A DNA stretch of 64,000 nt from Opitutus sp. (lineage in GTDB: Bacteria > Verrucomicrobiota > Verrucomicrobiia > Opitutales > Opitutaceae), in assembly GCA_039928945.1 (NCBI GenBank), contig JBDSSD010000123.1, positions 1 through 64,000 of the forward strand. The letters run 5' to 3'. The notes under the pieces are model-generated. The model did no database searches and was not told the DNA's origin. It saw only the letters and a list, made by a program, of their open reading frames with translations. The position numbers were made by a program, and so were the translations under genes. Numbering within the stretch: the stretch's first letter is position 1; each line of letters starts with the position of its first letter. Shown here one piece after another: positions 1 through 64,000 of this stretch.

Positions 1-63
1 GAGAGACCTCGGCGAAAAGTTCGCGGGTGCCGTAGGACTTGGAAACGTCGGCGATGGTAAGCA
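1..63 (-). CDS. ABC transporter ATP-binding protein, N-terminal fragment (gene continues beyond window start)
   Basis: The reverse complement of 1-63 reads ATG CTT ACC ATC GCC GAC GTT TCC AAG TCC TAC GGC.. = MLTIADVSKSYGTRELFAEVS. This is a typical ABC ATPase N-terminus ("L.I.nlsksyG"). Only 21 codons are visible. Confidence 0.5.
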
Positions 64-425
64 TCGGAACCCGCAAGCAAACCCCATGCGAGCCCCCCGC
101 GTCAATGACGCGTTACGCACCGGCTCAGATCTGAATCTCCCACCCCGGAGTGAAATCCCTGCCCCCGAACGAGCTTCACGATTTCGTCCTTCATGCCGGC
201 GCGCGTGGGTAACCTCGCGCGACCACCGCTCCCGCCGTTTCGCAAACCAGCTTGTCACGTAATGCGAGACAAACCCGATCGGAGGTCAGCAGCTCGATTC
301 AGGGCAGCTTCCTGCTGAAGATTCATCTCGGAAGATCGTTCGGCCAATCCGGTCTTGTCACGTATTGCGTGACAAACCGGATCGGTCTCGGCCTGCGAGA
401 TGCCAACGAGATTTGGCCGCGTGGT

Positions 426-1340
426 TTACCGCGCGACGGTGAGCGCGATGCAGCCGGCGACAGCGACCAGTGCGCCGACGATAGAGCGGCGCGTGGGGCG
501 GTCGTGCTCGAGCCAGTAGGCGATGGGGATCGCGAGTAAGGGAGTTGTCGCGGCGATTGGCAGGACGATCCCGCTCGGCGTCGTTGCAAGCGCCCACTGG
601 TAACATCCCACGCCAAGAACCGGGCCGGCCAGGCCGTTGGCGATCATCCAGAGGCGGGCTTTTCGAAGCTGCGGCGGCGTCAGCGTGGCGCTGGGCTCTC
701 GCGCTCTCTTCAGTCGCGAGAGAACGAAGAACCAGATCGCGGTGAAAATCATCCCGGCGAGAATGCGGTGATACGCGGAGTTCAAACCGAAGGTCGCGTT
801 GTGCACGGCTTCACCTGCAGAGGCGGCGACCTCGACCCCTTTACGGCTGACGAGCGCGCCGAATCCCTGGCCGCAGGCCGCGAGAAATCCGAAGGCGAAT
901 CCGACTGGTTTCACGTGAACGCGTGGAGGACTCGCCCGGGTGGGCAACAGAGCGATCGCAACTCCGGTGAGAATAACCAATCCCCACGTCACTTGGGGTA
1001 CGGTGAGCCTGGTGCCGAGCCAGATCCACTCGCCGAACGCCGCGATTGGGGCGGCAAGGCATTGCGTGATCAGCACCGTGAGGCGCGATCCGAGGAAAGG
1101 CAGCGCGCCGTAAACGCCGAGGTCGCCGATGCCCATGCCGATGAGTCCACTCAGCAGAAACCATCCGGTGCTCGCGCTCGCGAAACCGTGGCCGAATGTG
1201 TGCGCGAAGAACCCAAGGACGATCATCCCAATTGCGAGCCGTCCAAGATTTGCGCGCGCCGAACCCGACGCACGCACGCTGTGGCTTGCGCACGTGGCGT
1301 TGAGCGCGAAGAAGAGGGCCGCGAGAAACGAGGGCAACAT
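426..1340 (-). CDS. DMT/EamA-family transporter (10-TM drug/metabolite exporter)
   Basis: The 334-aa ORF is very hydrophobic with two EamA-like halves (..GLIGMGIGDLGVYGALPFLGSRLTV.. / ..GVGCYQWALATTPSGIVLPIAATTPLL..). The likely start is the internal ATG (MLPSFLAALFF), which gives about 300 aa. The track ORF extends to 1430. Confidence 0.7.
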   Translation of the reverse strand: MLPSFLAALFFALNATCASHSVRASGSARANLGRLAIGMIVLGFFAHTFGHGFASASTGWFLLSGLIGMGIGDLGVYGALPFLGSRLTVLITQCLAAPIAAFGEWIWLGTRLTVPQVTWGLVILTGVAIALLPTRASPPRVHVKPVGFAFGFLAACGQGFGALVSRKGVEVAASAGEAVHNATFGLNSAYHRILAGMIFTAIWFFVLSRLKRAREPSATLTPPQLRKARLWMIANGLAGPVLGVGCYQWALATTPSGIVLPIAATTPLLAIPIAYWLEHDRPTRRSIVGALVAVAGCIALTVAR

Positions 1341-1432
1341 GGTCGGCGTCGAAGTGCACGGCGGAGTATTTCCTAATGCGATGGTTTTTTGTGGCGCGTC
1401 GTCGCAGCACCACGCAACTTTCGGCATCACAC

Positions 1433-2479
1433 ATGAAAGCTAAGAAAGCCAAAGTGAAACCCGAGTCCGTCAACGCAACGCTGGCGGCGAAAAAAGGTCC
1501 GGTCTCACAATTCCTCGCCCATCACTATCGCCACTTCAATGCGGCGGCATTGCTCGATTCCGCCAAGGGCTACGAGACGCATCTGAAGGCAGGAGGCAAA
1601 ATGCTTGTCACGCTCGCAGGAGCGATGTCGACCGCTGAACTGGGCCTGACGCTCGCCGAGATGATTCGTCAGGACAAAGTCCACGCGATCGTCTGCACCG
1701 GCGCCAATCTTGAGGAAGATATTTTTAACCTCGTCGCGCACGATTACTACGAACGCGTGCCGCACTACCGTGATCTCACTGCGGCCGATGAGCAGTCGCT
1801 GCTCGATCGTCACATGAATCGCGTGACGGACACGTGTATTCCCGAAGGTGAAGCGATGCGGCGCATCGAAGCGGCCGTGGCGGAGGAGTGGGTGGCGGCC
1901 GACCAATCGGGTCAGCGGTTCTTCCCGCATGAGTTCATGTACAAGATTCTGCGGTCAGGAAAGCTGGTGAAGAGCTACCAGATCGACCCGAAGAATTCCT
2001 GGATGCTCGCTGCGGCGGAGAAGAACCTGCCGATCATCGTCCCGGGTTGGGAAGATGCGACTTTGGGTAACATGTATGCGGGACGCGTGATCACGGGTGA
2101 GATCAAGAATGTTCACACCGTTCGCACGGGCATCGAGTACATGGCGTGGTTGGCGGACTGGTACACCAAGACCGCGAAGCTGTTGAAGAACGGGGAAGGC
2201 TCGATCGGCTTTTTCCAGATCGGTGGCGGCATCGCCGGTGACTTCCCGATTTGTGTGGTGCCGATGTTGCACCAGGATCTTGGTCGCACGAGCGTGCCGC
2301 TCTGGGGTTACTTCTCGCAGATCAGTGATTCGACCACCAGCTACGGCAGTTATTCCGGCGCGGTGCCGAATGAAAAAATCACCTGGGGCAAGCTCGGCCA
2401 GAAGACGCCGAAGTTCATTGTTGAGAGTGACGCGACGATCGTGGCGCCGTTGATTTTCGCGTGGGTGTTGGGTCAGTGA
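1433..2479 (+). CDS. deoxyhypusine synthase-like protein (homospermidine-synthase family)
   Basis: MKAKKAKVKPES..GPVSQFLAHHYRHFNAAAL..KMLVTLAGAMSTAELGLTLAEMIRQDKVHAIVCTGANLEEDIF.. matches the DHS/homospermidine synthase NAD-binding fold. The ATG at 1433 was verified in the sequence. Confidence 0.8.
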   Translation: MKAKKAKVKPESVNATLAAKKGPVSQFLAHHYRHFNAAALLDSAKGYETHLKAGGKMLVTLAGAMSTAELGLTLAEMIRQDKVHAIVCTGANLEEDIFNLVAHDYYERVPHYRDLTAADEQSLLDRHMNRVTDTCIPEGEAMRRIEAAVAEEWVAADQSGQRFFPHEFMYKILRSGKLVKSYQIDPKNSWMLAAAEKNLPIIVPGWEDATLGNMYAGRVITGEIKNVHTVRTGIEYMAWLADWYTKTAKLLKNGEGSIGFFQIGGGIAGDFPICVVPMLHQDLGRTSVPLWGYFSQISDSTTSYGSYSGAVPNEKITWGKLGQKTPKFIVESDATIVAPLIFAWVLGQ

Positions 2480-2551
2480 GGTGAGGGGAGTGAGCGAACC
2501 CGTTGGCATTGCTCGCGCCTACCCGCCGTATTTCGGCATGTGGTTCGGAAT

Positions 2552-2576
2552 GGAGGGACGACCTCCGTGTCGTCCG
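2552..2576 (+). repeat. REP hairpin copy A1 (GGAGGGACGACCTCCGTGTCGTCCG), left flank of the RAYT
   Basis: This 25-mer has a GGACGAC/GTCGTCC stem. The same unit recurs at 3111, 4366, 9966, 10046 and 27890. Confidence 0.8.
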
Positions 2577-2603
2577 TTGCGGCGTGCGCACGCCTTGGGG
2601 CGA

Positions 2604-3095
2604 TCACGCGTGCCATCGTAACACCTCAAGCTCGCCTTGGTATTTCCACTGGTCTGGCTTTGTGACCAGTTCCGCGCGAACCGGATTATTTCGGACGTAT
2701 TCCCACTTCGCGGTGTAACTCTCTCCGACCCGCAATTGGCGGTCCCAGAAATCGCGTTGCCATAGCTTGCCCTCACCTCCTTCTCGTAACCAGCCGATCG
2801 CGCTTCTTGATTTCCACGAATGAATCCAGCGGTGCAAAGGTTCTGCGGGCAAAAGTGCGGGAGCACAGAACAGGTGAACGTGGTCCGGCATCAGAACGTA
2901 ACGGCCGACCGAGTAGTGCGAACAAGCGCGCCAGAATGATAGAAGAAGTTCGTGGAATCGGTCGGTCGCGAGGATGCGGCGACGATGGTACGTGCAAACT
3001 GTAACGAAGAAGATTGTTGCTTGGTTGTGAGTCGCCGACGAGGCCAAGTGGATCGGACGTTTGCGATCGGGGAAAAGAGACTGTTCGGCGTTCAA
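2604..3095 (-). mobile_element. REP-associated tyrosine transposase (RAYT; IS200/IS605-like Y1 HuH transposase TnpA_REP)
   Basis: The 163-aa ORF has the HuH motif (..LMPDHVHLF..) and a catalytic-Tyr region (..AKWEYVRNNPVRAELV..). It is flanked by inverted REPs at 2552-2576 and 3111-3135. The track start is TTG (3093-3095), because an in-frame TGA lies just upstream. Confidence 0.85.
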
Positions 3096-3110
3096 TGCAT
3101 TTAAGCGTTA

Positions 3111-3135
3111 CGGACGACGCGGAGGTCGTCCCTCC
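3111..3135 (-). repeat. REP hairpin copy A2 (inverted relative to A1), right flank of the RAYT
   Basis: cggacgacgcggaggtcgtccctcc is the reverse complement of A1 with one mismatch. Confidence 0.8.
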
Positions 3136-3314
3136 ACAAGAATGCGTTGATTTACGGCGGTAGCTGGAGCGGTTGAAACGAGGTTGGTGTCTTGCGCGGC
3201 CTCACAGGTCGAACTCGACCACGTCGCTCCTCGGGGTGTTTGCAAACTGCTCCAACCCAACAAACGCTTTTCAAGCCACTTTGGGTGATTCCGTTTCACT
3301 CTGGTGCTAACCCC

Positions 3315-4223
3315 ATGCCCGAGCTCCCTGACATCGAAGTCTATATCGACGCTCTGACGAAACGCGTTCTGGGGCGCCGACTCGAGCAGGTGCGGGTCGA
3401 GGATCTGTTCATCCTGCGCGCGGCCCGTCCGCCGATCGATTCGCTCGTGGGACGGCATGTGACCGCGTTCCGGCGGATCGGTAAACGAATCGCGTTCGGC
3501 TTTGAGCAGGATCGCTGGCTCGTGCTGCACCTCATGGTGGCGGGTCGACTTCAGTGGGCGGATACCGGCGCGTCGCTCGCGGCCAAAAACATGCTCGCCA
3601 CCTTGCGATTCGAAACGGGCACGCTTGCGATCACGGAAGCCGGCAAAAAACGACGGGCTTCCCTGCACGTCGTCGACGGTACCCAAGGGCTGTCCGAACA
3701 CGATCCGGGCGGGCTCGAGGTGCTCACGTGCAGTGAGCGGGAGTTCGCCGCTGCACTGACGAGCAGCAACCATACGCTGAAACGCGCACTGACCGATCCG
3801 CACCTTTTCAGCGGCATCGGCAACTCCTTCTCGGATGAGATTCTGCACCGCGCAAGACTGTCGCCCGTCGCACTGACGCAAAAGCTCTCTCCGGAAGAAA
3901 TCGGTCACTTGTTTCGAACTGGGGCCGTCGTCCTGCGCGAATGGACCGAGCGGCTCCTTGAAGAGGCGGTCGAAAAGTTCCCGGCAAAGGTGACGGCTTT
4001 CCGTCCGGAAATGGCCGTGCATGGAAAATTCGGGAAACCCTGTCCGGTCTGTGGTGCGCTCGTTCAGCGCATTGTGTATGCAGAGAACGAGGTGAACTAC
4101 TGTCCTGATTGCCAGACCGGGGGACGCATTCTCGCGGACCGTTCTTTATCGCGTTTGTTGAAAGAAGACTGGCCGCGCTCCGAGGAAGAAGCGGAAGCGC
4201 TCCGACGCCGCGTGCAGGGATGA
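3315..4223 (+). CDS. Fpg/Nei-family DNA glycosylase (formamidopyrimidine-DNA glycosylase / endonuclease VIII)
   Basis: It has the MPELPDIEVY N-terminus (catalytic Pro2/Glu3), an H2TH region and a C-terminal zinc finger (CPVCGALVQRIVYAENEVNYCPDCQ). The ATG at 3315 was verified. Confidence 0.85.
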   Translation: MPELPDIEVYIDALTKRVLGRRLEQVRVEDLFILRAARPPIDSLVGRHVTAFRRIGKRIAFGFEQDRWLVLHLMVAGRLQWADTGASLAAKNMLATLRFETGTLAITEAGKKRRASLHVVDGTQGLSEHDPGGLEVLTCSEREFAAALTSSNHTLKRALTDPHLFSGIGNSFSDEILHRARLSPVALTQKLSPEEIGHLFRTGAVVLREWTERLLEEAVEKFPAKVTAFRPEMAVHGKFGKPCPVCGALVQRIVYAENEVNYCPDCQTGGRILADRSLSRLLKEDWPRSEEEAEALRRRVQG

Positions 4224-4365
4224 TCGTGGGGGCGATCGCTCCCGCTACGGCGAGGAAGTCGTCTCACGCTGAGGTCGCAGCTCGGTAGGGCCGCAACCAA
4301 AACAGCGGAAGCATGAATTCCTCACGCAGAGTTCTCCAAGACCAAGGACAAAACCTAATTTGAAT

Positions 4366-4390
4366 GGAGGGACGGGCTCTGTCCCGTCCG
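4366..4390 (+). repeat. REP hairpin copy A3 (variant stem GGGACGGG/CCCGTCC)
   Basis: ggagggacgggctctgtcccgtccg. Compensatory changes preserve the hairpin. Confidence 0.7.
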
Positions 4391-4578
4391 ACTTGGTTTG
4401 GAAATCGAAAATCGTGTCACGCAGCGTGAAACTTTTTCCGAAGAAGCCACCAGAACCGGATTTGAACAGAAGCGAACAAAGGGAACGAAGAGTGCTTCCT
4501 CGTCGAGCGCCTCTTCGTTCTCTTTGTTACCTTCTGTAAAACGGATTGGTTTCTGGGTTTCGTCTGGATTGTTCCAGC

Positions 4579-5445
4579 TCAGTTCAAAATCTTGTACTGC
4601 TGCTTCCAACCGAGCAGCGACTTTGCGCGATCGTTAGCGATGAGGGCCTGTCGCCCGGCTAGGGGACGCTTGAAGGATTTAACTCCGGGAAGAAAGCGAG
4701 CGATCAACTCCTGCGTGGGGAGGTTGGATGATGTGTCGTCGGCGGCCAGAATTACAGGCACGCAACCGAGACCGTCTTTTTCGATCGCGAGCCGACATGC
4801 GATCCCCACATCGCGCGCGTCAATGTAGGACCACAGAATCCGCAGACGATCTTCGGGATGATCGAACCGCGCACGAACGCCGTCGTAGTCTTCGGGGCAA
4901 AGGATATTTCCGAGACGCAGCGAAATCACCTGCATGCCGGTTCGGCGGTGGAACGCTTCCGCTGTCACTTCATTGAGAACCTTGGTCAGGCCGTAGGTGT
5001 CTTCCGGAAGTTGTGGATGCGCCTCGTCGATCGGAAGGTACTTGGGTTCAAAAAATTCGGAAGCGAAGCAGATGCCGTACGATGACTCGCTGGATGCGAT
5101 CACGACCCGTTGGATGTTCAGAAGCGCGCACGCCTCGAGAACGTTGTACGTGCTGAGGGTATTGACGCGAAAGATCTCATCATTCGGCGCATCGTGCGCA
5201 CGGGGGATGGCGGCCATGTGGATTACTCCGTCGTAAGGTCGACGATCGGCGGTTCCGAACGGTGAGAAAGCGGTCACGACCTGACCGAGCTGCGTGAGGT
5301 CGGCAACAATCGTGCGGCACTGCGAAATCGTGGGGCGCCGCGTATCGACGTTGACGACTTCGTAACCTGCTTCGACGAGATGTTTGACGATCCAGTGGCC
5401 GGCTTTGCCGGAACCGCCGGTGACAAGAATACGATGGGTGGGCAT
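4579..5445 (-). CDS. NAD(P)-dependent epimerase/dehydratase-family oxidoreductase
   Basis: MPTHRILVTGGSGKAGHWIVKHLVEAGYEVVNVD contains the Rossmann GxxGxxG motif. The length (288 aa) fits the extended SDR family. Confidence 0.8.
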   Translation of the reverse strand: MPTHRILVTGGSGKAGHWIVKHLVEAGYEVVNVDTRRPTISQCRTIVADLTQLGQVVTAFSPFGTADRRPYDGVIHMAAIPRAHDAPNDEIFRVNTLSTYNVLEACALLNIQRVVIASSESSYGICFASEFFEPKYLPIDEAHPQLPEDTYGLTKVLNEVTAEAFHRRTGMQVISLRLGNILCPEDYDGVRARFDHPEDRLRILWSYIDARDVGIACRLAIEKDGLGCVPVILAADDTSSNLPTQELIARFLPGVKSFKRPLAGRQALIANDRAKSLLGWKQQYKILN

Positions 5446-5750
5446 TTTGAGCAGAGGGAGGAGGAGAACCGCGAGAAGGTGAGAGAACGGGCGCAGGTTG
5501 TCCGAGATGGCGAGCAGTTTCGAACGAATGCGCGTCGGTTCAAGTGGTTCGCTGGGACGTCGGCCACTCCGACGCAGGCGCGTATGTCACTCCGACGTAC
5601 GCCACTCGAGGTAACCCACGCCGACGTAGCCCGCTCCGGGAGGAGCGGGACCTTCGGCATCAACCGCGTCTCCATATAAAAATTTGTCCGCGCATGAATA
5701 GAATCGTGTGGCGCTCAGATCCCGCTCCTCCCGGAGCGGGCCACGTCGGG

Positions 5751-6341
5751 CTACGCCACGTGAAGTTTCAGCAGACTCACGGCTGCCGTTCGCGCGGCGT
5801 CGGCCGAGTCCGCGGAACCCGTGGCGTGGGCTGCGACAATCGCGCCGTCAATGAGCAGGCTGAGGGTATCCGCCAAGGTCGCGGGATTCCGTGCTCCGGC
5901 GTTTTGGACAATCGTGAGCAAACGCGAGTTCATCTGCCGCTTGTGCGCCCACGCCGTCTGATGGATGGGGTGATCCGGCTCGGGGTACTCGCTCAGCGCG
6001 CGGATAAACGCGCAGCCTTTGAAGTCATCCGTGAGAAACCACTGCTTCAGTCCTTCGAAAACAGCGGCGAGTTGTTTTTGCGGAGTTCGTCCCGCGCGCC
6101 CAATCGCGGCGTCGACGCCCTGAAGGAGGGCCGCGCTGCGTTGCGTAAGCACGGCAACAATCAACTCCTCTTTCGACGCGAAATGATTGTAGAGGGTCAT
6201 CTTTGCGACCTCGGCTTCCGCCAACAGCGTATCGATGCCGACTGCTCGATAGCCGTCGCGGTAAAATAACCGCCACGCGGTCGCGAGCAGATGGTCGCGT
6301 TTCGCGGAGGAGGGGACCGGCACGGCAGGTTGGGCGCTCAT
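5751..6341 (-). CDS. TetR/AcrR-family transcriptional regulator
   Basis: The N-terminal HTH (..LFYRDGYRAVGIDTLLAEAEVAKMTLYNHFASKEELIVAV..) is followed by a ligand-binding C-terminal domain. Confidence 0.85.
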   Translation of the reverse strand: MSAQPAVPVPSSAKRDHLLATAWRLFYRDGYRAVGIDTLLAEAEVAKMTLYNHFASKEELIVAVLTQRSAALLQGVDAAIGRAGRTPQKQLAAVFEGLKQWFLTDDFKGCAFIRALSEYPEPDHPIHQTAWAHKRQMNSRLLTIVQNAGARNPATLADTLSLLIDGAIVAAHATGSADSADAARTAAVSLLKLHVA

Positions 6342-6378
6342 CGTTCAATGTTTGCCGTCTCTGCGGACGTTCGCAACA

Positions 6379-6436
6379 AAATAGACAGATCTGTCTATTT
6401 TGGCTTGCATACCTCAGATAGACAGCTCTGTCTATC
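6379..6436. promoter_or_regulatory. Two near-identical perfect palindromic operators (AAATAGACAGATCTGTCTATTT at 6379-6400; GATAGACAGCTCTGTCTATC at 6417-6436) in the TetR/DsrE-like divergent promoter region
   Basis: Both palindromes are perfect in the sequence. They share the core TAGACAG-n2-CTGTCTA and lie between the TetR start (6341) and the DsrE-like start (6485). Confidence 0.6.
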
Positions 6437-6484
6437 GTGTGTCAGTTCTATCCGATACCGCAAAAACCTAAACCTGTCTCATCC

Positions 6485-6859
6485 ATGAAATCTGCCATTG
6501 TCATCATGTCCGATCCCCAAGCCGGTACGGACGAAGTCCTCGGCCGCCTGCTCAACGGTCTTGCGCTTGCGCACGAAACGCGGGCGGCAGGCGACGAAGT
6601 CGAAATCGTGTTCAAAGGCGCTGGAACCCGGTGGCCGGCTGAACTGGCGAAGCTGGCGCACCCGGCCCATGAGCGCTATCAGTCCGTGCGCGAGCTGGTG
6701 AAGGGAGCCTCATTGGGGTGCGCGACAAAGTTTGGTGCGCGCGACGCGGTGTCGGCCACCGGAGTCGCATTGCTGTCCGACACGCCGTTGCCCGGAACAC
6801 CGGGCGTGGCAGGACTTCGGTCCTATTTCGCAGACGGGTGGAACGTGGCGATCTTCTAA
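6485..6859 (+). CDS. DsrE/DsrF-like family protein (small sulfur-relay-like fold)
   Basis: MKSAIVIMSDPQAGTDEVLGRLLNGLALAHETRAAGDEVEIVFKGAGTRW.. fits the DsrE-like fold. The ATG at 6485 was verified. Confidence 0.6.
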   Translation: MKSAIVIMSDPQAGTDEVLGRLLNGLALAHETRAAGDEVEIVFKGAGTRWPAELAKLAHPAHERYQSVRELVKGASLGCATKFGARDAVSATGVALLSDTPLPGTPGVAGLRSYFADGWNVAIF

Positions 6860-6870
6860 CTCAATCTACG

Positions 6871-7479
6871 ATGAACTCGCATTTCATGGAGCTTGCTTCA
6901 ACGCCCGCCGTTGCGGCGGCGCAGGAACGGTATCAGGGCCGGGCCCAACTCATCGAAAAGACTGGTGGATCCGATCTGCTCACCGAGTCGGAGCGCGAGT
7001 TCATCGAGTCCCGTGACACGTTCTACCTTTCGAGCGTTTCTGAGTCCGGCTGGCCCTACGTTCAACATCGGGGTGGACCGGCCGGGTTTTTGCGGGTCGT
7101 GGGGGAAAACGTCATCGCGTTCGCGGACTATCGCGGAAACCGACAGATGCTCACCACCGGAAACGTCGCCGCGGATGACCGCGTTGCGCTGATCCTGATG
7201 GATTATCCACAGCGATCGCGCCTGAAGATCCTCGGACACGCCACGGTCGTCGCCGCAGCAGACGATCCTGCGCTCGCGAAAAAGGTGGCGATTCCGGGCG
7301 CGCCGGCAGCGGAGCGTCTCGCGAAAATCAAGGTGGTCGCGTTCGACTGGAATTGTCCGAAATACATCACCCCGCGTTATACCAAGTCAGAAATCGAAGC
7401 GGCCGTCGCGCCATTGCGTCAACGACTCGCCGAACTCGAGGACGAGCTTCGCCTCGCTCGAAGTGCGCAAGCGTCGTAG
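6871..7479 (+). CDS. pyridoxamine 5'-phosphate oxidase-family (FMN-binding split-barrel) protein
   Basis: ..LTESEREFIESRDTFYLSSVSESGWPYVQHRGGPAGFLRVVGENVIAFADYRGNRQ.. is the typical PNPOx-like motif. The track ORF is N-terminally over-extended into the DsrE-like gene. The ATG at 6871 was verified. Confidence 0.75.
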   Translation: MNSHFMELASTPAVAAAQERYQGRAQLIEKTGGSDLLTESEREFIESRDTFYLSSVSESGWPYVQHRGGPAGFLRVVGENVIAFADYRGNRQMLTTGNVAADDRVALILMDYPQRSRLKILGHATVVAAADDPALAKKVAIPGAPAAERLAKIKVVAFDWNCPKYITPRYTKSEIEAAVAPLRQRLAELEDELRLARSAQAS

Positions 7480-7574
7480 GTAGTCAGGGCTCGTCGCGGG
7501 TGGCCCCGTGGGGAGAGAGCGGTGTATCGAGCCACACCGTCGAAAGCGGCGTCGAGCCGCCGCACTCCAGAAGA

Positions 7575-7664
7575 CCGCGCGCGCAAGCGCGCTGGCCCAC
7601 GGTGCGGAATACAGGTCTTCTGGAATCGGACGTAGGTCAGCGCGCTTGCGCGCGCTCACGGTGG
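7575..7664. repeat. Inverted pair of family-B GC-rich palindromic repeats (..CGGACGTAGGTCAGCGCGCTTGCGCGCGCTC..)
   Basis: 7575-7604 ccgcgcgcgcaagcgcgctggcccacggtg pairs with 7627-7664 cggacgtaggtcagcgcgcttgcgcgcgctcacggtgg. Family members recur at 25785-25811 and 33545-33576. Confidence 0.6.
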
Positions 7665-7729
7665 TGTGCGCCCGGACTCGCACGGAACGCGGCGCCTTGC
7701 GCCGTGGCAGTAATGCGTAAGCGTGAGGA

Positions 7730-9940
7730 ATGCCCAACGCGCTTGCTCACGAGAAATCGCCTTATCTGCTCCAGCACGCGGAGAATCCGGTCGCGTGGCT
7801 TCCGTGGGGTGAGGCGGCATTTGCCCGAGCACGCGCGGAGCAAAAGCCCATCTTTTTGAGCATCGGGTACGCGACCTGTCATTGGTGTCACGTGATGGCT
7901 CACGAGTCGTTCGAAAACGAAGAGATCGCGGCGCTCCTGAATGCGTCATTCGTCCCGATTAAAGTCGATCGGGAGGAGCGGCCGGACGTGGACAAAGTGT
8001 ACATGACGTACGTTCAGGCGATGTCCGGGCACGGCGGCTGGCCGTTGAGCGCGTGGCTGACTCCCGAATTGAAACCGTTTTTCGGCGGAACCTACTTTCC
8101 GCCGGAAGACCGGAAGGGGCGCGCCGGTTTCCCTTCGTTGTTGCGGGCGATTGCGAACGGGTGGACACACGAACGGGAAAAGCTCGTGGCCGAAGGAGAC
8201 CGGGTGATCGAAGCGTTGCGGGAGCACGCGGCCGAAAAACAATCGATTGAAACCGAAGCCGTCGGATCAGCGGAAGAGACGTTGGCGGAAGCGGGCGCCG
8301 CTGCGTTTGAGAAATGCTTTCAGCATTTGTATGAATCCTTCGATCCCACCAATGGAGGGTTTGGTGGAGCGCCGAAATTTCCTCGCGCGAGCAATCTCGA
8401 TTTCCTCTTCCGCGCGGCGGCGATGCAAGGCGCGTCGAGCGAGGCGGGGGCGGAAGCCGTGAAGCTCGCGAGTGCGACGCTCCAGGCCATGGCGCGCGGT
8501 GGAATTCACGATCACGTTGGTGGCGGCTATCACCGCTATTCCGTCGATGAATCGTGGTTCGTCCCGCACTTCGAGAAAATGTTGTATGACCAGGCGCAGA
8601 TTGCGGTGAACGCGCTGCAGGCGAAACAGGCCACTGGCGACGAGCGCTTCGGGTGGATGGCGCGGGATATTTTCGACTACGTGTTGCGCGATCTGGCGCA
8701 CGGGGACGGCGGCTTCTATTCGGCTGAGGACGCGGATAGTCTCGTGACGCTCGGCCGGACGGAGCACGCGGAAGGTGCGTTTTATGTTTGGACCCAGGCC
8801 GAGATCGCGGCGGCGCTCGGCGATGACGCACCCTTGTTTTGCGCCCATGCGGGCGTGGCGGAAAACGGCAACGTTCCAACTGAGCTGGATCCACAAGGAG
8901 AACTCGCGGGGAAAAATATCCTGACGCAGCGGCAGTCTCTCGTGACGACGGCACGTCGCTACAACCTTTCGCCGGAGGAGACCAGCGACCGGATCGTGCG
9001 CTCGCTCGAAAAACTGCGGGCGGTCCGGGAGCGACGTCCGCGTCCGTTACGCGACGACAAGATCATCACCGCCTGGAACGGTCTGATGATTTCTGCGCTC
9101 GCACGAGGGTATCAGATCTTCGGGCACGATGAAGGGCCTGCGGCTGGGCAGAGCCAGCGTTACCTCGACGCGGCGATTCGCGCGGCTGAGTTCATCCGCC
9201 GGGAACTCTATGACGAGGGCTCGAATGTACTGTACCGGAGCTGGCGTCAAAATCGGGGCGCGACCGAAGGCTTTGCGGAGGATTACGCGTGTTTGATCCA
9301 AGGGCTGTTGGACCTGTACGAAGCCGGTTTCGACCGAGGCTGGCTGGCGTGGGGTGAGGAACTGCAGCGGACGATGGATACGCGGTTTTGGGATGCCGAG
9401 CGGGGGGGCTACTACAATTCTCAATCGGGTGATGCGGCGATCATCCTTCGTCTCAAAGAGGATTACGACGGCGCCGAGCCCGCGCCGAGTTCAGTGGCGG
9501 CCGTAAACCTGCACCGGTTCGCCGCGATCTTTGACGACGGCGAGGACAAGGCAGAGGCGTCCCGAATGAGCTATCGCGCACGTGGTCGCGCGTGCCTGGC
9601 GGCGTTTCGTCAGCAATGGAGTGGGACGCCGTACGCGATGCCGCAAATGCTCACCGCGATGGAGCTGGCACTCGATGACCCGCGGCACGTCGTGATTGTC
9701 GGAGATCCGACGTCCGCCGCGTATCGCGCGTTGATCGCGGTGATTCACGAACGACTCGGTCGGCGGAGAAGTCTCATCGGCATAACGTCAGACGAAGACC
9801 GCGCGTGGTTCGGCGCCCGCGCTCCGTGGCTGACCGACATGCGGGAGAAAGAGGGTCGGCCGACCGCGTACGTGTGTGAAGAGTTCACGTGTCAGGCGCC
9901 CGTCAGCGATCCCGAGGCGCTGAAAAAGCTGCTCGGATGA
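7730..9940 (+). CDS. thioredoxin-domain protein of the DUF255/YyaL (spermatogenesis-associated-20-like) family
   Basis: The 736-aa ORF has an N-terminal thioredoxin-like CxxC (..[21 protein letters not shown]..) followed by a six-hairpin glycosidase-like domain. Confidence 0.8.
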
Positions 9941-9965
9941 TCGGTGGATTGTGGTCTCTTCGAGT

Positions 9966-10070
9966 GGAGGGACGAGCTCCGTCTCGTCCGTCATGGTCGG
10001 GCGTCGTTGATGAGCAATCGATTTGATCGCGGATAGGCACGCAGGCGGACGACACGGAGGTCGTCCCTCC
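9966..10070. repeat. Inverted REP doublet (copies A4 at 9966-9990 and A5 at 10046-10070) in a convergent intergenic region
   Basis: ggagggacgagctccgtctcgtccg and cggacgacacggaggtcgtccctcc sit in opposite orientation about 55 bp apart. Confidence 0.75.
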
Positions 10071-10146
10071 ATTTTCGGAATCCAACCGTCGCCGTCGTTG
10101 CGTCCTCCGGGCGAGGCAAATCTCGGAATACCCTTTGAGCCGGACG

Positions 10147-12117
10147 CTAATTCGCGACGCGGATCGGAAGGATCACGAACGGCAGGTTTGCGAGGAAGCA
10201 GCGTCGCTGAAGCGTGAACGCGGTGGAGTTGTGCAGCCATCGCGTGATGCGAGTTTCGCGCGCGAACAGCAACTGACCGGCGAAGAAGACCGGGTTGGTG
10301 AAACGCGCGGCCGCGTCCTGCGCCAACTTCATGGCCTCGTTGACGACATCGTGGCCAATCGCGGTGTAAGTGGCAGAGCCGTAGCCATGGCGTCGCGCCC
10401 AATCCGTGTAACGATTCGCTCCCACGTGCGTGTGCTGCCGGAGCGTTTCGATTTCATCGGCGCCTTTGAAATTGCCCGCGTCGACGACGCCCACTTGGAG
10501 GAACACCAGATTGCGAAACGTATTGCCGAACATTTTTGGCACGTGCAACGCGGTGTGCAGCCCCAGGCCATTATAGCCGTTGACAAAGAGAACGGCGGTG
10601 CGCGCGTTCGGATCCAATTCCTCGCTGGCCGGCGTGCGTGAGGTCGTCTCCACGGCGGCGGCCTCGACGATCGTATCCAGCCGGCGGAGCTGCGCGGTGA
10701 CTCCCCGATAGTGGCGTCGAATTCCGACCGCACCAATCGAGAGCAAGGAAGTCACGAGTAACGTCGCCCAACCGCCTTCGGCGAATTTAACGACCGTAAG
10801 CGAGATGAGAATAAACGTCGTGAGCGCGAGTCCGAAACCGTTCAAGACGAGTTTCCGCCGCCAGCGCGGCTCGGTTGCGCGCACCTGCCACCAGTGTCGC
10901 ACCATGCCGAGCTGAGAGAGCGAGAACGTGATGAAGACGTTGATCGAGTACAGCACGACCAGCAGTCCCACCGAGCCTCGGGTGAGGATCATCATGAGCA
11001 ACGCAGCGGCACCCATGAGCAAAATGCCGTTTTGAGTCACGAGGCGGTCGCTGAGGTTCGCGAAGCGTGATGGAAACCAGCGATCGAGCGCCATGTTGGC
11101 GAGGACCCGTGGACCGTCGAGAAAGCCGGCCTGTGCGGCGATGAACAAGAGCGCGCCTTCGGAGGCGAGGGTGACGAGAACGAACGTGGACGCAACGGAG
11201 TGAGGCCACGTGCTCGTGAGTCGCTCCATCAAAACGGCGTTCAGCGTTTTTCCTTCTTCGGGCACGACCGCAAAAAGTAGATAGGCCAGGAGCAAGCCTG
11301 CGACGGTGACGGCGAGCGAGACACCCATGTACACCATCGTGCGTTGCCCGGTCCGGACTCTCGGCTCACGCAAAATCGGTAGTCCGTTGCTGACGGCTTC
11401 GATGCCGGTGTAGGTGCCGGCGCCCATGCTGTAAGCCTTCAAGATCAGCGCGAGCAGTCCAAACCAACCCAGCTGTGAACTCACCGTTTGCACCTCGTGC
11501 ACGGTCGAGGTGGCCACGCCGCCCAGCCCGGACGCATGCGTGATGAACGTATAAAGGAGCGCGAACGCGTGCGTGCCGATGAAGACGAAAAAGACGGGCA
11601 CCCACAGCATGACGGATTCGCGGACGCCGCGCAGATTGATCAACGTAAGCGCGACCACGCCGGCGAGCGCGAACGGCAATTTCCACATGAGCCAGGAGGG
11701 AGGAGCCAGACTGAACAGCGCGTCGGCTCCACTCGCGACGGAGATGGTGATCGTCAATACATAGTCGATCAGGAGTGCGCTGCCCGAGACCACGCCAGCA
11801 GCGGGCGAGAGCAACTTGCTCGCAACCAGATAGCCGCCACCGCCGGTGGGAAACAACGAGATGATCTGGGCGTAGCTGGCACAAATGGCGAGGATCGTGA
11901 CCACCGAGGCGAGCGCCACGAAGATCGCGAGATGAGGATTTTGTCCAAGAGTCCTGAACGTTTCTTCCGGGCCGTAGCACGAGGACGAAAGGCCATCCGC
12001 ACCGAGCCCGACCCACGCGAAGAGCGCGACAAGCGAGACCTTGTGGAAGAGGGTTTCATCGGTGAGCGACCGCGCCTGGCCGATGAAGATGGATCTGATT
12101 CGAGAGAGAGCATTCAT
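10147..12117 (-). CDS. APC-superfamily amino-acid/polyamine permease with a roughly 230-aa C-terminal cytoplasmic extension
   Basis: The 656-aa ORF has about 12 TM segments, then a soluble C-terminal domain. Confidence 0.8.
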   Translation of the reverse strand: MNALSRIRSIFIGQARSLTDETLFHKVSLVALFAWVGLGADGLSSSCYGPEETFRTLGQNPHLAIFVALASVVTILAICASYAQIISLFPTGGGGYLVASKLLSPAAGVVSGSALLIDYVLTITISVASGADALFSLAPPSWLMWKLPFALAGVVALTLINLRGVRESVMLWVPVFFVFIGTHAFALLYTFITHASGLGGVATSTVHEVQTVSSQLGWFGLLALILKAYSMGAGTYTGIEAVSNGLPILREPRVRTGQRTMVYMGVSLAVTVAGLLLAYLLFAVVPEEGKTLNAVLMERLTSTWPHSVASTFVLVTLASEGALLFIAAQAGFLDGPRVLANMALDRWFPSRFANLSDRLVTQNGILLMGAAALLMMILTRGSVGLLVVLYSINVFITFSLSQLGMVRHWWQVRATEPRWRRKLVLNGFGLALTTFILISLTVVKFAEGGWATLLVTSLLSIGAVGIRRHYRGVTAQLRRLDTIVEAAAVETTSRTPASEELDPNARTAVLFVNGYNGLGLHTALHVPKMFGNTFRNLVFLQVGVVDAGNFKGADEIETLRQHTHVGANRYTDWARRHGYGSATYTAIGHDVVNEAMKLAQDAAARFTNPVFFAGQLLFARETRITRWLHNSTAFTLQRRCFLANLPFVILPIRVAN

Positions 12118-12356
12118 TTTTCGAGTACGGCGTGCAGAGTCGGGAACAGAGCAACGAGTGAGGATACGAGCAGGACCGAAGTGAGGACGGGACCGGAGAC
12201 ATCGGTCACCCCGACCTCGCGATCGGACCGTGAGAGCGGCGGCGCAAGGAGCACGATGAGAGCGAGAGCGAAGGCCAGGATGGCGGAAGAACGTGAGCGG
12301 GTTTTCATGGGAGCACTACAGAGCAAAAGGAGACAAGTTTCTGGAGGCAGCCGCAC
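12114..12356 (-). CDS. small hypothetical 2-TM membrane protein, translationally coupled to the APC permease
   Basis: MKTRSRSSAILAFALALIVLLAPP..VLTSVLLVSSLVALFP.. Its stop overlaps the permease start by 4 bp. The internal ATG gives about 64 aa. Confidence 0.4.
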   Translation of the reverse strand: MRLPPETCLLLLCSAPMKTRSRSSAILAFALALIVLLAPPLSRSDREVGVTDVSGPVLTSVLLVSSLVALFPTLHAVLEK

Positions 12357-12413
12357 GGGAAGGAGCTTTAGCGAAGCTGAGTCGTCCCGTGCGGCCGAGT
12401 GGAGCGCAGCGGA

Positions 12414-14348
12414 TTAAGCAGCGCGTTTTTCGATTTTGTCGCGCACGAGCAAGCCGAGCATCGAGTCAAGGAGACCGTTGCCAGAAGCTGCGCCAGTGAC
12501 AGAAACGTCTGGAACAATCCGAACGCCGCGATCGCCGACGGTCTGCATGAGCTGCATCACGGTGTAGCTTTGGGCGCCCAGTGATTCGACACCAGCGCGG
12601 TACGCCTCGGCCTTGGCGCTGCCGGTGGCGCGGATCGCATCCGCTTCGCCAAGCGCGCGTAGTTTGGTCGATTCGGCTTCACCATTGGCAGACCGAATCG
12701 CCGCTTGCGCGTGCAACTCTGCGATCCGAACGCCCTGATCGGCGTCGACCATCTGCTGTTGGATGTTCGCGAGGGCCGTGGCACGCACCAATTCCTGTCG
12801 CTGGCGCTGAGCGGCTTCCTGCGTCTCGTATGTTTTCTTTTCTTCCTCGGCGATCTTTCGATCCGTCTGAGTTTTCATCAGCTCGGCGGGCGGCGTGATG
12901 TCGCCGATCAGCGTATCAATCGCCTGGACATCGTACGCCGCGAGCGCGACTCGGATATGTCCGGCTGCCTCCACCTGCCGCTCACTGCGCGCATTGAGGA
13001 AATCGAGGACGGTGTGATGCTGCGCCGAATTGCGGAAATAATTTCCGACGATGGGTTGCAGCGCGTGGTCCACTAGATTTTGCATCGAACCGAGGCGCGA
13101 GATCACCTTTGGCGCGTCAAGTGCGCCGACGTGGATGATTTGTGAAACGTCCAGATTGAAGGCGAAGCCGTCGCGAGAACGCACGGTAATCGAGTTCAAC
13201 TTGTCATCGTAATGATGGGCTTCGGTGCGGTTGGCCCAGTTCAGCACGATGTTGGTCGTGGGAACGAGTTCGACGCGCATAACCCGGGTGTTGATGGGAT
13301 GTTTTCCGGGATAGAGCGGGCAGACCCAGACACCCTTGTGGCCGACGTTGACGAGGTCGCCGTGCTTGAACGCGACGCCACTCACATCCTCGTGGGCCAG
13401 GCCCACGAATGAAATCACGACGCCGACTGAGCCGATGGGGATGTTGAGCATTGCCACCTGCTCAACCTGGACGAACCACGGATTCAGATTCCAAGAGCCG
13501 GAGAGCAGCACCTGTTCCTGGAGTCCGCGGCGGCCGCCGTCTTCGATGAACGACTGTGCGTTCTGGAAGTTGTCGTGGTCGTGAATGAGCGGACCCGCGA
13601 TTTCGCCGGCATCAATGGGTCGTCCATCCAACGTGGTTACGATGCCGACCATGTCTGATTTGATTTGCGTGATCGTGAGCTGACTACGCGCCATCCCGTG
13701 GTCCTCGGCCGTGTCGGCGGTGATGATTTGGAACAGCGCCGGATTGATTCGGTAAGTGCCCGCGGTGAGCAGCCCGAGCTGCCGGCCTTTTTCGCCGCCG
13801 CCGAGCAGGAATCGCCGGGCGTCCTGGAAATTATCGCACGCCACGACCTTGGCCAGGATGCGTTCGGCTGGAATGGAGGTTCCGGCCGCAGCCACAACCA
13901 AAGCGATCTCGCCTTGGGGTACCACGACGACGTGCGACTTCGCGACCCGGTATTGCCAGAAGAATAAACCGAAGTGGAGCCCCGGCGGCAAAGTATCGGC
14001 CTGATAGCCCGCTTCCCCGGCCAGCGCGATGAATTGACCAGCGGGGAGGTTGCGGCGGGAAAACTTCTTGATGACCAAGCCCACCTGATCTTCGCGGATC
14101 ACCACGAGTCCGAGCATCAGGGGTGAGAGCAACGCAGCGAGGCCGACGAGCACGCCGCGCTCAATCCAGGTGTCAGCCAGGATCAGCGCGAGAGCGGCGA
14201 GGACGACCGCGGCCAAACCAAATAAAATACGCGCAAGCGTGGATCGTTGACTCAAGGCGATGCCCTTGAGCACGAGGCTTGCGCCCAGCAACAGAAGATG
14301 CGCGAGCAAGCTCGCGACACCGATTGAATTAAGGACCGTGGAGGTCAT
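12414..14348 (-). CDS. flotillin-family (SPFH/band-7) protein
   Basis: An N-terminal TM segment and SPFH domain are followed by a long Ala/Glu-rich coiled coil (..KIAEEEKKTYETQEAAQRQRQELVRATALANIQQQ..AEAYRAG..), typical of YqiK/FloT-like flotillins. Confidence 0.85.
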   Translation of the reverse strand: MTSTVLNSIGVASLLAHLLLLGASLVLKGIALSQRSTLARILFGLAAVVLAALALILADTWIERGVLVGLAALLSPLMLGLVVIREDQVGLVIKKFSRRNLPAGQFIALAGEAGYQADTLPPGLHFGLFFWQYRVAKSHVVVVPQGEIALVVAAAGTSIPAERILAKVVACDNFQDARRFLLGGGEKGRQLGLLTAGTYRINPALFQIITADTAEDHGMARSQLTITQIKSDMVGIVTTLDGRPIDAGEIAGPLIHDHDNFQNAQSFIEDGGRRGLQEQVLLSGSWNLNPWFVQVEQVAMLNIPIGSVGVVISFVGLAHEDVSGVAFKHGDLVNVGHKGVWVCPLYPGKHPINTRVMRVELVPTTNIVLNWANRTEAHHYDDKLNSITVRSRDGFAFNLDVSQIIHVGALDAPKVISRLGSMQNLVDHALQPIVGNYFRNSAQHHTVLDFLNARSERQVEAAGHIRVALAAYDVQAIDTLIGDITPPAELMKTQTDRKIAEEEKKTYETQEAAQRQRQELVRATALANIQQQMVDADQGVRIAELHAQAAIRSANGEAESTKLRALGEADAIRATGSAKAEAYRAGVESLGAQSYTVMQLMQTVGDRGVRIVPDVSVTGAASGNGLLDSMLGLLVRDKIEKRAA

Positions 14349-14798
14349 GAGAGGTCTCCCAAAAGCACGGCTACGCCCGCGGTATTCCCGCGGACACGGA
14401 CATGCGGCTGCGTTGGAGCGACCGTGGAGGCACCGCGAAAGCGGGCTCTAGTGGATCACCCTTCCCATTGCCGACGAGGTTAGCTGACGGGCTTGGTCCT
14501 AGGAAGTGACCTTGGTCGCAGTTACCTGCCACCTTTCGCCCCGTCCGCGGCGTTGAGCGCTGCGGAATTTGGTTCCCCCGTGAAAACGCCGAGGAAGCGG
14601 CGTCGCCTTAGGCGGTGAAAGAACAACTTACGCCGGCGACAATGTGCGCGGGACCCGAGCCGGCAAGAGTTCTTCGGACGTTCGATGCGCAACCGATCGG
14701 TGCAACGGACACATGGCCGTTTTTTTTACGAGCAAGGTACCGCGTCCAAAAGACGAATGCAGGCTGGCCGCGGGCCGCGAGGGGGTGCAATCTACCGA
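14349..14798 (+). promoter_or_regulatory. Roughly 450-nt non-coding leader upstream of the DEAD-box helicase (possible long structured 5'-UTR, or an unannotated sRNA)
   Basis: There is no convincing ORF. Several local stem-forming segments are present. deaD/csdA-type genes classically have long cold-regulated leaders. Confidence 0.3.
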
Positions 14799-16622
14799 AT
14801 GGACAAATTACGTTTCACCGAGCTCGGGCTCTCTGAGGACATCTTAAAGGCCGTCGACAAGATGGGATTCGAGGAGGCTTCGCCGATTCAAACCGCGGTG
14901 ATACCGACGATTTTGCAGGGACGGGATGTGGTCGGCATGTCGTCGACCGGCTCGGGCAAAACCGTGGCCTTCGCCATCCCTGCCATCGAGAAAGTGGATC
15001 CGAAGCTACGGGCCGTGCAGGTGCTAATCTTGTGTCCGACGCGCGAACTCGCGGTTCAGGTTGCGGAGGAAACCGGTAAAATCGCTTTCTTCAAACGCGG
15101 GGTGATGGGCGTGCCGATTTACGGCGGACAAAGTTACGAGCGGCAGTTTCGCGCCCTGGCCGCGGGTGCGCAGGTGGTGATCGGGACGCCGGGGCGGGTG
15201 ATGGACCACATGGAGCGGGGAACGCTGAAACTCGATTCGTTGAAAATGGTGATCCTCGATGAAACCGACCGGATGCTCGACATGGGCTTTCGCGATGACA
15301 TCGAGCACATTTTGAAAGCGGTACCGGCAACGCGGCAGCTGTTGTTTTTCTCCGCCACGATTCCACGCGGCATTCAGGACTTGATCGGTCGGTATTCGAA
15401 AGATCCGGCGTGGATCAAAATCGAGTCCGTCGCGCAAAATGCGCCGCAAGTGGAGCAGATCTATTTCGAGGTGGACCGCCGGTCGAAAATCGAAGCATTG
15501 ACCCGACTCATCGATGTGCACGATTTCCGCTACGGCATCATTTTCTGCAGTACGAAAATCATGGTGGATGATCTGGACGAACACCTGCACTCGCGAGGGT
15601 ACATGACGGACCGCCTGCACGGCGACATTTCGCAGATGCAGCGTGACCGCGTGATGGATAAGTTTCGCCGGCGCGGATTTGAATTCCTCGTGGCGACGGA
15701 TGTTGCGGCCCGAGGGCTCGACGTCGATGACCTCGAAGTCGTGTTTAATTTCGACCTGCCGAACGACGCGGAAGACTACACGCATCGGATCGGGCGAACG
15801 GGACGAGCGGGGAAATCAGGCCGCGCCTTCACCTTCGTCTCCGGTCAGGAGATCTACAAGCTGCAGAGCATGGTGCGCTGGGCGAAGCTCGATATCCGCC
15901 GGGGCAAACTGCCATCGCTGGATGAAGTCGAAGAAGCGCGCACGAACGTGTTTTTCGACAAGATTCGGGCCACGCTGGATGCGAAGCAGTTCAAACCGCA
16001 TGACGGCATGATCGATCGCTTGCTTGATCAAGGTTACGCGAGCACCGACATCTGCTCGGCTCTGATCCACATGCTTCAGATTGTCCCGGGCGCGGCTGAA
16101 AAGAAGCCCGGCGCCGCAGCGGCGTCTGTCAAAGCCGCCGCACCGACCTCGAGTCCTGCAGCCGCTCCCGCGCCGGCGTCCCGTGCGGTCAAACCGGCAC
16201 CCACGTGGGCGAAACCGGTCGCAACGCCGAAAGCGAAAGCGGCCAAACCCGACGTGCAGCCGGCCCCGCCGCGTGAGACTCCAGCCGCGCCCGCTCTGGA
16301 GTCCGAAGAAACCGATGACGACGGCGCACCGAAAAAATCCAAATACGAGCGTCCGGCGCGAACGGGACGCGAGCCCGGCATGGTGACGATTTTTCTGAAC
16401 GTTGGGCGCAAACAAGTCGTCACTCCGGCGGACATTGTGGGCAAGATATCAGGCGTGACGCGGTTGACCGCGAATGTCGTGGGCGCGATCGATATCCATC
16501 AGCGGCATACGCTGGCGGACGTCGCCGAGGACCACGCCGAGTTCATCGTCACCAAGCTCAAAGGCGTGAAGCTCAAGGGCGTCGCGCTGGAGCCGTCGCT
16601 GGCTGCGTCTGAGCCACAGTGA
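14799..16622 (+). CDS. DEAD-box ATP-dependent RNA helicase (DeaD/CsdA-like) with a C-terminal DbpA-type RNA-binding domain
   Basis: Q motif, AxTGSGKT, DEAD (VILDETDRM), SAT and HRIGRTGRAG motifs are present. A Lys/Ala/Pro-rich linker precedes a C-terminal ..GMVTIFLNVGRKQVVTPADIVG.. DbpA domain. The ATG at 14799 was verified. The track ORF is over-extended from 14685. Confidence 0.9.
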   Translation: MDKLRFTELGLSEDILKAVDKMGFEEASPIQTAVIPTILQGRDVVGMSSTGSGKTVAFAIPAIEKVDPKLRAVQVLILCPTRELAVQVAEETGKIAFFKRGVMGVPIYGGQSYERQFRALAAGAQVVIGTPGRVMDHMERGTLKLDSLKMVILDETDRMLDMGFRDDIEHILKAVPATRQLLFFSATIPRGIQDLIGRYSKDPAWIKIESVAQNAPQVEQIYFEVDRRSKIEALTRLIDVHDFRYGIIFCSTKIMVDDLDEHLHSRGYMTDRLHGDISQMQRDRVMDKFRRRGFEFLVATDVAARGLDVDDLEVVFNFDLPNDAEDYTHRIGRTGRAGKSGRAFTFVSGQEIYKLQSMVRWAKLDIRRGKLPSLDEVEEARTNVFFDKIRATLDAKQFKPHDGMIDRLLDQGYASTDICSALIHMLQIVPGAAEKKPGAAAASVKAAAPTSSPAAAPAPASRAVKPAPTWAKPVATPKAKAAKPDVQPAPPRETPAAPALESEETDDDGAPKKSKYERPARTGREPGMVTIFLNVGRKQVVTPADIVGKISGVTRLTANVVGAIDIHQRHTLADVAEDHAEFIVTKLKGVKLKGVALEPSLAASEPQ

Positions 16623-16693
16623 AAGGTAGGGCGAGGCGTCCCCGCCGAGCCGTTTCAGAGCGCGGCTCACCAAGAGGGTTCGCCCTACCTTTC
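16621..16693 (+). terminator. Long hairpin just after the helicase stop (14-bp perfect stem GAAAGGTAGGGCGA / TCGCCCTACCTTTC, 45-nt loop); terminator or REP-like element
   Basis: The perfect inverted repeat was verified in the sequence. No U-tract follows. Confidence 0.35.
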
Positions 16694-16767
16694 GATCACC
16701 GGACAAAGACCGTCAGGTCCGAGGCCTTGACACGGCAACGGAGCGGAGGTTATTGCCCTCGCCCCGT

Positions 16768-17385
16768 ATGGAGGTCGCGCTCGATCAACCGGTGCTGGTT
16801 TTAAACCGCCTGTGGCAGGCGGTGAACGTCATCGGCGCGCGTCGGGCTTTTGGGCTGCTGGCGCGAGGTCATGCGCAGGTCGTGCATCACCACGATGAGG
16901 ACTTTCGTACGTTTGGCCTCCTCGATTGGATTGATTTCTCAACGAACAATCCGCCACTGGTGCCGCTGGAGACGGTGCATACCCCGAACCGGACAATTCG
17001 GCTGCCGCGGGTCATTCTCCTCACGTTCTTCGACAAGCTGCCGTGCAAGGAGCTCAAGCTGACGCGCAACAATATTTTCGAACGAGATAAGAACACCTGT
17101 CAGTATTGCAGCCGCGTATTACCTCGCGAACAGCTGAACCTGGACCACGTTATCCCGCGCGATTACGGCGGGAAGACGACGTGGGAGAACATCGTTTGCT
17201 CCTGCATCAAGTGTAACACGAAGAAGGCGAATCGGCTTCCGCACGAAGCTCGGCTCCGCTTGATCCGGAAACCGGTGAAACCGAAGTGGCGTCCGGTCAT
17301 CTCTCTCGTCCTTGGAACGCAGCACCGCGAAATGTGGAAAGACTTCCTCGATCTCGCGTATTGGAACGTCGAGCTCGACGAATAA
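16768..17385 (+). CDS. HNH endonuclease-family protein
   Basis: ..CQYCSRVLPREQLNLDHVIPRDYGGKTTWENIVCSCIKCNTKKANR.. carries the HNH/Cys4 motif. Confidence 0.8.
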   Translation: MEVALDQPVLVLNRLWQAVNVIGARRAFGLLARGHAQVVHHHDEDFRTFGLLDWIDFSTNNPPLVPLETVHTPNRTIRLPRVILLTFFDKLPCKELKLTRNNIFERDKNTCQYCSRVLPREQLNLDHVIPRDYGGKTTWENIVCSCIKCNTKKANRLPHEARLRLIRKPVKPKWRPVISLVLGTQHREMWKDFLDLAYWNVELDE

Positions 17386-17495
17386 CGGTCAGGCAACAGC
17401 GGTGCTGTTGCGGGTGGCGAGGCGTGGATTCTCAGGCGAGGAAACGTCCGAAGTCCGGAATTGCGGTAGCGATGTGAGTTCGGCACGTTTCGCCC

Positions 17496-18017
17496 ATGAT
17501 CGCGACTCTCGTCATGACGGTGATCGGTGCCGACCGACCGGGCCTTGTTCAACTCCTTGCCGGGCGCATCGCGGACCATGGCGGAAACTGGCTGGAGAGC
17601 CGGATGTGTCGGTTGGGCGGTCAGTTCGCCGGCATTCTGAGTGTCGAAGTCGCGGCGGAACGGGCGGACGAACTCGTGCGTCAACTCAAGCAACTCGAAG
17701 CCGAAGGACTGCGAGTGATTGTTCACGCGGAAAGCGGCGAAATGCTCACGGCAAAAGGTTCACTCGCGACGATGGCGTTGGTCGGACAGGATCGTCCCGG
17801 GATTTTACGCAGCGTCTCGGCCGTGCTGGCGGCCCATAACGTAAACGTCGAGGAACTCGCCTCAGAGCGAGTTAGCGCTCCGATGGGTGGTGGCACGCTC
17901 TTCCAAGCCACGGCGACCGTGTTGGTGCCACCGGCGGCAAATCTCGCGGCGATTCGCGTCGATCTCGAAAAGATCGCTGCGGACTTGATGGTCGATCTGA
18001 AGCTGCAGCTGAAATAG
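17496..18017 (+). CDS. tandem ACT-domain protein (GcvR-like glycine-cleavage regulator family)
   Basis: Two ACT repeats are present (MIATLVMTVIGADRPGLVQLLAGRIADHGGN.. and ..TMALVGQDRPGILRSVSAVLAAHNVNVEEL..). Confidence 0.75.
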   Translation: MIATLVMTVIGADRPGLVQLLAGRIADHGGNWLESRMCRLGGQFAGILSVEVAAERADELVRQLKQLEAEGLRVIVHAESGEMLTAKGSLATMALVGQDRPGILRSVSAVLAAHNVNVEELASERVSAPMGGGTLFQATATVLVPPAANLAAIRVDLEKIAADLMVDLKLQLK

Positions 18018-18069
18018 CACTTCGGACGCTCCAAGGGCCGCAGAGGCGGGGCGCCGCCCAGACGCACCG

Positions 18070-18297
18070 CTATTTTCCGCTGAACTTCTGGCGTACGACC
18101 AGGAACAATACCGTCGCAACGACGACATCCGTCGCTGCCACCATCAGCCGGACCGGCAAGGGGAGAGACGTGAGGAATCCCCCGACGATCACCGCGGCGA
18201 GCAGGAGAAATCCGATGACCACCTTCAGTCCGGCGGCCTGACGTGAGCGCTCTTTGGCGATCTGCGTTTCATCGAGTGGCGGATGGGAGTTGGACAT
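18070..18297 (-). CDS. small hypothetical membrane protein (2 TM)
   Basis: ..VVIGFLLLAAVIVGGFLTSLP..LMVAATDVVVATVLFLVV.. lies immediately downstream of the sensor kinase on the same strand. Confidence 0.45.
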   Translation of the reverse strand: MSNSHPPLDETQIAKERSRQAAGLKVVIGFLLLAAVIVGGFLTSLPLPVRLMVAATDVVVATVLFLVVRQKFSGK

Positions 18298-18309
18298 GAC
18301 AACGACAGG

Positions 18310-20025
18310 TCAGGAGTTCCGGGCCAGGGGAAGGCTTACGCGCATCGTGGTGCCGTTGGGACCGGTCGACACCAGCGTGATGTCTCCGTGATGGCTTTCG
18401 AGAATACGTTTCGCAATCGCCAGCCCCAACCCTGTTCCCCCCGGTCGACCGGACAGGAACGAGTTGAAGATGCGTGGAGCAAAATCGTCCGGGATGCCGG
18501 TTCCCGTATCAGTCACATGGATGGTCGCGAAGGTGACCGTTCCGCGAATTTCCTCGCCGAGTGTGATCGTGAGTTCTCCTCCGCCGGCCATTGCTTCCGT
18601 CGAATTGAAGATGAGGTTGAGCAGCACCTGCTGAATTTGGCCTTTGTGAGCATCCACCACGAAGGAGCCGACCGGCGTTTCGAACCGCGACTGAACTTGA
18701 GCTTGGGCGAGTTTTGGGCGCACCAGGACCAGCGTATCTGAAATCGTGTCGGTTAAGGACCAGCGCGAATGGAGCGTCGTGGGCGCCTTGGCGAAGTTCA
18801 GTACGCGCAACACGATGGCTTCGAGCTGATCGAGTTTCTCGTTGATCACGCGCAGATCCGTGGAACGTGGATCGCTCGGAGAGAAATCGAAACCAAGGCC
18901 GCCATGGAGCAGTTTGATGACCGTGAGCGGATTTCGAATTTCGTGGGCGATCTCCGCCGCCAACAGCCCGAGCGTCGTGAGTTGTTCGTTTTTGCGCAGT
19001 GTCTCTTCGCTTTGAAAAACGCGGGCGTAGAGCCGGGCGTTTTGGACCGCGACGGCTCCGAGGCTCGCGAGCGTCGTGCACGCTCGTTTCTCGTCATCGT
19101 CGAACCGATGCAGACGGTCGACGAACACCGCCAGCACGCCAAAAACATCCCCTTCGTAAATCAACGGGGTAAACAGCGCCGAGCGTAGGGCCGGGTCAGA
19201 AGGCAGGTCGGCCAAACCTTGGAAGCCGGGAGTCTGTACATCGGAAAACTCCACTGGGCGCTTGGTGTGCAGGGCTGCCGCCAGCAGGCAGGACTCGATG
19301 GGCAGGTCGCCGCTGGGCAGCAGAGCGGCGCCTGGAATTGAGGCGTCCGTGGCCACGCAGCGAACGGAACGCTGGACCGGGTCATGCAGAAAAAAAGCGC
19401 ACAGATGCCCCTGCATCATGCGTCGGGTATCGCGCGTGAGCGTCGCAAACAGCTCCTGCGTTTCGAGCTTGCCGACCAGCGACTGACCCGTGGTGAGCAG
19501 CGTTTCGAGCTGCCGAGCTTTCGACTGCAAGTGGCGCGTCCGCCAGAGCTGCAGGACCACGTGGGTCGTCTCGAGCGTGAGTTGTTCCAGCAGCGTGAGG
19601 TCGTTGGCGGTGAAGCCACCGACACGGTCGCTCTCAAGATCGATCACGCCGATTACGGCATCTCGATCCGTCATGGGAGCGGCCATTTCACACTTGGCCG
19701 TAGGACGGACTGCGATGTAGCGGAGTTCCGCCGCGACGTCGGGAACGAGCAAGGAGCGGGAATTCAGCACGCACCAGCCGGTCACTCCGTGGCCAAGTTT
19801 TAAACCAGCGGGGTCTCGTCCGGCTGGCATGCCGAGTTGAACTTCAACCTCGAGCCGGCCACTGCTGGGGTTGAGCAGCGCAATCGATCCCGCGTCGGCA
19901 GAGAATGTTTCCGCGAGGATCGCGAGCGCCTCGTTGAGGGCGGCGTTCGGGTCGAGCGCCCGACCGGCCAACGCCGTTAACCGGTAGAGAGCGGGTAGGG
20001 CGCGTGGATCGGCAGACGTCGACAT
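18310..20025 (-). CDS. GAF-domain sensor histidine kinase (cytoplasmic; HisKA + HATPase_c)
   Basis: Two GAF-like regions are followed by the H-box (..LAAEIAHEIRNPLTVIK..), N-box (LLNLIFNSTEAM) and G-boxes (DTGTGIP, GGTGLGLAIAK). Confidence 0.85.
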   Translation of the reverse strand: MSTSADPRALPALYRLTALAGRALDPNAALNEALAILAETFSADAGSIALLNPSSGRLEVEVQLGMPAGRDPAGLKLGHGVTGWCVLNSRSLLVPDVAAELRYIAVRPTAKCEMAAPMTDRDAVIGVIDLESDRVGGFTANDLTLLEQLTLETTHVVLQLWRTRHLQSKARQLETLLTTGQSLVGKLETQELFATLTRDTRRMMQGHLCAFFLHDPVQRSVRCVATDASIPGAALLPSGDLPIESCLLAAALHTKRPVEFSDVQTPGFQGLADLPSDPALRSALFTPLIYEGDVFGVLAVFVDRLHRFDDDEKRACTTLASLGAVAVQNARLYARVFQSEETLRKNEQLTTLGLLAAEIAHEIRNPLTVIKLLHGGLGFDFSPSDPRSTDLRVINEKLDQLEAIVLRVLNFAKAPTTLHSRWSLTDTISDTLVLVRPKLAQAQVQSRFETPVGSFVVDAHKGQIQQVLLNLIFNSTEAMAGGGELTITLGEEIRGTVTFATIHVTDTGTGIPDDFAPRIFNSFLSGRPGGTGLGLAIAKRILESHHGDITLVSTGPNGTTMRVSLPLARNS

Positions 20026-20081
20026 GGTGGCGCGTCAGTGTGCAGACGCGACCTGCGCGTGAACAACTCGAAACGTCAGCG

Positions 20082-22937
20082 TCAGCTCGCAGCCGCGACA
20101 GCCACCGGCTTGATGACTTCAGTCAGCGTATCGCGAAGCGCCTGGAGCCGCGGAGTGTCGACGGGGAGTGCGGCCTCCGAACTTTCGATATAGAACGTGT
20201 CGATCGCCACGCCGCGCTCGGTTCCAATGCGTGCAAAGGTGATGTCGAAGCCGTGATCTGAAATGATTTTGGCCAGCCGGTAGAGCAGACCAATTTGATC
20301 CCGGGCCTGGATTTCGACGATCGTCCGCTGCATCGCGAGCTCGTGATAAACTTCGACCGTGGGCGGAAACGATGTGTGCAGCGCCTCACCGTTGGTGGAA
20401 GCCGTGAAACGGCTGGCGGCGTATTTTTTCGCCTGCGCCACGATGTCGGGATAGAGGTCTTTGTTGGATACGAGCGCACCCTCGATGGTGCGCGCAAACG
20501 TTTCCTGCGCGCTGGCGCTCTGTACAACTCCGCGACCCGGCTCGACGACGTAGAAGGTATCGATGGCGATATGGTCGGACCGCGAAATGATCTTGGCGCC
20601 GAGAATACTGAGTCCCGCCACGCTGAAAGCGCCCGCCAGTTTGTAGAAGAGACCGGCTCGGTCCCACGTGACCACATTAACGACGGTCAGCGAGCGGTTG
20701 AGGTCATCTTTCCATTCGATGACGGGTTTCAGGGAGCCGACTGAATCTGCGTTGGCGATCGATTTGAACAATCGATTCACCATCTGGATGTGGAGCGCGA
20801 TCTCGTCTGAATCCGTCTGGATAAAATACCGTTCGGGGAGCAGGCCAAAATGAGCTACGATCTCGTCCGCGCTGATGCCGGGGATTTTGCGGGCAATAAG
20901 TTCCTGTTGGGTCATTTGCTTCTTCGTTTCGTAAGAGGCGTGAACAGCGTCGCCGAGATTGAGGTGCTCTAGCGTAGCGAGGTAGAGATGGGTGTGAAGT
21001 GTATCTTTGTAACTATTCCAGAGACTGGCGGCCGTGCCACGCGCATCGCAGAAGGTGTGGACGTAAAGATTACGGAGCTTTTCGGCATCTTCCACGAGTT
21101 CAGCAAAAGCAGCAGCGGTGTTGGGATCATCGACATCACGCTTCTGCCAGAATCGTGCCATAACGAGATGATTTTTGATCACGAACGCGACCAAGTCTCG
21201 CGCTTCAGACGAAACGCCGAGCCGTTTCAGGATGGGCAAGGCGATGACGACACCCTTCTCCGCGTGTCCCTTAATCCCTTCAGCTTTTCCGATATCGTGG
21301 AGCAGTAACGTGAGATACAGCAGCGTCGGATCGGTCGTTTCATGCAGCGCTTCCCGGTATTTCAGCGTGATCGGCTCGGCGTCGGTGAAAATCAGGTCGA
21401 GCTGGCGAATAGCTTCCAGCGTGTGAACGTCGGCCGTATAGCGATGGTAAAACTCGTGCTGAACCAGGCAGGTGAGGCCGTCGAATTCCGGGATAAAACG
21501 GCCCAGAACGCCGAGCTCGTGCATGAAGTTGAGCGTCGGGAAAACAGCCCCGGCCTCGGACAGAATCGCGCGAAAACTGATGTTCGCGTCATGGGAATGC
21601 CTGACGTCTTGCGTCAACAAGGGGAGCGACTGTCGGATCAAGGCCGCCAAGTGGAAATCCAAGGCGCAATCCAGTTGTTGCAGGTGCCGAAACACCCGGA
21701 TCAGCCGAACCGGATCCTGTTCGAAGACGTGATCGTCTTCGGCAGCGAGGTCGCGGCCGCGAAGCACGAAGCCGTCGAAGCGTTTGCTGCGACGGAAGCG
21801 GGAAGCGCGCAGGCTTTCCCGAAAGGAAACGCGAGCTCCGTGGGCGTCGCGTCCAATGATGAGCGCCAGCCGGCTCTCGATCAGTTTCGACACGCGAAAA
21901 ATCGTCTGCGCGGAGCGATAGTACTCCTGCATGAAGTGTTCCACTCGCGCGAGGAGGTCGGCTTCCGGATAGCCGAGGTTTTGCGCCACACGTGGTTGCA
22001 GATCCAGATCGAGCAGGTCAGTGGGCCGCGTACTCAGAAAATGGAGTTCATTGCGCACGCGCAGGAGAAAATCGTAAGCGCGGGTGAACTCCGCGAGCTC
22101 GTCGGGCCGGAGATAATTTTGCACCACCAGCTCCTCGATCTGCGAAATCCCGAGTTTCACCCGGGACATCCAGAGTGCGTTCTGGTAATCGCGCAGGCCA
22201 CCCACGCCGTTTTTCAGGTCCGGTTCCTGGAGAAAAACGGTGTCGCCGTACTTGGCCCTTCGTTGCGCCTGATCAGTCAAGCGCGCAGCGATGTACCCCT
22301 TCGGATCTTCCGCGGTCGAAAATGCCCGGTATGCCTGGACGAAGGTGTCATAGAGTACCGTCGAGCCGGCGATCAGCCGCGACTCGAGGAGCGACGTGAG
22401 CGTTTGAATATCCTTCCGCGCCTCAGCGAACACTTCGTCCACGTTGCGGACGGAATGGCCGACCTTAAGCCCGCAATCCCACAGCGGGTACAGGATGTCG
22501 TTGGTCAGGTGTTCAAGGAACTCCTTGATGGCCGACGGCTTTGTTTTCGCTGGGAAAAGAAACATCACGTCGATGTCGCTGAGTGGGCTGAGCTCACCGC
22601 GCCCGTAACCGCCGAGCGCGACGAGGGCGACCGGTGCAGGCGGCTTGCCCTTCACTGCCGCAAAGCGCCGCATCGCATGGTCAAATAGTTCGCGGAGCAT
22701 GCGATCCATGAATGTCGCCCGCGCCCGCGCGACTTCCAGACCCGAACCGCCCGCGGCATGGCGCGCCCGCAGTGCCGTCATTTCAGCCAGCAGGTAGGCT
22801 TTGCAGGCGGCAAGTCGCTCTGCTGGAGCGGTGTTGTCGGAAAAGGCGAGAAGGTCGACCGGACTGGCGAGGGGAACGGACATGAAAGGAGCAACAATGA
22901 GCGCAAAGTTTTGCGGCGTGCGAGGGGATTTAACCAC
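20082..22937 (-). CDS. glnD: [protein-PII] uridylyltransferase / uridylyl-removing enzyme
   Basis: The 951-aa ORF has a nucleotidyltransferase motif (..GGYGRGELSPLSDIDVMFLF..), an HD domain (..LLLHDIGK..) and two C-terminal ACT domains. Confidence 0.9.
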   Translation of the reverse strand: MVKSPRTPQNFALIVAPFMSVPLASPVDLLAFSDNTAPAERLAACKAYLLAEMTALRARHAAGGSGLEVARARATFMDRMLRELFDHAMRRFAAVKGKPPAPVALVALGGYGRGELSPLSDIDVMFLFPAKTKPSAIKEFLEHLTNDILYPLWDCGLKVGHSVRNVDEVFAEARKDIQTLTSLLESRLIAGSTVLYDTFVQAYRAFSTAEDPKGYIAARLTDQAQRRAKYGDTVFLQEPDLKNGVGGLRDYQNALWMSRVKLGISQIEELVVQNYLRPDELAEFTRAYDFLLRVRNELHFLSTRPTDLLDLDLQPRVAQNLGYPEADLLARVEHFMQEYYRSAQTIFRVSKLIESRLALIIGRDAHGARVSFRESLRASRFRRSKRFDGFVLRGRDLAAEDDHVFEQDPVRLIRVFRHLQQLDCALDFHLAALIRQSLPLLTQDVRHSHDANISFRAILSEAGAVFPTLNFMHELGVLGRFIPEFDGLTCLVQHEFYHRYTADVHTLEAIRQLDLIFTDAEPITLKYREALHETTDPTLLYLTLLLHDIGKAEGIKGHAEKGVVIALPILKRLGVSSEARDLVAFVIKNHLVMARFWQKRDVDDPNTAAAFAELVEDAEKLRNLYVHTFCDARGTAASLWNSYKDTLHTHLYLATLEHLNLGDAVHASYETKKQMTQQELIARKIPGISADEIVAHFGLLPERYFIQTDSDEIALHIQMVNRLFKSIANADSVGSLKPVIEWKDDLNRSLTVVNVVTWDRAGLFYKLAGAFSVAGLSILGAKIISRSDHIAIDTFYVVEPGRGVVQSASAQETFARTIEGALVSNKDLYPDIVAQAKKYAASRFTASTNGEALHTSFPPTVEVYHELAMQRTIVEIQARDQIGLLYRLAKIISDHGFDITFARIGTERGVAIDTFYIESSEAALPVDTPRLQALRDTLTEVIKPVAVAAAS

Positions 22938-22990
22938 TTGCCTCGCGCCGGCCCGAGCGGTTTTCTCAACCTTCCCGTCCTCTCACGACC

Positions 22991-25696
22991 ATGGCCGAAA
23001 TCACCAAGAGCTACGAAGCACGCGACGTTGAGCAAAAATGGTATGCAGCCTGGCTGCAGGCCAAAGCCTTCCGTGGCACGGTCGATCCGCAGCGCGAGCC
23101 GTACAGCATCGTCATTCCGCCACCGAATGTGACGGGTGTGCTGACGATGGGGCATGTGTTGAACAACACGTTGCAGGACGTGTTGATTCGCCGCGCCCGG
23201 CTGGAGGGGCGCTCAGCCATGTGGTTGCCCGGGACGGACCATGCGGGCATCGCGACCCAGACGGTGGTGGAGCGCGAGTTGCGGAAGCAGAAGAAGACCC
23301 GGCACGACTTCGGTCGCGAAAAATTCGTCGAGAAGGTGTGGGAATGGCGGCACGAGAAAGGCGGGATCATCCTCGAACAACTCCGGCGGCTGGGCGCTTC
23401 ATGCGATTGGGACCGAACGGCGTTCACGATGGATCCCGCTTATTCGAAGCGCGTCCTGCACGTGTTCGTGGAGTTGTTCAAACGTGGTCACATTTATCGC
23501 GGTAAGCGCATGGTGAACTGGTGCCCGGCGTCTTTGACCGCGCTGTCCGACGAGGAAGTCATCATGAAGCCGGTGAACAGCACGCTCTACCGGGTGCGGT
23601 ACGAGCTCGCGTCTCAACCCGGCCGTTTCGTCGAGGTGAAAACTACGCGGCCGGAGACGATCCCTGGAGACGTAGCGATTGCGGTGCACCCGGACGATCC
23701 GCGATTTGCCGACATGATCGGGCAGAAGGTGCGCCGTCCAATCGGGCCGGCGGCGGATATTCCGATCATCGCCGATAGCGCGGTGGACAAGGAGTTCGGT
23801 TCGGGGGCGCTGAAGATCACCCCGGCTCACGACAAAGTGGATTATGAAATCGGACTCCGGCACAAGCTGCCGGTGATCGATGTGTTGGAAGCAAATGGCA
23901 CGTTGAACGCGCTCGCCGGCGATGAGCTCGCCGGACTCGATCGCTTCGCTGGACGCAAGAAAGCGGCCGAGCTGCTGCGGGCGTCGGGCGCGCTGGTGGA
24001 TGAGGAAGCCTATTCGAATAATGTGGGGTATTCAGAACGCGCGGACGTTCCGATTGAGCCACGGCTCACCGAGCAGTGGTGGCTTCGCTACCCGAAAGTG
24101 GAGGAGGCGAAAGCCGCAGTGCGTGACGGTCACATCAAGTTTCATCCGGAGCGGTGGTCGAAGGTGTACCTGCACTGGCTCGAGAACATCCAGGATTGGT
24201 GCATCAGCCGACAGCTCTGGTGGGGCCACCGGATTCCCGTGTGGTACCGCAAAGGCGCAGATCGCTCCGACCCGCAGAACTGGCATGTGTCAGTGGACGG
24301 CCCGGCTGATCCGCAGAATTGGGAGCAGGAGAATGACGTGCTCGATACGTGGGCATCGTCGTGGCTTTGGCCGTTCGCGACGCTGGGCTGGCCCGACGAA
24401 GGCGAGATGAAGCAGCAGGGCTTCGACTATTTTTATCCCACGTCCACGTTGGTGACAGGCCCGGATATTATCTTCTTCTGGGTGGCGCGCATGATCATGG
24501 CCGGGCTGGAATTTGTCCGACCGGGTGAACCGATCGAGCGACGGATTCCGTTTAGGGACGTTTATTTCACCGGCATCATTCGCGATCAGCAGGGGCGCAA
24601 GATGTCGAAGTCGCTCGGCAATTCGCCGGATCCACTCGATCTCATCGCAACGTACGGCGCCGACGGACTCCGCTTCGGGATCGTGTCGATCGCGCCGCAA
24701 GGTCAGGACATCCGATTCCAGGAGGACCGGATCGAGAGCGGCAAAAACTTCTGCAACAAGCTTTGGAACGCGTGCCGCTTCCGGCAGATGAGCGGCGAGG
24801 CCGGAGATAACTCGACGTTGGGTGCGATCATCACGCGGCTCGATCCGTCACGCTTTGATGGTGACGACCACGCGATCCTCGATCGCTTGCTTGTGACTAC
24901 GAAAGAAGTGGAACGCTGCTTCCGCGAATTTGAATTCAGTGCGGCGGTGCAGGCGTTGTATGGGTTTTTCTGGAACGACTTTTGCGATTGGTACGTGGAA
25001 GTCTCCAAGTCGAAGTTGCAGGCGCCGGAAACGAAACCGAACTGCCTTGCGATCCAGGACCTCGTGCTGCGTCAGACGCTGCTGCTGCTGCATCCCTTCG
25101 TCCCGTTCATCACGGAGGAACTCTGGAGTTTGTTGGGGTATGCCAATCAAGGCGGCTTCATCCAGACGACGCGTCTGGAAACTGCCGCTGGACTGCAAGC
25201 CGCTTTGGAAGCCCGCGGATTGGTGCTGGACCGAGCGCTGATCGCCGGAGTGGAGAGCTTGAAAACGTTTGTGTCACAAGCACGCGCGTTGAAAGCGGAG
25301 CACAATCTGGCGAGCCGGCGTGATGTGCAGTTTCAAGTCATCGCAAATGACGCAGCGTGGGCGACACTCGACGCGAGTACGGCCAAGCTGATTCGAATGG
25401 TGGGTGCCGCGGGGATGGCGCGTCGCGATAAAGTTGAAGGTGCGCCTGCGGTGGTCACCCCGCTGGGCACGCTGTATCTGGATCTCGCGAGTACTGTCGA
25501 CGTCGGCGCCGAGAAAATCCGGCTGACGAAAGAGCTCGAGGCGATCTCGAAGCACGTCGCGGCGACGGAAGCGCGTTTGAGCAACGAGGCGTTCGTGAGC
25601 AAGGCGCCACCGGCTGTGTTGGCGGGCGCGCGCAAACAGCTGGCTGATCAACAGGCGAAGCGCGCCGAGCTCGAACGCTTGCTCAAAGCGCTGTAA
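22991..25696 (+). CDS. valS: valine--tRNA ligase
   Basis: HIGH-type motif (PPNVTGVLTMGHVLN), KMSKS (RKMSKSLGNS) and a C-terminal coiled coil are present. The length is 901 aa. Confidence 0.92.
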   Translation: MAEITKSYEARDVEQKWYAAWLQAKAFRGTVDPQREPYSIVIPPPNVTGVLTMGHVLNNTLQDVLIRRARLEGRSAMWLPGTDHAGIATQTVVERELRKQKKTRHDFGREKFVEKVWEWRHEKGGIILEQLRRLGASCDWDRTAFTMDPAYSKRVLHVFVELFKRGHIYRGKRMVNWCPASLTALSDEEVIMKPVNSTLYRVRYELASQPGRFVEVKTTRPETIPGDVAIAVHPDDPRFADMIGQKVRRPIGPAADIPIIADSAVDKEFGSGALKITPAHDKVDYEIGLRHKLPVIDVLEANGTLNALAGDELAGLDRFAGRKKAAELLRASGALVDEEAYSNNVGYSERADVPIEPRLTEQWWLRYPKVEEAKAAVRDGHIKFHPERWSKVYLHWLENIQDWCISRQLWWGHRIPVWYRKGADRSDPQNWHVSVDGPADPQNWEQENDVLDTWASSWLWPFATLGWPDEGEMKQQGFDYFYPTSTLVTGPDIIFFWVARMIMAGLEFVRPGEPIERRIPFRDVYFTGIIRDQQGRKMSKSLGNSPDPLDLIATYGADGLRFGIVSIAPQGQDIRFQEDRIESGKNFCNKLWNACRFRQMSGEAGDNSTLGAIITRLDPSRFDGDDHAILDRLLVTTKEVERCFREFEFSAAVQALYGFFWNDFCDWYVEVSKSKLQAPETKPNCLAIQDLVLRQTLLLLHPFVPFITEELWSLLGYANQGGFIQTTRLETAAGLQAALEARGLVLDRALIAGVESLKTFVSQARALKAEHNLASRRDVQFQVIANDAAWATLDASTAKLIRMVGAAGMARRDKVEGAPAVVTPLGTLYLDLASTVDVGAEKIRLTKELEAISKHVAATEARLSNEAFVSKAPPAVLAGARKQLADQQAKRAELERLLKAL

Positions 25697-25784
25697 GGGC
25701 GATCAACGAAGGCTGGGGCGCCGCTCGAGTGCGGTCGCTATTTGCTGGGCGCGACGGACTTCCCATAAAGGCGAGGCCTTCCGT

Positions 25785-25811
25785 GTAGGTCAGCGCGCTC
25801 GCGCGCGCTCC
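25785..25811 (+). repeat. family-B palindromic repeat copy (GTAGGTCAGCGCGCTCGCGCGCGCTCC)
   Basis: It is near-identical to 7631-7657. Confidence 0.6.
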
Positions 25812-26112
25812 GTTGCTGGACATTCCGGGGCCGGTCGCAGTCGACCGGCGCCGCGGAGGATTGGAGCTGACGAGTGCGAGTGAACGCCGGCGTGTCTGGG
25901 GCGGATACTCCGCGGATGAGCGCGTCGGTTCGAACCGCAGCAAACAGCGGCCTTCGAACGAGGACGCATCACGTTATGCGAGCGGAGATCAGGAAGTTTA
26001 CGCGCCGGCTGGGCCGAACTTTTGCGCGGCCGATAGGTCTGGGTTCGCCGGAGCGAAGCCACACTGCGCATGAAAATATTTTCCACGCCTTGCCAGTCAG
26101 GGCCGAACGCCA

Positions 26113-27120
26113 ATGCGGCCGCGGATCAGGAGCTGCGTCGGCTCCACGCTGCCAGTCGCCCTACGCTGCACGAAATGGTGGCGACGCCGGAAGCAGCGGG
26201 ATTTTGTTTTCATCTCGAATCTGCCGCTGGACGTTGATCAGCGAGCGCTGCGCAATCATCCACTTTTCCTCCGATTTCTGCACAAGACGTACGCGCTGTG
26301 GGATTCGTGGAATACTCCCTTTCTCCTGCCCGGCATTTACGTGAACGCGACGCGCGGGAGCGGGCTGGGTCGATTTCGGACGGGCTCCTATGCGCTACAT
26401 CACCCGGATTTCAAGAATCCGTACATCCAGGCGTTCACCGCTGCCGCGTCACCCGAGCGGAGGCCGGATCTGCTCTTCTCGTTTCTAGGGCGAAACTGCC
26501 ATCCGTGCCGCGCTCAGCTTTTTTCCGCACCCAAGCGTCGCGAGGACGTGTGGTTGGAAGACACCTCGCGTTTCGACGCGTTTTCCCACGCGAAGTCGGG
26601 GAAAGATGACGATCAACGCCGTTACCTCGAAATCTGTCTTCGCTCCGAGTTCATCCTCTGTCCGCGTGGCGTTGGCGCTTCATCCATCCGCCTCTTTGAG
26701 GCGCTGCGGCTCGGCATTGCGCCCATCATTATTTCGGACGCGTGGAAACCCTGCGTTGGCCCCGACTGGAAGCGCGGGGCGATCTTCATCAAGGAAGCCG
26801 ATGTGGGCCGCGTAGAAGAGATCGTGGCAACCTATGAGCCGCGTTGGCAGGAGATGGGCGCAGCGGCCCGGGCGATTCACGACGCCTATTTCGCGGAGTC
26901 GGCGTATTTCAATTTCCTGGTCGATAACGTGCGCGCGCTTGCGCGTCATCGCGTAGTGCCTGAGCGGATGCTCGCGTGGACCTGGCCGCTGCAGGTCTCG
27001 ATGTACAAAACGAAATCGAAGCTGAGTTCCGTTCCGCGCGGGCGTCGCCTGGCCTACGTGGGCTCCCGAGCGCTGGCCAAAGCAGGAATCAAGGTCCGCC
27101 CGGCGACGTCGGCGCGCTAG
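26113..27120 (+). CDS. exostosin-family (GT47-like) glycosyltransferase
   Basis: It has the C-terminal exostosin signature (..RSEFILCPRGVGASSIRLFEALRLGIAPIIISD..). The start is uncertain. An ATG at 26070 opens MKIFSTP.. in another frame that overlaps this one, which suggests a possible frameshift or sequencing error. Confidence 0.65.
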   Translation: MRPRIRSCVGSTLPVALRCTKWWRRRKQRDFVFISNLPLDVDQRALRNHPLFLRFLHKTYALWDSWNTPFLLPGIYVNATRGSGLGRFRTGSYALHHPDFKNPYIQAFTAAASPERRPDLLFSFLGRNCHPCRAQLFSAPKRREDVWLEDTSRFDAFSHAKSGKDDDQRRYLEICLRSEFILCPRGVGASSIRLFEALRLGIAPIIISDAWKPCVGPDWKRGAIFIKEADVGRVEEIVATYEPRWQEMGAAARAIHDAYFAESAYFNFLVDNVRALARHRVVPERMLAWTWPLQVSMYKTKSKLSSVPRGRRLAYVGSRALAKAGIKVRPATSAR

Positions 27121-27802
27121 CACCGCGTTTCACCTCGAAATGGCGAATCTCCCAGTGGCTCTTGACGGTCCGGAATCCAAACCAACCCGCGCGCAGTGGA
27201 GTGGGATCGGTGAACGCGAACACCTTTTCGCCGTCGCGCCAAAACTCGGCGATTCCGTCTCGAGCCACGACTCGAAGGTGGTAGGTGCGATTGGCGGTGA
27301 GGAGGACTGCGGGATCCCGCAGATCATGCTTGGGCAGTAGCGGTCGCGCGCTGGTGCCATTGTAGCGGCGGAAGCGCGTCGTCGAATTTTCATTACCGCC
27401 CATGCCGACGTAATACGTTTCCAGCGAATCGTAATCAGAAAAACGTCCACCGCGTTTCCGGTCGGGAGAAAACGGACAGGCGTCGGTGCCGGCTGGGTCG
27501 CGCGCCATCCAGAAGCAATTGAGGTCCGAAACCCGATCATACGCGCCGCCGCGGGACACGATGGTCACGTCGTAACTGATCTCGACTGGAGCGGTGAGCT
27601 TTTCGCGAAACCAAACCGTGCAGCCAGCGGCGTCCTCGATGACGAGTGAATCGCCGTCACACCTGACGGTTCCGCCGGGCATCTGCTCCACCTGCCAGAG
27701 ACTGAGATCCGCGGTCGGCTCGGATCCGGATCCAGCAACGATCAGCGATGGCCCAGCCAGCAGGGCAGCAAGGATCAGGACGAAAGCACGAAGCGGGTTC
27801 AT
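27089..27802 (-). CDS. secreted hypothetical protein (concanavalin-like / DUF1961-like), signal peptide MNPLRAFVLILAALLAGPSLIVA
   Basis: Its 3' end overlaps the exostosin gene convergently. The ATG at 27800-27802 was verified. The family assignment is from memory only. Confidence 0.5.
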   Translation of the reverse strand: MNPLRAFVLILAALLAGPSLIVAGSGSEPTADLSLWQVEQMPGGTVRCDGDSLVIEDAAGCTVWFREKLTAPVEISYDVTIVSRGGAYDRVSDLNCFWMARDPAGTDACPFSPDRKRGGRFSDYDSLETYYVGMGGNENSTTRFRRYNGTSARPLLPKHDLRDPAVLLTANRTYHLRVVARDGIAEFWRDGEKVFAFTDPTPLRAGWFGFRTVKSHWEIRHFEVKRGASAPTSPGGP

Positions 27803-27889
27803 GCGGAACCGAATCAAACTCGGTCTCCGCCGGAAATCAAAATGTGCGGCGAGCACATGCTTCATCTGGCTGGAACCCGTGCCCGCTAA

Positions 27890-27914
27890 CGGACGACACG
27901 GAGGTCGTCCCGCC
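27890..27914 (-). repeat. REP hairpin copy A6
   Basis: cggacgacacggaggtcgtcccgcc lies between htpG and the downstream secreted-protein gene. Confidence 0.75.
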
Positions 27915-27941
27915 GCACCGAACCGCCGCGGCCAGGAACAC

Positions 27942-29783
27942 TCAAACAGACTCGAGTAGCTTGTAGAGACGGGCAACCATCGGTGTTGCGTCATCAAGGA
28001 GTCCCGCACTGATCAGCGCGTTGTCCAGGATTTGCTCCGCCACCAGCTTCGCTTTTTCCGGTGCCGCTGTCCGCGTCTCGGATAGACGCTTCATCACGGC
28101 CGAACGTGGATTGATTTCGAGATTCACGCGGAGGGGCGAATCGGCGCCGTCCTTGTTCATGGCTTTCATCATGCGCCGCATGTGAGGAGACATGAACTTG
28201 TCGGCGTTGAGCGCGAGCGCGGGTGAATCGACGAGACGATCGCTCGGCTTCACGTCGGCCACGCGTTCGCCGAGGGTTTCCTTTAGCCAGGAGGTCAACG
28301 CTTTCGTGTCGTCTTCGCTCAGCGCGCCTTCCGGCTTCGGCAGATCGGTCAGCTTGACGTCAGCATGATCAGCCGCCGTCAGTTTCTTGCCGTCGAACTC
28401 GCGCACATTGTTCATCACGTATTCGTCGACCGGCTCGTAGCAGAAGAGCACTTCGAGATTACGCGCTTTGAAACCTTCCAAGTAGGGACCGCTTTCGATC
28501 GCCGCGCGGTTTGGGCCCACGAGATAATAAATTTCCTTCTGATCGGTGCCGAGACGCGAAACGTAATCGGTCAGGCTCGTGGTCTTGCCCTTCTCCGTAA
28601 GGGAAGACTCGAACCGCAGCAGCTTCACGATTTGATCCTTGTGGGTGTAGTCGATCGCAGCGCCCTCCTTCAGGAACACGCCGAATTCCTGATAAAATTC
28701 GTTGAAGGCGTCAGGGCGGTTCTTCGCCTCGTCGTCGAGGAATTTGAGAAACCGTTTGGTGATGACCTTGTTCAGCTTATCGACGAGCGCCTTGTCCTGC
28801 ATCGTCTCGCGCGAGATGTTCAGCGGCAGATCCTCGCTATCGACGACGCCCTTGAGGAAGCGCAGCCATTCCGGCAGCAGGTTCTTCGGCTTCGCGTCGA
28901 TCAGGACTTTCCGGCAATAGAGTGAGACGGACGCTTCGGTGCGGGCGAAGCCGAGTTTCTCGGTGTTCTCCTTTGGGACGAAAAGGAGAGCGTTGATCGA
29001 AAGGGGAGCATCGGCGGAGAAGTGAAGCCGGAGCCGAGGCTCGTCGAACGCATGCGCCTGGAATTTGTAGAACTCCAGGTACTCCTCTTCCTTGATTTCG
29101 TTTTTGCTGCGCAGCCAAAGGGCTTGAACGGTGTTGATGCGCTTGCCGTTGAGATTAATCGGGAAGGAGACGAACGCGCTATAACGCTCGAGGATCTCTT
29201 TGACCTTCCAGTCTTGCGCGTAGTCGGAGCAGTCGTCCTTCAGTTCGATGATCACCTTGGCGCCGCGGCGTTCGCCCTCGGATTCTTCGATCTCGTAGCT
29301 GCCCGAGCCATCGCTGCTCCAGACGTGGCCCGGCTCGTCCTTCTTCCATGAGTGCGTGTGGACCTTTACGCTCTTCGCCACCATGAACGCCGAATAGAAG
29401 CCGACGCCGAATTGACCGATGAGGTTGGCATTCTTGGCGCCGCTTTCGCCGAGCGCCTTCAAGAACGCCTTCGAGCCGGAATGGGCGATGGTGCCAAGAT
29501 TTTCAACCAACTCGGCGCGGGTCATGCCGACGCCAAAATCCTGGAGCGTGATCGTCTTCGCCTTGTCGTCGGTGGTGACGTTGATCTCGAGCTCGAGCTT
29601 ATCGTCGTAGATTTCCTTCTCCGTGAGCTGAAGATGACGAAGTTTTTCGAGCGAGTCTGAGGCGTTGGATACGAGCTCCCGGACGAAAATCTCCTTTTCG
29701 GTGTAGAGTGAGTGAATGACGATATCGAGCAGCTGCTTGATCTCGGCTTGGAACTCAAATTTCTGCGGAGCGGTGGTAGACAT
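27942..29783 (-). CDS. htpG: molecular chaperone Hsp90
   Basis: ..EIFVRELVSNASDSLEKLR.. and the GHKL ATPase N-domain are present. The length is 613 aa. Confidence 0.92.
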   Translation of the reverse strand: MSTTAPQKFEFQAEIKQLLDIVIHSLYTEKEIFVRELVSNASDSLEKLRHLQLTEKEIYDDKLELEINVTTDDKAKTITLQDFGVGMTRAELVENLGTIAHSGSKAFLKALGESGAKNANLIGQFGVGFYSAFMVAKSVKVHTHSWKKDEPGHVWSSDGSGSYEIEESEGERRGAKVIIELKDDCSDYAQDWKVKEILERYSAFVSFPINLNGKRINTVQALWLRSKNEIKEEEYLEFYKFQAHAFDEPRLRLHFSADAPLSINALLFVPKENTEKLGFARTEASVSLYCRKVLIDAKPKNLLPEWLRFLKGVVDSEDLPLNISRETMQDKALVDKLNKVITKRFLKFLDDEAKNRPDAFNEFYQEFGVFLKEGAAIDYTHKDQIVKLLRFESSLTEKGKTTSLTDYVSRLGTDQKEIYYLVGPNRAAIESGPYLEGFKARNLEVLFCYEPVDEYVMNNVREFDGKKLTAADHADVKLTDLPKPEGALSEDDTKALTSWLKETLGERVADVKPSDRLVDSPALALNADKFMSPHMRRMMKAMNKDGADSPLRVNLEINPRSAVMKRLSETRTAAPEKAKLVAEQILDNALISAGLLDDATPMVARLYKLLESV

Positions 29784-29846
29784 GGAAGGGAGAGTTGAAG
29801 GTTGAAAGATGATCGTGGGAAGGACCGAACGCGAATAGAGGCCGGT

Positions 29847-29874
29847 ATTTTAGCAGCTTGTGGAGAAAATCAAG
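29847..29874 (-). promoter_or_regulatory. Candidate htpG promoter (TTGATT-15-TAAAAT on the minus strand)
   Basis: The reverse complement reads ..cttgattttctccacaagctgctaaaatacc.. about 65 nt upstream of the htpG ATG. A sigma-32 match is not obvious. Confidence 0.25.
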
Positions 29875-29946
29875 CGCACGAATCGGGGGGCTTACGCGAC
29901 GTCTGGGGGGAACGAGGCGGCGTAAAGCCTGTCCGCGGCGCCCCTG

Positions 29947-32118
29947 ATGATCCCCAAGAAGCTGTGGAAAGGCCGATGTTATCCTTTGGGCGCGACTTGG
30001 ACGGGTGCGGGCGTGAACTTTGCGTTGTTCTCGCAGCACGCGACCGGAGTCGAGCTTTGCCTGTTCGACCGGCTCGGTGAGCCGGAGACGGCGCGCGTGC
30101 GACTCACGGAGCGAAGCGATTTCGTCTGGCACGGCTTCCTGCCCGAAGCGCGAGTTGGGCAGCTCTACGGCTACCGCGTTGAAGGTCCCTACGAACCCTC
30201 CCGGGGTTTCCGGTTCAATCCGAACAAGCTCCTGCTCGACCCCTACGCGAAGGCCATCGCAGGTGAGGTCCAGTGGTCAGACGAGATGTTTGGGTACACC
30301 ATCGGCCATTCGGACGCGGATCTGTCGATGGACGAGCGAGACAATGCCGCGTTGATGCCGAAGGCGGTCGTGATCGATCCGACCTTCGAGTGGGGCGATG
30401 ACAAACGCCCAGACCGGCCGCTGCACGAGTCCGTCATTTATGAAACACACGTCAAAGGCTTCTCGAAGTTATGGGACGAACTGCCGGAAAACGTCCGCGG
30501 TACGTACGCTGGGCTGTGTTCCCCCCAAGCCCTTGAGTATTTCACTAAACTGGGGGTGACGGCGATTGAGCTCATGCCCGTGCACCAGCACGTGAATTCG
30601 AAACACCTGCTCGATCAGGGACTGAGTGATTATTGGGGGTACAACTCGCTGGGCTTCTTCGCGCCAGAGCCGACGTATCGGACCACGGCTGAGCTGGGCT
30701 CCGAAGTCGATGAGTTCCGAGCGATGGTCCGCACGCTCCACGCCGCCGGCCTCGAGGTGATTCTCGATGTCGTCTACAATCATACGGCAGAGGGTAACCA
30801 TCTCGGGCCTACGCTCGCGTTTCGCGGGATCGACAACGCGAGCTACTACCGGCTCACCGGCGAGAATCCCCGTTACTACATGGACTACACCGGCACGGGA
30901 AACACTTTGAATGTACCGAATCCGCACGTGCTCCAGTTGGTGATGGATAGTTTGCGCTACTGGGTTACGGAAATGCACGTGGATGGATTTCGCTTCGATC
31001 TCGCCCCTTCTCTGGCGCGTGAGCTGCATGATGTGAGCCGGTTGTCGTCGTTCTTCGACGTCATTCACCAGGATCCCGTGCTTTCGCGGGTGAAGCTGAT
31101 CGCAGAACCTTGGGATGTAGGCGACGGAGGTTACCAAGTCGGTAACTTCCCCTTGCTTTGGGCGGAATGGAACGGCCGCTATCGCGACACCGTGCGACGC
31201 TATTGGAAAGGCGAGTCCGGCCACATGCGGGATTTTGCATACCGGCTCTGCGGTAGTTCGGATTTATACGAAGGTGGCGGCAAGACGCCCACCGCCAGTA
31301 TCAATTTCATCACCTCGCACGACGGCTTCAGCTTGCGCGATCTGGTTTCCTATAACGATAAGCACAACGCTGCGAACGGGGAAAACAACCAGGACGGCGA
31401 CAACAACAACAACTCATGCAACTGGGGGCATGAAGGGCTGGACGCTCCGGAGGAGATCCTCGAGCTGCGACGACGGATGCAGCGCAACTTCTTCGCGACG
31501 CTGTTGCTCTCCCAAGGCGTGCCGATGATCCGCGGAGGCGACGAAGCGGGCGCGACGCAGCGCGGCAACAACAACGCGTACTGTCAGGACAACGCGACGA
31601 GCTGGATGCCCTGGCTGCCCGACGCGCATGCGCGCAAGCTCTTCGACTTCACGAGCCGGCTGATTCGTTTTCGGCTGCAGCATCCGATCTTTCATCAGCC
31701 GTCATTTTTCAAAGGCCGTGATCTCCATGGCAACGGGATGAAGGATCTGACCTGGTTCAATCCGGATGGGTCCGAGATGGGAGAGGACGGCTGGGCGGCC
31801 GATTTCGCGAAGGTGCTGGGCCTGGTGATGAGCGGAGATTCGCTGCATCTGACGACGTCCACGGGCGAGCCGGTGCAGGACAATACGTTCCTCCTCTATT
31901 TCAACGCTCACCACGAGAATGTCATCGTAAAGTTGCCGAGTTCACGGCGAGTGCGATGGCGTCAGATCCTGGATACGACCAACGAGCATGGGTTCGTGGA
32001 GGGTGGGCTCACGCCCCGTGGTGGGGATAAGTACATTCTCACCGCGCATTCTCTCACGTTGTTCCAACAGGAGAAAGGCTCGGTCGAAGAGGCACGGCAC
32101 GCGTCCCGCAAGAAGTGA
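29947..32118 (+). CDS. glgX: glycogen debranching enzyme (isoamylase-type, GH13)
   Basis: ..YPLGATWTGAGVNFALFSQHA.., GH13 regions (DVVYNHT; GFRFDLA; EPWD) and a length of 723 aa all fit. Confidence 0.9.
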   Translation: MIPKKLWKGRCYPLGATWTGAGVNFALFSQHATGVELCLFDRLGEPETARVRLTERSDFVWHGFLPEARVGQLYGYRVEGPYEPSRGFRFNPNKLLLDPYAKAIAGEVQWSDEMFGYTIGHSDADLSMDERDNAALMPKAVVIDPTFEWGDDKRPDRPLHESVIYETHVKGFSKLWDELPENVRGTYAGLCSPQALEYFTKLGVTAIELMPVHQHVNSKHLLDQGLSDYWGYNSLGFFAPEPTYRTTAELGSEVDEFRAMVRTLHAAGLEVILDVVYNHTAEGNHLGPTLAFRGIDNASYYRLTGENPRYYMDYTGTGNTLNVPNPHVLQLVMDSLRYWVTEMHVDGFRFDLAPSLARELHDVSRLSSFFDVIHQDPVLSRVKLIAEPWDVGDGGYQVGNFPLLWAEWNGRYRDTVRRYWKGESGHMRDFAYRLCGSSDLYEGGGKTPTASINFITSHDGFSLRDLVSYNDKHNAANGENNQDGDNNNNSCNWGHEGLDAPEEILELRRRMQRNFFATLLLSQGVPMIRGGDEAGATQRGNNNAYCQDNATSWMPWLPDAHARKLFDFTSRLIRFRLQHPIFHQPSFFKGRDLHGNGMKDLTWFNPDGSEMGEDGWAADFAKVLGLVMSGDSLHLTTSTGEPVQDNTFLLYFNAHHENVIVKLPSSRRVRWRQILDTTNEHGFVEGGLTPRGGDKYILTAHSLTLFQQEKGSVEEARHASRKK

Positions 32119-32197
32119 GACCACACGTGCCGGGCGCGTGGGATTGACGGAATGGCGCGATTGAGCGCCTGACGCCCAAGGTAGGCGTCGTCCCCGC

Positions 32198-33037
32198 TCA
32201 GCCCTGCAGCAACGACTGAGCTCCATCGATGAACACCTCGGTGCCCGTGATGTGGTCGGCCGCATCCGAGCTGAGGAAGCGGATGAGCTCGGCGACCTGC
32301 TGTGATGATCTGGCCTTGCCATCGGTGAGCGGGATTTGACCTTCGGGAAACACCACGGGCTCGCGCGCGCGTTCCAGATGCTTTTGTTGCGTGTTCTCGC
32401 CGATCTTCGTATCGATGGCACCGGGACAGACGGTGTTGACCCGGATGCGGTGCTTGGCGAGTTCGAGTGCGGTCATCCGCGAAAATGCGACCTGACCGGC
32501 TTTGGAAAACGAGTAGGCGGTCGCGCCCGAGTTGCTGAAAATGCGCGTGCCGTTCACCGACGCCACGATTACCACCGAGCCGCCTTGTTTCTTTAGCAAC
32601 GGCAGCGCGTGTTTCACGATCAAAAACGTACCTTTGAGATTGGTGCCGAGCGTCTGATCCCAGTCGTCTTCCGTGATCTCGTCCAAGGGTGCCCAGACCC
32701 CGTTGATGCCGGCATTGGCGATGACAATGTCGATCTGGCCCCAGCGTTGCTCAATCGCCCGTACGGCCACCGCAATGTCGTCGCTCGAGGACACGTCGCC
32801 GGCGAGGGGGAGGGCGTCGCCGCCATTTTCTTTGATGCGCTGGCATGTCTCAGCTTCCTCGAGCTTAAGCGTAAGGCCGGCCACGCGAGCACCGGCGGCC
32901 GCCAGAACTTCGGCAGTGGCTTGACCAATGCCGGAGCCGACGCCGGTAACGAACGCCACTTTCCCGGTGAGTGAGGGATCAATGGTCACGGCTTGCTGAA
33001 TACGTGGTGGCGGGATGTGTTGCAGAACGGTGAACAT
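32198..33037 (-). CDS. SDR-family short-chain dehydrogenase/reductase
   Basis: TGVGSGIG and the catalytic YSFSK are present. The start is set at the internal ATG MFTVLQ (verified at 33035-33037). The track ORF is over-extended to 33316. Confidence 0.8.
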   Translation of the reverse strand: MFTVLQHIPPPRIQQAVTIDPSLTGKVAFVTGVGSGIGQATAEVLAAAGARVAGLTLKLEEAETCQRIKENGGDALPLAGDVSSSDDIAVAVRAIEQRWGQIDIVIANAGINGVWAPLDEITEDDWDQTLGTNLKGTFLIVKHALPLLKKQGGSVVIVASVNGTRIFSNSGATAYSFSKAGQVAFSRMTALELAKHRIRVNTVCPGAIDTKIGENTQQKHLERAREPVVFPEGQIPLTDGKARSSQQVAELIRFLSSDAADHITGTEVFIDGAQSLLQG

Positions 33038-33519
33038 TCGCCGTATGCACGTTACTTCGACATCGACTGGAATAGCCAACAAGGGGAGGAGCGGTCCCGG
33101 GTTCTGGTGCCAATCCTGGACGATCATTACGGGCGCGTTCTGGAAGCCGGCCGTCTGTCGTTGGTGTATGAGGATGCCGCCCTGAGCGTCGCGTACGGAG
33201 ACATGCGCTTTCCGGTTTCGCCGCGGACGTACCGTGTCATCCTCGAAGCGATCGCGCCGTCCGCTGCGCGCGGAAGGAGTTGCGTCGACTGGCTGAAGGT
33301 TTCGGCAGCCTGCCACGGCCGACCACTTCGGAAGACGTGGACGCGGCGCGAATCCGTGAAGCGCGATTGGGCGAGTTGATACAGCAAGGAGCGGCCCTGT
33401 TCGAGCGATATCCAGAGATCCGGCAGTTGCTGGAGGACGCGCTCAAGCAATGGAACGGGGCGGCGGATCGACGGTGCGGCTCGACACACCGCGCTCTGCG
33501 AAAACGCGAATCACGGTAA
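32993..33519 (+). pseudogene. Frameshifted remnant of maltooligosyl-trehalose synthase (treY), internal segment only
   Basis: ..WWRDVLQNGEHSPYARYFDIDW..VLVPILDDHYGRVLEAGRLSL.. matches the conserved TreY region. It continues in a second frame (..RRLAEGFGSLP..LLEDALKQWNG..). There is no N-terminal TIM-barrel or C-terminal portion, and it overlaps the SDR gene on the opposite strand. Confidence 0.55.
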
Positions 33520-33544
33520 CACCGCGAATTCGAATGATGCATTC

Positions 33545-33617
33545 GGAGCGCGCGCAAGCGCGCTGACCTACGTCCGAGCGGAATTGCCGTGTAGCCCGCT
33601 GCGGGAGCAGCGGGACG
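33545..33617. repeat. Composite of a family-B repeat (33545-33576, inverted) and a family-C hairpin (GTAGCCCGCTGCGGGAGCAGCGGGACG, 33591-33617)
   Basis: B matches 7627-7657 as a 31/31 reverse complement. C is a covariant copy of 5626-5651. Confidence 0.6.
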
Positions 33618-33676
33618 ATTGAGGCGCCGCACCGTCGCCCATCACGCCATCGAACGCCCAACCTCTCGCGTGGACG

Positions 33677-34384
33677 TTATCCGCCGAGGTACGTGGCTTT
33701 GAGTCTCGGGTCGGCGCGCAGTTGCTTGCTTTCGCCTTCCATCACGACGCGGCCGGTCTCAAGGACGTAGGCCCGCGTGGAAACTTCGAGCGCGAGGTTC
33801 GCGTTCTGTTCGACGAGCAGGATCGTGATACCGTGGGTCCGATTGATCTCCACGATCTTTTCGAAGATCGTGCTGATCAGGCGTGGAGCGATGCCCAAAG
33901 AGGGCTCGTCGAGCATCAGGAATTTCGGACTGCTCATCAAGGCGCGGCCAATCGCGAGCATCTGTTGTTCACCACCGGAAAGCGTTCCGGCCATTTGCTT
34001 CAGCCGCTCCTTGAGCCGGGGGAAAATGCTGAAAACGTAGTCGCGGTTTTTCGCGTTGCGGTTCGCGTCGTTGATCAGGAACGCGCCCATCGCGAGATTT
34101 TCATCGACGGTGAGATTGGAGAAAATCATCCGGCCTTCCGGCACGTGACACAGACCACGCGAGACAATCTGATGAGAGGGCGCTGCGCTGATGTCTTCTC
34201 CCAGGAAACTGATTCGGCCAGTTTTGGGGCGGAGCAAGCCCGAGATCGTGCGCAACGTGGTGGTTTTTCCCGCCCCGTTTCCGCCGATCAGGGTCACGAT
34301 GTCGCCCTGGCCAATTTCAAACGAGATGCCTGACAGAGCGGTGATCGCACCATACGAAACATGAAGATCGGAGACGGAAAGCAT
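33677..34384 (-). CDS. livF: branched-chain amino-acid ABC transporter ATP-binding protein (LivF-type)
   Basis: Walker A (GGNGAGKTT), the LSGGEQQMLAIGRAL signature and Walker B are present. Confidence 0.85.
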   Translation of the reverse strand: MLSVSDLHVSYGAITALSGISFEIGQGDIVTLIGGNGAGKTTTLRTISGLLRPKTGRISFLGEDISAAPSHQIVSRGLCHVPEGRMIFSNLTVDENLAMGAFLINDANRNAKNRDYVFSIFPRLKERLKQMAGTLSGGEQQMLAIGRALMSSPKFLMLDEPSLGIAPRLISTIFEKIVEINRTHGITILLVEQNANLALEVSTRAYVLETGRVVMEGESKQLRADPRLKATYLGG

Positions 34385-34490
34385 GAGCGAGCGGCGAAGT
34401 CAGGATTTCAACGTCTCACCGCGTGCGCTGTTAATGAGAGCGCAAGCACTCGGGGATGTGCGACCAAGGTAGGGCGGTGCTTCGCGAACA

Positions 34491-35282
34491 TCAGTGGTGG
34501 GAGAGCGATTTCTGGTGATCCTCGCCGAGGTAGGCTTCGATGACTTTCGGGTTTCCCTGAATCGCCGCGGGATCGCCTTCCGCAATCTTGACGCCGTAGT
34601 CGAGGACGGCGATTCGCTGGCATACGCCCATCACGACTTTCATCGAGTGTTCGACCAGCAACACGGACAGGCTGAACTCTTTTTGAATCCGTTGAATCAG
34701 CCGGACCAGATCGATCTTCTCCGAGGGATTCATTCCGGCGGCGGGTTCGTCCAATAAGAGCAGTTTCGGTTTGGTGGCGAGGCACCGAACAATTTCCAGC
34801 CGGCGCTGTTCGCCGTACGGGAGGCTCTTCGCTGGAGCGTCGCGGAATCGCCGGAGATTGAAGATTTCCAGCAACTCTTCGGCTCGCTTCGCGATTGCCG
34901 CTTCATCCCGCCTAAACGACGCGAGGCGCACCAACGGCTGCAACGGACTCGTGTCGCGGTGAAGATTGCAGGCGACGCGGACGTTGTCGAAGACCGAGAG
35001 ACTGCCGAACAACCGGATATTTTGAAATGTGCGCGCGATCCCGAGCTCCACGATGCCATTGACGCTGATTCCGCTGAGGTCACGTCCCAGCAAGGTCACG
35101 GTGCCATCCGTTGGCTGGTAGACGCCCGTGATGAGATTGAAGACGGTGGTCTTACCGGCGCCATTGGGTCCGATCAGACCAACCAGCTCGTTCTCGCCGA
35201 CGGTAAAGTCGACGGCGTTGACCGCAGTGAGGCCGCCGAAGCGGATCGTTGCCTTATCGAGCTGAAGAAGCGGAGAACTCAC
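34491..35282 (-). CDS. livG: branched-chain amino-acid ABC transporter ATP-binding protein (LivG-type)
   Basis: GPNGAGKTT and LPYGEQRRLEIVRCLA are present. It has a GTG start that overlaps the upstream gene's stop. Confidence 0.85.
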   Translation of the reverse strand: MSSPLLQLDKATIRFGGLTAVNAVDFTVGENELVGLIGPNGAGKTTVFNLITGVYQPTDGTVTLLGRDLSGISVNGIVELGIARTFQNIRLFGSLSVFDNVRVACNLHRDTSPLQPLVRLASFRRDEAAIAKRAEELLEIFNLRRFRDAPAKSLPYGEQRRLEIVRCLATKPKLLLLDEPAAGMNPSEKIDLVRLIQRIQKEFSLSVLLVEHSMKVVMGVCQRIAVLDYGVKIAEGDPAAIQGNPKVIEAYLGEDHQKSLSHH

Positions 35283-35773
35283 TGCGGATTGATTTCAAAA
35301 TCGCGCACGCCGCGGATCTGCCGCATGCGTTCGGTGTGGGCGCGGACTTGATCTTTGAGCGCGTTAACGCCTGGAACGGCGCGAATGACAACGTGCGTGG
35401 TGGTGCGATCGGCGGTCTCGATGATCAGATTCCCGCGTCCGATCAAGCGGAGCCAGAAGGGTTCCTCCACCGTGTAGTCTCGCACGCGGTACAATTCAAT
35501 TTCACTCGTGCGCCGCGAAAGCAGTCCGGTGGAAATCCGGATCCGCTCGCTGGTGATCTCGTAGCGCTGGCCGCGTGTACGCCACCACCGGGACAACCCA
35601 TAGATCAGCGGCAGAGCCAGACCGGCGAGAATCCAGATCGGACGATCGGGCGTGAATAGGTAACCGGCGATGACGCCGGCTGTGAGGAGCAGGCAGACGA
35701 TGTATGCGCCGAAGTTGGTCCATTGGGACGGGGAGCCTTGCCAAAGTACGGTTTCTTCCGCGGGAGGTGTCAT
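35279..35773 (-). CDS. bacterial PH-domain (bPH_2 / YdbS-like) membrane protein embedded in the liv operon
   Basis: ..VLWQGSPSQWTNFGAYIVCLLLTAGVIAG.. has 2 TM helices, then a PH-like domain (..YEITSERIRISTGLLSRRTSEIELYRVRDYTVEEPFWLRLIGRGNLIIE..). ATGA/GTGA overlaps couple it to livM and livG. Confidence 0.7.
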   Translation of the reverse strand: MTPPAEETVLWQGSPSQWTNFGAYIVCLLLTAGVIAGYLFTPDRPIWILAGLALPLIYGLSRWWRTRGQRYEITSERIRISTGLLSRRTSEIELYRVRDYTVEEPFWLRLIGRGNLIIETADRTTTHVVIRAVPGVNALKDQVRAHTERMRQIRGVRDFEINPQ

Positions 35774-36726
35774 GGGGAGGTGGTTTTCTTGGGAAGCGGC
35801 AGCCGGAAATTAAACAGCCCCTGTGGACGAGCGAGCATGAGGACGATCAGGAGAAACGAGTAAATGACCATGCGGTATTCCGCGACTGGACGCAGCACTT
35901 CTGGCAGCAGCGTCAGCAACACCGCTGCGAGAATGACCCCGAGCGTGTTGCCCATGCCACCGAGGATGACCATCACGACGATTTCGATACTCTTGGTGAA
36001 ATCGAAGCCGGTCGGCGTGATCGTCATCTTGAAATGACCGTAGAGACCGCCGGCGATGCCGGCAAAGAACGCGCCGATGACGAAGGCCACGATCTTGTAA
36101 CGCGTGGTGTTGAGGCCCACGGCTTCGGAGGCGATTTCGTCGTCTCGTGTGGCGAGAAAGCCGCGACCATAGGTGGAGTTTACCAGGCAGGTGACGACGA
36201 ACACCGTCAGCGCAACAAACGCGAGGACCCAGAAAATTGAGGTGTAGGCGGGGATTCCGTTCATGCCCAACGCGCCGCCGAGAACCTCGATGTTCTGAAA
36301 CGTGACGCGGATGATTTCGCCAAACCCGAGGGTGACCAGGGCGAGATAATCTCCTTTCAGCCGCAGGGACGGAACGCCGACGAGCAGTCCCGCGAACGCC
36401 GCGCTTAATCCGCCCGCCACGAGTGCGCCCAGGAAAAGACTGTTTTGCTGCCAGATCGTCCCCCCTTCTTCGCCCAACAATTTAGGTCCGAGAAAAAGCG
36501 TGACGGCGGCCGACAAGTAGGCGCCGACGGACATGAAGCCCGCATGGCCCAGGGAGAACTGGCCGGTGTACCCATTAACCAGATTCAGCGAAACGGCGAG
36601 GATGACGTTAATACCGATCCCGGTCAGGACATCGAGGTGGTACGGATCGATGCTGTCTGAAAAATGCGAGATTCCAAACGCCACAGCGAGTGCGCCGAGC
36701 AACGCGAGATGAGGTTTGGGGATCAT
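35770..36726 (-). CDS. livM: branched-chain amino-acid ABC transporter permease (LivM-type)
   Basis: It is polytopic and LivM-like (..GYTGQFSLGHAGFMSVGAY..). Confidence 0.85.
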   Translation of the reverse strand: MIPKPHLALLGALAVAFGISHFSDSIDPYHLDVLTGIGINVILAVSLNLVNGYTGQFSLGHAGFMSVGAYLSAAVTLFLGPKLLGEEGGTIWQQNSLFLGALVAGGLSAAFAGLLVGVPSLRLKGDYLALVTLGFGEIIRVTFQNIEVLGGALGMNGIPAYTSIFWVLAFVALTVFVVTCLVNSTYGRGFLATRDDEIASEAVGLNTTRYKIVAFVIGAFFAGIAGGLYGHFKMTITPTGFDFTKSIEIVVMVILGGMGNTLGVILAAVLLTLLPEVLRPVAEYRMVIYSFLLIVLMLARPQGLFNFRLPLPKKTTSP

Positions 36727-36791
36727 GGCGAGGAGACGGGCGCGAGGGCCGGGAAATCAGTCGTGGACTCGGTGAACATCGAGGAGCGCAA

Positions 36792-37682
36792 TCACACTTT
36801 TTCGACCGTGAACTTGCCCAGGAGACCCGCGGGGCGGAAGAGGAGGATGATGATGAGAATGGCGAACGCGATTGCGTCCTTGTAGGTCGACCACTGGCTG
36901 CCACCGATGAAGGTCTCCACCGTTCCGAGCAGGAGACCGCCGAGCGCAGCTCCTGGAATGTTGCCGATGCCGCCGAGGATTGCCGCGACGAATGCTTTCA
37001 ATCCAGGCATTACGCCCATCAGCGGATCAATCGACGGATAGTTGAGCGCGTAGAGAATGCCGCCGGCGCCCGCCAGGGCAGAACCGAGCGCGAAAGTGAA
37101 GGCGATCACCACGTTAATGTTCACCCCGACCAGTTGAGCCGCGTTTGGGTTGAGCGATACAGCACGCATTGCCGTACCGATCTTCGTGCGGAAAACGATG
37201 AATTGCAGTACGACCATCAACACGACCGCCACGCCAATGACGAATAGCTGATTGCTCGAAAGCGTCAGTTCGCCGACATGGAAATTAGTTGATGGGAAAA
37301 TGGCGGGAAAGGTGCGCGGCGCCGCGCCGAAAACGAGCTGGCCCGTGTATTCGAGCAACAACGATACGCCGATCGCCGTGATCAGCACGTTGAGGGTCGG
37401 CGAGCCGCGAAGAGGACGGTAGACCAATCGCTCAATCAGCATCCCGAGCAACGCGCAGCCGATCATGGCGCCGGCCAGGATGACGATTCCGCCCCACACC
37501 GTATTTTCCGGAATCACTTTACCGAGGTAATAGCCGATGAACGCACCGACCATGAAGACATCAGAGTGAGCGAAGTTGATGAACCGAAGGACTCCGTAAA
37601 CCATCGTGTAGCCCAAGGCGATCAAGGCATAGATTGCGCCGAGCGAAAGGCCGTTGAGAAGTTGTTGGAGGAATTCGGTCAC
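36792..37682 (-). CDS. livH: branched-chain amino-acid ABC transporter permease (LivH-type)
   Basis: ..LNGLSLGAIYALIALGYTMVYGVLRFINFAHSDVFMVGAF.. is LivH-like. Confidence 0.85.
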   Translation of the reverse strand: MTEFLQQLLNGLSLGAIYALIALGYTMVYGVLRFINFAHSDVFMVGAFIGYYLGKVIPENTVWGGIVILAGAMIGCALLGMLIERLVYRPLRGSPTLNVLITAIGVSLLLEYTGQLVFGAAPRTFPAIFPSTNFHVGELTLSSNQLFVIGVAVVLMVVLQFIVFRTKIGTAMRAVSLNPNAAQLVGVNINVVIAFTFALGSALAGAGGILYALNYPSIDPLMGVMPGLKAFVAAILGGIGNIPGAALGGLLLGTVETFIGGSQWSTYKDAIAFAILIIILLFRPAGLLGKFTVEKV

Positions 37683-37714
37683 GAGCGAAGGTTAAGTACG
37701 GCGGGGCGGTGCAA

Positions 37715-38866
37715 TTACGGGCGAATGATCTCGTTCAAATGATAGTCGCCGTCTTTGAAGCCGAGGATGTAGGCGGGCTTCAACTGATCGCGCTGTTCAT
37801 TGATGGTCAAGGGCCCGCCAACGCCAGCGAGATTTCGGGTGGTGGCAAGGGCGTCGCGTATCTTTTGCGGATCGGGTCCGCCGGCTCGGGTGATCGCGTC
37901 GGCCAGCATCAGCACGGTGTCGTAAGCATCCGCGGCCACGCCATCGGGGAAGCCGGCGTAGCGCGCGCGAAAATGGCTAATGAATCGCTGCGTCTCGGGG
38001 AGTTTGGATTCAGTGCTAAAATTGTCGCAGTAGTAGGTGTTGCGTAAGGCCGGTCCTCCGAGTCTGAGGAGCTCCGGTGCCGACCAGCCGTCTCCGCCGA
38101 GAATGGGCACCTCGAGTCCGAGTTGCCGTGCCTGGGCGACGATGAGCCCTGCCTCGGTGTAGTAGCCGGGAACGAAAAGTGCGTCCGCACGGGTGGCCTT
38201 GATCGCCGTCAACTGAGCTTTGAAGTCCCGCTCCGCCGAACTGTATTTCTGCTCGACGATGATGGTGCCGCCGCCCGACGTGAACTCCGCAGCAAAAAAC
38301 TTAGCGAGTCCGACCGAATAGGCGTTCGTTGCCTCGGTGAGGAGCGCAACGCGTCTCGCGTTCAATTTCGTGCGCGCGAACTGCGCCATCACGGTGCCTT
38401 GAAAAGGATCGATGAAATGGGCGCGGAAAATATAGGTGCCGACCTGGGTCAGCTTCGGTGCGCTGCCGCTGCTGATCATCGGCACCTTGGCTTGCTGACA
38501 AATCGCCGCGGCCTCGAGAGAGCGACCGGACGATACTTCCCCGAGCACGGCCACCACCTTGTCGCGCGACAAGAGCTTCCGCACTGCGGTCGCCGATTCG
38601 CCCGGCTTGGACTGGTTGTCTTCGAACAGAATTTGAAGCGGGCGACCGAGGACGCCGCCAGCTGCATTTACGTCCTCGAGGCCGAGCCGTACTCCGCGTT
38701 CATACGATTGGCCCCAAGTTGCTTCTTTCCCGGTCAACGAACCATAGGCGCCGATCTTGATGGGCTCCGCGGGGAACGCGGTCGTGGCGAGAGCGATACT
38801 GGGAGCAACGACCAGAACGCTGCGCAACCACTGGCCGAGTGCAAAAATCCGCGGGCAGTCACTCAA
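37715..38866 (-). CDS. Liv-type periplasmic substrate-binding protein, paralog 1
   Basis: A signal peptide is followed by ..IKIGAYGSLTGKEATWGQ.. in a type-I PBP fold. Confidence 0.8.
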   Translation of the reverse strand: MSDCPRIFALGQWLRSVLVVAPSIALATTAFPAEPIKIGAYGSLTGKEATWGQSYERGVRLGLEDVNAAGGVLGRPLQILFEDNQSKPGESATAVRKLLSRDKVVAVLGEVSSGRSLEAAAICQQAKVPMISSGSAPKLTQVGTYIFRAHFIDPFQGTVMAQFARTKLNARRVALLTEATNAYSVGLAKFFAAEFTSGGGTIIVEQKYSSAERDFKAQLTAIKATRADALFVPGYYTEAGLIVAQARQLGLEVPILGGDGWSAPELLRLGGPALRNTYYCDNFSTESKLPETQRFISHFRARYAGFPDGVAADAYDTVLMLADAITRAGGPDPQKIRDALATTRNLAGVGGPLTINEQRDQLKPAYILGFKDGDYHLNEIIRP

Positions 38867-39993
38867 GGCGCGACAGTTTTGAAGAACGTCAGCTTGCCGC
38901 CTTTGATCGCAAGAATGGCCGCGGGCTTTGAGGCATCACGATTTTTGTCGATGTTGGTGACCCCCGTAACGCCGGAGAAATTCTTCGTCGCGGCGAGTGC
39001 ATCGCGCAGTTTGGGGCCGTTGGTTGAACCCGCCCGCTTGAGCGCATCAGCCAGAACGAAGGCGGAATCGTAGCCGAGGGCGGCGAACGCGTCAGGGGTT
39101 TCGTTATTCCATCGAGCCTTGAATTTCTTCACGAACGTTTGGACCGCGGCGTCCTGATTTTCAGGTGAGAAGTGGGTGGAGTAGTAGCAACCCTCCAAGG
39201 CCTCGCCGCCAATCTGCAGCAGCTGCGGCGCTTCCCAACCGTCGCCACCGAAGAACGGCACCGTGATCCCAAGATCGCGGGCCTGTCGAACGATCAACGC
39301 TGCCTCCGTGTAGTAGCTCGGAACGAAGACGGCTTCGGCGCCCGCGGCCTTGACGGCGGTGAGCTGGGCGCGGAAGTCTTTGTCGCCTTCCGAAAAGTTT
39401 TTTTCGGATACGATCTGGCCGCCGCCGGCCGTGAAGGTTTCTCGAAAAAACTTCGCGAGACCGACGCTGTACGCATTCGAAACGCTGGAGAGGACGGCGA
39501 CTTTGGTGGCTTTCAAGTCTTCCTTGGCGAACTTGGCCATCACGGTACCTTGAAAAGGATCGATGAAGCAGACGCGGAAAATGTAGTTTCCCGTTTGCGT
39601 GACCTTGGGATTGGTCGCGGCCGGAGCGATCATGGGAATTTTGTTCGCCTGTGCGACCGGGGCCGCTTCCAAGGAACGTCCGGACGCCACCTCGCCCACG
39701 AGTGCGATCACTTTATCGCGTGCGATCAGTTTCTTTACCGCGGTGGCGGACTCGCCGGGCTTGGTCTGATTGTCTTCGGTGAGCAGTTCAAACTTCTGCC
39801 CGAGCACGCCGCCCGTCGTGTTCAATTCCTCGATCGCGAGGGTCAGGCCTTTATGGGACGACTGGCCGAAACTCGCCTCTTTACCGGTAAGAGAGGCATA
39901 TTCGCCGACTTTGATCGTATCAGCGGCACGGAGGGCTAGGGCGAATACCGGCAAACCCAAAAGGGAACGGAAGAGAAGTCGGGGGAGTTTCAT
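38863..39993 (-). CDS. Liv-type periplasmic substrate-binding protein, paralog 2
   Basis: ..MKLPRLLFRSLLGLPVFALALRAADTIKVGEYASLTGKEASFGQ.. There are long near-identical blocks shared with paralogs 1 and 3 (VCFIDPFQGTVMAKFA). Confidence 0.8.
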   Translation of the reverse strand: MKLPRLLFRSLLGLPVFALALRAADTIKVGEYASLTGKEASFGQSSHKGLTLAIEELNTTGGVLGQKFELLTEDNQTKPGESATAVKKLIARDKVIALVGEVASGRSLEAAPVAQANKIPMIAPAATNPKVTQTGNYIFRVCFIDPFQGTVMAKFAKEDLKATKVAVLSSVSNAYSVGLAKFFRETFTAGGGQIVSEKNFSEGDKDFRAQLTAVKAAGAEAVFVPSYYTEAALIVRQARDLGITVPFFGGDGWEAPQLLQIGGEALEGCYYSTHFSPENQDAAVQTFVKKFKARWNNETPDAFAALGYDSAFVLADALKRAGSTNGPKLRDALAATKNFSGVTGVTNIDKNRDASKPAAILAIKGGKLTFFKTVAP

Positions 39994-40062
39994 AGAAGGA
40001 TTCGCGCCAGGGCGCAGCAATTTTGGGAAGGTAGTGCCGAACGCCGGCCTGAGGTGAGGCGC

Positions 40063-41202
40063 TTACGGAGCGATGCTTTCAACGAACTGAAACGCGCCGT
40101 TCTTCACGGTGATGATGACCGCGTTTTTCGAGGCGTCGCGTTTTTCGTTGATCGTGATGTTACCCGTGACCGCTGCAAAATTTTTGGTGGCCGCGAGCGC
40201 ATCACGGATTTTGGCGCGGTCGGTTGAACCGGCTCGCTTGATGGCGTCGACCAGGACCAAGACCGAATCGTAGCCGAGGGAGGCATTCGAATCCGGAGCG
40301 AAGCTATTTCCCCAGCGGGCCTTGTAGGCGGAGACGAATTCCTGCACGCGCGGGGATGGATCCTGCGGCGAATAGTGCGAGCAGAGGAACGCGCCCTCCA
40401 CGGCCTTTCCGCCTAATTCCATCAACGCTTCGGCTTCCCAGCTGTCGCCGCCGAACACGGGCACGGTGATCGCGAGATCACGGGCTTGTTTCACGATCAG
40501 CGCGCCCTCGTTGTAGTAACCGGGCGAAAAGATGGCGTCCACGCCCGCGGCTTTGATGGAGGTGAGTTGGGCTTTGAAATCCTTGTCGCCCTCGGCGTAC
40601 TTCGGTTCGGCGACAACCTGCCCGCCGCCGGCGAGGAACGCTTCCTTGAAGTATTTTGCGAGGCCCACGCTGTAGGCCGAGGAGGAGCTGGAAAGAATCG
40701 CGATGCGTTTTGCCTTAAGGGTGTTGAGCGCGAACTTCGCCATGACGGGCCCTTGGAACGGATCGATGAAGCAGACGCGAAAAATATAATCGCCGATCTC
40801 GGTGACCTTCGGATTGGTCGAAGCCGGCGTGATCATCGGCACTTTCGCGCGTTGGGCGACAGGAGCGCCTTCGAGTGATCGGCTTGATGCAACCTCGCCG
40901 AGAATCGCGACCACCTTGTCTCGTGAAATCAACTTCCGGACGGCAGTGCCGCTTTCTCCCGCTTTTGACTGGGTGTCTTCAGTGATGAGCTCGAGTTTCT
41001 TGCCGAGTACGCCACCGGCAGCGTTAATGACTTCCACCGCGAGCACGGTGCCTTGATGGGATGACTGGCCGAGGCTGGCTTCCTTTCCTGTGATCGAGGC
41101 GTACTCGCCGACCTTGATTGTGTCAGACGCGGCGAAGGCCGATGAGGCGAGCAGCGCGCTGATAGAAAAGGTGCGCAGTGAACGAAAAACGGAAGACGTC
41201 AT
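40063..41202 (-). CDS. Liv-type periplasmic substrate-binding protein, paralog 3
   Basis: MTSSVFRSLRTFSISALLASSAFAASDTIKVGEYASITGKEASLGQ.. The ATG at 41200-41202 was verified. Confidence 0.8.
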   Translation of the reverse strand: MTSSVFRSLRTFSISALLASSAFAASDTIKVGEYASITGKEASLGQSSHQGTVLAVEVINAAGGVLGKKLELITEDTQSKAGESGTAVRKLISRDKVVAILGEVASSRSLEGAPVAQRAKVPMITPASTNPKVTEIGDYIFRVCFIDPFQGPVMAKFALNTLKAKRIAILSSSSSAYSVGLAKYFKEAFLAGGGQVVAEPKYAEGDKDFKAQLTSIKAAGVDAIFSPGYYNEGALIVKQARDLAITVPVFGGDSWEAEALMELGGKAVEGAFLCSHYSPQDPSPRVQEFVSAYKARWGNSFAPDSNASLGYDSVLVLVDAIKRAGSTDRAKIRDALAATKNFAAVTGNITINEKRDASKNAVIITVKNGAFQFVESIAP

Positions 41203-41366
41203 GGAATTTTCTCTGGCGAAGGACCGGCGGGACACAACGGTACGTAAAGCAGGTTTTCAACCAAACTGTTATGCCCTTCGTGCGGGGAAGGTGTGATGAG
41301 TTCCCACAAAGAGGAGCGACGGATTGGGTTTTGCTTTTGGAACGCGTCCTCGTTTGATCACGTGAC

Positions 41367-42476
41367 TTGAGCACGTTTGACCGACATTTGCTGCGGGAGT
41401 GGCTGACGATTCTTGGGCTGGTGTTGTGCGCGATGATCGGACTTTTGCTGGTTCAGGTGCTTTACGATGATTTCCGATCGTTGAGGGAAGTCGGAGCGCG
41501 GGCGTTGGACCTGCTGATGTACATCGCGGTTACCATTCCCAGTTATCTCGCGCTCGTGTTGCCGCTGGCGCTGCTGGTTTCGCTGATGTTTGTGCTCGGC
41601 AAACTCCACCGTGCCAACGAACTCACGGCGTTGCGTGCCGCTGGAGTAGGGTTCATGCGGATGACGGCGCCGGTGTGGGTGCTCGGCGTGGCGGCCTGCG
41701 GACTTTCCTGGTGGTTGAACACCCGGGTGGTGCCATGGTCCGTCAAAGAATCGGCCGAACTGCGGGACAATTTGCTGTTTCGCAAGGAATCCGGTTCGCA
41801 GACGCCGGATCGCGTGGGCGCGGTGTACAGCGTTGGGTTCGATAATCCGCAGGCCGGACGGATGTGGTTCTTCAATCGTTACAGCGCGTTCACGCAGCGA
41901 GGTTACGGCGTGACGGTGTCGCTGCTCGATGATCGTCGACGCGAGGCGACGCGCATCGTGGCTACAAGTGCGACTTTCGATCCCGGACGCGGTTGGGTTT
42001 TCATGAACGGACGTGAGCTTACGTTCCGGGTAGATACCGGCGAGATGCAGGCCAGTGTGCCGTTCGCCGAGAAGGCTGAGCCTGGCTTCCGGGAAGATCC
42101 GCAGCTGATGCTTTTGATCGATCGGAAGCCGAGCGATCTCTCGCTGCCACAGTTGCGCAACCTCATCGATTATTTCGCCATTGCGAAAAATCCAAAAGGA
42201 ACGCGGTACGCAGTGCGGTATTTCGGTTTGATTGCCGATACGATCGCTCCGCTGATTGTGATCGCCATTGCGATTCCGTTCGCGGTTACCGGTGTTCGCG
42301 TGAATCCCGCGGTGGGCGTCTCGAAATCGATCGGGTTGTTTTTCGTGTACTACATTCTCGCGACGACGGCGTCGGCTTTGGCGACGAAACAGATTTTGGA
42401 TCCGATGATGGCAGCGTGGCTGCCGAATATTGGCATGACGGCGCTAGCTACGTGGTTCTTTATCCGGTTGCGGTAG
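41367..42476 (+). CDS. LptF/LptG-family LPS export permease
   Basis: ..FDRHLLREWLTILGLVLCAMIGLLLVQVLYDDF.. is YjgP/YjgQ-like. The track start is TTG. Confidence 0.8.
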   Translation: MSTFDRHLLREWLTILGLVLCAMIGLLLVQVLYDDFRSLREVGARALDLLMYIAVTIPSYLALVLPLALLVSLMFVLGKLHRANELTALRAAGVGFMRMTAPVWVLGVAACGLSWWLNTRVVPWSVKESAELRDNLLFRKESGSQTPDRVGAVYSVGFDNPQAGRMWFFNRYSAFTQRGYGVTVSLLDDRRREATRIVATSATFDPGRGWVFMNGRELTFRVDTGEMQASVPFAEKAEPGFREDPQLMLLIDRKPSDLSLPQLRNLIDYFAIAKNPKGTRYAVRYFGLIADTIAPLIVIAIAIPFAVTGVRVNPAVGVSKSIGLFFVYYILATTASALATKQILDPMMAAWLPNIGMTALATWFFIRLR

Positions 42477-42533
42477 CGGTGCGCGCACGGAGCGGCAATC
42501 GATCGTTCGACGGCGAGAAGCGGACCGTTTCGT

Positions 42534-42950
42534 TCAGTTCAGGAATCCCAGGCGACGCCAGACGGCGTTGCTCGGCCACAGCATGATCGTCCAGACCACG
42601 ACGCAATTGATGTAGCTCAGAAATACGGCTGCGCTGGCCATGTCTTTGATTCTTTTGGCAAGCGGATGCTTTTCGGGTCGGAGATAATCGATGACCCACT
42701 CGATGGCTGAGTTGAGCAGTTCAACGATTAGGATGAGGATCAGTGACGCGATCATGAGCCCGGTGCTCACGGCGTTGACGGGGAGTATGATTGCCAGCGG
42801 AACGAGCAAGAGCGCAAAGATGAGGTCCTCGCGGAATGACGGCTCGTGTTGAAGCGCGGCGGTGAACCCGTCGATCGAATACCGAATGGAGGCCAGGAAG
42901 TTTCGAAAACTACGCCGTTTGATTTCGGGCGACTCACCAGGTGTGGCCAT
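42534..42950 (-). CDS. dgkA: diacylglycerol kinase (prokaryotic DgkA family)
   Basis: ..ASLILILIVELLNSAIEWVIDYLRPEKHPLAKRIKDMASAAVFL.. carries the DAGK_prokar signature. Confidence 0.85.
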   Translation of the reverse strand: MATPGESPEIKRRSFRNFLASIRYSIDGFTAALQHEPSFREDLIFALLLVPLAIILPVNAVSTGLMIASLILILIVELLNSAIEWVIDYLRPEKHPLAKRIKDMASAAVFLSYINCVVVWTIMLWPSNAVWRRLGFLN

Positions 42951-43023
42951 TCCTCAGAGTACGCCGACGATTTCGACGGCGGAAAGCTAGAAGTTCGGCC
43001 GAGCTTGATGCGGCGGCCGGCGA

Positions 43024-43659
43024 TTACGAAGCGAGGAGCGTCGGAAAACGGCTGCGGCGAGCACTTCGCTTCATACCAATCGCCGCACACGCTACATCGA
43101 TAGCCGCGTCGCGGTACCCAACAAACTCAAGAACCCGAGCAAGGAAGCGCCGCTTGGTCGCTGTATCGATATTCATGATCGCCCAGTAGGGCGTCCCATC
43201 GATCTGGCGGGCTTGGTTGTGCCGACACGTCTCGACAATTTCCTCACGACTCATGCCCAAGTAGCGGCGACCCGTTTCCATGCTGCGGATGAACTCGCCG
43301 AAATCAGCAGGGTGGCGCGACGCAATCCAGCTGAGAAGAGCCAGATATTTTTCCGCGTCCGTAAACTTGGCTCTGAATTCCGAGCTGAGGACGAAACCGG
43401 CCAGCGGTTCGGCCGCATCAGGCGCGCCCGACGGAACGTGCAGCAGAGAGGCGAGGACCTCTCCAGGTGTCCGGTGAAAGCCCGTCGCAAGTTCCTGCAG
43501 CGCAGCGTACACCTCGTCGCTGATCTCGATCGTTTTCACGACCGTACGTTGAACCGGTTTGATCGGTTTCGCCAATTTGATCTCGACCAAAGTAGAAATA
43601 ATCGCGGCAAATGCCCGTGTCGGAGCGACTAACGAGGGGCGGCCAGATGGGGTAAACAT
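43024..43659 (-). CDS. SeqA-like protein (homolog of the hemimethylated-GATC-binding negative regulator of replication initiation)
   Basis: The N-domain aligns with E. coli SeqA (MKTIEVDDELYSYIAS..ASDILRRML): VKTIEISDEVYAALQ..PGEVLASLL. The C-domain also aligns (..GTPYWVITNTNTGRK..IEKVCGTI): ..DGTPYWAIMNIDTATKRR..IDVACAAIG. The likely true start is GTG at 43539 (VKTIE), which gives about 172 aa against 181 aa for SeqA. The track ORF adds 40 aa upstream. Confidence 0.75.
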   Translation of the reverse strand: MFTPSGRPSLVAPTRAFAAIISTLVEIKLAKPIKPVQRTVVKTIEISDEVYAALQELATGFHRTPGEVLASLLHVPSGAPDAAEPLAGFVLSSEFRAKFTDAEKYLALLSWIASRHPADFGEFIRSMETGRRYLGMSREEIVETCRHNQARQIDGTPYWAIMNIDTATKRRFLARVLEFVGYRDAAIDVACAAIGMKRSARRSRFPTLLAS

Positions 43660-43687
43660 TCGGGGGCGGAAGGCGTCTCAGTAGCGT

Positions 43688-44164
43688 ATGAAATCGTTAC
43701 TCCTCACCCTAACCCTCGCGACAGCTGCCGTCAGCACGTCGCAGGCTCAATACTATCGTCCGTCGGTCGTTCGCGACACGACGGTCTTGGGGGCAGTGGC
43801 GGGTGCTTTAATCGGCGGTCACAACAATGATCACTGGGCGCAAGGCGCGGTAATTGGTGCAGCGGCCGGTGCGTTGATCGGCTCTGCCATTGATGACTCC
43901 GGTCCTCGCTATCAGAGCCGCGAAATTCGCCAGGTTGAAATGGCTCCTTGCGCTCCCGTTTATGGCAGTGCTCCCGCCGTGGGTTACGGCTACCCACCGG
44001 CTGTTGTCTACGCTCCGGCTCCTCGCGTCGTTTACGTTCAGCCCTATCCGCGGACCATCATCGTAGGCCGTCCAGGCGTCTACATCACGGACAACCGTTA
44101 TTACGGTCACGGTTACCGTGGCCATGATCACCGCCGCGATCGGCGTGATAATCGCCGTTGGTAG
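43688..44164 (+). CDS. secreted glycine-zipper (YMGG-like) protein
   Basis: A signal peptide (MKSLLLTLTLATAAVSTSQA) is followed by ..LGAVAGALIGGHNNDHWAQGAVIGAAAGALIGSAI.. Confidence 0.65.
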   Translation: MKSLLLTLTLATAAVSTSQAQYYRPSVVRDTTVLGAVAGALIGGHNNDHWAQGAVIGAAAGALIGSAIDDSGPRYQSREIRQVEMAPCAPVYGSAPAVGYGYPPAVVYAPAPRVVYVQPYPRTIIVGRPGVYITDNRYYGHGYRGHDHRRDRRDNRRW

Positions 44165-44192
44165 GTTCCTTCCTCTAAAATAAAAGGATTCA

Positions 44193-44224
44193 GCAACCCC
44201 GCACCGGCGGGGTTGCTTTTTTTG
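44193..44224 (+). terminator. Rho-independent terminator (GCAACCCCGC-ACCG-GCGGGGTTGC + T8)
   Basis: A perfect 10-bp stem and a T-tract were verified in the sequence. Confidence 0.75.
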
Positions 44225-44440
44225 TGCCCAAAGGACGAGGTGAAAGTCCGAATTCGGAGAAGTCGTTTACGATCCCATCATAGGATCGGTCCTGTTTGTA
44301 AACCTGGAGGATCCGGGCGTGCTCATGGTCGCTCGTGGGAAAGATTTTCGGCGGCTCGCCCGGAAGGAAAATCCCGGTGTAGGCACGATGGCGATCTACG
44401 AGGCGACGGATGACGAGCATAACGATAGCGGTGCACCGCT

Positions 44441-45004
44441 TTACGATTTCAGCAAATAACGCCGAACCAACCGGTATATAGCACCAGCTGGGTGAAGGGT
44501 AGTCGCAAACAAATCGAATGCCTCAACCATGAACGTGGGCCCAGCGAAGTTCCGATGAGTACGGACCCACGCGTTGACGGCCGCCGAGGCGAGCTCCGTG
44601 CAACGACCAACCGTAACATGCGGATGAAAGGTTCGGATTTCGGTCGGGAGACCTGCGGCCAAAAGGGTGTCATCAATCTGCTGTCGTAATTGGTAGAGCC
44701 GGGGATGACCTGAGCCAACGCCAACCCACAGGACGCGCGGCGGACCTTTGGTGGGGAAAACTCCACCGCTTTCGAGTGGCAAAGGGAAGGAATCAACGCG
44801 CACCGACGCCAGCCGTTCGACCAGTTCGTCGCGAGATTCCACGGATATGTCGCCCAGAAATCGAACGGTGACGTGAAGCTTTTCGACGGGCGTCCAACGC
44901 ACGTCGTGTAGCGGCGTAGTCAGTCCGGCGACAACGGTTTTGACGGCGTCGGGCAGCGACAAAGCGATGAACAGCCTCTCGGTGATGACGTCGGACGCTG
45001 CCAT
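44441..45004 (-). CDS. thpR: RNA 2',3'-cyclic phosphodiesterase (2H phosphoesterase, LigT/ThpR family)
   Basis: It has two HxT motifs (..LHVTVRFLG.. and ..HPHVTVGRC..). Confidence 0.8.
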   Translation of the reverse strand: MAASDVITERLFIALSLPDAVKTVVAGLTTPLHDVRWTPVEKLHVTVRFLGDISVESRDELVERLASVRVDSFPLPLESGGVFPTKGPPRVLWVGVGSGHPRLYQLRQQIDDTLLAAGLPTEIRTFHPHVTVGRCTELASAAVNAWVRTHRNFAGPTFMVEAFDLFATTLHPAGAIYRLVRRYLLKS

Positions 45005-45037
45005 GTCCGTACGTTATCCGAACCCGGCTTTGCGCAA

Positions 45038-45655
45038 TTATGCCCAGTTGAAATTGAAACTGATGCTGATGCGTTCGTCGTCGACGCGATTGGCCGCCAC
45101 TTCGTGCCGAAGCCAGCTTTCGAAGAGGATGAGGTTGCCCGCTTCGGCCGGGTACGTGACGTGGGCGCGATTCGCGGGTTTAGCGTTCGGGAGCTTGGGC
45201 GGAGCGGCCATGAATTTGCTCAGCCGCGGGTCCTCGAACTTCAACCCGGGACAGCCAGCGGGCGTAACGACGTAGTAGGTTCCGCTCAAGAAAGACAGTG
45301 GGTGCAAATGCAGCGAGTGAGCGGCCGTGGGTGGCATGATGTTGACCCAGCAATCGGTCATGCGAATCGAGCGACCGCGCAAATCCATCTCGAGCGAACG
45401 CGCGAAGGCGCGCACGTGTCGCGTGATCTTTTTTTCAAGGTCAGTGAAGCTGCTGGAAAATCGGTGCAGCTCATTCAGCGACGCGTAGCTCGTATAGCCG
45501 CCCGGATAATTTTTCTCGGACCAGCGACGACCAGCCACGTCGAAGTCGCGCAACTGCCGACACTCGGCCGCAAGACTGTCATTCAACCGATCGAGGCCCG
45601 AGTGCTGCAGGGGTTCGGAATAAATGTACGTGGGAAACCAGGCGCGAACGGGCAT
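45038..45655 (-). CDS. TIGR02466-family protein (2OG-Fe(II) oxygenase-superfamily, PhyH-like)
   Basis: ..MPVRAWFPTYIYSEPLQ.. and the C-terminal ..LILFESWLRHEV.. motif are present. Confidence 0.6.
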   Translation of the reverse strand: MPVRAWFPTYIYSEPLQHSGLDRLNDSLAAECRQLRDFDVAGRRWSEKNYPGGYTSYASLNELHRFSSSFTDLEKKITRHVRAFARSLEMDLRGRSIRMTDCWVNIMPPTAAHSLHLHPLSFLSGTYYVVTPAGCPGLKFEDPRLSKFMAAPPKLPNAKPANRAHVTYPAEAGNLILFESWLRHEVAANRVDDERISISFNFNWA

Positions 45656-45726
45656 GGCCTCGAGCAGAAATATTTCGCGGCAAACTTCAACTGGCAACGT
45701 CGCTCCGGCAAGGCCGTGGGCTTAGC

Positions 45727-46497
45727 TTAGCGATACGCGATGACGAACAAACGTCGGAACGGAAACAGAACCTTGCCGTCGTTCTGTGGCGGAAATGCTC
45801 GGGTGATTTCATCGAGGTAGTCGTCGCAAAAACGGGTCCGCGCAACCTCGTCCGGCAAAGCATCGAGCCACGGTCGCAGCCCCGTCCCACGGTACCATTC
45901 GACGATGGCGTCAGGTCCCGGCATTACGTGAAAGTACTCCGTCGTCCACAGGTCCACCGTGCGGGAGCAGGTGGCGAGTGAATCATAGTAGAACGACGGC
46001 TCCTCTACGTGCCATTCGCGTACGGCTGAACGGAATTGGTGACGCCATCGATCGGACGAGCTAATCGAGCGAATGAGCTGATGGCCCGGTGCGTCGAAAT
46101 TCGCTGGCACTTGGAAGGCGAGCGCGCCGCCCGGAACGACGCATTTCATGAGCCGCGGCAGCAGCGATGCATGATCGGGCACCCACTGCAGCGCGGCGTT
46201 GGAAAATATCACGTCGTACGGTGTGGTGGTGGACCATGTCGCGATGTCACCCACGCTCCAGGTGATCGAGGAGGACGACCGGCGAGACGACTCGACCATC
46301 GCAGCGGAGGAATCGAGTCCGGTTAGTTCCGCTGCGGGCCAACGGAGAGCGACGACCGCAGTGCTGTTTCCTGGACCGCAGCCGAGATCGATTACCCGGC
46401 TCGGTGACTGGACTGAGATTCGCGCCGCGAGGTCTTCCGCGGGACGGGTTCGCTCCGCGACGAATCGCAGGTACTGGTTGCTGTCCCACGACGGCAT
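45727..46497 (-). CDS. tam: trans-aconitate 2-methyltransferase
   Basis: MPSWDSNQYLRFVAERTRPAEDL..VIDLGCGPGNST.. is the classic Tam N-terminus with a SAM-binding motif. Confidence 0.85.
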   Translation of the reverse strand: MPSWDSNQYLRFVAERTRPAEDLAARISVQSPSRVIDLGCGPGNSTAVVALRWPAAELTGLDSSAAMVESSRRSSSSITWSVGDIATWSTTTPYDVIFSNAALQWVPDHASLLPRLMKCVVPGGALAFQVPANFDAPGHQLIRSISSSDRWRHQFRSAVREWHVEEPSFYYDSLATCSRTVDLWTTEYFHVMPGPDAIVEWYRGTGLRPWLDALPDEVARTRFCDDYLDEITRAFPPQNDGKVLFPFRRLFVIAYR

Positions 46498-46507
46498 GCT
46501 CGGAGCG

Positions 46508-48016
46508 CTATTTTACTCCACACATCAGCCGTTTCACCCACGGCACGAGCGCGAGCAAGGCCAACGTGGCTACGCCGACAGAAAGGGCTTGGTGCCAGAA
46601 GAATGTCGCCAGCTGCTCGGGATTTTCGCTTTTGAATTCACCTGCGAGGACGCCCGCGAGTTTGTTGCCCAAGGCCGCCGCCAAAAACCAAATCCCCATG
46701 ACCAGGCCGGCGAGACGCTGGGGTGCGAGCTTCGTCATCGTTGAGAGTCCGACGGGGCTGAGCAGCATTTCTCCGGTTGTCTGCAAAAAGAACAGACCAA
46801 TCAGCCACAGGGGACTGACCCGTCCTTCGGCCGTCAATTTCGCAGCCGGCACCATCAGGACGAACGACAACGCGACAAACAAGAGACCTAATGCGAACTT
46901 CAGCGGACTCGATGGCTGGCGCGTGCCCATGCGAATCCAAAGGAACGCGAACAATGGAGCGAGAAGGATGACCCAGATCGAATTCACCGACTGCCACCAC
47001 GAAGACGGAAACGGCCAACCGAAGACTTCGTTGCGAGTCAGGCGGTCGGCGAACAGTGAGATGGTCGAGCCGGTTTGCTCGAAAATGGCCCAGAAGATTT
47101 CTGCAGCGATAAAGAAGATCAGGATGGCGGCGAGACGCTTGCTGTCTTGATCGCGCCGAAAGGCGAAGAAGAGGACGGCCAGGATCTGGACTGCGAACAG
47201 CCCGTAGATCAGCGAGGGATGAGCGTCGCTCGCGCGCATCGTTGCGATGAGCGCCAGCGAGGCGACAGCCACCAGAGCGAGTTTTCCCCAAGGCCGGGAA
47301 CCGTCAGCGGCCGGAGCGGGCGGCAAGCCAACATGAGCGAGCCGATCGCGCTGCAATACATACATGATGAGACCAAACGTCATGCCGACGCCAGCGGCAG
47401 CAAATCCCCAGTGCCAGCTGTGCGTCGGGTCAAAGCCCCAACTCGTCAGCTGTGCGCGCCAGCTTTCACTCTGCGCCAAATGTCCCGTGATAAGCGGCGC
47501 AAGAAATGCACCTATATTGATCCCCATGTAGAAAATGGAAAAGCCGGCGTCACGGCGGACGTCCGTCGGGCTATAAAGCGCACCCACCATCGTCGAGATG
47601 TTGGGTTTCAGGAGCCCGGTACCGACGGCGATCAGCACGAGGCCGGAGAAAAACGTCAGCTGCGAATTGAGCGCCATGGCGAAGTGGCCACTCGCAATGA
47701 TGATGCCGCCTATGAGCACGGCGCGCCGGGAACCGATGAAATTATCGGCGATGAAACCGCCCAGGATGCTCAACAAGTACACGCTCATCGTGTAGGTGCC
47801 GTAGATTGCGGCGGCGCGTTTCGTGTCGTACCCAAGTCCCCCTTCAGCGGCCGTTTTGACCATGAAGAGAATGAGCAGCGCTCGCATCCCGTAATAGCTG
47901 AAGCGCTCCCACATTTCGGTGAAGAAGAGGGTGGTGAGCCCGCGGGGATGCCCGCCGATTCCGCTCCGATCGACGTGTTCAGAGGCCTTGCCCACCGGTG
48001 CCGGTGAAGAAATCAT
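46508..48016 (-). CDS. POT/PTR2-family proton-dependent oligopeptide transporter
   Basis: ..LFFTEMWERFSYYGMRALLILFM.. is the PTR2 signature. Confidence 0.85.
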   Translation of the reverse strand: MISSPAPVGKASEHVDRSGIGGHPRGLTTLFFTEMWERFSYYGMRALLILFMVKTAAEGGLGYDTKRAAAIYGTYTMSVYLLSILGGFIADNFIGSRRAVLIGGIIIASGHFAMALNSQLTFFSGLVLIAVGTGLLKPNISTMVGALYSPTDVRRDAGFSIFYMGINIGAFLAPLITGHLAQSESWRAQLTSWGFDPTHSWHWGFAAAGVGMTFGLIMYVLQRDRLAHVGLPPAPAADGSRPWGKLALVAVASLALIATMRASDAHPSLIYGLFAVQILAVLFFAFRRDQDSKRLAAILIFFIAAEIFWAIFEQTGSTISLFADRLTRNEVFGWPFPSSWWQSVNSIWVILLAPLFAFLWIRMGTRQPSSPLKFALGLLFVALSFVLMVPAAKLTAEGRVSPLWLIGLFFLQTTGEMLLSPVGLSTMTKLAPQRLAGLVMGIWFLAAALGNKLAGVLAGEFKSENPEQLATFFWHQALSVGVATLALLALVPWVKRLMCGVK

Positions 48017-48127
48017 GCGATGACGTTGTGCGACGACCTCTCAACCGCAAAGGCGAAAACGAGATGCCGCGGAGTACGGATCGGCCAAATGATTTGCGGG
48101 GTTCAAAGAGCAACACATGGTCGGTCG

Positions 48128-49330
48128 ATGAAACTGCTGAGGCTGAGCGCTGTGTATCTCGTGTTGTTGGGCAATCTCCGTGCTGGACCAGAGGCGTTGC
48201 TCGTGCCGCCAACCGAAACGGCTCATGCCGGAAAAATCCTCCACCTCACCTTATTTCTGAACAATCCAACGACGGAGTCGTCGGATTTTGTCCTGCCTAG
48301 TGCGATGCAGGCGACATTGGTCAGTACGCGCGAACAACGCACCGTTCCCGTTGTGCCCGACGCCATGCCGGCGGGTGAAAAAATCCCACTCGCGCCGATG
48401 AGTTTCAAGCAAGTGGGAGTGTCGGTCACGTTGCCGGATACCCTCGAAGGTAATGTCTCCATGCGGATCAGTGACCCGGACTCGAATGCGGTGATGTTTG
48501 CCGTTCTTCCGGCGCCCGTCGTCAACGCGTCACCTCAAGCGTCACGCCAGGCGAAACAAGCGGCGGTGGATCACCCCGAAGATCTCGATCTCACGACGGA
48601 GCAGGAGAAACTCAGGGGACATATCTCTGGTTACGATCCGATCTACCTCGCGGTCGGCTTCCATGCAAAAACCACCGCGAAGTTTCAGTTCAGCTTCAAA
48701 TACCGGCTGTTTGGGCCTTCGGGAAACATACCCGATTGGTGGCGAGAGCTGTACTTCGGCTACACTCAGACCTCCTTGTGGGATTTGTCCGACGCCTCAA
48801 AGCCGTTTTACGACACGAGCTACAAGCCCGCGGTTTTCTTCTGGAAGGAGACGATCAACCGGAAGCCCGATTGGCTGACCCGATTGGGATTCCAAGCTGG
48901 CCTTCAGCACGAATCTAACGGCAGTTCCGGGGACGTCTCACGCAGTTTGAACACGGCATTCATTACGCCGTATCTCACCCGTACGTTGACGCGCAGGTGG
49001 AGCATCACCGTCGCGCCGCGAGTCCTGGCGTATTTGGAGAAGAGTGAGAATCCGCGGATTCCCGAGTACCGGGGCTATGTTGATCTCATGATCCGGGTGG
49101 GAGCTAACCAAGGCGTGGAGCTGACCTCTTATCTTAGAAAGGGCAGTGACTCGCGGTACGGCAGTGCGCAATTCGACCTGACATGGCCTCTGCGCAAGAT
49201 CCCCGGCGTCGCCTCGACCGTGGGCGGCAATCTTCTGCTGCAGTACTTCAACGGTTGGGGCGAAAGCCTGCGCGACTACAATCTCCGTCGTCCTGATCAA
49301 GTGCGCGTGGGCTTTATGTTAGCCCGCTGA
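48128..49330 (+). CDS. pldA: outer-membrane phospholipase A1 (OMPLA)
   Basis: ..YDPIYLAVGF.., ..QAGLQHESNGSSGD.. (catalytic His-Ser) and ..YFNGWGESLRDYN.. are present. The signal peptide starts at the ATG at 48128 (verified). Confidence 0.85.
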   Translation: MKLLRLSAVYLVLLGNLRAGPEALLVPPTETAHAGKILHLTLFLNNPTTESSDFVLPSAMQATLVSTREQRTVPVVPDAMPAGEKIPLAPMSFKQVGVSVTLPDTLEGNVSMRISDPDSNAVMFAVLPAPVVNASPQASRQAKQAAVDHPEDLDLTTEQEKLRGHISGYDPIYLAVGFHAKTTAKFQFSFKYRLFGPSGNIPDWWRELYFGYTQTSLWDLSDASKPFYDTSYKPAVFFWKETINRKPDWLTRLGFQAGLQHESNGSSGDVSRSLNTAFITPYLTRTLTRRWSITVAPRVLAYLEKSENPRIPEYRGYVDLMIRVGANQGVELTSYLRKGSDSRYGSAQFDLTWPLRKIPGVASTVGGNLLLQYFNGWGESLRDYNLRRPDQVRVGFMLAR

Positions 49331-49363
49331 CCGCGGTGAACCGCGATCGCTCGAAACGCGGCC

Positions 49364-49798
49364 TCAGCCGTGGTGAACCTGCGTGGCGTGTACGTTGGTG
49401 CGGGGCTCGGGCTCCGTCCAGGCACGCACGGCGGGGCTGTTGAGCGCGAACAATTGCCACACGCCGTAGATCACCCCGAAAGCGACGGTGACCAGCATGA
49501 AAATCAGCCGTTGGGTACTAAGTGGCTCGGACTGCTGCGGGAGCAACCAACCGAAGGCGGCAGCGCCGATTACGAGAGAAGCCAAGATGCAAAATGCGCC
49601 CCAAATCATCCCTGCGCGGCGCGCACAGTCACAGCGCAAAACAATGCCGACACCGATGCCGACCATGATCACATCCCACATGAGCGGGAAGAACAGGGGG
49701 AATGGCTCGGGACGGGGAGCGTTCTCAATCAAGGCGATCGTTCCGGACACCGCGAACAACGCGCCGCAAACCAACGTGCAAAGGGGCAACTTTTTCAT
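49364..49798 (-). CDS. hypothetical 4-TM membrane protein
   Basis: It is a hydrophobic 144-aa ORF (MKKLPLCTLVCGALFAVSGTIALI..). Confidence 0.45.
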   Translation of the reverse strand: MKKLPLCTLVCGALFAVSGTIALIENAPRPEPFPLFFPLMWDVIMVGIGVGIVLRCDCARRAGMIWGAFCILASLVIGAAAFGWLLPQQSEPLSTQRLIFMLVTVAFGVIYGVWQLFALNSPAVRAWTEPEPRTNVHATQVHHG

Positions 49799-49883
49799 AG
49801 GGGGGCGACCTACAGGGGTCGATCAACGTGACGGGTCAGTGATACGTGTCGAGGGTGGAGATGCTCATGCAGCTGGATCGCTT

Positions 49884-50303
49884 TTACGGATGGCGGAAAA
49901 GTGGCTTGAGGATTTCTTCGACGACGGCGGCGGGGTCTTTTGTGACAAGGGTCGGCTGTCGATAAGACCCGCGCGCGAGCGGTTGGTTGTTGTGCGCGCG
50001 TGATATTTCGATGTCCAGCTGGAGAAGGTACGATTTGAAATCCCAAGCCCACTCGTCGCGGTAAGTGATGACCGCTTCGGTTGACTGGGGCATCATCGTT
50101 AGTGGACCAGCCGCCGCCTCGCGGCCCAACGAGTGGAGGTGAGCGACGATCGTGTCATCGATATGATGATCATCGGTCAGGCGATGGATCACGTAGAATC
50201 GCTGCAGCCCGCTTAGATTGGCGTGCGGATCACGGTGGGTGTTAACGCTTGAGCAGGAACAGAGCAGCGAGGCGATGCCCAGCAGGAATACGGAAACTTT
50301 CAT
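49884..50303 (-). CDS. hypothetical lipoprotein/secreted protein
   Basis: The signal peptide MKVSVFLLGIASLLCSCSS has Cys residues near the cleavage region. Confidence 0.45.
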   Translation of the reverse strand: MKVSVFLLGIASLLCSCSSVNTHRDPHANLSGLQRFYVIHRLTDDHHIDDTIVAHLHSLGREAAAGPLTMMPQSTEAVITYRDEWAWDFKSYLLQLDIEISRAHNNQPLARGSYRQPTLVTKDPAAVVEEILKPLFRHP

Positions 50304-50449
50304 CGCGAACGCCTAGACAGCGCGCACTAACCTTGGTTGGCAATGATTGTCCGCTCATCTCCGCGATCGGATCGTCGGGAAGAACCTGAACTCGATGAGA
50401 GGCAAAGGTGCGTGGGCCTTGCTGATCGCCGCAGCGCGGACGGAAGACG

Positions 50450-51286
50450 TCACCTTGGCGGCTTCCCGGCAGCGAACACACGGATGTAGTCGATCGTAAG
50501 CGTTTGCGGAAATGGGGTGGTCTCATCGGGTGGACCGGGCCAGTTGCCGCCGACGGCGAGGTTCACGAGGATAATGAACGGGGCATCGTTGAAAACCCAA
50601 CGCGCGCCCGCGGGGAGCGAGGCCGGGGTCGCCGTGTGATAGGGCGCGCCATCGAAAAACCACTCGATCCTGTCGGGGGACCATTCGATCGAATATACAT
50701 GGTAGGCCTGATCCAGCGTGCCGGTCTGAAGCCGCGTCTTGCCCGTCAACGCATTCGGGCCGGAGTAGCCGGGACCGTGTAAAGTGCCGTAGACCGTGTC
50801 GGGGTTGGCGTTGATGACTTCAACCACGTCGATCTCGCCGCATTTGGGCCACCCGACGGTTGAAATGTTTTCTCCGAGCATCCAGAAAGCCGGCCAAATT
50901 CCCTTGCCGTTCGTCGTCCGCAATCGCGCTTCAATTTTCCCGTAGCTCATCACGAACTTACCCAGGGTTTTCAGACGAGCCGACGTGTACTTGCCGTCCG
51001 ACCCCCGCAGCGCGCGAAGCACCAGCGCCTTTCCGTCCGCCGCATTGGCATCCGCGATGAGGGACGCGTTTTCAGTCGCGCGCGTGTAGGTCTGAAGTTC
51101 TTGGTTTCCCCAACCCTTGCCGCCTTCGTCGTAAATCCAATGCGCCGAATTGGGCGCCGAGTTGATGGCGCCGTCAAATTCGTCGCTCCAAATCAGTCGC
51201 CGATCATCTGCCGCGTGGCCCGGACTCGCCAACGGGCAAAAGGCGACTCCCAGTTGCAGCATGAGGCGGAGCATCGTCGGTTTCAT
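50450..51286 (-). CDS. glycoside hydrolase family 16 (laminarinase/beta-1,3-glucanase-like)
   Basis: It has the GH16 catalytic motif (..WPKCGEIDVVEVI..). The signal peptide starts at the ATG at 51284-51286 (verified). Confidence 0.85.
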   Translation of the reverse strand: MKPTMLRLMLQLGVAFCPLASPGHAADDRRLIWSDEFDGAINSAPNSAHWIYDEGGKGWGNQELQTYTRATENASLIADANAADGKALVLRALRGSDGKYTSARLKTLGKFVMSYGKIEARLRTTNGKGIWPAFWMLGENISTVGWPKCGEIDVVEVINANPDTVYGTLHGPGYSGPNALTGKTRLQTGTLDQAYHVYSIEWSPDRIEWFFDGAPYHTATPASLPAGARWVFNDAPFIILVNLAVGGNWPGPPDETTPFPQTLTIDYIRVFAAGKPPR

Positions 51287-51408
51287 CGGCAGTGGGGCGG
51301 GTTGGATTTGGCGTGGCGGTGCATCAGCCCGTGCGGTGCTGGGTGAGCGGAGCTGGCGGCGCACTCAAGCGACTGTTTCGCGGGGACAGACGACGTGCCC
51401 AGGACGGG

Positions 51409-52764
51409 TTAGAGGATGCGGTTCTCGGCGATCACGCGTGCGTACCACCGGGCGCTGAGTTTTGGCGTGCGGCGCTGAGTCTTGAAATCGTTATAAACGA
51501 TCCCGAAACGTTTCACGTAGCCTTCCGCCCACTCGAAGTTGTCGAGGAATGACCACAGGAAGTAACCGTGCACGGGCAGACCGTCTTCGATGGCACGGTG
51601 GACGGCGATCAAGTGGTTACGGACATAGTCGCGCCGATGAAGGTCGATGATTTCCCCCGATGCATTCGGCTGGTCCTCGTAACCGGCACCATTTTCCGTC
51701 ACGTACAGCGCGGTGGGCCCGTAAAGTCGGGCCGCGTGGTGAAGAGCCCAATACATGGATTGGGGCGCGTGGTTGAGCCAGCTTAGGTCTGCGCGCGGAT
51801 AATTCCCGGGCAGCGTGAGGGTCTCAGGTTTTCCGTGGCGACCGGCGCGAACGAAGCTACCCGAGTAGACGTTGAGTCCCAGGAAGTCGGAAGGTTGGGC
51901 AATCAAAGCCAGGTCACCTTTGTCGACCCGCGGACGGTCTGCGCCCAGCTTGGCTAGGTAGGAGGCCGGGTAGCGACCGTGATAAATGGGTGCCAGGATA
52001 TGCGCGCAACCGGCAGTAAAAAGAGTTTCGGCCGCAGCGATGTCGGGCGCGGTTTCGGTAACTGGAATCGGCACGTCCGGATTGTGGACGAGCCCTACGC
52101 GTGCGCCGCGTCCGCCCCATTCCCGCACGGCGCCCACGCCGTAACCGTGCGCCAATAGAGCGTGATGGTAAGCCTGGCTCACGACTCGCTGGCTTTCTTT
52201 CGCTCCGGGTGCGTGGACCCCACGCTGGTAGGACAAACCAATGAAGCACGGAATCTCATTCAGCGTGATCCAGTGTTTGACGCGGTCGCCGAGAGTTCGA
52301 ACCACGACTTGAGCGTAGGTCGCAAACGCCTCCGCGGTTTGTCGCACGCGCCAGCCTCCTTCGTCCTCGAGCGCCTGGGGAAGGTCCCAGTGATAAAGGG
52401 TGACCCACGGAGTGATGCCCTCCTTGAGCATGCGATCGATCAGGCGCTGATAAAAATCCAGCCCGCGACCGTTGGGCGTTCCGCGACCCGCGGGGATGAT
52501 TCTCGGCCAGGCCACGGACAAGCGATGGTGCTTGATGCCGAGGCGACGCATCAGCGCGAAATCCGTCCGGAAACGATGGTAATGATCGCACGCGATCGCC
52601 GGGGTATCGCCGTTAACGACATGCCCGGGGGTGGCCGCGAAGCGGTCCCAGATGGACTCACCGCGGCCGTGGACCGTGGTGGCGCCTTCGATCTGCGGAG
52701 CGGCCGTGGCGACGCCCCAGACGAAGTTGCGCGGAAAAGTATACGAAAGGGTGGAGCGTTTCAT
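51409..52764 (-). CDS. glycoside hydrolase family 1 beta-glucosidase
   Basis: ..FVWGVATAAPQIEG.., ..TLYHWDLPQALED.. and ..YVTENGAGY.. are present. The ATG at 52762-52764 was verified. Confidence 0.88.
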   Translation of the reverse strand: MKRSTLSYTFPRNFVWGVATAAPQIEGATTVHGRGESIWDRFAATPGHVVNGDTPAIACDHYHRFRTDFALMRRLGIKHHRLSVAWPRIIPAGRGTPNGRGLDFYQRLIDRMLKEGITPWVTLYHWDLPQALEDEGGWRVRQTAEAFATYAQVVVRTLGDRVKHWITLNEIPCFIGLSYQRGVHAPGAKESQRVVSQAYHHALLAHGYGVGAVREWGGRGARVGLVHNPDVPIPVTETAPDIAAAETLFTAGCAHILAPIYHGRYPASYLAKLGADRPRVDKGDLALIAQPSDFLGLNVYSGSFVRAGRHGKPETLTLPGNYPRADLSWLNHAPQSMYWALHHAARLYGPTALYVTENGAGYEDQPNASGEIIDLHRRDYVRNHLIAVHRAIEDGLPVHGYFLWSFLDNFEWAEGYVKRFGIVYNDFKTQRRTPKLSARWYARVIAENRIL

Positions 52765-52795
52765 AAACGCCCCGGCGGAAACAGTGGGCGCAGCC

Positions 52796-53848
52796 TCAGA
52801 CGGGTGACGGAGCGGCGATCGTTTCACCTTCGACGAGACGGGCCTCGACGAGGATTTTCCGGCGGGGAGAGCTAGGGTGCATCATTCGGCTGTACAGACG
52901 AGCGACGGCAGAACTGCCGATGTCTTCGTGCGGCACGAGCATCGAGGTGACACGGCGCATATTCGCAGGCGGTTCGAGACCATCAAACCCGGTGACCGAA
53001 CAATCTTCCGGCACGCGAATACCGCGCTGCTGCAGTCCATGCATCAAACTGTAGGCTTGGTGATCAGCTGCGCAGACCCAAGCCGTCACATGGTCCTGTC
53101 TCAACTTATTCACTACAAAATCGGCAATTTCAGTTTCGCGAAGATGAGGCGTGGTCTTGCTGATATTGACCACCCAGTCCTGTCGGAACTCGAGCCCGTG
53201 GTGAAAAAGAGCTTCAACGTACCCGCCGAAACGGCGCAAAGACCAATGGCCTCCGACGGGATAGTCGTGGGTGATAAAACCGATACAACGATGCCCCGCA
53301 TCCTTCAATCGCGTAACCAGCGTGAGCATTGCTGAAGTGTCGTCGGTATCGATGATATCGATCGTCGAACTGGCGTAGCTCTCGAGCACGGCGACCGTCG
53401 AAATTTTCCGCGCAATCAGATCAACGGCTTCCTCGGGAAACGGGTAAATGAGAATGGTGCCGCGCCAGTCGCCCGCACGAATGTGCCGGAATACGCGCTG
53501 ACGCTTCGAAGTCGGATCCAGCGAAGCGGGTTTTTCGAAGCACACATCGACCGCGAGGTGTTCGATCTCAGCGCGTTCACGAATGCCCTGGAGAATGAAC
53601 GGGAACGTCGCGAGCGCCACGTTCTCCGCAGGTACGCCGATCAGTACTCCGATGGTGGCTGCTTTCGACTGACGAGATCGGCGAACGCCTCGCGCCGGGT
53701 TGCTGTGGTACCCCATCTCCGCGGCGAGCTTTTGGACCTTCTCACGAGTCTCGGCGCTGATGGCGGGATGGTTGGCGAGACTGCGGGAAACGGTCGTCCG
53801 CGAGACATTCAGTCGTTCTGCGAGCAACTGTTGGTTCAACGAACGCAT
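52796..53848 (-). CDS. LacI-family transcriptional regulator
   Basis: The HTH (MRSLNQQLLAERLNVSRTTVSRSLANHP) is followed by a periplasmic-binding-fold sugar sensor. The ATG at 53846-53848 was verified. Confidence 0.85.
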   Translation of the reverse strand: MRSLNQQLLAERLNVSRTTVSRSLANHPAISAETREKVQKLAAEMGYHSNPARGVRRSRQSKAATIGVLIGVPAENVALATFPFILQGIRERAEIEHLAVDVCFEKPASLDPTSKRQRVFRHIRAGDWRGTILIYPFPEEAVDLIARKISTVAVLESYASSTIDIIDTDDTSAMLTLVTRLKDAGHRCIGFITHDYPVGGHWSLRRFGGYVEALFHHGLEFRQDWVVNISKTTPHLRETEIADFVVNKLRQDHVTAWVCAADHQAYSLMHGLQQRGIRVPEDCSVTGFDGLEPPANMRRVTSMLVPHEDIGSSAVARLYSRMMHPSSPRRKILVEARLVEGETIAAPSPV

Positions 53849-53941
53849 TGCGGAGGTAAAAACGCGAAAAGTGACGTGGGGGGTAACACGGGGCGAGGCG
53901 AAAGGATCAAACACAACCGTAGATTACAAGCATGAAAAAAT

Positions 53942-54086
53942 ATGTGCACATTAATGAAGAATTTGCGCAGTCAATTCGCTCATTCGTGCTGCGTTGTAGA
54001 TCGATGGTGCTCCCGTTTCATAGGCAAAAATCGGTATTTGCGTCGCTGTTTTGGCATGCGGATGTGTGCACATAATCTGTGCACAA
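53942..54086. promoter_or_regulatory. Three TGTGCACA-core palindromes (ATGTGCACAT about 53942-53951; TGTGCACA about 54066-54073 and about 54078-54085) in a lower-GC divergent promoter region between the LacI-family gene and the TonB-dependent receptor
   Basis: The palindromes are seen directly in the sequence. The tandem pair is 12 bp centre-to-centre. Confidence 0.5.
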
Positions 54087-54296
54087 TTCCGTTGACAACG
54101 TCAGATTCTCGCAGCTCGATTCTGCCCTGTTGACCCGGTCTGTCGGTGCAACCTTCACCCCAACCCCTCTACTGGACGTTACCCCTTTCGCCTGCTTGCT
54201 ACGGCCGTTGTGCCGCGGTTTTTGCGTGTGAGGGGTGTCACTGGTTCAGGAGGAGAAGGGGGACGAGATCCAATAACACCTCCCTCCGTTCCTCCC

Positions 54297-57200
54297 ATGA
54301 ATAAACCCCACGTCCCGTCTCATCGGGATCGTCTCCTGGCCGCTTTCGTCGCGCTCGGGCTGCTCGCTACGCCGCCCCTCGTGGCTCAAACCACCAGCGC
54401 TCCAGCATCCGGCGCGGACGAGACCGTCGTCCTTTCGCCGTTCACCGTTTCGACCCAAAAGGACCGTGGGTACGCCGCCACTAACGTGATTTCAGGATCC
54501 CGCGTCGACACGGCGATCAAGGATCTGCCCCTGCCGATGCAGGTCATCACGAGCGAGTTCATTACCGATACCGGCGCGACCGACCTGCGTAAATCTCTCT
54601 CCTACGTCGCCGGAATTTCACTACAGACGCAGAACGATCTGGAAAACAAAGGCGGCGTGGGTGGGATTCAGAGCGGGGCCTACGGTCCGGGTGGCGTCAA
54701 TAATCCCGAGGGCATCACCTCGAACATTAGCGGAACGCAGCTGAAGATTCGTGGCTTCATCACGAACAATGTTCTGCGGAACGGTTTTCTTCGTGGCAGC
54801 CCCAGCGATGCGATTAACATCGATCGTATCGAGGTGGTTCAGGGGCCAAATGCGCTCCTCTACGGTACAGGCAATTTCGGCGGCGTCGTTGATTATCTGA
54901 CCAAGCGGCCCTTGAACCGGCAGCAAACCCGTCTCTCCGTTGGCTACGGTTCGTACGACTACATGCGTGCGACGCTCGATACGACGGGCCCGATCAGCAA
55001 AGATCACCATGTCGACTACCGCCTGGTGGGCGCATGGGAGAGCTCGAAAACCAACATCGATTACCAGAAAAATTCTCACGTCTTCATCGCTCCGTCGTTT
55101 TCCTGGAAGCCGACGAGCACCACGGAAATCTCGCTCGAGACGGAGTACACCAAGGCGAAACAAAATGGTTATGGCTTTCGCGCTCTCCGCGCCGCGCAAG
55201 GCACCGGCGCTACGCCGATCAACAATGATCAACTCGAGGCGACGGGTTTCTATTGGCCGCCGGGTGCTGACAAGCGGACCTTCAATCTCGGCGGGCCGAC
55301 CACGTTCAACAATCAGGAGCAATCCAACATCCAGCTGATCGCGACGCAGCAACTGTTGAAGCAAAGTGACGTCCTGCCGCAGGTCGACTTCCTGGTCGGT
55401 TACAATCACACCGATTACGATGTGAAGACGCAGGATGCCAACGGCGGCATTCAGCAAGTTTCCGTCGGCAATCCCGGTTTCAATCTCTCACAGACGATTA
55501 CACTCACGTCGCTCGATAACGGGCTCGACGGCGTCACGCCGTCCAACGGCAACCTTCAGTACGGCACCTTTCAAAACGAAGTCGTCCGCTACGCCTGGAA
55601 TAAATACCACGCCGAAACGACGCGGGATCAGGAACGCGTGGAACTCACCGCGCGCAAGAATCTCTTCGTCGGCCGCTGGTTCCAGCTCGAAGACCAGGTG
55701 CTGGCTGGTTATTCGGAACTCTATAACGAGATATCGTCGGACAACAAACAGACGATCCCGGGCCTCTACAGCTTCAAGGGCCCACTCGACCTGAAACCGA
55801 TTGTGTTTGGCGTCCAGGGCGACGGATCCCCGGCACCTGCCCTGTATCAGAACAATCGCGACAACATCAACAAGGGATGGGATCGCGCCTTTTACATCAA
55901 CAACTTCCTTAAATTTGGGAAACTGTGGGGTGTTGAGGACCGGATCATCCTCATGACCGGCATCCGCCGTGACACGAGCGACAACTGGTCGACGAATACG
56001 GGCGTCACGATCACGAATGTCGCGACCACGACGACGAGTGTGGCCGCGCAGGCGAGAACGACCTCCAAGCAGCTGGGCGTAATGGTGAAGCTCACCAAGA
56101 GCCTTTCGGCTTTCGCCCTGAAGGCGGACGGCTTCCAGCCAAACTTCGGCGGCCTGCACGAGTCTCTCACCGGCGCACCGGTCGGAGCTGATACCGCGAA
56201 GAGCAAAGAGTACGGCATCAAGTTCGATTTCCTCGACGGCAAGATCTCCGGATCCATCAGCCGGTATAAGATCACGAAGAACGCCTGGCTCGGCCAAGGA
56301 TTCTCTACTCCTGCGCCTCTCGGTCACCCGCGTTTCGATCCAACGAAACCGATCATCTACAATCTTGGTGACGCTAATGGTACCGGCTTCTACAATCCAT
56401 TCCCAGGCCAGTTCACGCCAAATGGTCAGACCTACACGCCCAATGCCGCGCAGCAGGCAGCATGGATTGCGGCGGCGAATGCGGGTGCGATCACGCTCGT
56501 CTCGCCGATCAACGGCAAGAGCGCGACTCCGGGCAGTATCTACCTCAACGCCAGCAAAGCTGAAGGTGCGGCGTGGATGGATGCGTTCTTCAAAGCCGCA
56601 GCACCCGGCTGGGCCGGCTGGCCTTATTATGGCAACGACATCAATGATCCGGGAATCAACAATGCCACGCTTGACGACGGTGCATTCCAAAACGGCCCAC
56701 AGCAAAACGCGCTTCCGGCGATTTCCGAGGCGACCGGTTGGGACGGCACAATCCTTTACACCCCGAACGATCATTTCCAACTCGTCTTCTCCGGCGCCGT
56801 GAACAGCTCGGTAAAGCTCACCAACAAGGGTCAGTGGATCAAGTACCCGTACCCTCAGGACCGATGGGCAACGTGGTACTTCCCCAACGGTGGTTTCGGT
56901 CTGAAGGGACAAACGCTTGCTGAGGCCTACACCGATCCAACCGACACCTCGACGCGCACGAATACGGGTACGTTCCCCGGCGACGACACGCCAAAGAATC
57001 GCTACACCGTGTTCGCGAACTACAAGTTCGACGGGTCGCTCAAAGGTTGGGTCACAGGTCTCGGCGCAGATTGGGCATCCAAACGTGCGTACTTCTCGGG
57101 CGTCACTCACGGCAGCAACCAGGTGCAGACGGACGTGAACGGCAAAGTCATCGTCCTCTACATGCCATCGCAGCTGCGACTAAACGCGTTCGTCCGAAAG

Positions 57201-57332
57201 GCGTGGAAGTCCGATGGGCGTTATCACTCCGTGCAGCTCAACGTGGATAATTTGCTGAACGATACGAAGCTGTATGGCCTCATCTACAATCCTCCGATTA
57301 CGGCGAAGGTAACTTACGAGCTGTCGTTCTAA
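54297..57332 (+). CDS. TonB-dependent outer-membrane receptor (large, about 1010 aa; putative glycan importer)
   Basis: A signal peptide is followed by a plug domain (..DETVVLSPFTVST..) and a C-terminal ..TYELSF barrel terminus. The ATG at 54297 was verified. Confidence 0.85.
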   Translation: MNKPHVPSHRDRLLAAFVALGLLATPPLVAQTTSAPASGADETVVLSPFTVSTQKDRGYAATNVISGSRVDTAIKDLPLPMQVITSEFITDTGATDLRKSLSYVAGISLQTQNDLENKGGVGGIQSGAYGPGGVNNPEGITSNISGTQLKIRGFITNNVLRNGFLRGSPSDAINIDRIEVVQGPNALLYGTGNFGGVVDYLTKRPLNRQQTRLSVGYGSYDYMRATLDTTGPISKDHHVDYRLVGAWESSKTNIDYQKNSHVFIAPSFSWKPTSTTEISLETEYTKAKQNGYGFRALRAAQGTGATPINNDQLEATGFYWPPGADKRTFNLGGPTTFNNQEQSNIQLIATQQLLKQSDVLPQVDFLVGYNHTDYDVKTQDANGGIQQVSVGNPGFNLSQTITLTSLDNGLDGVTPSNGNLQYGTFQNEVVRYAWNKYHAETTRDQERVELTARKNLFVGRWFQLEDQVLAGYSELYNEISSDNKQTIPGLYSFKGPLDLKPIVFGVQGDGSPAPALYQNNRDNINKGWDRAFYINNFLKFGKLWGVEDRIILMTGIRRDTSDNWSTNTGVTITNVATTTTSVAAQARTTSKQLGVMVKLTKSLSAFALKADGFQPNFGGLHESLTGAPVGADTAKSKEYGIKFDFLDGKISGSISRYKITKNAWLGQGFSTPAPLGHPRFDPTKPIIYNLGDANGTGFYNPFPGQFTPNGQTYTPNAAQQAAWIAAANAGAITLVSPINGKSATPGSIYLNASKAEGAAWMDAFFKAAAPGWAGWPYYGNDINDPGINNATLDDGAFQNGPQQNALPAISEATGWDGTILYTPNDHFQLVFSGAVNSSVKLTNKGQWIKYPYPQDRWATWYFPNGGFGLKGQTLAEAYTDPTDTSTRTNTGTFPGDDTPKNRYTVFANYKFDGSLKGWVTGLGADWASKRAYFSGVTHGSNQVQTDVNGKVIVLYMPSQLRLNAFVRKAWKSDGRYHSVQLNVDNLLNDTKLYGLIYNPPITAKVTYELSF

Positions 57333-57373
57333 ACGCCGCGATCTTGCATCGATTGTGATGGTCCATCAGTCCG

Positions 57374-57410
57374 ATCCCCGCCGCAGACTCGCGGCGGGGA
57401 TTTTTGTTTT
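57374..57410 (+). terminator. Rho-independent terminator (CCCCGCCGC-AGACTC-GCGGCGGGG + T-rich tail)
   Basis: A 9-bp GC stem is followed by ATTTTTGTTTTC. It lies right after the TonB receptor stop. Confidence 0.7.
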
Positions 57411-57536
57411 CTCGGTTCGACGCCCATCGGTGGTGTACTGAGTTCGTCCTTACGAAACCAGGCGAAAACTTCTGTCCCGCGGCAACGTTTCGTGGTGGCG
57501 CAAGCTGCCCGGGATTTTCTACACTTGCTTACCCCA

Positions 57537-58940
57537 ATGACCGTTCCTGTTGATTCATCCCCTCAACGCGCGTCAGCGCAGCCTCTCACCTTTTCCGAGA
57601 AGTTCGCGTATGGTCTCGGAGACACCGCTTCGAATTTCTATTTCCAGGCGTTCAACCTCTTCCTTGTATTCTACTACACGGATGTCTTCGGCCTCGCGTC
57701 CACTTCCGTCGGTACGCTCATGTTCGCGACGCCCATCCTGGTGGCGGCGCTGAATCCGGTGATCGGAATGATTGCGGATCGGACGAATAGCAGGTGGGGA
57801 AAATTCCGGCCGTACATTCTGTGGGGCGCGATCCCTTACGGCGTGCTCGGTTTCCTGATGTTTGCCAATCCGAAGTTCGGCGCCGAGGGCAAGCTCGTGT
57901 ATGCGTACGTTACCTACACGCTGGTCTTGATCACCTACGCCGCGATCAATACGCCGTACTCGGCCTTGATGGGCGTGATGTCGTCGTCCTCGGAAGACCG
58001 CACCTCTCTGTCAACTTATCGCTTCGCGTGCGCGTTCACGGGCGCCCTCCTGATCGGCTGGTTGGTCCCGTGGCTGAAAGACGCGCTGGCCGGAAGCGGC
58101 GGCGACCCGGCGGTCGGCTTTCGAAACACGATGGCGGTGTTCTCCGTGATTTCTGTCGCGATGTTTCTCTATACCTTCGCGAAAACGCGTGAACGCGTGG
58201 TTGCCCCGCCGAACGCCAACTCTTCGCTGAAGCAGGACGTGCGCGATTTGTTCGGCAACAGGCCTTGGTTGATATTGTTCTTCGTGGCTTTTCTCAACCT
58301 CACGAACGTCGGAATGCGCGGCGGTTCAGGAATCTACTACTTCAAATACTGCGTCGGCCAGGAATCGAGTCTCGGTACGTTCAATCTGGTGGGTTTTCTC
58401 TGCTTCATCGCCGGGGCACTCTCCACGAAATTGCTCCTGCGTTACGTGCGTCGTCGCGAGTTGGTCATCGCTCTGACCTGCATCAACGCCGTTGCGATGA
58501 TGGCGTTTTACTTCGTTGATCCGCATTCGCTGACGGCACTCTACGTCCTCAACGTGATTGGGCAATTTGCGGCGGGACCAACGCCTGCGATCATCTGGTC
58601 GCTGTACGCCGATACCGCTGATTACGGTCAGTGGAAATTCGGGCGACGCGCGACGGGCCTGATTTTTTCCGCTACGGTATTCGCACAGAAAGTCGGGCTC
58701 GCGATCGGCAGTGCGATGATTGGCTGGTTGCTGAGCTACTTCGGATTCGTCGCGAATGCCGAGCAGACGCCGCGGGCGTTTCAAGGAATTGTTCTCTTGT
58801 TCAGCCTGCTGCCGGGAATTTTTGGGCTCCTCAGCGGACTTGCGATTTTGCTCTACAAACTCGACGAGCCAACCGTGAAACGCATTGAAGGCGACCTTGC
58901 GGCCAAGAAATCTGCGGATGTCGCTCTGGCTGGGGCGTAG
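57537..58940 (+). CDS. MFS glycoside-pentoside-hexuronide (GPH):cation symporter
   Basis: It has 12 TM segments and is MelB/GPH-like (..KFAYGLGDTASNFYFQAFNLFLVFYYTDV..). The ATG at 57537 was verified. Confidence 0.82.
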   Translation: MTVPVDSSPQRASAQPLTFSEKFAYGLGDTASNFYFQAFNLFLVFYYTDVFGLASTSVGTLMFATPILVAALNPVIGMIADRTNSRWGKFRPYILWGAIPYGVLGFLMFANPKFGAEGKLVYAYVTYTLVLITYAAINTPYSALMGVMSSSSEDRTSLSTYRFACAFTGALLIGWLVPWLKDALAGSGGDPAVGFRNTMAVFSVISVAMFLYTFAKTRERVVAPPNANSSLKQDVRDLFGNRPWLILFFVAFLNLTNVGMRGGSGIYYFKYCVGQESSLGTFNLVGFLCFIAGALSTKLLLRYVRRRELVIALTCINAVAMMAFYFVDPHSLTALYVLNVIGQFAAGPTPAIIWSLYADTADYGQWKFGRRATGLIFSATVFAQKVGLAIGSAMIGWLLSYFGFVANAEQTPRAFQGIVLLFSLLPGIFGLLSGLAILLYKLDEPTVKRIEGDLAAKKSADVALAGA

Positions 58941-58955
58941 CGGCCACTGAAGAGA

Positions 58956-60242
58956 TTAGCCTCGCGGCGAGTCAGAACGTTTGCCGAAGAAGCGCCGACA
59001 CGCGAGAGCCGTGCCCGTGTAGACCAGGAAACATCCGCCGAATGACGCGAGGCCGGCGCCGAGCTGTCCTCCGAGGCCCAAGGCTTCACCCGTGTGAAGG
59101 AATCGGGTCCATCCGCGGAGCCGCCGTCCCGCCGACTGATCGGCGAAGGATTCCTGCCGCACGATGTCACCTGAAAACGGGTTCATCGTGACCGTGGTCG
59201 TTGCGGTACGTGGCCACGCACCGCTTGTTTTCACGGTAAACACCAGCGGCTGAGTCCCGTTTGCGCGTAAGGTCGGGGCACTCGCATCGGCAGCGCGTTC
59301 GAGCGGTGCATTCTGACGCGGTCGGTTCTCCGGCTGAGGACTTGCGCCAGCCGTCGTGGAAGGAGTGCGGCCCTCGCGTGCCGGTTCAGGCCGCGCTGGT
59401 CCGGCCAGCCGGAGCGTGATCTGTTCCCATTTTGGAAACGCGGTTTGCACTTTGACGAACTGCGCTTGGCGATCGAGTGGGTTCGTACCAGGCGGCACCG
59501 GGGGCAGAAGCACCGGCGCGTTAGCGGCTAAGCCCGGAGCAGGTTGAGCCGGCGGTTCTTCGCCCACGATTCGGTAGACCATGGTCGATCCCCAACGGAA
59601 TGAAATCGGGATCGCAGACAGCGTAAGCACAATCAAAACGGGCGCGCTCCACAGCCCGATGACGTTGTGCCAGTTGAAATCGCGACCGCGACCTTTCAGC
59701 CGTGGGTTAAATGTCGATACGGCGCGCACTGCCGACCAAGACCATTGTCGGGGCATCCAGAGATAAAGACCGGTCACAGCCAACACGAAGAACGCGAGAT
59801 TACTGATGCCGTTGATGAGTTTTCCGATTGGTCGCTGGTCGCCGGATAGAGCGAGGTAGCGATGCCAATCCGTCAGGCTTCGCATCCACGTCCGGACGGT
59901 CGTCGAATTCGGGGTTCGAACTTCACCGGTGTAGGGGTTGACGAAGGCGTTTGCGTCCCGACCCAACGCGAACGTCACGGCTTCGTGGGGATCGGCGGAA
60001 ACGTTGATCGCACTGGGCCGTGACTCCGGTTGAGCAAGACGCAGTCGCTGCGCCATTTCGTCCAAGCTGAGCTTGGACTCGTGTGGTGGAGTCGCGACGT
60101 AACGCGCATCGCGTTCAGACCACGCGACCAGTTGCTTTTCAAAAGCGAGTGCGGTGCCCGTGAAGCACATGACCGCGATCACCAACCCAGAAACAAGCCC
60201 CGCAATCAGGTGCACCCAAAAGAGAACGTTGCGAAATTTCAT
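58956..60242 (-). CDS. PepSY-associated-TM-helix membrane protein (partner of the siderophore receptor)
   Basis: MKFRNVLFWVHLIAGLVSGLVIAVMCFTGTALAFEKQL.. is the typical PepSY_TM N-terminus. It sits downstream of the TonB-dependent receptor. Confidence 0.75.
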   Translation of the reverse strand: MKFRNVLFWVHLIAGLVSGLVIAVMCFTGTALAFEKQLVAWSERDARYVATPPHESKLSLDEMAQRLRLAQPESRPSAINVSADPHEAVTFALGRDANAFVNPYTGEVRTPNSTTVRTWMRSLTDWHRYLALSGDQRPIGKLINGISNLAFFVLAVTGLYLWMPRQWSWSAVRAVSTFNPRLKGRGRDFNWHNVIGLWSAPVLIVLTLSAIPISFRWGSTMVYRIVGEEPPAQPAPGLAANAPVLLPPVPPGTNPLDRQAQFVKVQTAFPKWEQITLRLAGPARPEPAREGRTPSTTAGASPQPENRPRQNAPLERAADASAPTLRANGTQPLVFTVKTSGAWPRTATTTVTMNPFSGDIVRQESFADQSAGRRLRGWTRFLHTGEALGLGGQLGAGLASFGGCFLVYTGTALACRRFFGKRSDSPRG

Positions 60243-60298
60243 GGTGTCACGGCGGGTGAAGTGGGTAGGGCTTGGTCGTGTTGCTCCGAAGGGACGAC

Positions 60299-62572
60299 TT
60301 AGAACCGGTAGCCGAGTCGCACCGAAACATTACGAGGCGCGCCGAGCTCGAGGGCGGCTCCCGTGGTGCCGTTTACGAAATAGGTGTCATCGAGGACGTT
60401 CTCTACATTGAGCGCCGCGTCCCAGCGCTTTCCGATTCGATAATACAATCCTGCATCGACTCGCCAGTAGCTCGGCAGAATCAGCGGATCGGGCGCTGCG
60501 TTCGTGCGCGCCGCGGAACCACGCTCGTCCTGCCAGATCACGCCCAAGCTCACGCTGAAGTTTTTCAGGAGCTGATTTGAAAACCGGTAGTGGTTGTAAA
60601 CTGAGAATGCCCACGGCGGCGTCCGCTCTGTAAGGCTGCCAGGAATACGACCTTCGCCGCGATAAACTGAGTCCAGATAGCTGGCCGTCGCATTGAGCCG
60701 CCAGCCTGGAAGCGGGTGAGTCTCTGCGGCGAATTCGACTCCTTTGGTCAGGCGTCCGCCGCCCGTCTGGGTGTAGTAGCGGTTGCCGTTCGCATTGAAC
60801 TCGGCTGGCCCGGACTGAGTGAGAACGTTGTCGAGTTCCGTCCGAAAAACGCTGACCGTGAAGGCCGTGCTTGAGATCGGGAGGTCGAGCTTGGCGCCCA
60901 CTTCGAGATTAGTACCGGTGGTTGGTTTGAAGGCCCCCGTTTCGCCGAGAACGTTTTCGAACGATCCATCCGGCGGCGAATAGCTGGTCGAGTAACTGCC
61001 ATAGATCGCCATCGATGGGGTGATGTTGTGCACGAGCGAAGCGTTCGGAGTGACATCACCTTTCCGCGTTGCATTGAGAGCAGCTAGATTTGCCGGTGGT
61101 GGCGCGATCACGTTGGAGTAGTCGCGATCGAATTCCTGCTCACCATACCCCGCACCCAGAGTGAGAATCCAGCGGTTGTCTGCGAACGACGTTTGATTCT
61201 GGACGTAGGCGTTCCAATAAAAGTCATCGTTCAGGAAGGCGTTCACCAATACAGGGTGCTTGTCGATCAGCGGACTCAGCGGAACTCCCGTGTAGATATC
61301 AACGGGTGACTGATCTGGCTGCGTTGCGGAGGTTCGCGAGTGAGTGAGTCGGTAGAATCTCGCGTTTACTCCGAGTAGGGTGAAGTTCTTGACGCCGGCC
61401 GCGGTGGAGAGCTCGTAAGACGTGTTCACGTCGAAGGCGTGGTTCTGTCGGCCGATTTCGCTGACCGCCTGTCGACGATCGACGACCCAGCGCCCCGCGA
61501 CCCGTCGTAACGTGGCCGTCTGTACGCTGAACTGGTTCGAATCACTGTCGGTCTGAATGAAGCGGTAGGCGGAGTTTAACTTCCATGAGGGCGTCAACGT
61601 TGCCCGGAAATCAAATCCCGCGATCGTGTTTTCGAGGGTGCGTTCTCCCTTCGAATAATTGAGTGAAAGCGGCGTGAGGTCGGCGGTGTGGATCGGCCCG
61701 TAGATTCCGTCAGCGGTGGACAAAGAGGAGGCGGGGGAAATCGAGACGCCCCGTCCTGCGCCGAAGGGCTGGCGCTGCCAGAGCACGGTCGGCGTAAACT
61801 CGAAGCGATCATCAGCGCCAAACTTCCAGGTGAGCGCCGCAAGAAAACCGCGGTTCTGGTCGTTGATGCCGTCTTTGTAAGAAGCGAGATTTTGTAATTG
61901 GGCAGCGGCGCGATAGAGCACCTTCCCATCGCGCGTGAGCGGGCCGCCCGCATCGATTGAGATCTCAAACGAGTTGTTGGAACCGGCGTCGATTCCATGT
62001 CCCAAAAAGGTGGCGGCGCGCGTTTCGATTCGACCGAACGAGTGTGCGGTCGGCTTTTTCGTGACCAGGTTGATCACACCGCCCGGCACCGTGGCGGCAC
62101 CATATTGCAATCCCGCGGGACCACGGAGGTAGACGACGCTTTCCACGCTGAAAAGACTCGGGCTGAAGGTGCCGTTGGCGAGCAGCCCACTGAATCCATC
62201 GATCATGGTTTGATCGGGCCCCATATCGAAACCGCGCGACAGGAAATGGTAGCTGTCGCCGTCCTGACTTCGGGAGAACACGCCCGGCACGTAGCGAAAC
62301 GTATCCTCGAGACGGACGAAGTTCTGCTCTTGGATCCGCGCTCGGTCGATTACGGTCACGCTGCGCGGGGTCTCGTGCAAAGTGACGGGCATTTTCAATG
62401 CGGTCGCGTCGACGATCTGGGGCCGGCTTCCAATCACATCAACGGCCAACAGCTCGAGCGGATCGTTCGTGTTTACGACCGCAAGGTCGCCGCTGAAGCT
62501 CTCCTGCGCTCCGCAAAATGAAAACGCCGAGAAAGCGGCGAGTAATGCGAGGAGCTTCCGTGGTGCGGTCAT
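60299..62572 (-). CDS. TonB-dependent siderophore receptor
   Basis: A signal peptide is followed by a plug and a 22-strand barrel. The C-terminus is ..VRLGYRF. The length is 757 aa. Confidence 0.88.
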   Translation of the reverse strand: MTAPRKLLALLAAFSAFSFCGAQESFSGDLAVVNTNDPLELLAVDVIGSRPQIVDATALKMPVTLHETPRSVTVIDRARIQEQNFVRLEDTFRYVPGVFSRSQDGDSYHFLSRGFDMGPDQTMIDGFSGLLANGTFSPSLFSVESVVYLRGPAGLQYGAATVPGGVINLVTKKPTAHSFGRIETRAATFLGHGIDAGSNNSFEISIDAGGPLTRDGKVLYRAAAQLQNLASYKDGINDQNRGFLAALTWKFGADDRFEFTPTVLWQRQPFGAGRGVSISPASSLSTADGIYGPIHTADLTPLSLNYSKGERTLENTIAGFDFRATLTPSWKLNSAYRFIQTDSDSNQFSVQTATLRRVAGRWVVDRRQAVSEIGRQNHAFDVNTSYELSTAAGVKNFTLLGVNARFYRLTHSRTSATQPDQSPVDIYTGVPLSPLIDKHPVLVNAFLNDDFYWNAYVQNQTSFADNRWILTLGAGYGEQEFDRDYSNVIAPPPANLAALNATRKGDVTPNASLVHNITPSMAIYGSYSTSYSPPDGSFENVLGETGAFKPTTGTNLEVGAKLDLPISSTAFTVSVFRTELDNVLTQSGPAEFNANGNRYYTQTGGGRLTKGVEFAAETHPLPGWRLNATASYLDSVYRGEGRIPGSLTERTPPWAFSVYNHYRFSNQLLKNFSVSLGVIWQDERGSAARTNAAPDPLILPSYWRVDAGLYYRIGKRWDAALNVENVLDDTYFVNGTTGAALELGAPRNVSVRLGYRF

Positions 62573-62685
62573 GGGTCGAGTTGAAGAAGAGACTCGTTCT
62601 CAACTCAAGCGAAATATGAGACGGCATCTCAGTCTCAATAAAAACCGAGTTTGACGGACGGGCGTGCACCGAGCTTAACTTAGCC

Positions 62686-63771
62686 ATGGTCCACGAGTTG
62701 AACGTCGAAGTAGGGGATAGGCGGTATCCTATCATCCTGTCTGATAGCGCAGTTGAGACGGTCCGGGCGAAGGTCAAAGAGCTGTTGAGCACCGGCCGGA
62801 AAGTGGCGGTGGTAACGGACGCGCACGTGCGTGACGCACAAAAGCATGCCTTCGCAGCGATGTTCGAAGCGACACCTCTGTTGGCAGTCGAAGCGGGTGA
62901 AGGCGCCAAGTCACTCGAAACGCTCGGAGCAGTGCTGGATTTTTTGGCCGCCAACCGAATCGATCGAGCAGGGGCGGTGTTTGCGGTCGGTGGAGGTGTG
63001 GTGGGCGACCTCGCGGGGTTCGCTGCAGCGTCATGGCTCCGCGGAATCGACTTGTATCAAATACCCACGACGTTGTTGGCGATGGTCGACAGCTCCGTTG
63101 GTGGCAAAACGGGCATCAATATACCAGCGGGCAAAAACCTGGTCGGGGCGTTCCACCAGCCTCGGGGCGTGTACATCGGGACCGATCTGCTGCAAACCCT
63201 GCCTCCGCGGGAGTTCGCCGCGGGCATGGCGGAGGTCATCAAGTACGGTTTGCTTGGCGACCCAGCTTTGTTCGACCAACTGGAACGTGACGCGCTGACG
63301 GTCGCCAGTGTCGATTTGGCAAAAGTAATACGGCGGTGTTGTGAATTAAAAGCAGCCATCGTGGCCGCTGATGAGCGGGAAACAGCTGTCGAAGGAGGAC
63401 GGGCGCTCTTGAATTTGGGTCACACGTTCGGGCATGCGATTGAACAGGTCGCAGGATACGGTGTTTACCTCCATGGCGAGGCCGTCGCGATCGGTTTGGC
63501 GGCGGCCGGGCGTCTCTCCCACCATCTGGGGCACCTCAAAGCTCTCGACGTCGAGCGGATTGATCGAGTGCTGGTGAGACATTCCCTGCCAACTCGACTT
63601 CGATCGGCGTTAGGGCTGCCCGACCTTTTTGGCGCAATGTCACGCGACAAGAAAGTAAGGGGCGGTATGCCGCGGTTTGTCGTATTGAAATCTCTCGGTC
63701 ACGCCATCACCCAGGACGGTATCTCGCTCGACTTGGCGGAAAAGGCGTTTCGCGCCGTGGGGGCAGAATAG
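62686..63771 (+). CDS. aroB: 3-dehydroquinate synthase
   Basis: ..GGGVVGDLAGFAAASWLRGIDLYQIPTTLLAMVDSSVGGKTGIN.. is the DHQS signature. Confidence 0.9.
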   Translation: MVHELNVEVGDRRYPIILSDSAVETVRAKVKELLSTGRKVAVVTDAHVRDAQKHAFAAMFEATPLLAVEAGEGAKSLETLGAVLDFLAANRIDRAGAVFAVGGGVVGDLAGFAAASWLRGIDLYQIPTTLLAMVDSSVGGKTGINIPAGKNLVGAFHQPRGVYIGTDLLQTLPPREFAAGMAEVIKYGLLGDPALFDQLERDALTVASVDLAKVIRRCCELKAAIVAADERETAVEGGRALLNLGHTFGHAIEQVAGYGVYLHGEAVAIGLAAAGRLSHHLGHLKALDVERIDRVLVRHSLPTRLRSALGLPDLFGAMSRDKKVRGGMPRFVVLKSLGHAITQDGISLDLAEKAFRAVGAE

Positions 63772-63849
63772 CCTAACATGGTGTTCGGGCTCGAGCCGTT
63801 CGTAAATCGACGCTTCCGTTAGTCTCGGTTTCGCGACTAAATCGATTCC

Positions 63850-64000
63850 ATGTCAGCCATCGACGAAGGAATCGTTCGAGAATACTTCGAACAAAACGGA
63901 TTCCTGGTTCGTCAGGCGCGGAAGTATCAAGTCGTCGCGCGCCGCAAAAACGCGCAGGAGGAAATCGATCTGATGGTCTACAATCCCGGCTGGCAGCGCG
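63850..64000 (+). CDS. hypothetical protein, N-terminal fragment (runs off the window end)
   Basis: MSAIDEGIVREYFEQNGFLVRQARKYQVVARRKNAQEEIDLMVYNPGW.. No family was recognised. Confidence 0.3.
   Translation, partial: MSAIDEGIVREYFEQNGFLVRQARKYQVVARRKNAQEEIDLMVYNPGWQR

Follow-up and report, generated by a model that had tools for sequence, protein, structure and literature searches.

A RAYT gene bracketed by inverted GGAG-tagged REP hairpins in an Opitutus sp. MAG

Introduction

The REPtron of E. coli consists of TnpA-REP, a RAYT of group 2 / subclass 2.2, and its GTAG-tagged y/z REPs and BIMEs (4ER8; PMC3333891, PMC3479197). The RAYTs of group 3 / subclass 2.5, which are found in Pseudomonas, Xanthomonas and Stenotrophomonas, are associated with short perfect-palindrome REPs and REPINs (PMC3116915, PMC8266576), and in these systems specific loop positions have been described as essential (PMC8266576). 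The published classes of REP tags are GTAG, with its variants GYAG, GYRG, GTRG, GTMG and GTGG, and CGTC (PMC3733652). The REP predictor of Quentin 2018 accepted only loops of 2-5 nt and stems preceded, at a distance of 0-2 nt on the 5' side, by GTAG or GTGG, and the same study described Y-x3-NP as the signature of all class-2 (TnpA-REP) proteins (PMC6006769). Work on RAYTs and REPs has been done almost wholly on Proteobacteria, where GTAG is treated as a hallmark and has been built into the rules used for finding REPs.

Here, we report the analysis of a 64-kb stretch of DNA from an Opitutus sp. MAG, called the window throughout, in which a preliminary description made from the letters alone had noticed a RAYT transposase and a family of REP hairpins around it. 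Our results show that the RAYT/REP system is real, well supported and ordinary in its architecture, and that its RAYT is already recognised by annotation profiles. What is new here, a candidate tag class that is not listed and the conservation of the repeat across phyla, represents modest additions.

Results

The RAYT gene and its product

The transposase gene of the locus is the following:

2604-3095, minus strand: RAYT / TnpA-REP gene, 163 aa, TTG start (NCBIfam NF047646)

The product scored 91.2 bits against the NCBIfam model NF047646 (REP_Tyr_transpos), above the cut-off of 80, and 31.4 bits against the IS200 model NF033573, below the cut-off of 55, while Pfam Y1_Tnp matched it with 28 bits. 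Its best sequence match in the PDB was 4ER8, the E. coli TnpA-REP on a REP hairpin (E = 1.2e-3), and in this alignment Y133 and N137 of the RAYT correspond to Y115 and N119. An AlphaFold model, built on 27 homologues and with a pLDDT of 87.3, had 4er8_A as its top Foldseek match (E = 6.8e-7, TM 0.64, rmsd 3.3 Å, 145 columns), and the next-best folds were the IS200, IS608 and ISDra2 transposases. The HVHLF HuH motif pointed out in the preliminary description corresponds to H72-V-H74, and the catalytic tyrosine is Y133 in Y-V-R-N-N137-P138, a stretch that carries the class-2 signature Y-x3-NP. The assignment of this transposase to the RAYTs was therefore corroborated by profile, by best sequence and fold match and by signature.

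H72, H74, Y133, N137 and P138 are invariant in 27 homologues, each of which is only 49-60% identical to the RAYT, and this invariance argues for an active enzyme under selection. At E <= 1e-30 the family comprises 53 clusters (50% identity), and at E <= 1e-10 it comprises 882. Named homologues belong to Opitutaceae, Lentimonas, Coraliomargarita, Kiritimatiellae, Planctomycetes and Chthoniobacter flavus Ellin428, the last being a cultured organism with a close homologue. A tblastn search of the 64-kb window found the RAYT only once, and no promoter-like site was found for the gene.

REP units within the window

The 25-nt unit was searched for with the pattern GGAGGGACGACCTCCG[T/C]GTCGTCCG. In the window consensus it is read as an unpaired GGAG tag followed by a 7-bp stem, GGACGAC/GTCGTCC, which encloses a pyrimidine-rich 6-nt loop, CTCCGT (CTCYGY when all loops of the window are considered). 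The base 5' of the GGAG tag is usually T, and the unit including this T has 26 nt. The units are the following:

2552-2576, plus strand: REP unit GGAG-GGACGAC-CTCCGT-GTCGTCC-G, exact pattern match
3111-3135, minus strand: REP unit with loop CTCCGC, found by pattern search
4366-4390, plus strand: solo REP unit with stem GGACGGG/CCCGTCC and loop CTCTGT, found by repeat finder and hairpin scans
9966-9990, plus strand: REP unit with stem GGACGAG/CTCGTCC, left half of an inverted doublet, found by pattern search
10046-10070, minus strand: REP unit of exact consensus, right half of the inverted doublet, found by pattern search
27890-27914, minus strand: solo REP unit with the mutated tag GGCG for GGAG, found by pattern search

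Five of these sites (2552+, 3111-, 9966+, 10046- and 27890-) were recovered in the 64-kb window at three mismatches or fewer, against 0.00 expected from 100 dinucleotide-preserving shuffles. The unit at 4366 differs at 4 positions, all of them compensating stem pairs or loop, and was picked up by the repeat finder and the hairpin scans. All six units of the preliminary description were thus found again by pattern search, repeat finder and hairpin scans, and relaxed hairpin scans of the whole 64 kb gave no true REP copy beyond them. When folded as ssDNA, the six units without exception gave 7 bp and a 6-nt loop with GGAG unpaired, at -6.6 to -8.2 kcal/mol (-6.8 kcal/mol for 2552-2576). The compensatory nature of the stem changes was also borne out, since the three stem variants, GGACGAC, GGACGAG and GGACGGG, have matching changes in the 3' arm and pair at 7/7 positions in each case.

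On the ORF map of the window all six units are intergenic and five of them are located just 3' of a gene, in agreement with what had been described. The 2552-2576 unit lies between the end of a deoxyhypusine-synthase-like gene (2479) and the RAYT stop (2604); it is found 27 nt past the RAYT stop codon, and the strand that bears its tag is the one not coding for the RAYT. The RAYT start (3095), a TTG without an evident ribosome-binding site, is preceded at 15 nt by the 3111-3135 unit, whose tagged strand is the RAYT coding strand. The two units are mutually inverted with their tags outward, and the repeat finder reported them as an inverted repeat with 27-nt arms, 96% complementary and 532 nt apart; the inverted flanking of the RAYT that had been claimed is therefore present.

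Convergent genes flank both the 4366-4390 unit (gene ends at 4223 and 4579) and the 9966/10046 doublet (gene ends at 9940 and 10147), and 26 nt separate the left half of the latter from the stop codon of the (+) gene before it. The doublet is inverted and BIME/REPIN-like, with tags outward and a 55-nt spacer, and the region 9955-10080 can fold into a single long hairpin of -37 kcal/mol (z = -6.07), which supports its previous designation as an inverted BIME-like doublet. The 27890-27914 unit is found 27 nt after the htpG stop (27942), before the next gene. Mutations of the REP tag abolish cleavage in E. coli (PMC3479197) and, by analogy, this copy with its mutated tag is probably decayed and no longer mobilisable.

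As intrinsic terminators the units were discarded, since a lax scan of 2400-4700 passed only one of three copies (4366) and, over 132 copies among the matches listed in a genome scan, the sequence 3' of the unit shows no richness in T. Two further REP families, tagged GTAG/GTGG, are present in the window, whose G+C content is 59.6%, and its 64 kb contain no RAYT for them; their presence fits the description of Opitutus terrae as rich in several REP families (PMC3733652).

Selection on the hairpin

Covariation was examined in 127 distinct units that had been picked by tag alone, not by pairing. In this tag-anchored set paired cells amounted to 80.7%, compared to 57.3% in shuffles, and double-sided stem changes numbered 213, compared to 77. 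The covariation score was 0.523 versus 0.156 for shuffled sets, with none of 500 shuffles reaching 0.523, and controls with a shifted pairing register gave scores of 0.06-0.17. The two basal G-C pairs of the stem are fixed, so that it starts with GG and ends with CC, while the upper five pairs covary. Hence, the hairpin fold is under selection across genomes, which extends to 127 units what had been proposed from the copies of the window.

Altogether, 460 perfect and 89 one-mismatch REP units were present in all DNA examined. Of their loops, 233 read CTCCGT and most of the rest are transition variants of this sequence, in a count whose copies are non-independent owing to replication. Single stem mismatches on the tagged strand were G.T/T.G in 46 cases and A.C/C.A in 14, again among copies that replication makes non-independent, and an excess of G.T over A.C is expected if the tagged strand is selected to fold. 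Among the matches listed in the genome scan with a degenerate 25-mer, the two free stem positions were nearly always complementary.

An alternative hairpin, GGAGG/CCTCC, was considered and rejected. Only 4-5 bp long, it excludes the main stem, is not the minimum-free-energy fold and, in stem variants AG, GG and CG, has one pair less; covariation backs the main stem. The tag GGAG is exactly complementary to CTCC, the first four bases of the loop, a relation that is kept or wobble-compatible in ~90% of copies; as a weaker possibility, this tag-loop complementarity might be functional, either as a mimic of the cleavage site or as an alternative fold.

Coupling of the RAYT clade to GGAG hairpins

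A total of 83 homologous RAYT loci were collected, 3 from genome/metagenome assemblies and 80 from JGI metagenomes. Hairpins with a GGAG tag and a 7-bp stem were found 400 nt or less from the gene in most of the 83 loci, often as BIME-like arrays to either side of the gene, made up of two stem types in alternating orientation (L121, L122, L125, L151, L161 and others). At the loci that failed the strict hairpin rule, which belong to some of the more distant homologues, GGAGGG-tagged imperfect palindromes were still present.

The preliminary description had named the lack of flanking copies around other RAYT homologues as a result that would speak against it; such copies are present. A plain hexamer count showed GGAGGG within 250 nt on both sides of the gene in 75 of the 80 metagenome RAYT loci with enough flank. 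The density of this hexamer was 7.7/kb in the RAYT flanks versus 0.51/kb at more than 1.2 kb from the gene (~15-fold), and the tetranucleotide 5' of the flank hairpins was GGAG in 194 cases, compared to 28 for the next unrelated one. The RAYT clade is coupled to GGAG-tagged palindromes.

Spread across phyla

The genome scan with the degenerate 25-mer, using one genome per species, gave at least 120 stretches with matches. Among the matches listed, at least 48 were from Verrucomicrobiota, at least 19 from Desulfobacterota and 'delta', at least 13 from Lentisphaerae, and at least 10 each from Kiritimatiellae and Planctomycetota, with single ones in Fermentibacteria, Armatimonadota, Thermoleophilia and Eisenbacteria. 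In these same listed matches the exact window variant GGACGAC-CTCCGT occurred in the PVC groups Verrucomicrobiota, Lentisphaerae and Kiritimatiellae, and GGACGCG-CTCCGT was predominant outside those three. Most of the genome matches are MAGs and some of the non-PVC assignments could be binning errors, against which stands the observation that several bins carry the unit on five to eight independent contigs.

The RAYT clade itself was found in Verrucomicrobiota, Kiritimatiellae and Planctomycetota, and the repeats also in Lentisphaerae, Desulfobacterota and other phyla. No RAYT was detected by tblastn in the 120 REP-carrying genome stretches listed, which represent dispersed copies, and in predicted viral contigs the REP unit was present in 36 stretches and the RAYT in none. 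The DNA unit is more conserved than the enzyme, with identical 25-mers on one side and proteins only 50-60% identical on the other. The preliminary description had defined a REP family and its cognate RAYT for this lineage; the pairing of family and RAYT stands, but the limit to the lineage does not, since the identical 25-mer occurs in several phyla.

In relatives ~80% identical in DNA, the spacer downstream of htpG has different REPs or none, which is consistent with turnover or mobility of the units. A search for an orthologous empty site downstream of htpG gave no clean insertion footprint in these relatives, in which synteny is broken at that place.

The GGAG tag

The tag of this family is GGAG, and none of GTAG, GTGG, GYAG, GYRG, GTRG or GTMG is found 0-2 nt 5' of the stem as in the GTAG family. 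The loop also departs from that family: the window units and most relatives have 6 nt on top of a fully paired 7-bp stem, instead of 2-5 nt or a bulged long hairpin. The arrangement had previously been called canonical for RAYTs and REPs, which is right for the inverted bracketing of the gene but not for the tag, which is not GTAG or GTGG, nor for the 6-nt loop. Because of this tag and this loop, published REP finders would miss the GGAG family. The string GGAG is absent from the REP classification of Di Nocera 2013 (PMC3733652), and in the RAYT literature searched a GGAG tag was not found, one incidental occurrence apart.

Two ways of assigning the unit to a known class were tried and rejected. 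A reading of the tag as GTGG followed by AG fails, as the base at -2 from the tag is G in only 16 of 132 copies among the matches listed; the base directly before GGAG is T in 303 of 460 copies. Membership in the CGTC family was also discarded, as CGTC is found inside the stem only, the basal pairs are G-C and a dedicated RAYT is present.

Discussion

Our results indicate that this locus is very probably a REPtron, that is, a domesticated HuH/Y1 transposase (RAYT, TnpA-REP), present once in the window, with the REP family that belongs to it. Inverted cognate REPs stand on either side of the gene, as in a REPtron, and the repeats are REPs by their GC-rich palindrome, their unpaired conserved 5' tetranucleotide, their compensatory changes and their occurrence in inverted doublets and alternating arrays.

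A different view would take the locus as an autonomous element of the IS200/IS605 family, in which tnpA and two subterminal hairpins move as one, and the match of the RAYT to Pfam Y1_Tnp, the IS200, IS608 and ISDra2 transposases as next-best folds after 4ER8 and the hairpin at each end of the gene are all in its favor. However, the protein stays below the cut-off of the IS200 model NF033573 (31.4 against 55), whereas it passes the REP-transposase model, and its Y-x3-NP is the signature of class-2 (TnpA-REP) proteins (PMC6006769). The hairpins are inverted here, whereas the ends of IS200/IS605 elements are on the same strand; the hairpin also stands solo at four other sites of the window and in at least 120 RAYT-less genome stretches, and the window has no second copy of the RAYT. 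We consider this view highly improbable. Chance similarity, or low-complexity GC-rich sequence, is a negligible explanation even for a window of 59.6% G+C, as 0.00 sites were expected and 5 observed in the shuffle control, the stem covaries across genomes and the identical 25-mer is found in many of them.

It could also be argued that the hairpins are primarily host elements, such as 3'-end mRNA stabilisers, terminators or protein-binding sites, and only secondarily neighbours of the RAYT. Of the six window copies, five are just 3' of a gene and in sense orientation to the nearest upstream gene, the T-rich tail of the 4366 copy weakly resembles a terminator, and E. coli REPs have been reported to act in 3' UTRs. 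Yet over 251 copies a crude stop-to-stop ORF test counted 72 sense and 68 antisense; the same test placed 150 of the 251 'inside ORFs', an implausible figure that stems from the spurious ORFs of high-GC sequence. The sense orientation of five out of six in the window is treated here as small-sample chance. In addition, over 132 copies among the matches listed the DNA 3' of the hairpin is not enriched in T, Rfam at gathering threshold matches no REP site, and the tight tie to one protein clade (75/80 loci) is not expected of a host element alone. A primary host function of the hairpins thus seems unlikely, and host functions may be acquired secondarily by REPs that are mobilised.

With the REPtron as the preferred reading, a mechanism can be proposed from homology with E. 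coli TnpA-REP and IS608 TnpA, and it is from this homology that we infer binding, cleavage, strand transfer and present-day mobility of the GGAG system. When the DNA is transiently single-stranded, the tagged strand would form the hairpin, and the RAYT would bind the foot of the stem, the loop and the unpaired 5' GGAG. H72 and H74 would hold a metal ion while Y133 would cut nearby ssDNA, forming a 5'-phosphotyrosine link, and REP singlets and inverted doublets may then be carried by strand transfer to intergenic sites, with the RAYT gene itself predicted to stay in place.

We tentatively suggest that the GGAG REPs are a third tag class beside GTAG and CGTC, with their own RAYT clade, a proposal whose chances we put somewhat below even. 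GGAG keeps A3 and G4 of the tag, which have been proposed to select the CT cleavage site in E. coli (PMC3479197). If the proposal is true, a single tag change, from T2 to G2 with A3 and G4 kept, would make the tag-reading code of RAYTs directly testable, and the stronger conservation of the unit than of the enzyme would point to repeated horizontal spread of the pair or to an unusually rigid protein-DNA recognition code. The GGAG tag is a natural one-base variant with which to probe how RAYTs read their guide-like tetranucleotide, and the identity of the repeat across phyla is relevant to the question of strictly vertical inheritance of REP/RAYT pairs. There is also a consequence for annotation, since GGAG repeats are mis-annotated when ATG-GAG-GGA... 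is read as MEGRPPCRP, leading to spurious N-terminal extensions.

The comparison with the E. coli REPtron reveals a shared HuH/Y1 fold, catalytic tyrosine and Y-x3-NP, and a gene bracketed by inverted REPs. In both, an unpaired 5' tetranucleotide that ends in A and G is followed by a GC-rich palindrome, and inverted doublets with two stem types are present. The E. coli residues W94/Q95, W99, E100 and R104 correspond to W112/Q113, W117, D118 and R122 in the Opitutus RAYT. In contrast, the two proteins share only 19% identity by structural alignment, and the Opitutus RAYT lacks, beyond about residue 163, a counterpart of the long, inhibitory tail at the C-terminus. The Opitutus tag is GGAG and not GTAG, its stem pairs perfectly over 7 bp and does not contain the bulge required by E. 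coli TnpA-REP, and its 6-nt loop is conserved in sequence.

Other features bring the locus closer to the group 3 / subclass 2.5 systems, which also have short perfect palindromes and doublets that can form a single long hairpin. Loop positions matter in those systems and the loop is conserved in the GGAG family, and both have a D at the position equivalent to E100. Unlike the GGAG family, those systems have GTAG/GTGG tags and loops of 2-5 nt, and they are largely confined to one order, whereas the GGAG unit spans phyla.

The GGAG units follow the concept of the GTAG and CGTC super-families (PMC3733652): tagged stem-loops found as singlets, in clusters and as dimers of the head-head or tail-tail kind, for the most part in the spacers of convergent or co-directional genes. 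They differ from the CGTC repeats, which have an unpaired CGTC, TGTC or CCTC, A-T basal pairs and a CCA tail, as the GGAG family has a dedicated transposase, and they differ from the TIRYT/TIRtrons (PMC3733652) as the unit does not fit the motif GGGGWSAS. With IS200/IS605 elements such as IS608 and ISDra2, the system shares the enzyme superfamily and the recognition of ssDNA hairpins with a 5' guide-like tetranucleotide, but its ends are inverted rather than direct, its hairpins are dispersed alone and no repeat of its gene was seen in the window.

Additional REP families in the window

Two further REP families, both with a GTAG/GTGG tag, accompany the GGAG family in the window. The second family, GTAG/GTGG-GTCAGCGCGCTYGCGCGCGC, carries a tag of the classical type and was found in four copies against an expectation of 0, two of which form an inverted doublet at 7577-7655; no RAYT cognate to it is encoded within the window. 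The third family follows the pattern GTAG/GTGG-CCCGCTCC-GGGA-GGAGCGGG and also includes an inverted doublet (5621-5749), while its remaining copy, which adjoins a second-family copy at 33.5 kb, shows compensatory changes in its stem (CCCGCTGC/GCAGCGGG).

7577-7600 (-), second family, inverted doublet
7632-7655 (+), second family, inverted doublet
25785-25808 (+), second family
33548-33571 (-), second family
5626-5649 (+), third family, inverted doublet
5721-5744 (-), third family, inverted doublet
33591-33614 (+), third family, compensatory stem changes

The spacer downstream of htpG looks like a landing zone for REPs in which synteny is broken. In the window this spacer (27866-27941) contains a single REP of the GGAG family, and in the relatives' stretches L240 and L241 it contains a GTAG doublet and a GGAG doublet followed by vapBC (L240 9041-9386); the GGAG unit is absent from the corresponding spacer of L242 (11843-12413).

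Other features of the window

Three other features were recorded. The c-di-AMP riboswitch is a full-length match to Rfam RF00379 (53.6 bits, gathering score 38). A 116-nt segment occurs in three copies at intervals of about 1.15-1.2 kb, probably as part of tandem paralogous genes or of a repeated domain. The 32-nt direct repeat, whose core is palindrome-like, may represent a paired operator site.

14454-14624 (-), c-di-AMP riboswitch
38376-38491, 39527-39642 and 40730-40845, 116-nt segment, 63-79% identical
251-282 and 354-385, direct repeat CTTGTCACGTAWTGCGWGACAAACC, 91% identical

The GGAG unit beyond the window

Among predicted viral contigs from IMG/VR, 36 stretches (L204-L239) contain the GGAG-family REP, and none of the 36 encodes a RAYT homologue. 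The stretches may come from prophages in hosts that bear REPs, may be host DNA wrongly called viral, or may be a vehicle by which the repeat spreads.

Across the GGAG units of the window and of loci L001-L203, the tag is exactly complementary to CTCC, the four bases that open the loop, and CTCC or a G.T-compatible variant (YTYY) is kept in about 90% of 460 perfect units. This complementarity could be functional, or could reflect descent with transitions alone.

The unit is usually preceded by AT on its 5' side, and together they give the codons ATG-GAG-GGA-CGA-CCT-CCG-TGT-CGT-CCG (window 2549-2576 and 10046-10073), which translate as MEGRPPCRP. The N-terminal extensions of RAYT database homologues that begin MEGRP or include MEGRA (proteins P0003, P0103 and P0114) most likely arose when gene callers translated a REP.

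More distant RAYT homologues, at 46-50% identity, are flanked by the GGAGGG-tagged imperfect palindromes TGGAGGGCGGAGCTCTGCGACGCC and TGGAGGGGCGAGCTCCGCGAGCC (L164, L165, L173, L181, L195 and L198). One way to draw the former includes a tandem G-A mismatch, reminiscent of the bulged E. coli REPs.

Follow-up and report, generated by a model that had tools for sequence, protein, structure and literature searches.

A deeply divergent SeqA-family protein conserved in the Opitutaceae, outside the Dam-positive Gammaproteobacteria

The DNA analyzed here (the window) is a stretch of 64,000 nucleotides from contig JBDSSD010000123.1 of an assembly (GCA_039928945.1) of Opitutus sp., a verrucomicrobium of soil or freshwater. 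On its minus strand, an open reading frame (ORF) at 43024..43659 encodes 211 aa when read from its ATG, as an earlier note on this DNA had claimed. The note had also taken the source for a Verrucomicrobiota-type genome, which was borne out by an NCBI entry with the identical protein, 'MAG: hypothetical protein ABIZ04_20100 [Opitutus sp.]'. The gene adjoins dgkA (PF01219), its downstream neighbor, again as the note had said, and lptF/G lies beyond dgkA. The features of the gene, all on the minus strand, are the following.

43024..43539, minus strand: SeqA-like coding sequence, 171 aa plus stop, GTG start (from Pfam SeqA, PDB SeqA and fold matches and from ortholog starts)
43540..43659, minus strand: in-frame upstream extension of the longest ORF, 40 codons (from homolog lengths and starts)
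43441..43539, minus strand: N-terminal domain, residues 1-33, with one strand (KTIEI) ahead of two helices (AF2 helices 8-21 and 25-32)
43399..43440, minus strand: short flexible linker, approximately residues 34-47 (26-column gap relative to E. coli; pLDDT <50 at 36-43)
43078..43398, minus strand: SeqA C-terminal DNA-binding domain, residues 48-154
43147..43185, minus strand: putative DNA-reading loop W119-R131, WAIMNIDTATKRR (from invariant columns of a 41-sequence alignment and the alignment to E. coli)
43027..43077, minus strand: basic C-terminal tail GMKRSARRSRFPTLLAS, residues 155-171 (pLDDT <50 at 157-171)

The NCBI and Logan gene calls both start at the upstream ATG and give 211 aa. 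A comparison of start codons at 70 orthologous loci showed that the orthologs begin with M/V-K-x-I-E precisely at the position of the window GTG at 43539, and the close homologs, 165 to 173 aa in length, start at the equivalent of this codon. Since the orthologs start with MKxIE there, we take GTG 43539 to be the true start. The choice of this GTG in the earlier note was thus backed by the orthologs, while the length given there for the product, 172 aa, had to be corrected to 171 aa. Because the orthologs place the start at this codon, the deposited 211-aa annotation is probably 40 codons too long. The extension at 43540..43659 is probably not translated and probably lies in a 5' untranslated or promoter region common to the gene and a divergent Gly-zipper gene. 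A scan for promoters and terminators around the SeqA-like gene gave nothing exceeding the shuffled background. Elsewhere in the window, a c-di-AMP riboswitch (Rfam RF00379; 14454-14624, minus strand; 53.6 bits versus a gathering score of 38) was found directly upstream of a gene for a 644-aa SPFH/Band-7 protein (12414-14348, minus strand).

We then determined whether the product belongs to the SeqA family. The profile search that the earlier note had proposed for the SeqA C-terminal domain gave a clear match to PF03925 in Pfam (53.7 bits versus a gathering score of 25.5; E=2.6e-14), and all 41 aligned homologs matched the same domain (41/41; best E 8.9e-17). In the PDB, phmmer retrieved E. coli SeqA (3fmt_A, E=1.8e-8), with residues 41-193 of the ORF aligned to SeqA residues 1-161, so that both SeqA domains were covered, and SeqA proteins were the only solved structures matched by sequence. 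The profile of the 41-sequence family matched PDB SeqA with an E value of 2.1e-11 (profile 1-154 on SeqA 1-162). When PLSDB was searched by tblastn, residues 1-154 aligned with the genes annotated as seqA in Proteus, E. coli, Aeromonas, and Klebsiella, with E values of 3e-7 to 2e-4, and the C-terminal domain was found to have the three-dimensional fold of the SeqA C-domain. The motifs quoted in the note (KTIEISDEVY, GTPYWAIMNIDTATKRR, and IDVACAAIG) were all present. With the Pfam, PDB, and tblastn matches significant, the full-length SeqA homolog outside the Gammaproteobacteria that the note had reported turned out to be genuine. Its identity to gammaproteobacterial SeqA is 20 to 25% (about 20% to E. 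coli SeqA), and its score against NCBIfam NF008389, the SeqA equivalog model, was 53.2 bits, below the cut-off of 185. The Opitutus protein is a genuine but deeply divergent SeqA family member and no SeqA equivalog, and it is almost certainly a DNA-binding protein of this family.

The domain assignment itself is not new, since automated pipelines already tag these proteins with PF03925; the JGI name is 'negative modulator of initiation of replication'. In the literature, SeqA and Dam are described as conserved together in part of the Gammaproteobacteria, and SeqA even serves as a proxy for the presence of Dam (PMC4786541), which matches the view, repeated in the earlier note, that SeqA is restricted to Dam-positive Gammaproteobacteria. 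No mention of SeqA in Verrucomicrobia was found in the literature searched. A conserved, divergent verrucomicrobial clade outside the Dam clade, with a short linker, an Asp loop, and a basic tail, appears to be undescribed.

The analysis showed a two-domain SeqA architecture, with a strand-helix-helix N-domain, a flexible linker, and the C-terminal SeqA DNA-binding fold. When the N-terminal 40 aa were compared by hhalign with the N termini of 62 other SeqA-family sequences, the probability was 99.1% and the E value 4.8e-19, which points to homology of the N-terminal domain with the SeqA N termini. The strand and two helices predicted by AF2 agreed with the SeqA-N topology. Pfam SeqA_N (PF17206) reached 11.5 bits versus a gathering score of 23, and the N-terminal profile alone, searched against the PDB, placed SeqA-N (1xrx) on top but at a nonsignificant E value of 1.7. 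Judged from these sequence comparisons, residues 1-33 are the predicted equivalent of the SeqA-N dimerization/oligomerization domain. N-terminal matches to a VapB antitoxin, the T4SS SepA family, PriA 3'BD, and DUF7557 were rejected as noise below threshold or as a generic resemblance between strand-helix segments. In the Opitutus protein, the linker has about 12 residues, versus 30 in E. coli SeqA, where it spans Lys34-Lys63 (PMC2691817). At the other end, the tail of 17 residues (GMKRSARRSRFPTLLAS) extends past the end of E. coli SeqA, from which it is absent; its mean net charge in 120 homologs was about +4.

The putative DNA-reading loop has the sequence WAIMNIDTATKRR in the Opitutus protein versus WVITNTNTGRKCS in E. 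coli SeqA, whose DNA-binding loop residues are N150 and N152 (PMC2691817). The equivalent of N150, N123, was invariant in the 41-sequence family alignment, as were W119, the basic patch K129-R130-R131 that follows the loop, and R91, the equivalent of E. coli R118. The position of N152 is occupied by D125, an Asp that was likewise invariant in this alignment. Canonical gammaproteobacterial SeqA proteins (those of E. coli, Vibrio, and Colwellia and a seqA-pgm-linked homolog) all retain Asn there (N-x-N). E. coli R116 and T117, which we take to be further DNA contacts, aligned with Thr and Gly in the Opitutus protein. The residues with which E. coli SeqA builds its dimer network, its filament, and its aggregation surface (PMC2691817) were mostly replaced. 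From the D7-E9-R30 network, E9 alone was kept, with D7 changed to S and R30 to A; the filament residues T18, I21, and A25 were A, F, and P; and R70, R73, E74, and D79 of the interdimer aggregation surface were E, A, G, and S.

The SeqA-like protein had 462 close homologs. Screening GTDB with one genome for each species, which bears on the phylogenetic distribution that the earlier note had wanted checked, gave orthologs throughout the Opitutaceae/Opitutales, in at least 83 species genomes, all labeled Opitutus, Opitutaceae, Opitutales, Opitutia, or Verrucomicrobia. Among the carriers are the cultured Opitutaceae bacterium MBA3-11, D2-102, and Verrucomicrobiae bacterium DG1235, as well as chromosome-level MAGs; complete or near-complete genomes with the gene include OY970130.1, OZ257259.1, OZ245769.1, and DS990592.1 (strain DG1235). 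The dN/dS ratio relative to orthologs was 0.03 to 0.09, indicating strong purifying selection. Across 82 loci, the gene was co-located with dgkA in 39, with lptF/G in 45, with a PF13759 2OG-Fe(II) oxygenase gene in 54, and with ligT in 32; the seqA-pgm pair is absent at the Opitutus locus. The GC3 of the gene was 0.65 versus 0.62 to 0.77 in its neighbors. No phage matches were found for the protein, and no integrase or mobile-element genes were found among the window proteins scanned by Pfam. The gene is vertically inherited and near-core in the Opitutaceae; the breadth of its distribution, its housekeeping synteny, and the purifying selection argue for vertical inheritance and against recent import. 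The most consistent neighbor (54/82), the putative 2OG-Fe(II) oxygenase gene of PF13759, lies three genes upstream in the window (45038-45697, minus strand).

A hidden Markov model search of 1.84 billion representative proteins gave 466 SeqA-family clusters (50% identity) at E<=1e-3, among which just 21 reached E<=1e-30. The loop type was MN-IDT in the Opitutaceae and TN-TNT, TN-NNT, or TN-SNT in canonical gammaproteobacterial SeqA (E. coli, Vibrio, Colwellia, and the fur-fldA-seqA-pgm homolog). A further group had the loop type TN-xDT, with one member on a mobile-type element, and another had TT/VT-LDN, its single named member being from the Chthoniobacteraceae. With 466 clusters, several loop types, and at least one mobile-element member, the family is, as judged from these searches, much more diverse than the literature suggests. 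One protein of the family (P0324; locus L089, 3139-3633) has both SeqA Pfam domains and the loop TNADT and is encoded on an apparent mobile element, next to genes for an ArdA anti-restriction protein, a phage-type integrase, an Mrr-like nuclease, and an MmeI-type restriction-modification enzyme, so that genes of the family also occur outside the housekeeping loci of the chromosome. Another (P0334; locus L088, 10001-10543) sits in the gammaproteobacterial-type arrangement fur-fldA-(hydrolase)-seqA-pgm, has the N-x-N loop TNSNT, and is 36% identical to P0166, a representative of the TN-xDT-type group. Canonical SeqA would thus seem to be marked by loop type and synteny, not by overall identity.

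The cluster nearest to the Opitutaceae family profile outside the Opitutaceae (100 bits) was a group of proteins (P0154, P0280, P0281, and P0293; loci L084-L087) whose single named member is listed in NCBI as 'hypothetical protein [Chthoniobacteraceae bacterium]', so that at least one member is named as Verrucomicrobiota. Like the Opitutaceae proteins, they carry an Asp in place of N152 and end in a basic tail of a similar kind (RRSHARSRLLASL), and their housekeeping context is without a methyltransferase. Unlike them, they have the loop TTLDN, in which N150 is lost too, so that both E. coli asparagines are changed; they are about 188 aa long, have glnB-glnA or a GDSL lipase gene upstream, and are about 30% identical to the window protein. 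The resemblance suggests a verrucomicrobial SeqA-like lineage that may span the Opitutaceae and this Chthoniobacteraceae-type clade.

We also searched for a DNA methyltransferase. The statement in the earlier note that no dam is visible in the window was confirmed by Pfam, phmmer, and a motif scan. Pfam, run on the SeqA-like ORF plus 40 of the 48 other predicted genes (41 window proteins), detected no DNA methyltransferase. With E. coli Dam as the phmmer query, none of the ORFs that reach 80 aa gave a match at E<=10, either in the window or in the 82 loci (1.34 Mb in total), which extend up to 10 kb on each side of the SeqA-like gene, and DPPY-type motifs were absent from window ORFs of more than 180 aa. 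Six ORFs with DPPY or NPPY motifs were rejected as methyltransferases; Pfam assigned them to an ABC transporter, FecR, an aldo-keto reductase, and similar proteins. The dam gene of E. coli is itself unlinked to seqA, so the missing linkage says little. The association with a restriction-modification system that the note had offered as an example was unsupported by the gene context. A stand-alone gene for a 210-aa HNH endonuclease (PF01844/PF14279; 16753-17385, plus strand) lies between DEAD-box helicase and ACT-domain genes, with no partner methyltransferase nearby.

GATC occurred 7.3 times per kb, with an observed/expected ratio of 0.97 in the window and 1.00 in 1.31 Mb, and was neither avoided nor enriched. 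Clusters of four GATC sites in 120 bp are common, as expected at a density of one site per 126 bp. Relative to TCGA, GATC pairs showed no helical-phase (10-11 bp) excess. No conserved GATC cluster that would fit autoregulation was found across 70 orthologous upstream regions, and two GATCs inside codons 3-7 were discarded as regulatory sites, as they merely encode T-I-E-I. The GATC statistics are uninformative; they neither support nor refute a hemimethylated-GATC function. In the same comparison (the window and loci L003-L082, 1.31 Mb; GATC, 1.00), GTAC and CTAG were underrepresented, with observed/expected ratios of 0.61 and 0.37, respectively, and the avoidance of GTAC might come from a widespread restriction specificity in the Opitutaceae. 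No Opitutaceae methylome was found in the literature searched, including Blow et al. 2016. In SMRT data for freshwater Opitutae MAGs from Lake Biwa, which may lack the SeqA-like gene, BS10, which carries a single methyltransferase, had ACGAG only and BS6 no motif, without GATC methylation (PMC6329791); five marine Verrucomicrobia MAGs, which also may lack it, showed neither motifs nor methyltransferases by SMRT (PMC8919816).

By analogy with E. coli SeqA, the Opitutus protein could act as follows. Dimers formed through the N-domain would present two C-domains and bind short sites that lie close together, in pairs, on duplex DNA. The likeliest sites would be hemimethylated GATC, or a GATC-like methylated site, in newly replicated DNA, and binding would, in the manner of SeqA, mark or sequester the fresh DNA at the origin and/or behind the forks. 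A linker of 12 residues should allow the two sites to be spaced by no more than about one helical turn, like that of E. coli SeqA delta(41-59), and the basic tail would probably add nonspecific DNA affinity. The partner methyltransferase would have to be encoded elsewhere in the genome. This scheme in full, from the N-domain dimer and the paired hemimethylated-GATC-like sites to the role in replication, is plausible but falls short of an even chance. That the protein reads hemimethylated GATC and controls replication is favored by the homology and by the retained N150, R118, and basic patch; we propose it tentatively, as rather more doubtful than probable. The origin sequestration based on GATC methylation that the earlier note had seen as an implication was not established by our results: the NCBIfam score was 53 versus 185 bits, N152 is an invariant Asp, most of the E. 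coli dimer-network, filament, and aggregation residues are replaced, none of the 82 loci has a methyltransferase linked to the gene, the GATC statistics are neutral, and some Opitutae and Verrucomicrobia MAGs have no GATC methylation (PMC6329791, PMC8919816).

Alternatively, the protein could be a dimeric DNA binder with the SeqA fold that has lost, or never had, the ability to read Dam-type hemimethylated GATC. Its specificity would then be for unmethylated DNA or for a different methylated motif, and it would serve a Dam-less lineage as a regulator or nucleoid-associated factor. The change of N152 to Asp is invariant in the clade and is common to the Chthoniobacteraceae-type clade, which is also without N150 (TTLDN); loop sequences vary between SeqA subfamilies, and the oligomer and aggregation interfaces have diverged. 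Neither the window nor the 82 loci had a methyltransferase linked to it, although in E. coli, too, dam is unlinked, so that this says little; the neutral GATC statistics favor neither reading. The metaepigenomes of Verrucomicrobia and Opitutae MAGs without GATC methylation point the same way (PMC6329791, PMC8919816). On the other hand, the protein retains N150, R118, and the overall geometry of the loop, Asp is isosteric with Asn, and binding of hemimethylated GATC is the sole biochemically known activity of the SeqA fold (PMC2691817). We hold a function apart from Dam-type GATC to be a serious possibility, somewhat below even, and roughly equally likely as the reading of hemimethylated GATC.

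Two further explanations fared much worse. The protein could be a ribbon-helix-helix antitoxin or repressor that contacts DNA through its N-terminal strand, with the SeqA-like C-domain as an accessory. In 18 of the 41 family members, the N terminus gave weak matches to VapB-type antitoxins (PF02697, E 0.007-0.05), and Foldseek matched VapB (5x3t_A) over 42 columns; every such match was, however, below threshold, no toxin gene is adjacent, the N-terminal motif MKTIE(V/I)DDxVY is a hallmark of the SeqA proteins themselves, and the strongest conservation is in the loop of the C-domain, which makes this explanation very improbable. The least probable of all is a recent acquisition from a gammaproteobacterium or a mobile element, with the gene a passenger that has no lineage-specific role. 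Mobile elements do carry some SeqA homologs, among them P0324 with ArdA, integrase, and MmeI-type neighbors, but gammaproteobacterial SeqA is only 20 to 25% identical, at least 83 Opitutaceae/Opitutales species have orthologs in a housekeeping neighborhood that is conserved, GC3 is close to that of the neighbors, and there were no phage matches and no mobile-element gene among the window proteins scanned. Recent horizontal transfer is effectively refuted by the synteny, the breadth of distribution, and the divergence.

SeqA is the textbook reader of the transient hemimethylated state of newly replicated DNA, and the cell cycle of the Verrucomicrobia is almost unstudied. We see an even chance that the Verrucomicrobiota hold an ancient SeqA-like clade of their own, which would serve either (a) a replication-coupled reading of marks set by an orphan methyltransferase or (b) the reading of another mark or sequence. 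Case (a) would imply a conserved orphan methyltransferase that has so far gone unrecognized and methylation reading outside the 'dam clade'; in case (b), the Asp loop and the basic tail would recognize a different DNA mark or sequence in lineages without GATC methylation. If true, either would overturn the view of SeqA as a Dam-clade-specific invention and would reveal either methylation-timed replication control in Verrucomicrobia or a second DNA-reading function of the SeqA fold. Both outcomes are directly testable, since cultured isolates (MBA3-11, D2-102, and DG1235) and long-read chromosome-level MAGs carry the gene.

Compared with SeqA of E. coli and Vibrio cholerae (PF17206 plus PF03925; PDB 3FMT, 1LRR, 1IU3, and 3SK7), the Opitutus protein has the same two-domain architecture and a similar length. 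It shares with them the N-terminal MKTIE..DE.Y motif, the equivalents of N150 and R118, the GT.YW before the loop, and the basic K/R patch after it. It differs from E. coli SeqA, to which it is about 20% identical, in the Asp at N152, in a linker of about 12 aa versus 30, in the basic 17-aa tail that E. coli SeqA lacks, and in the D7/R30, filament, and aggregation residues, which are not kept. The E. coli gene belongs to a seqA-pgm operon, whereas the Opitutus gene lies beside dgkA and lptF/G in a host of the Verrucomicrobiota, outside the gammaproteobacterial 'dam clade'. A counterpart in linker length (approximately 11 to 12 residues) is E. coli SeqA delta(41-59) (PDB 3FMT), a variant that binds only GATC pairs on one face of the DNA, with a very restricted spacing (PMC2691817). 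That variant is an engineered deletion, while the Opitutaceae linker is natural and of a different sequence, and a similar effect on site spacing would follow by analogy.
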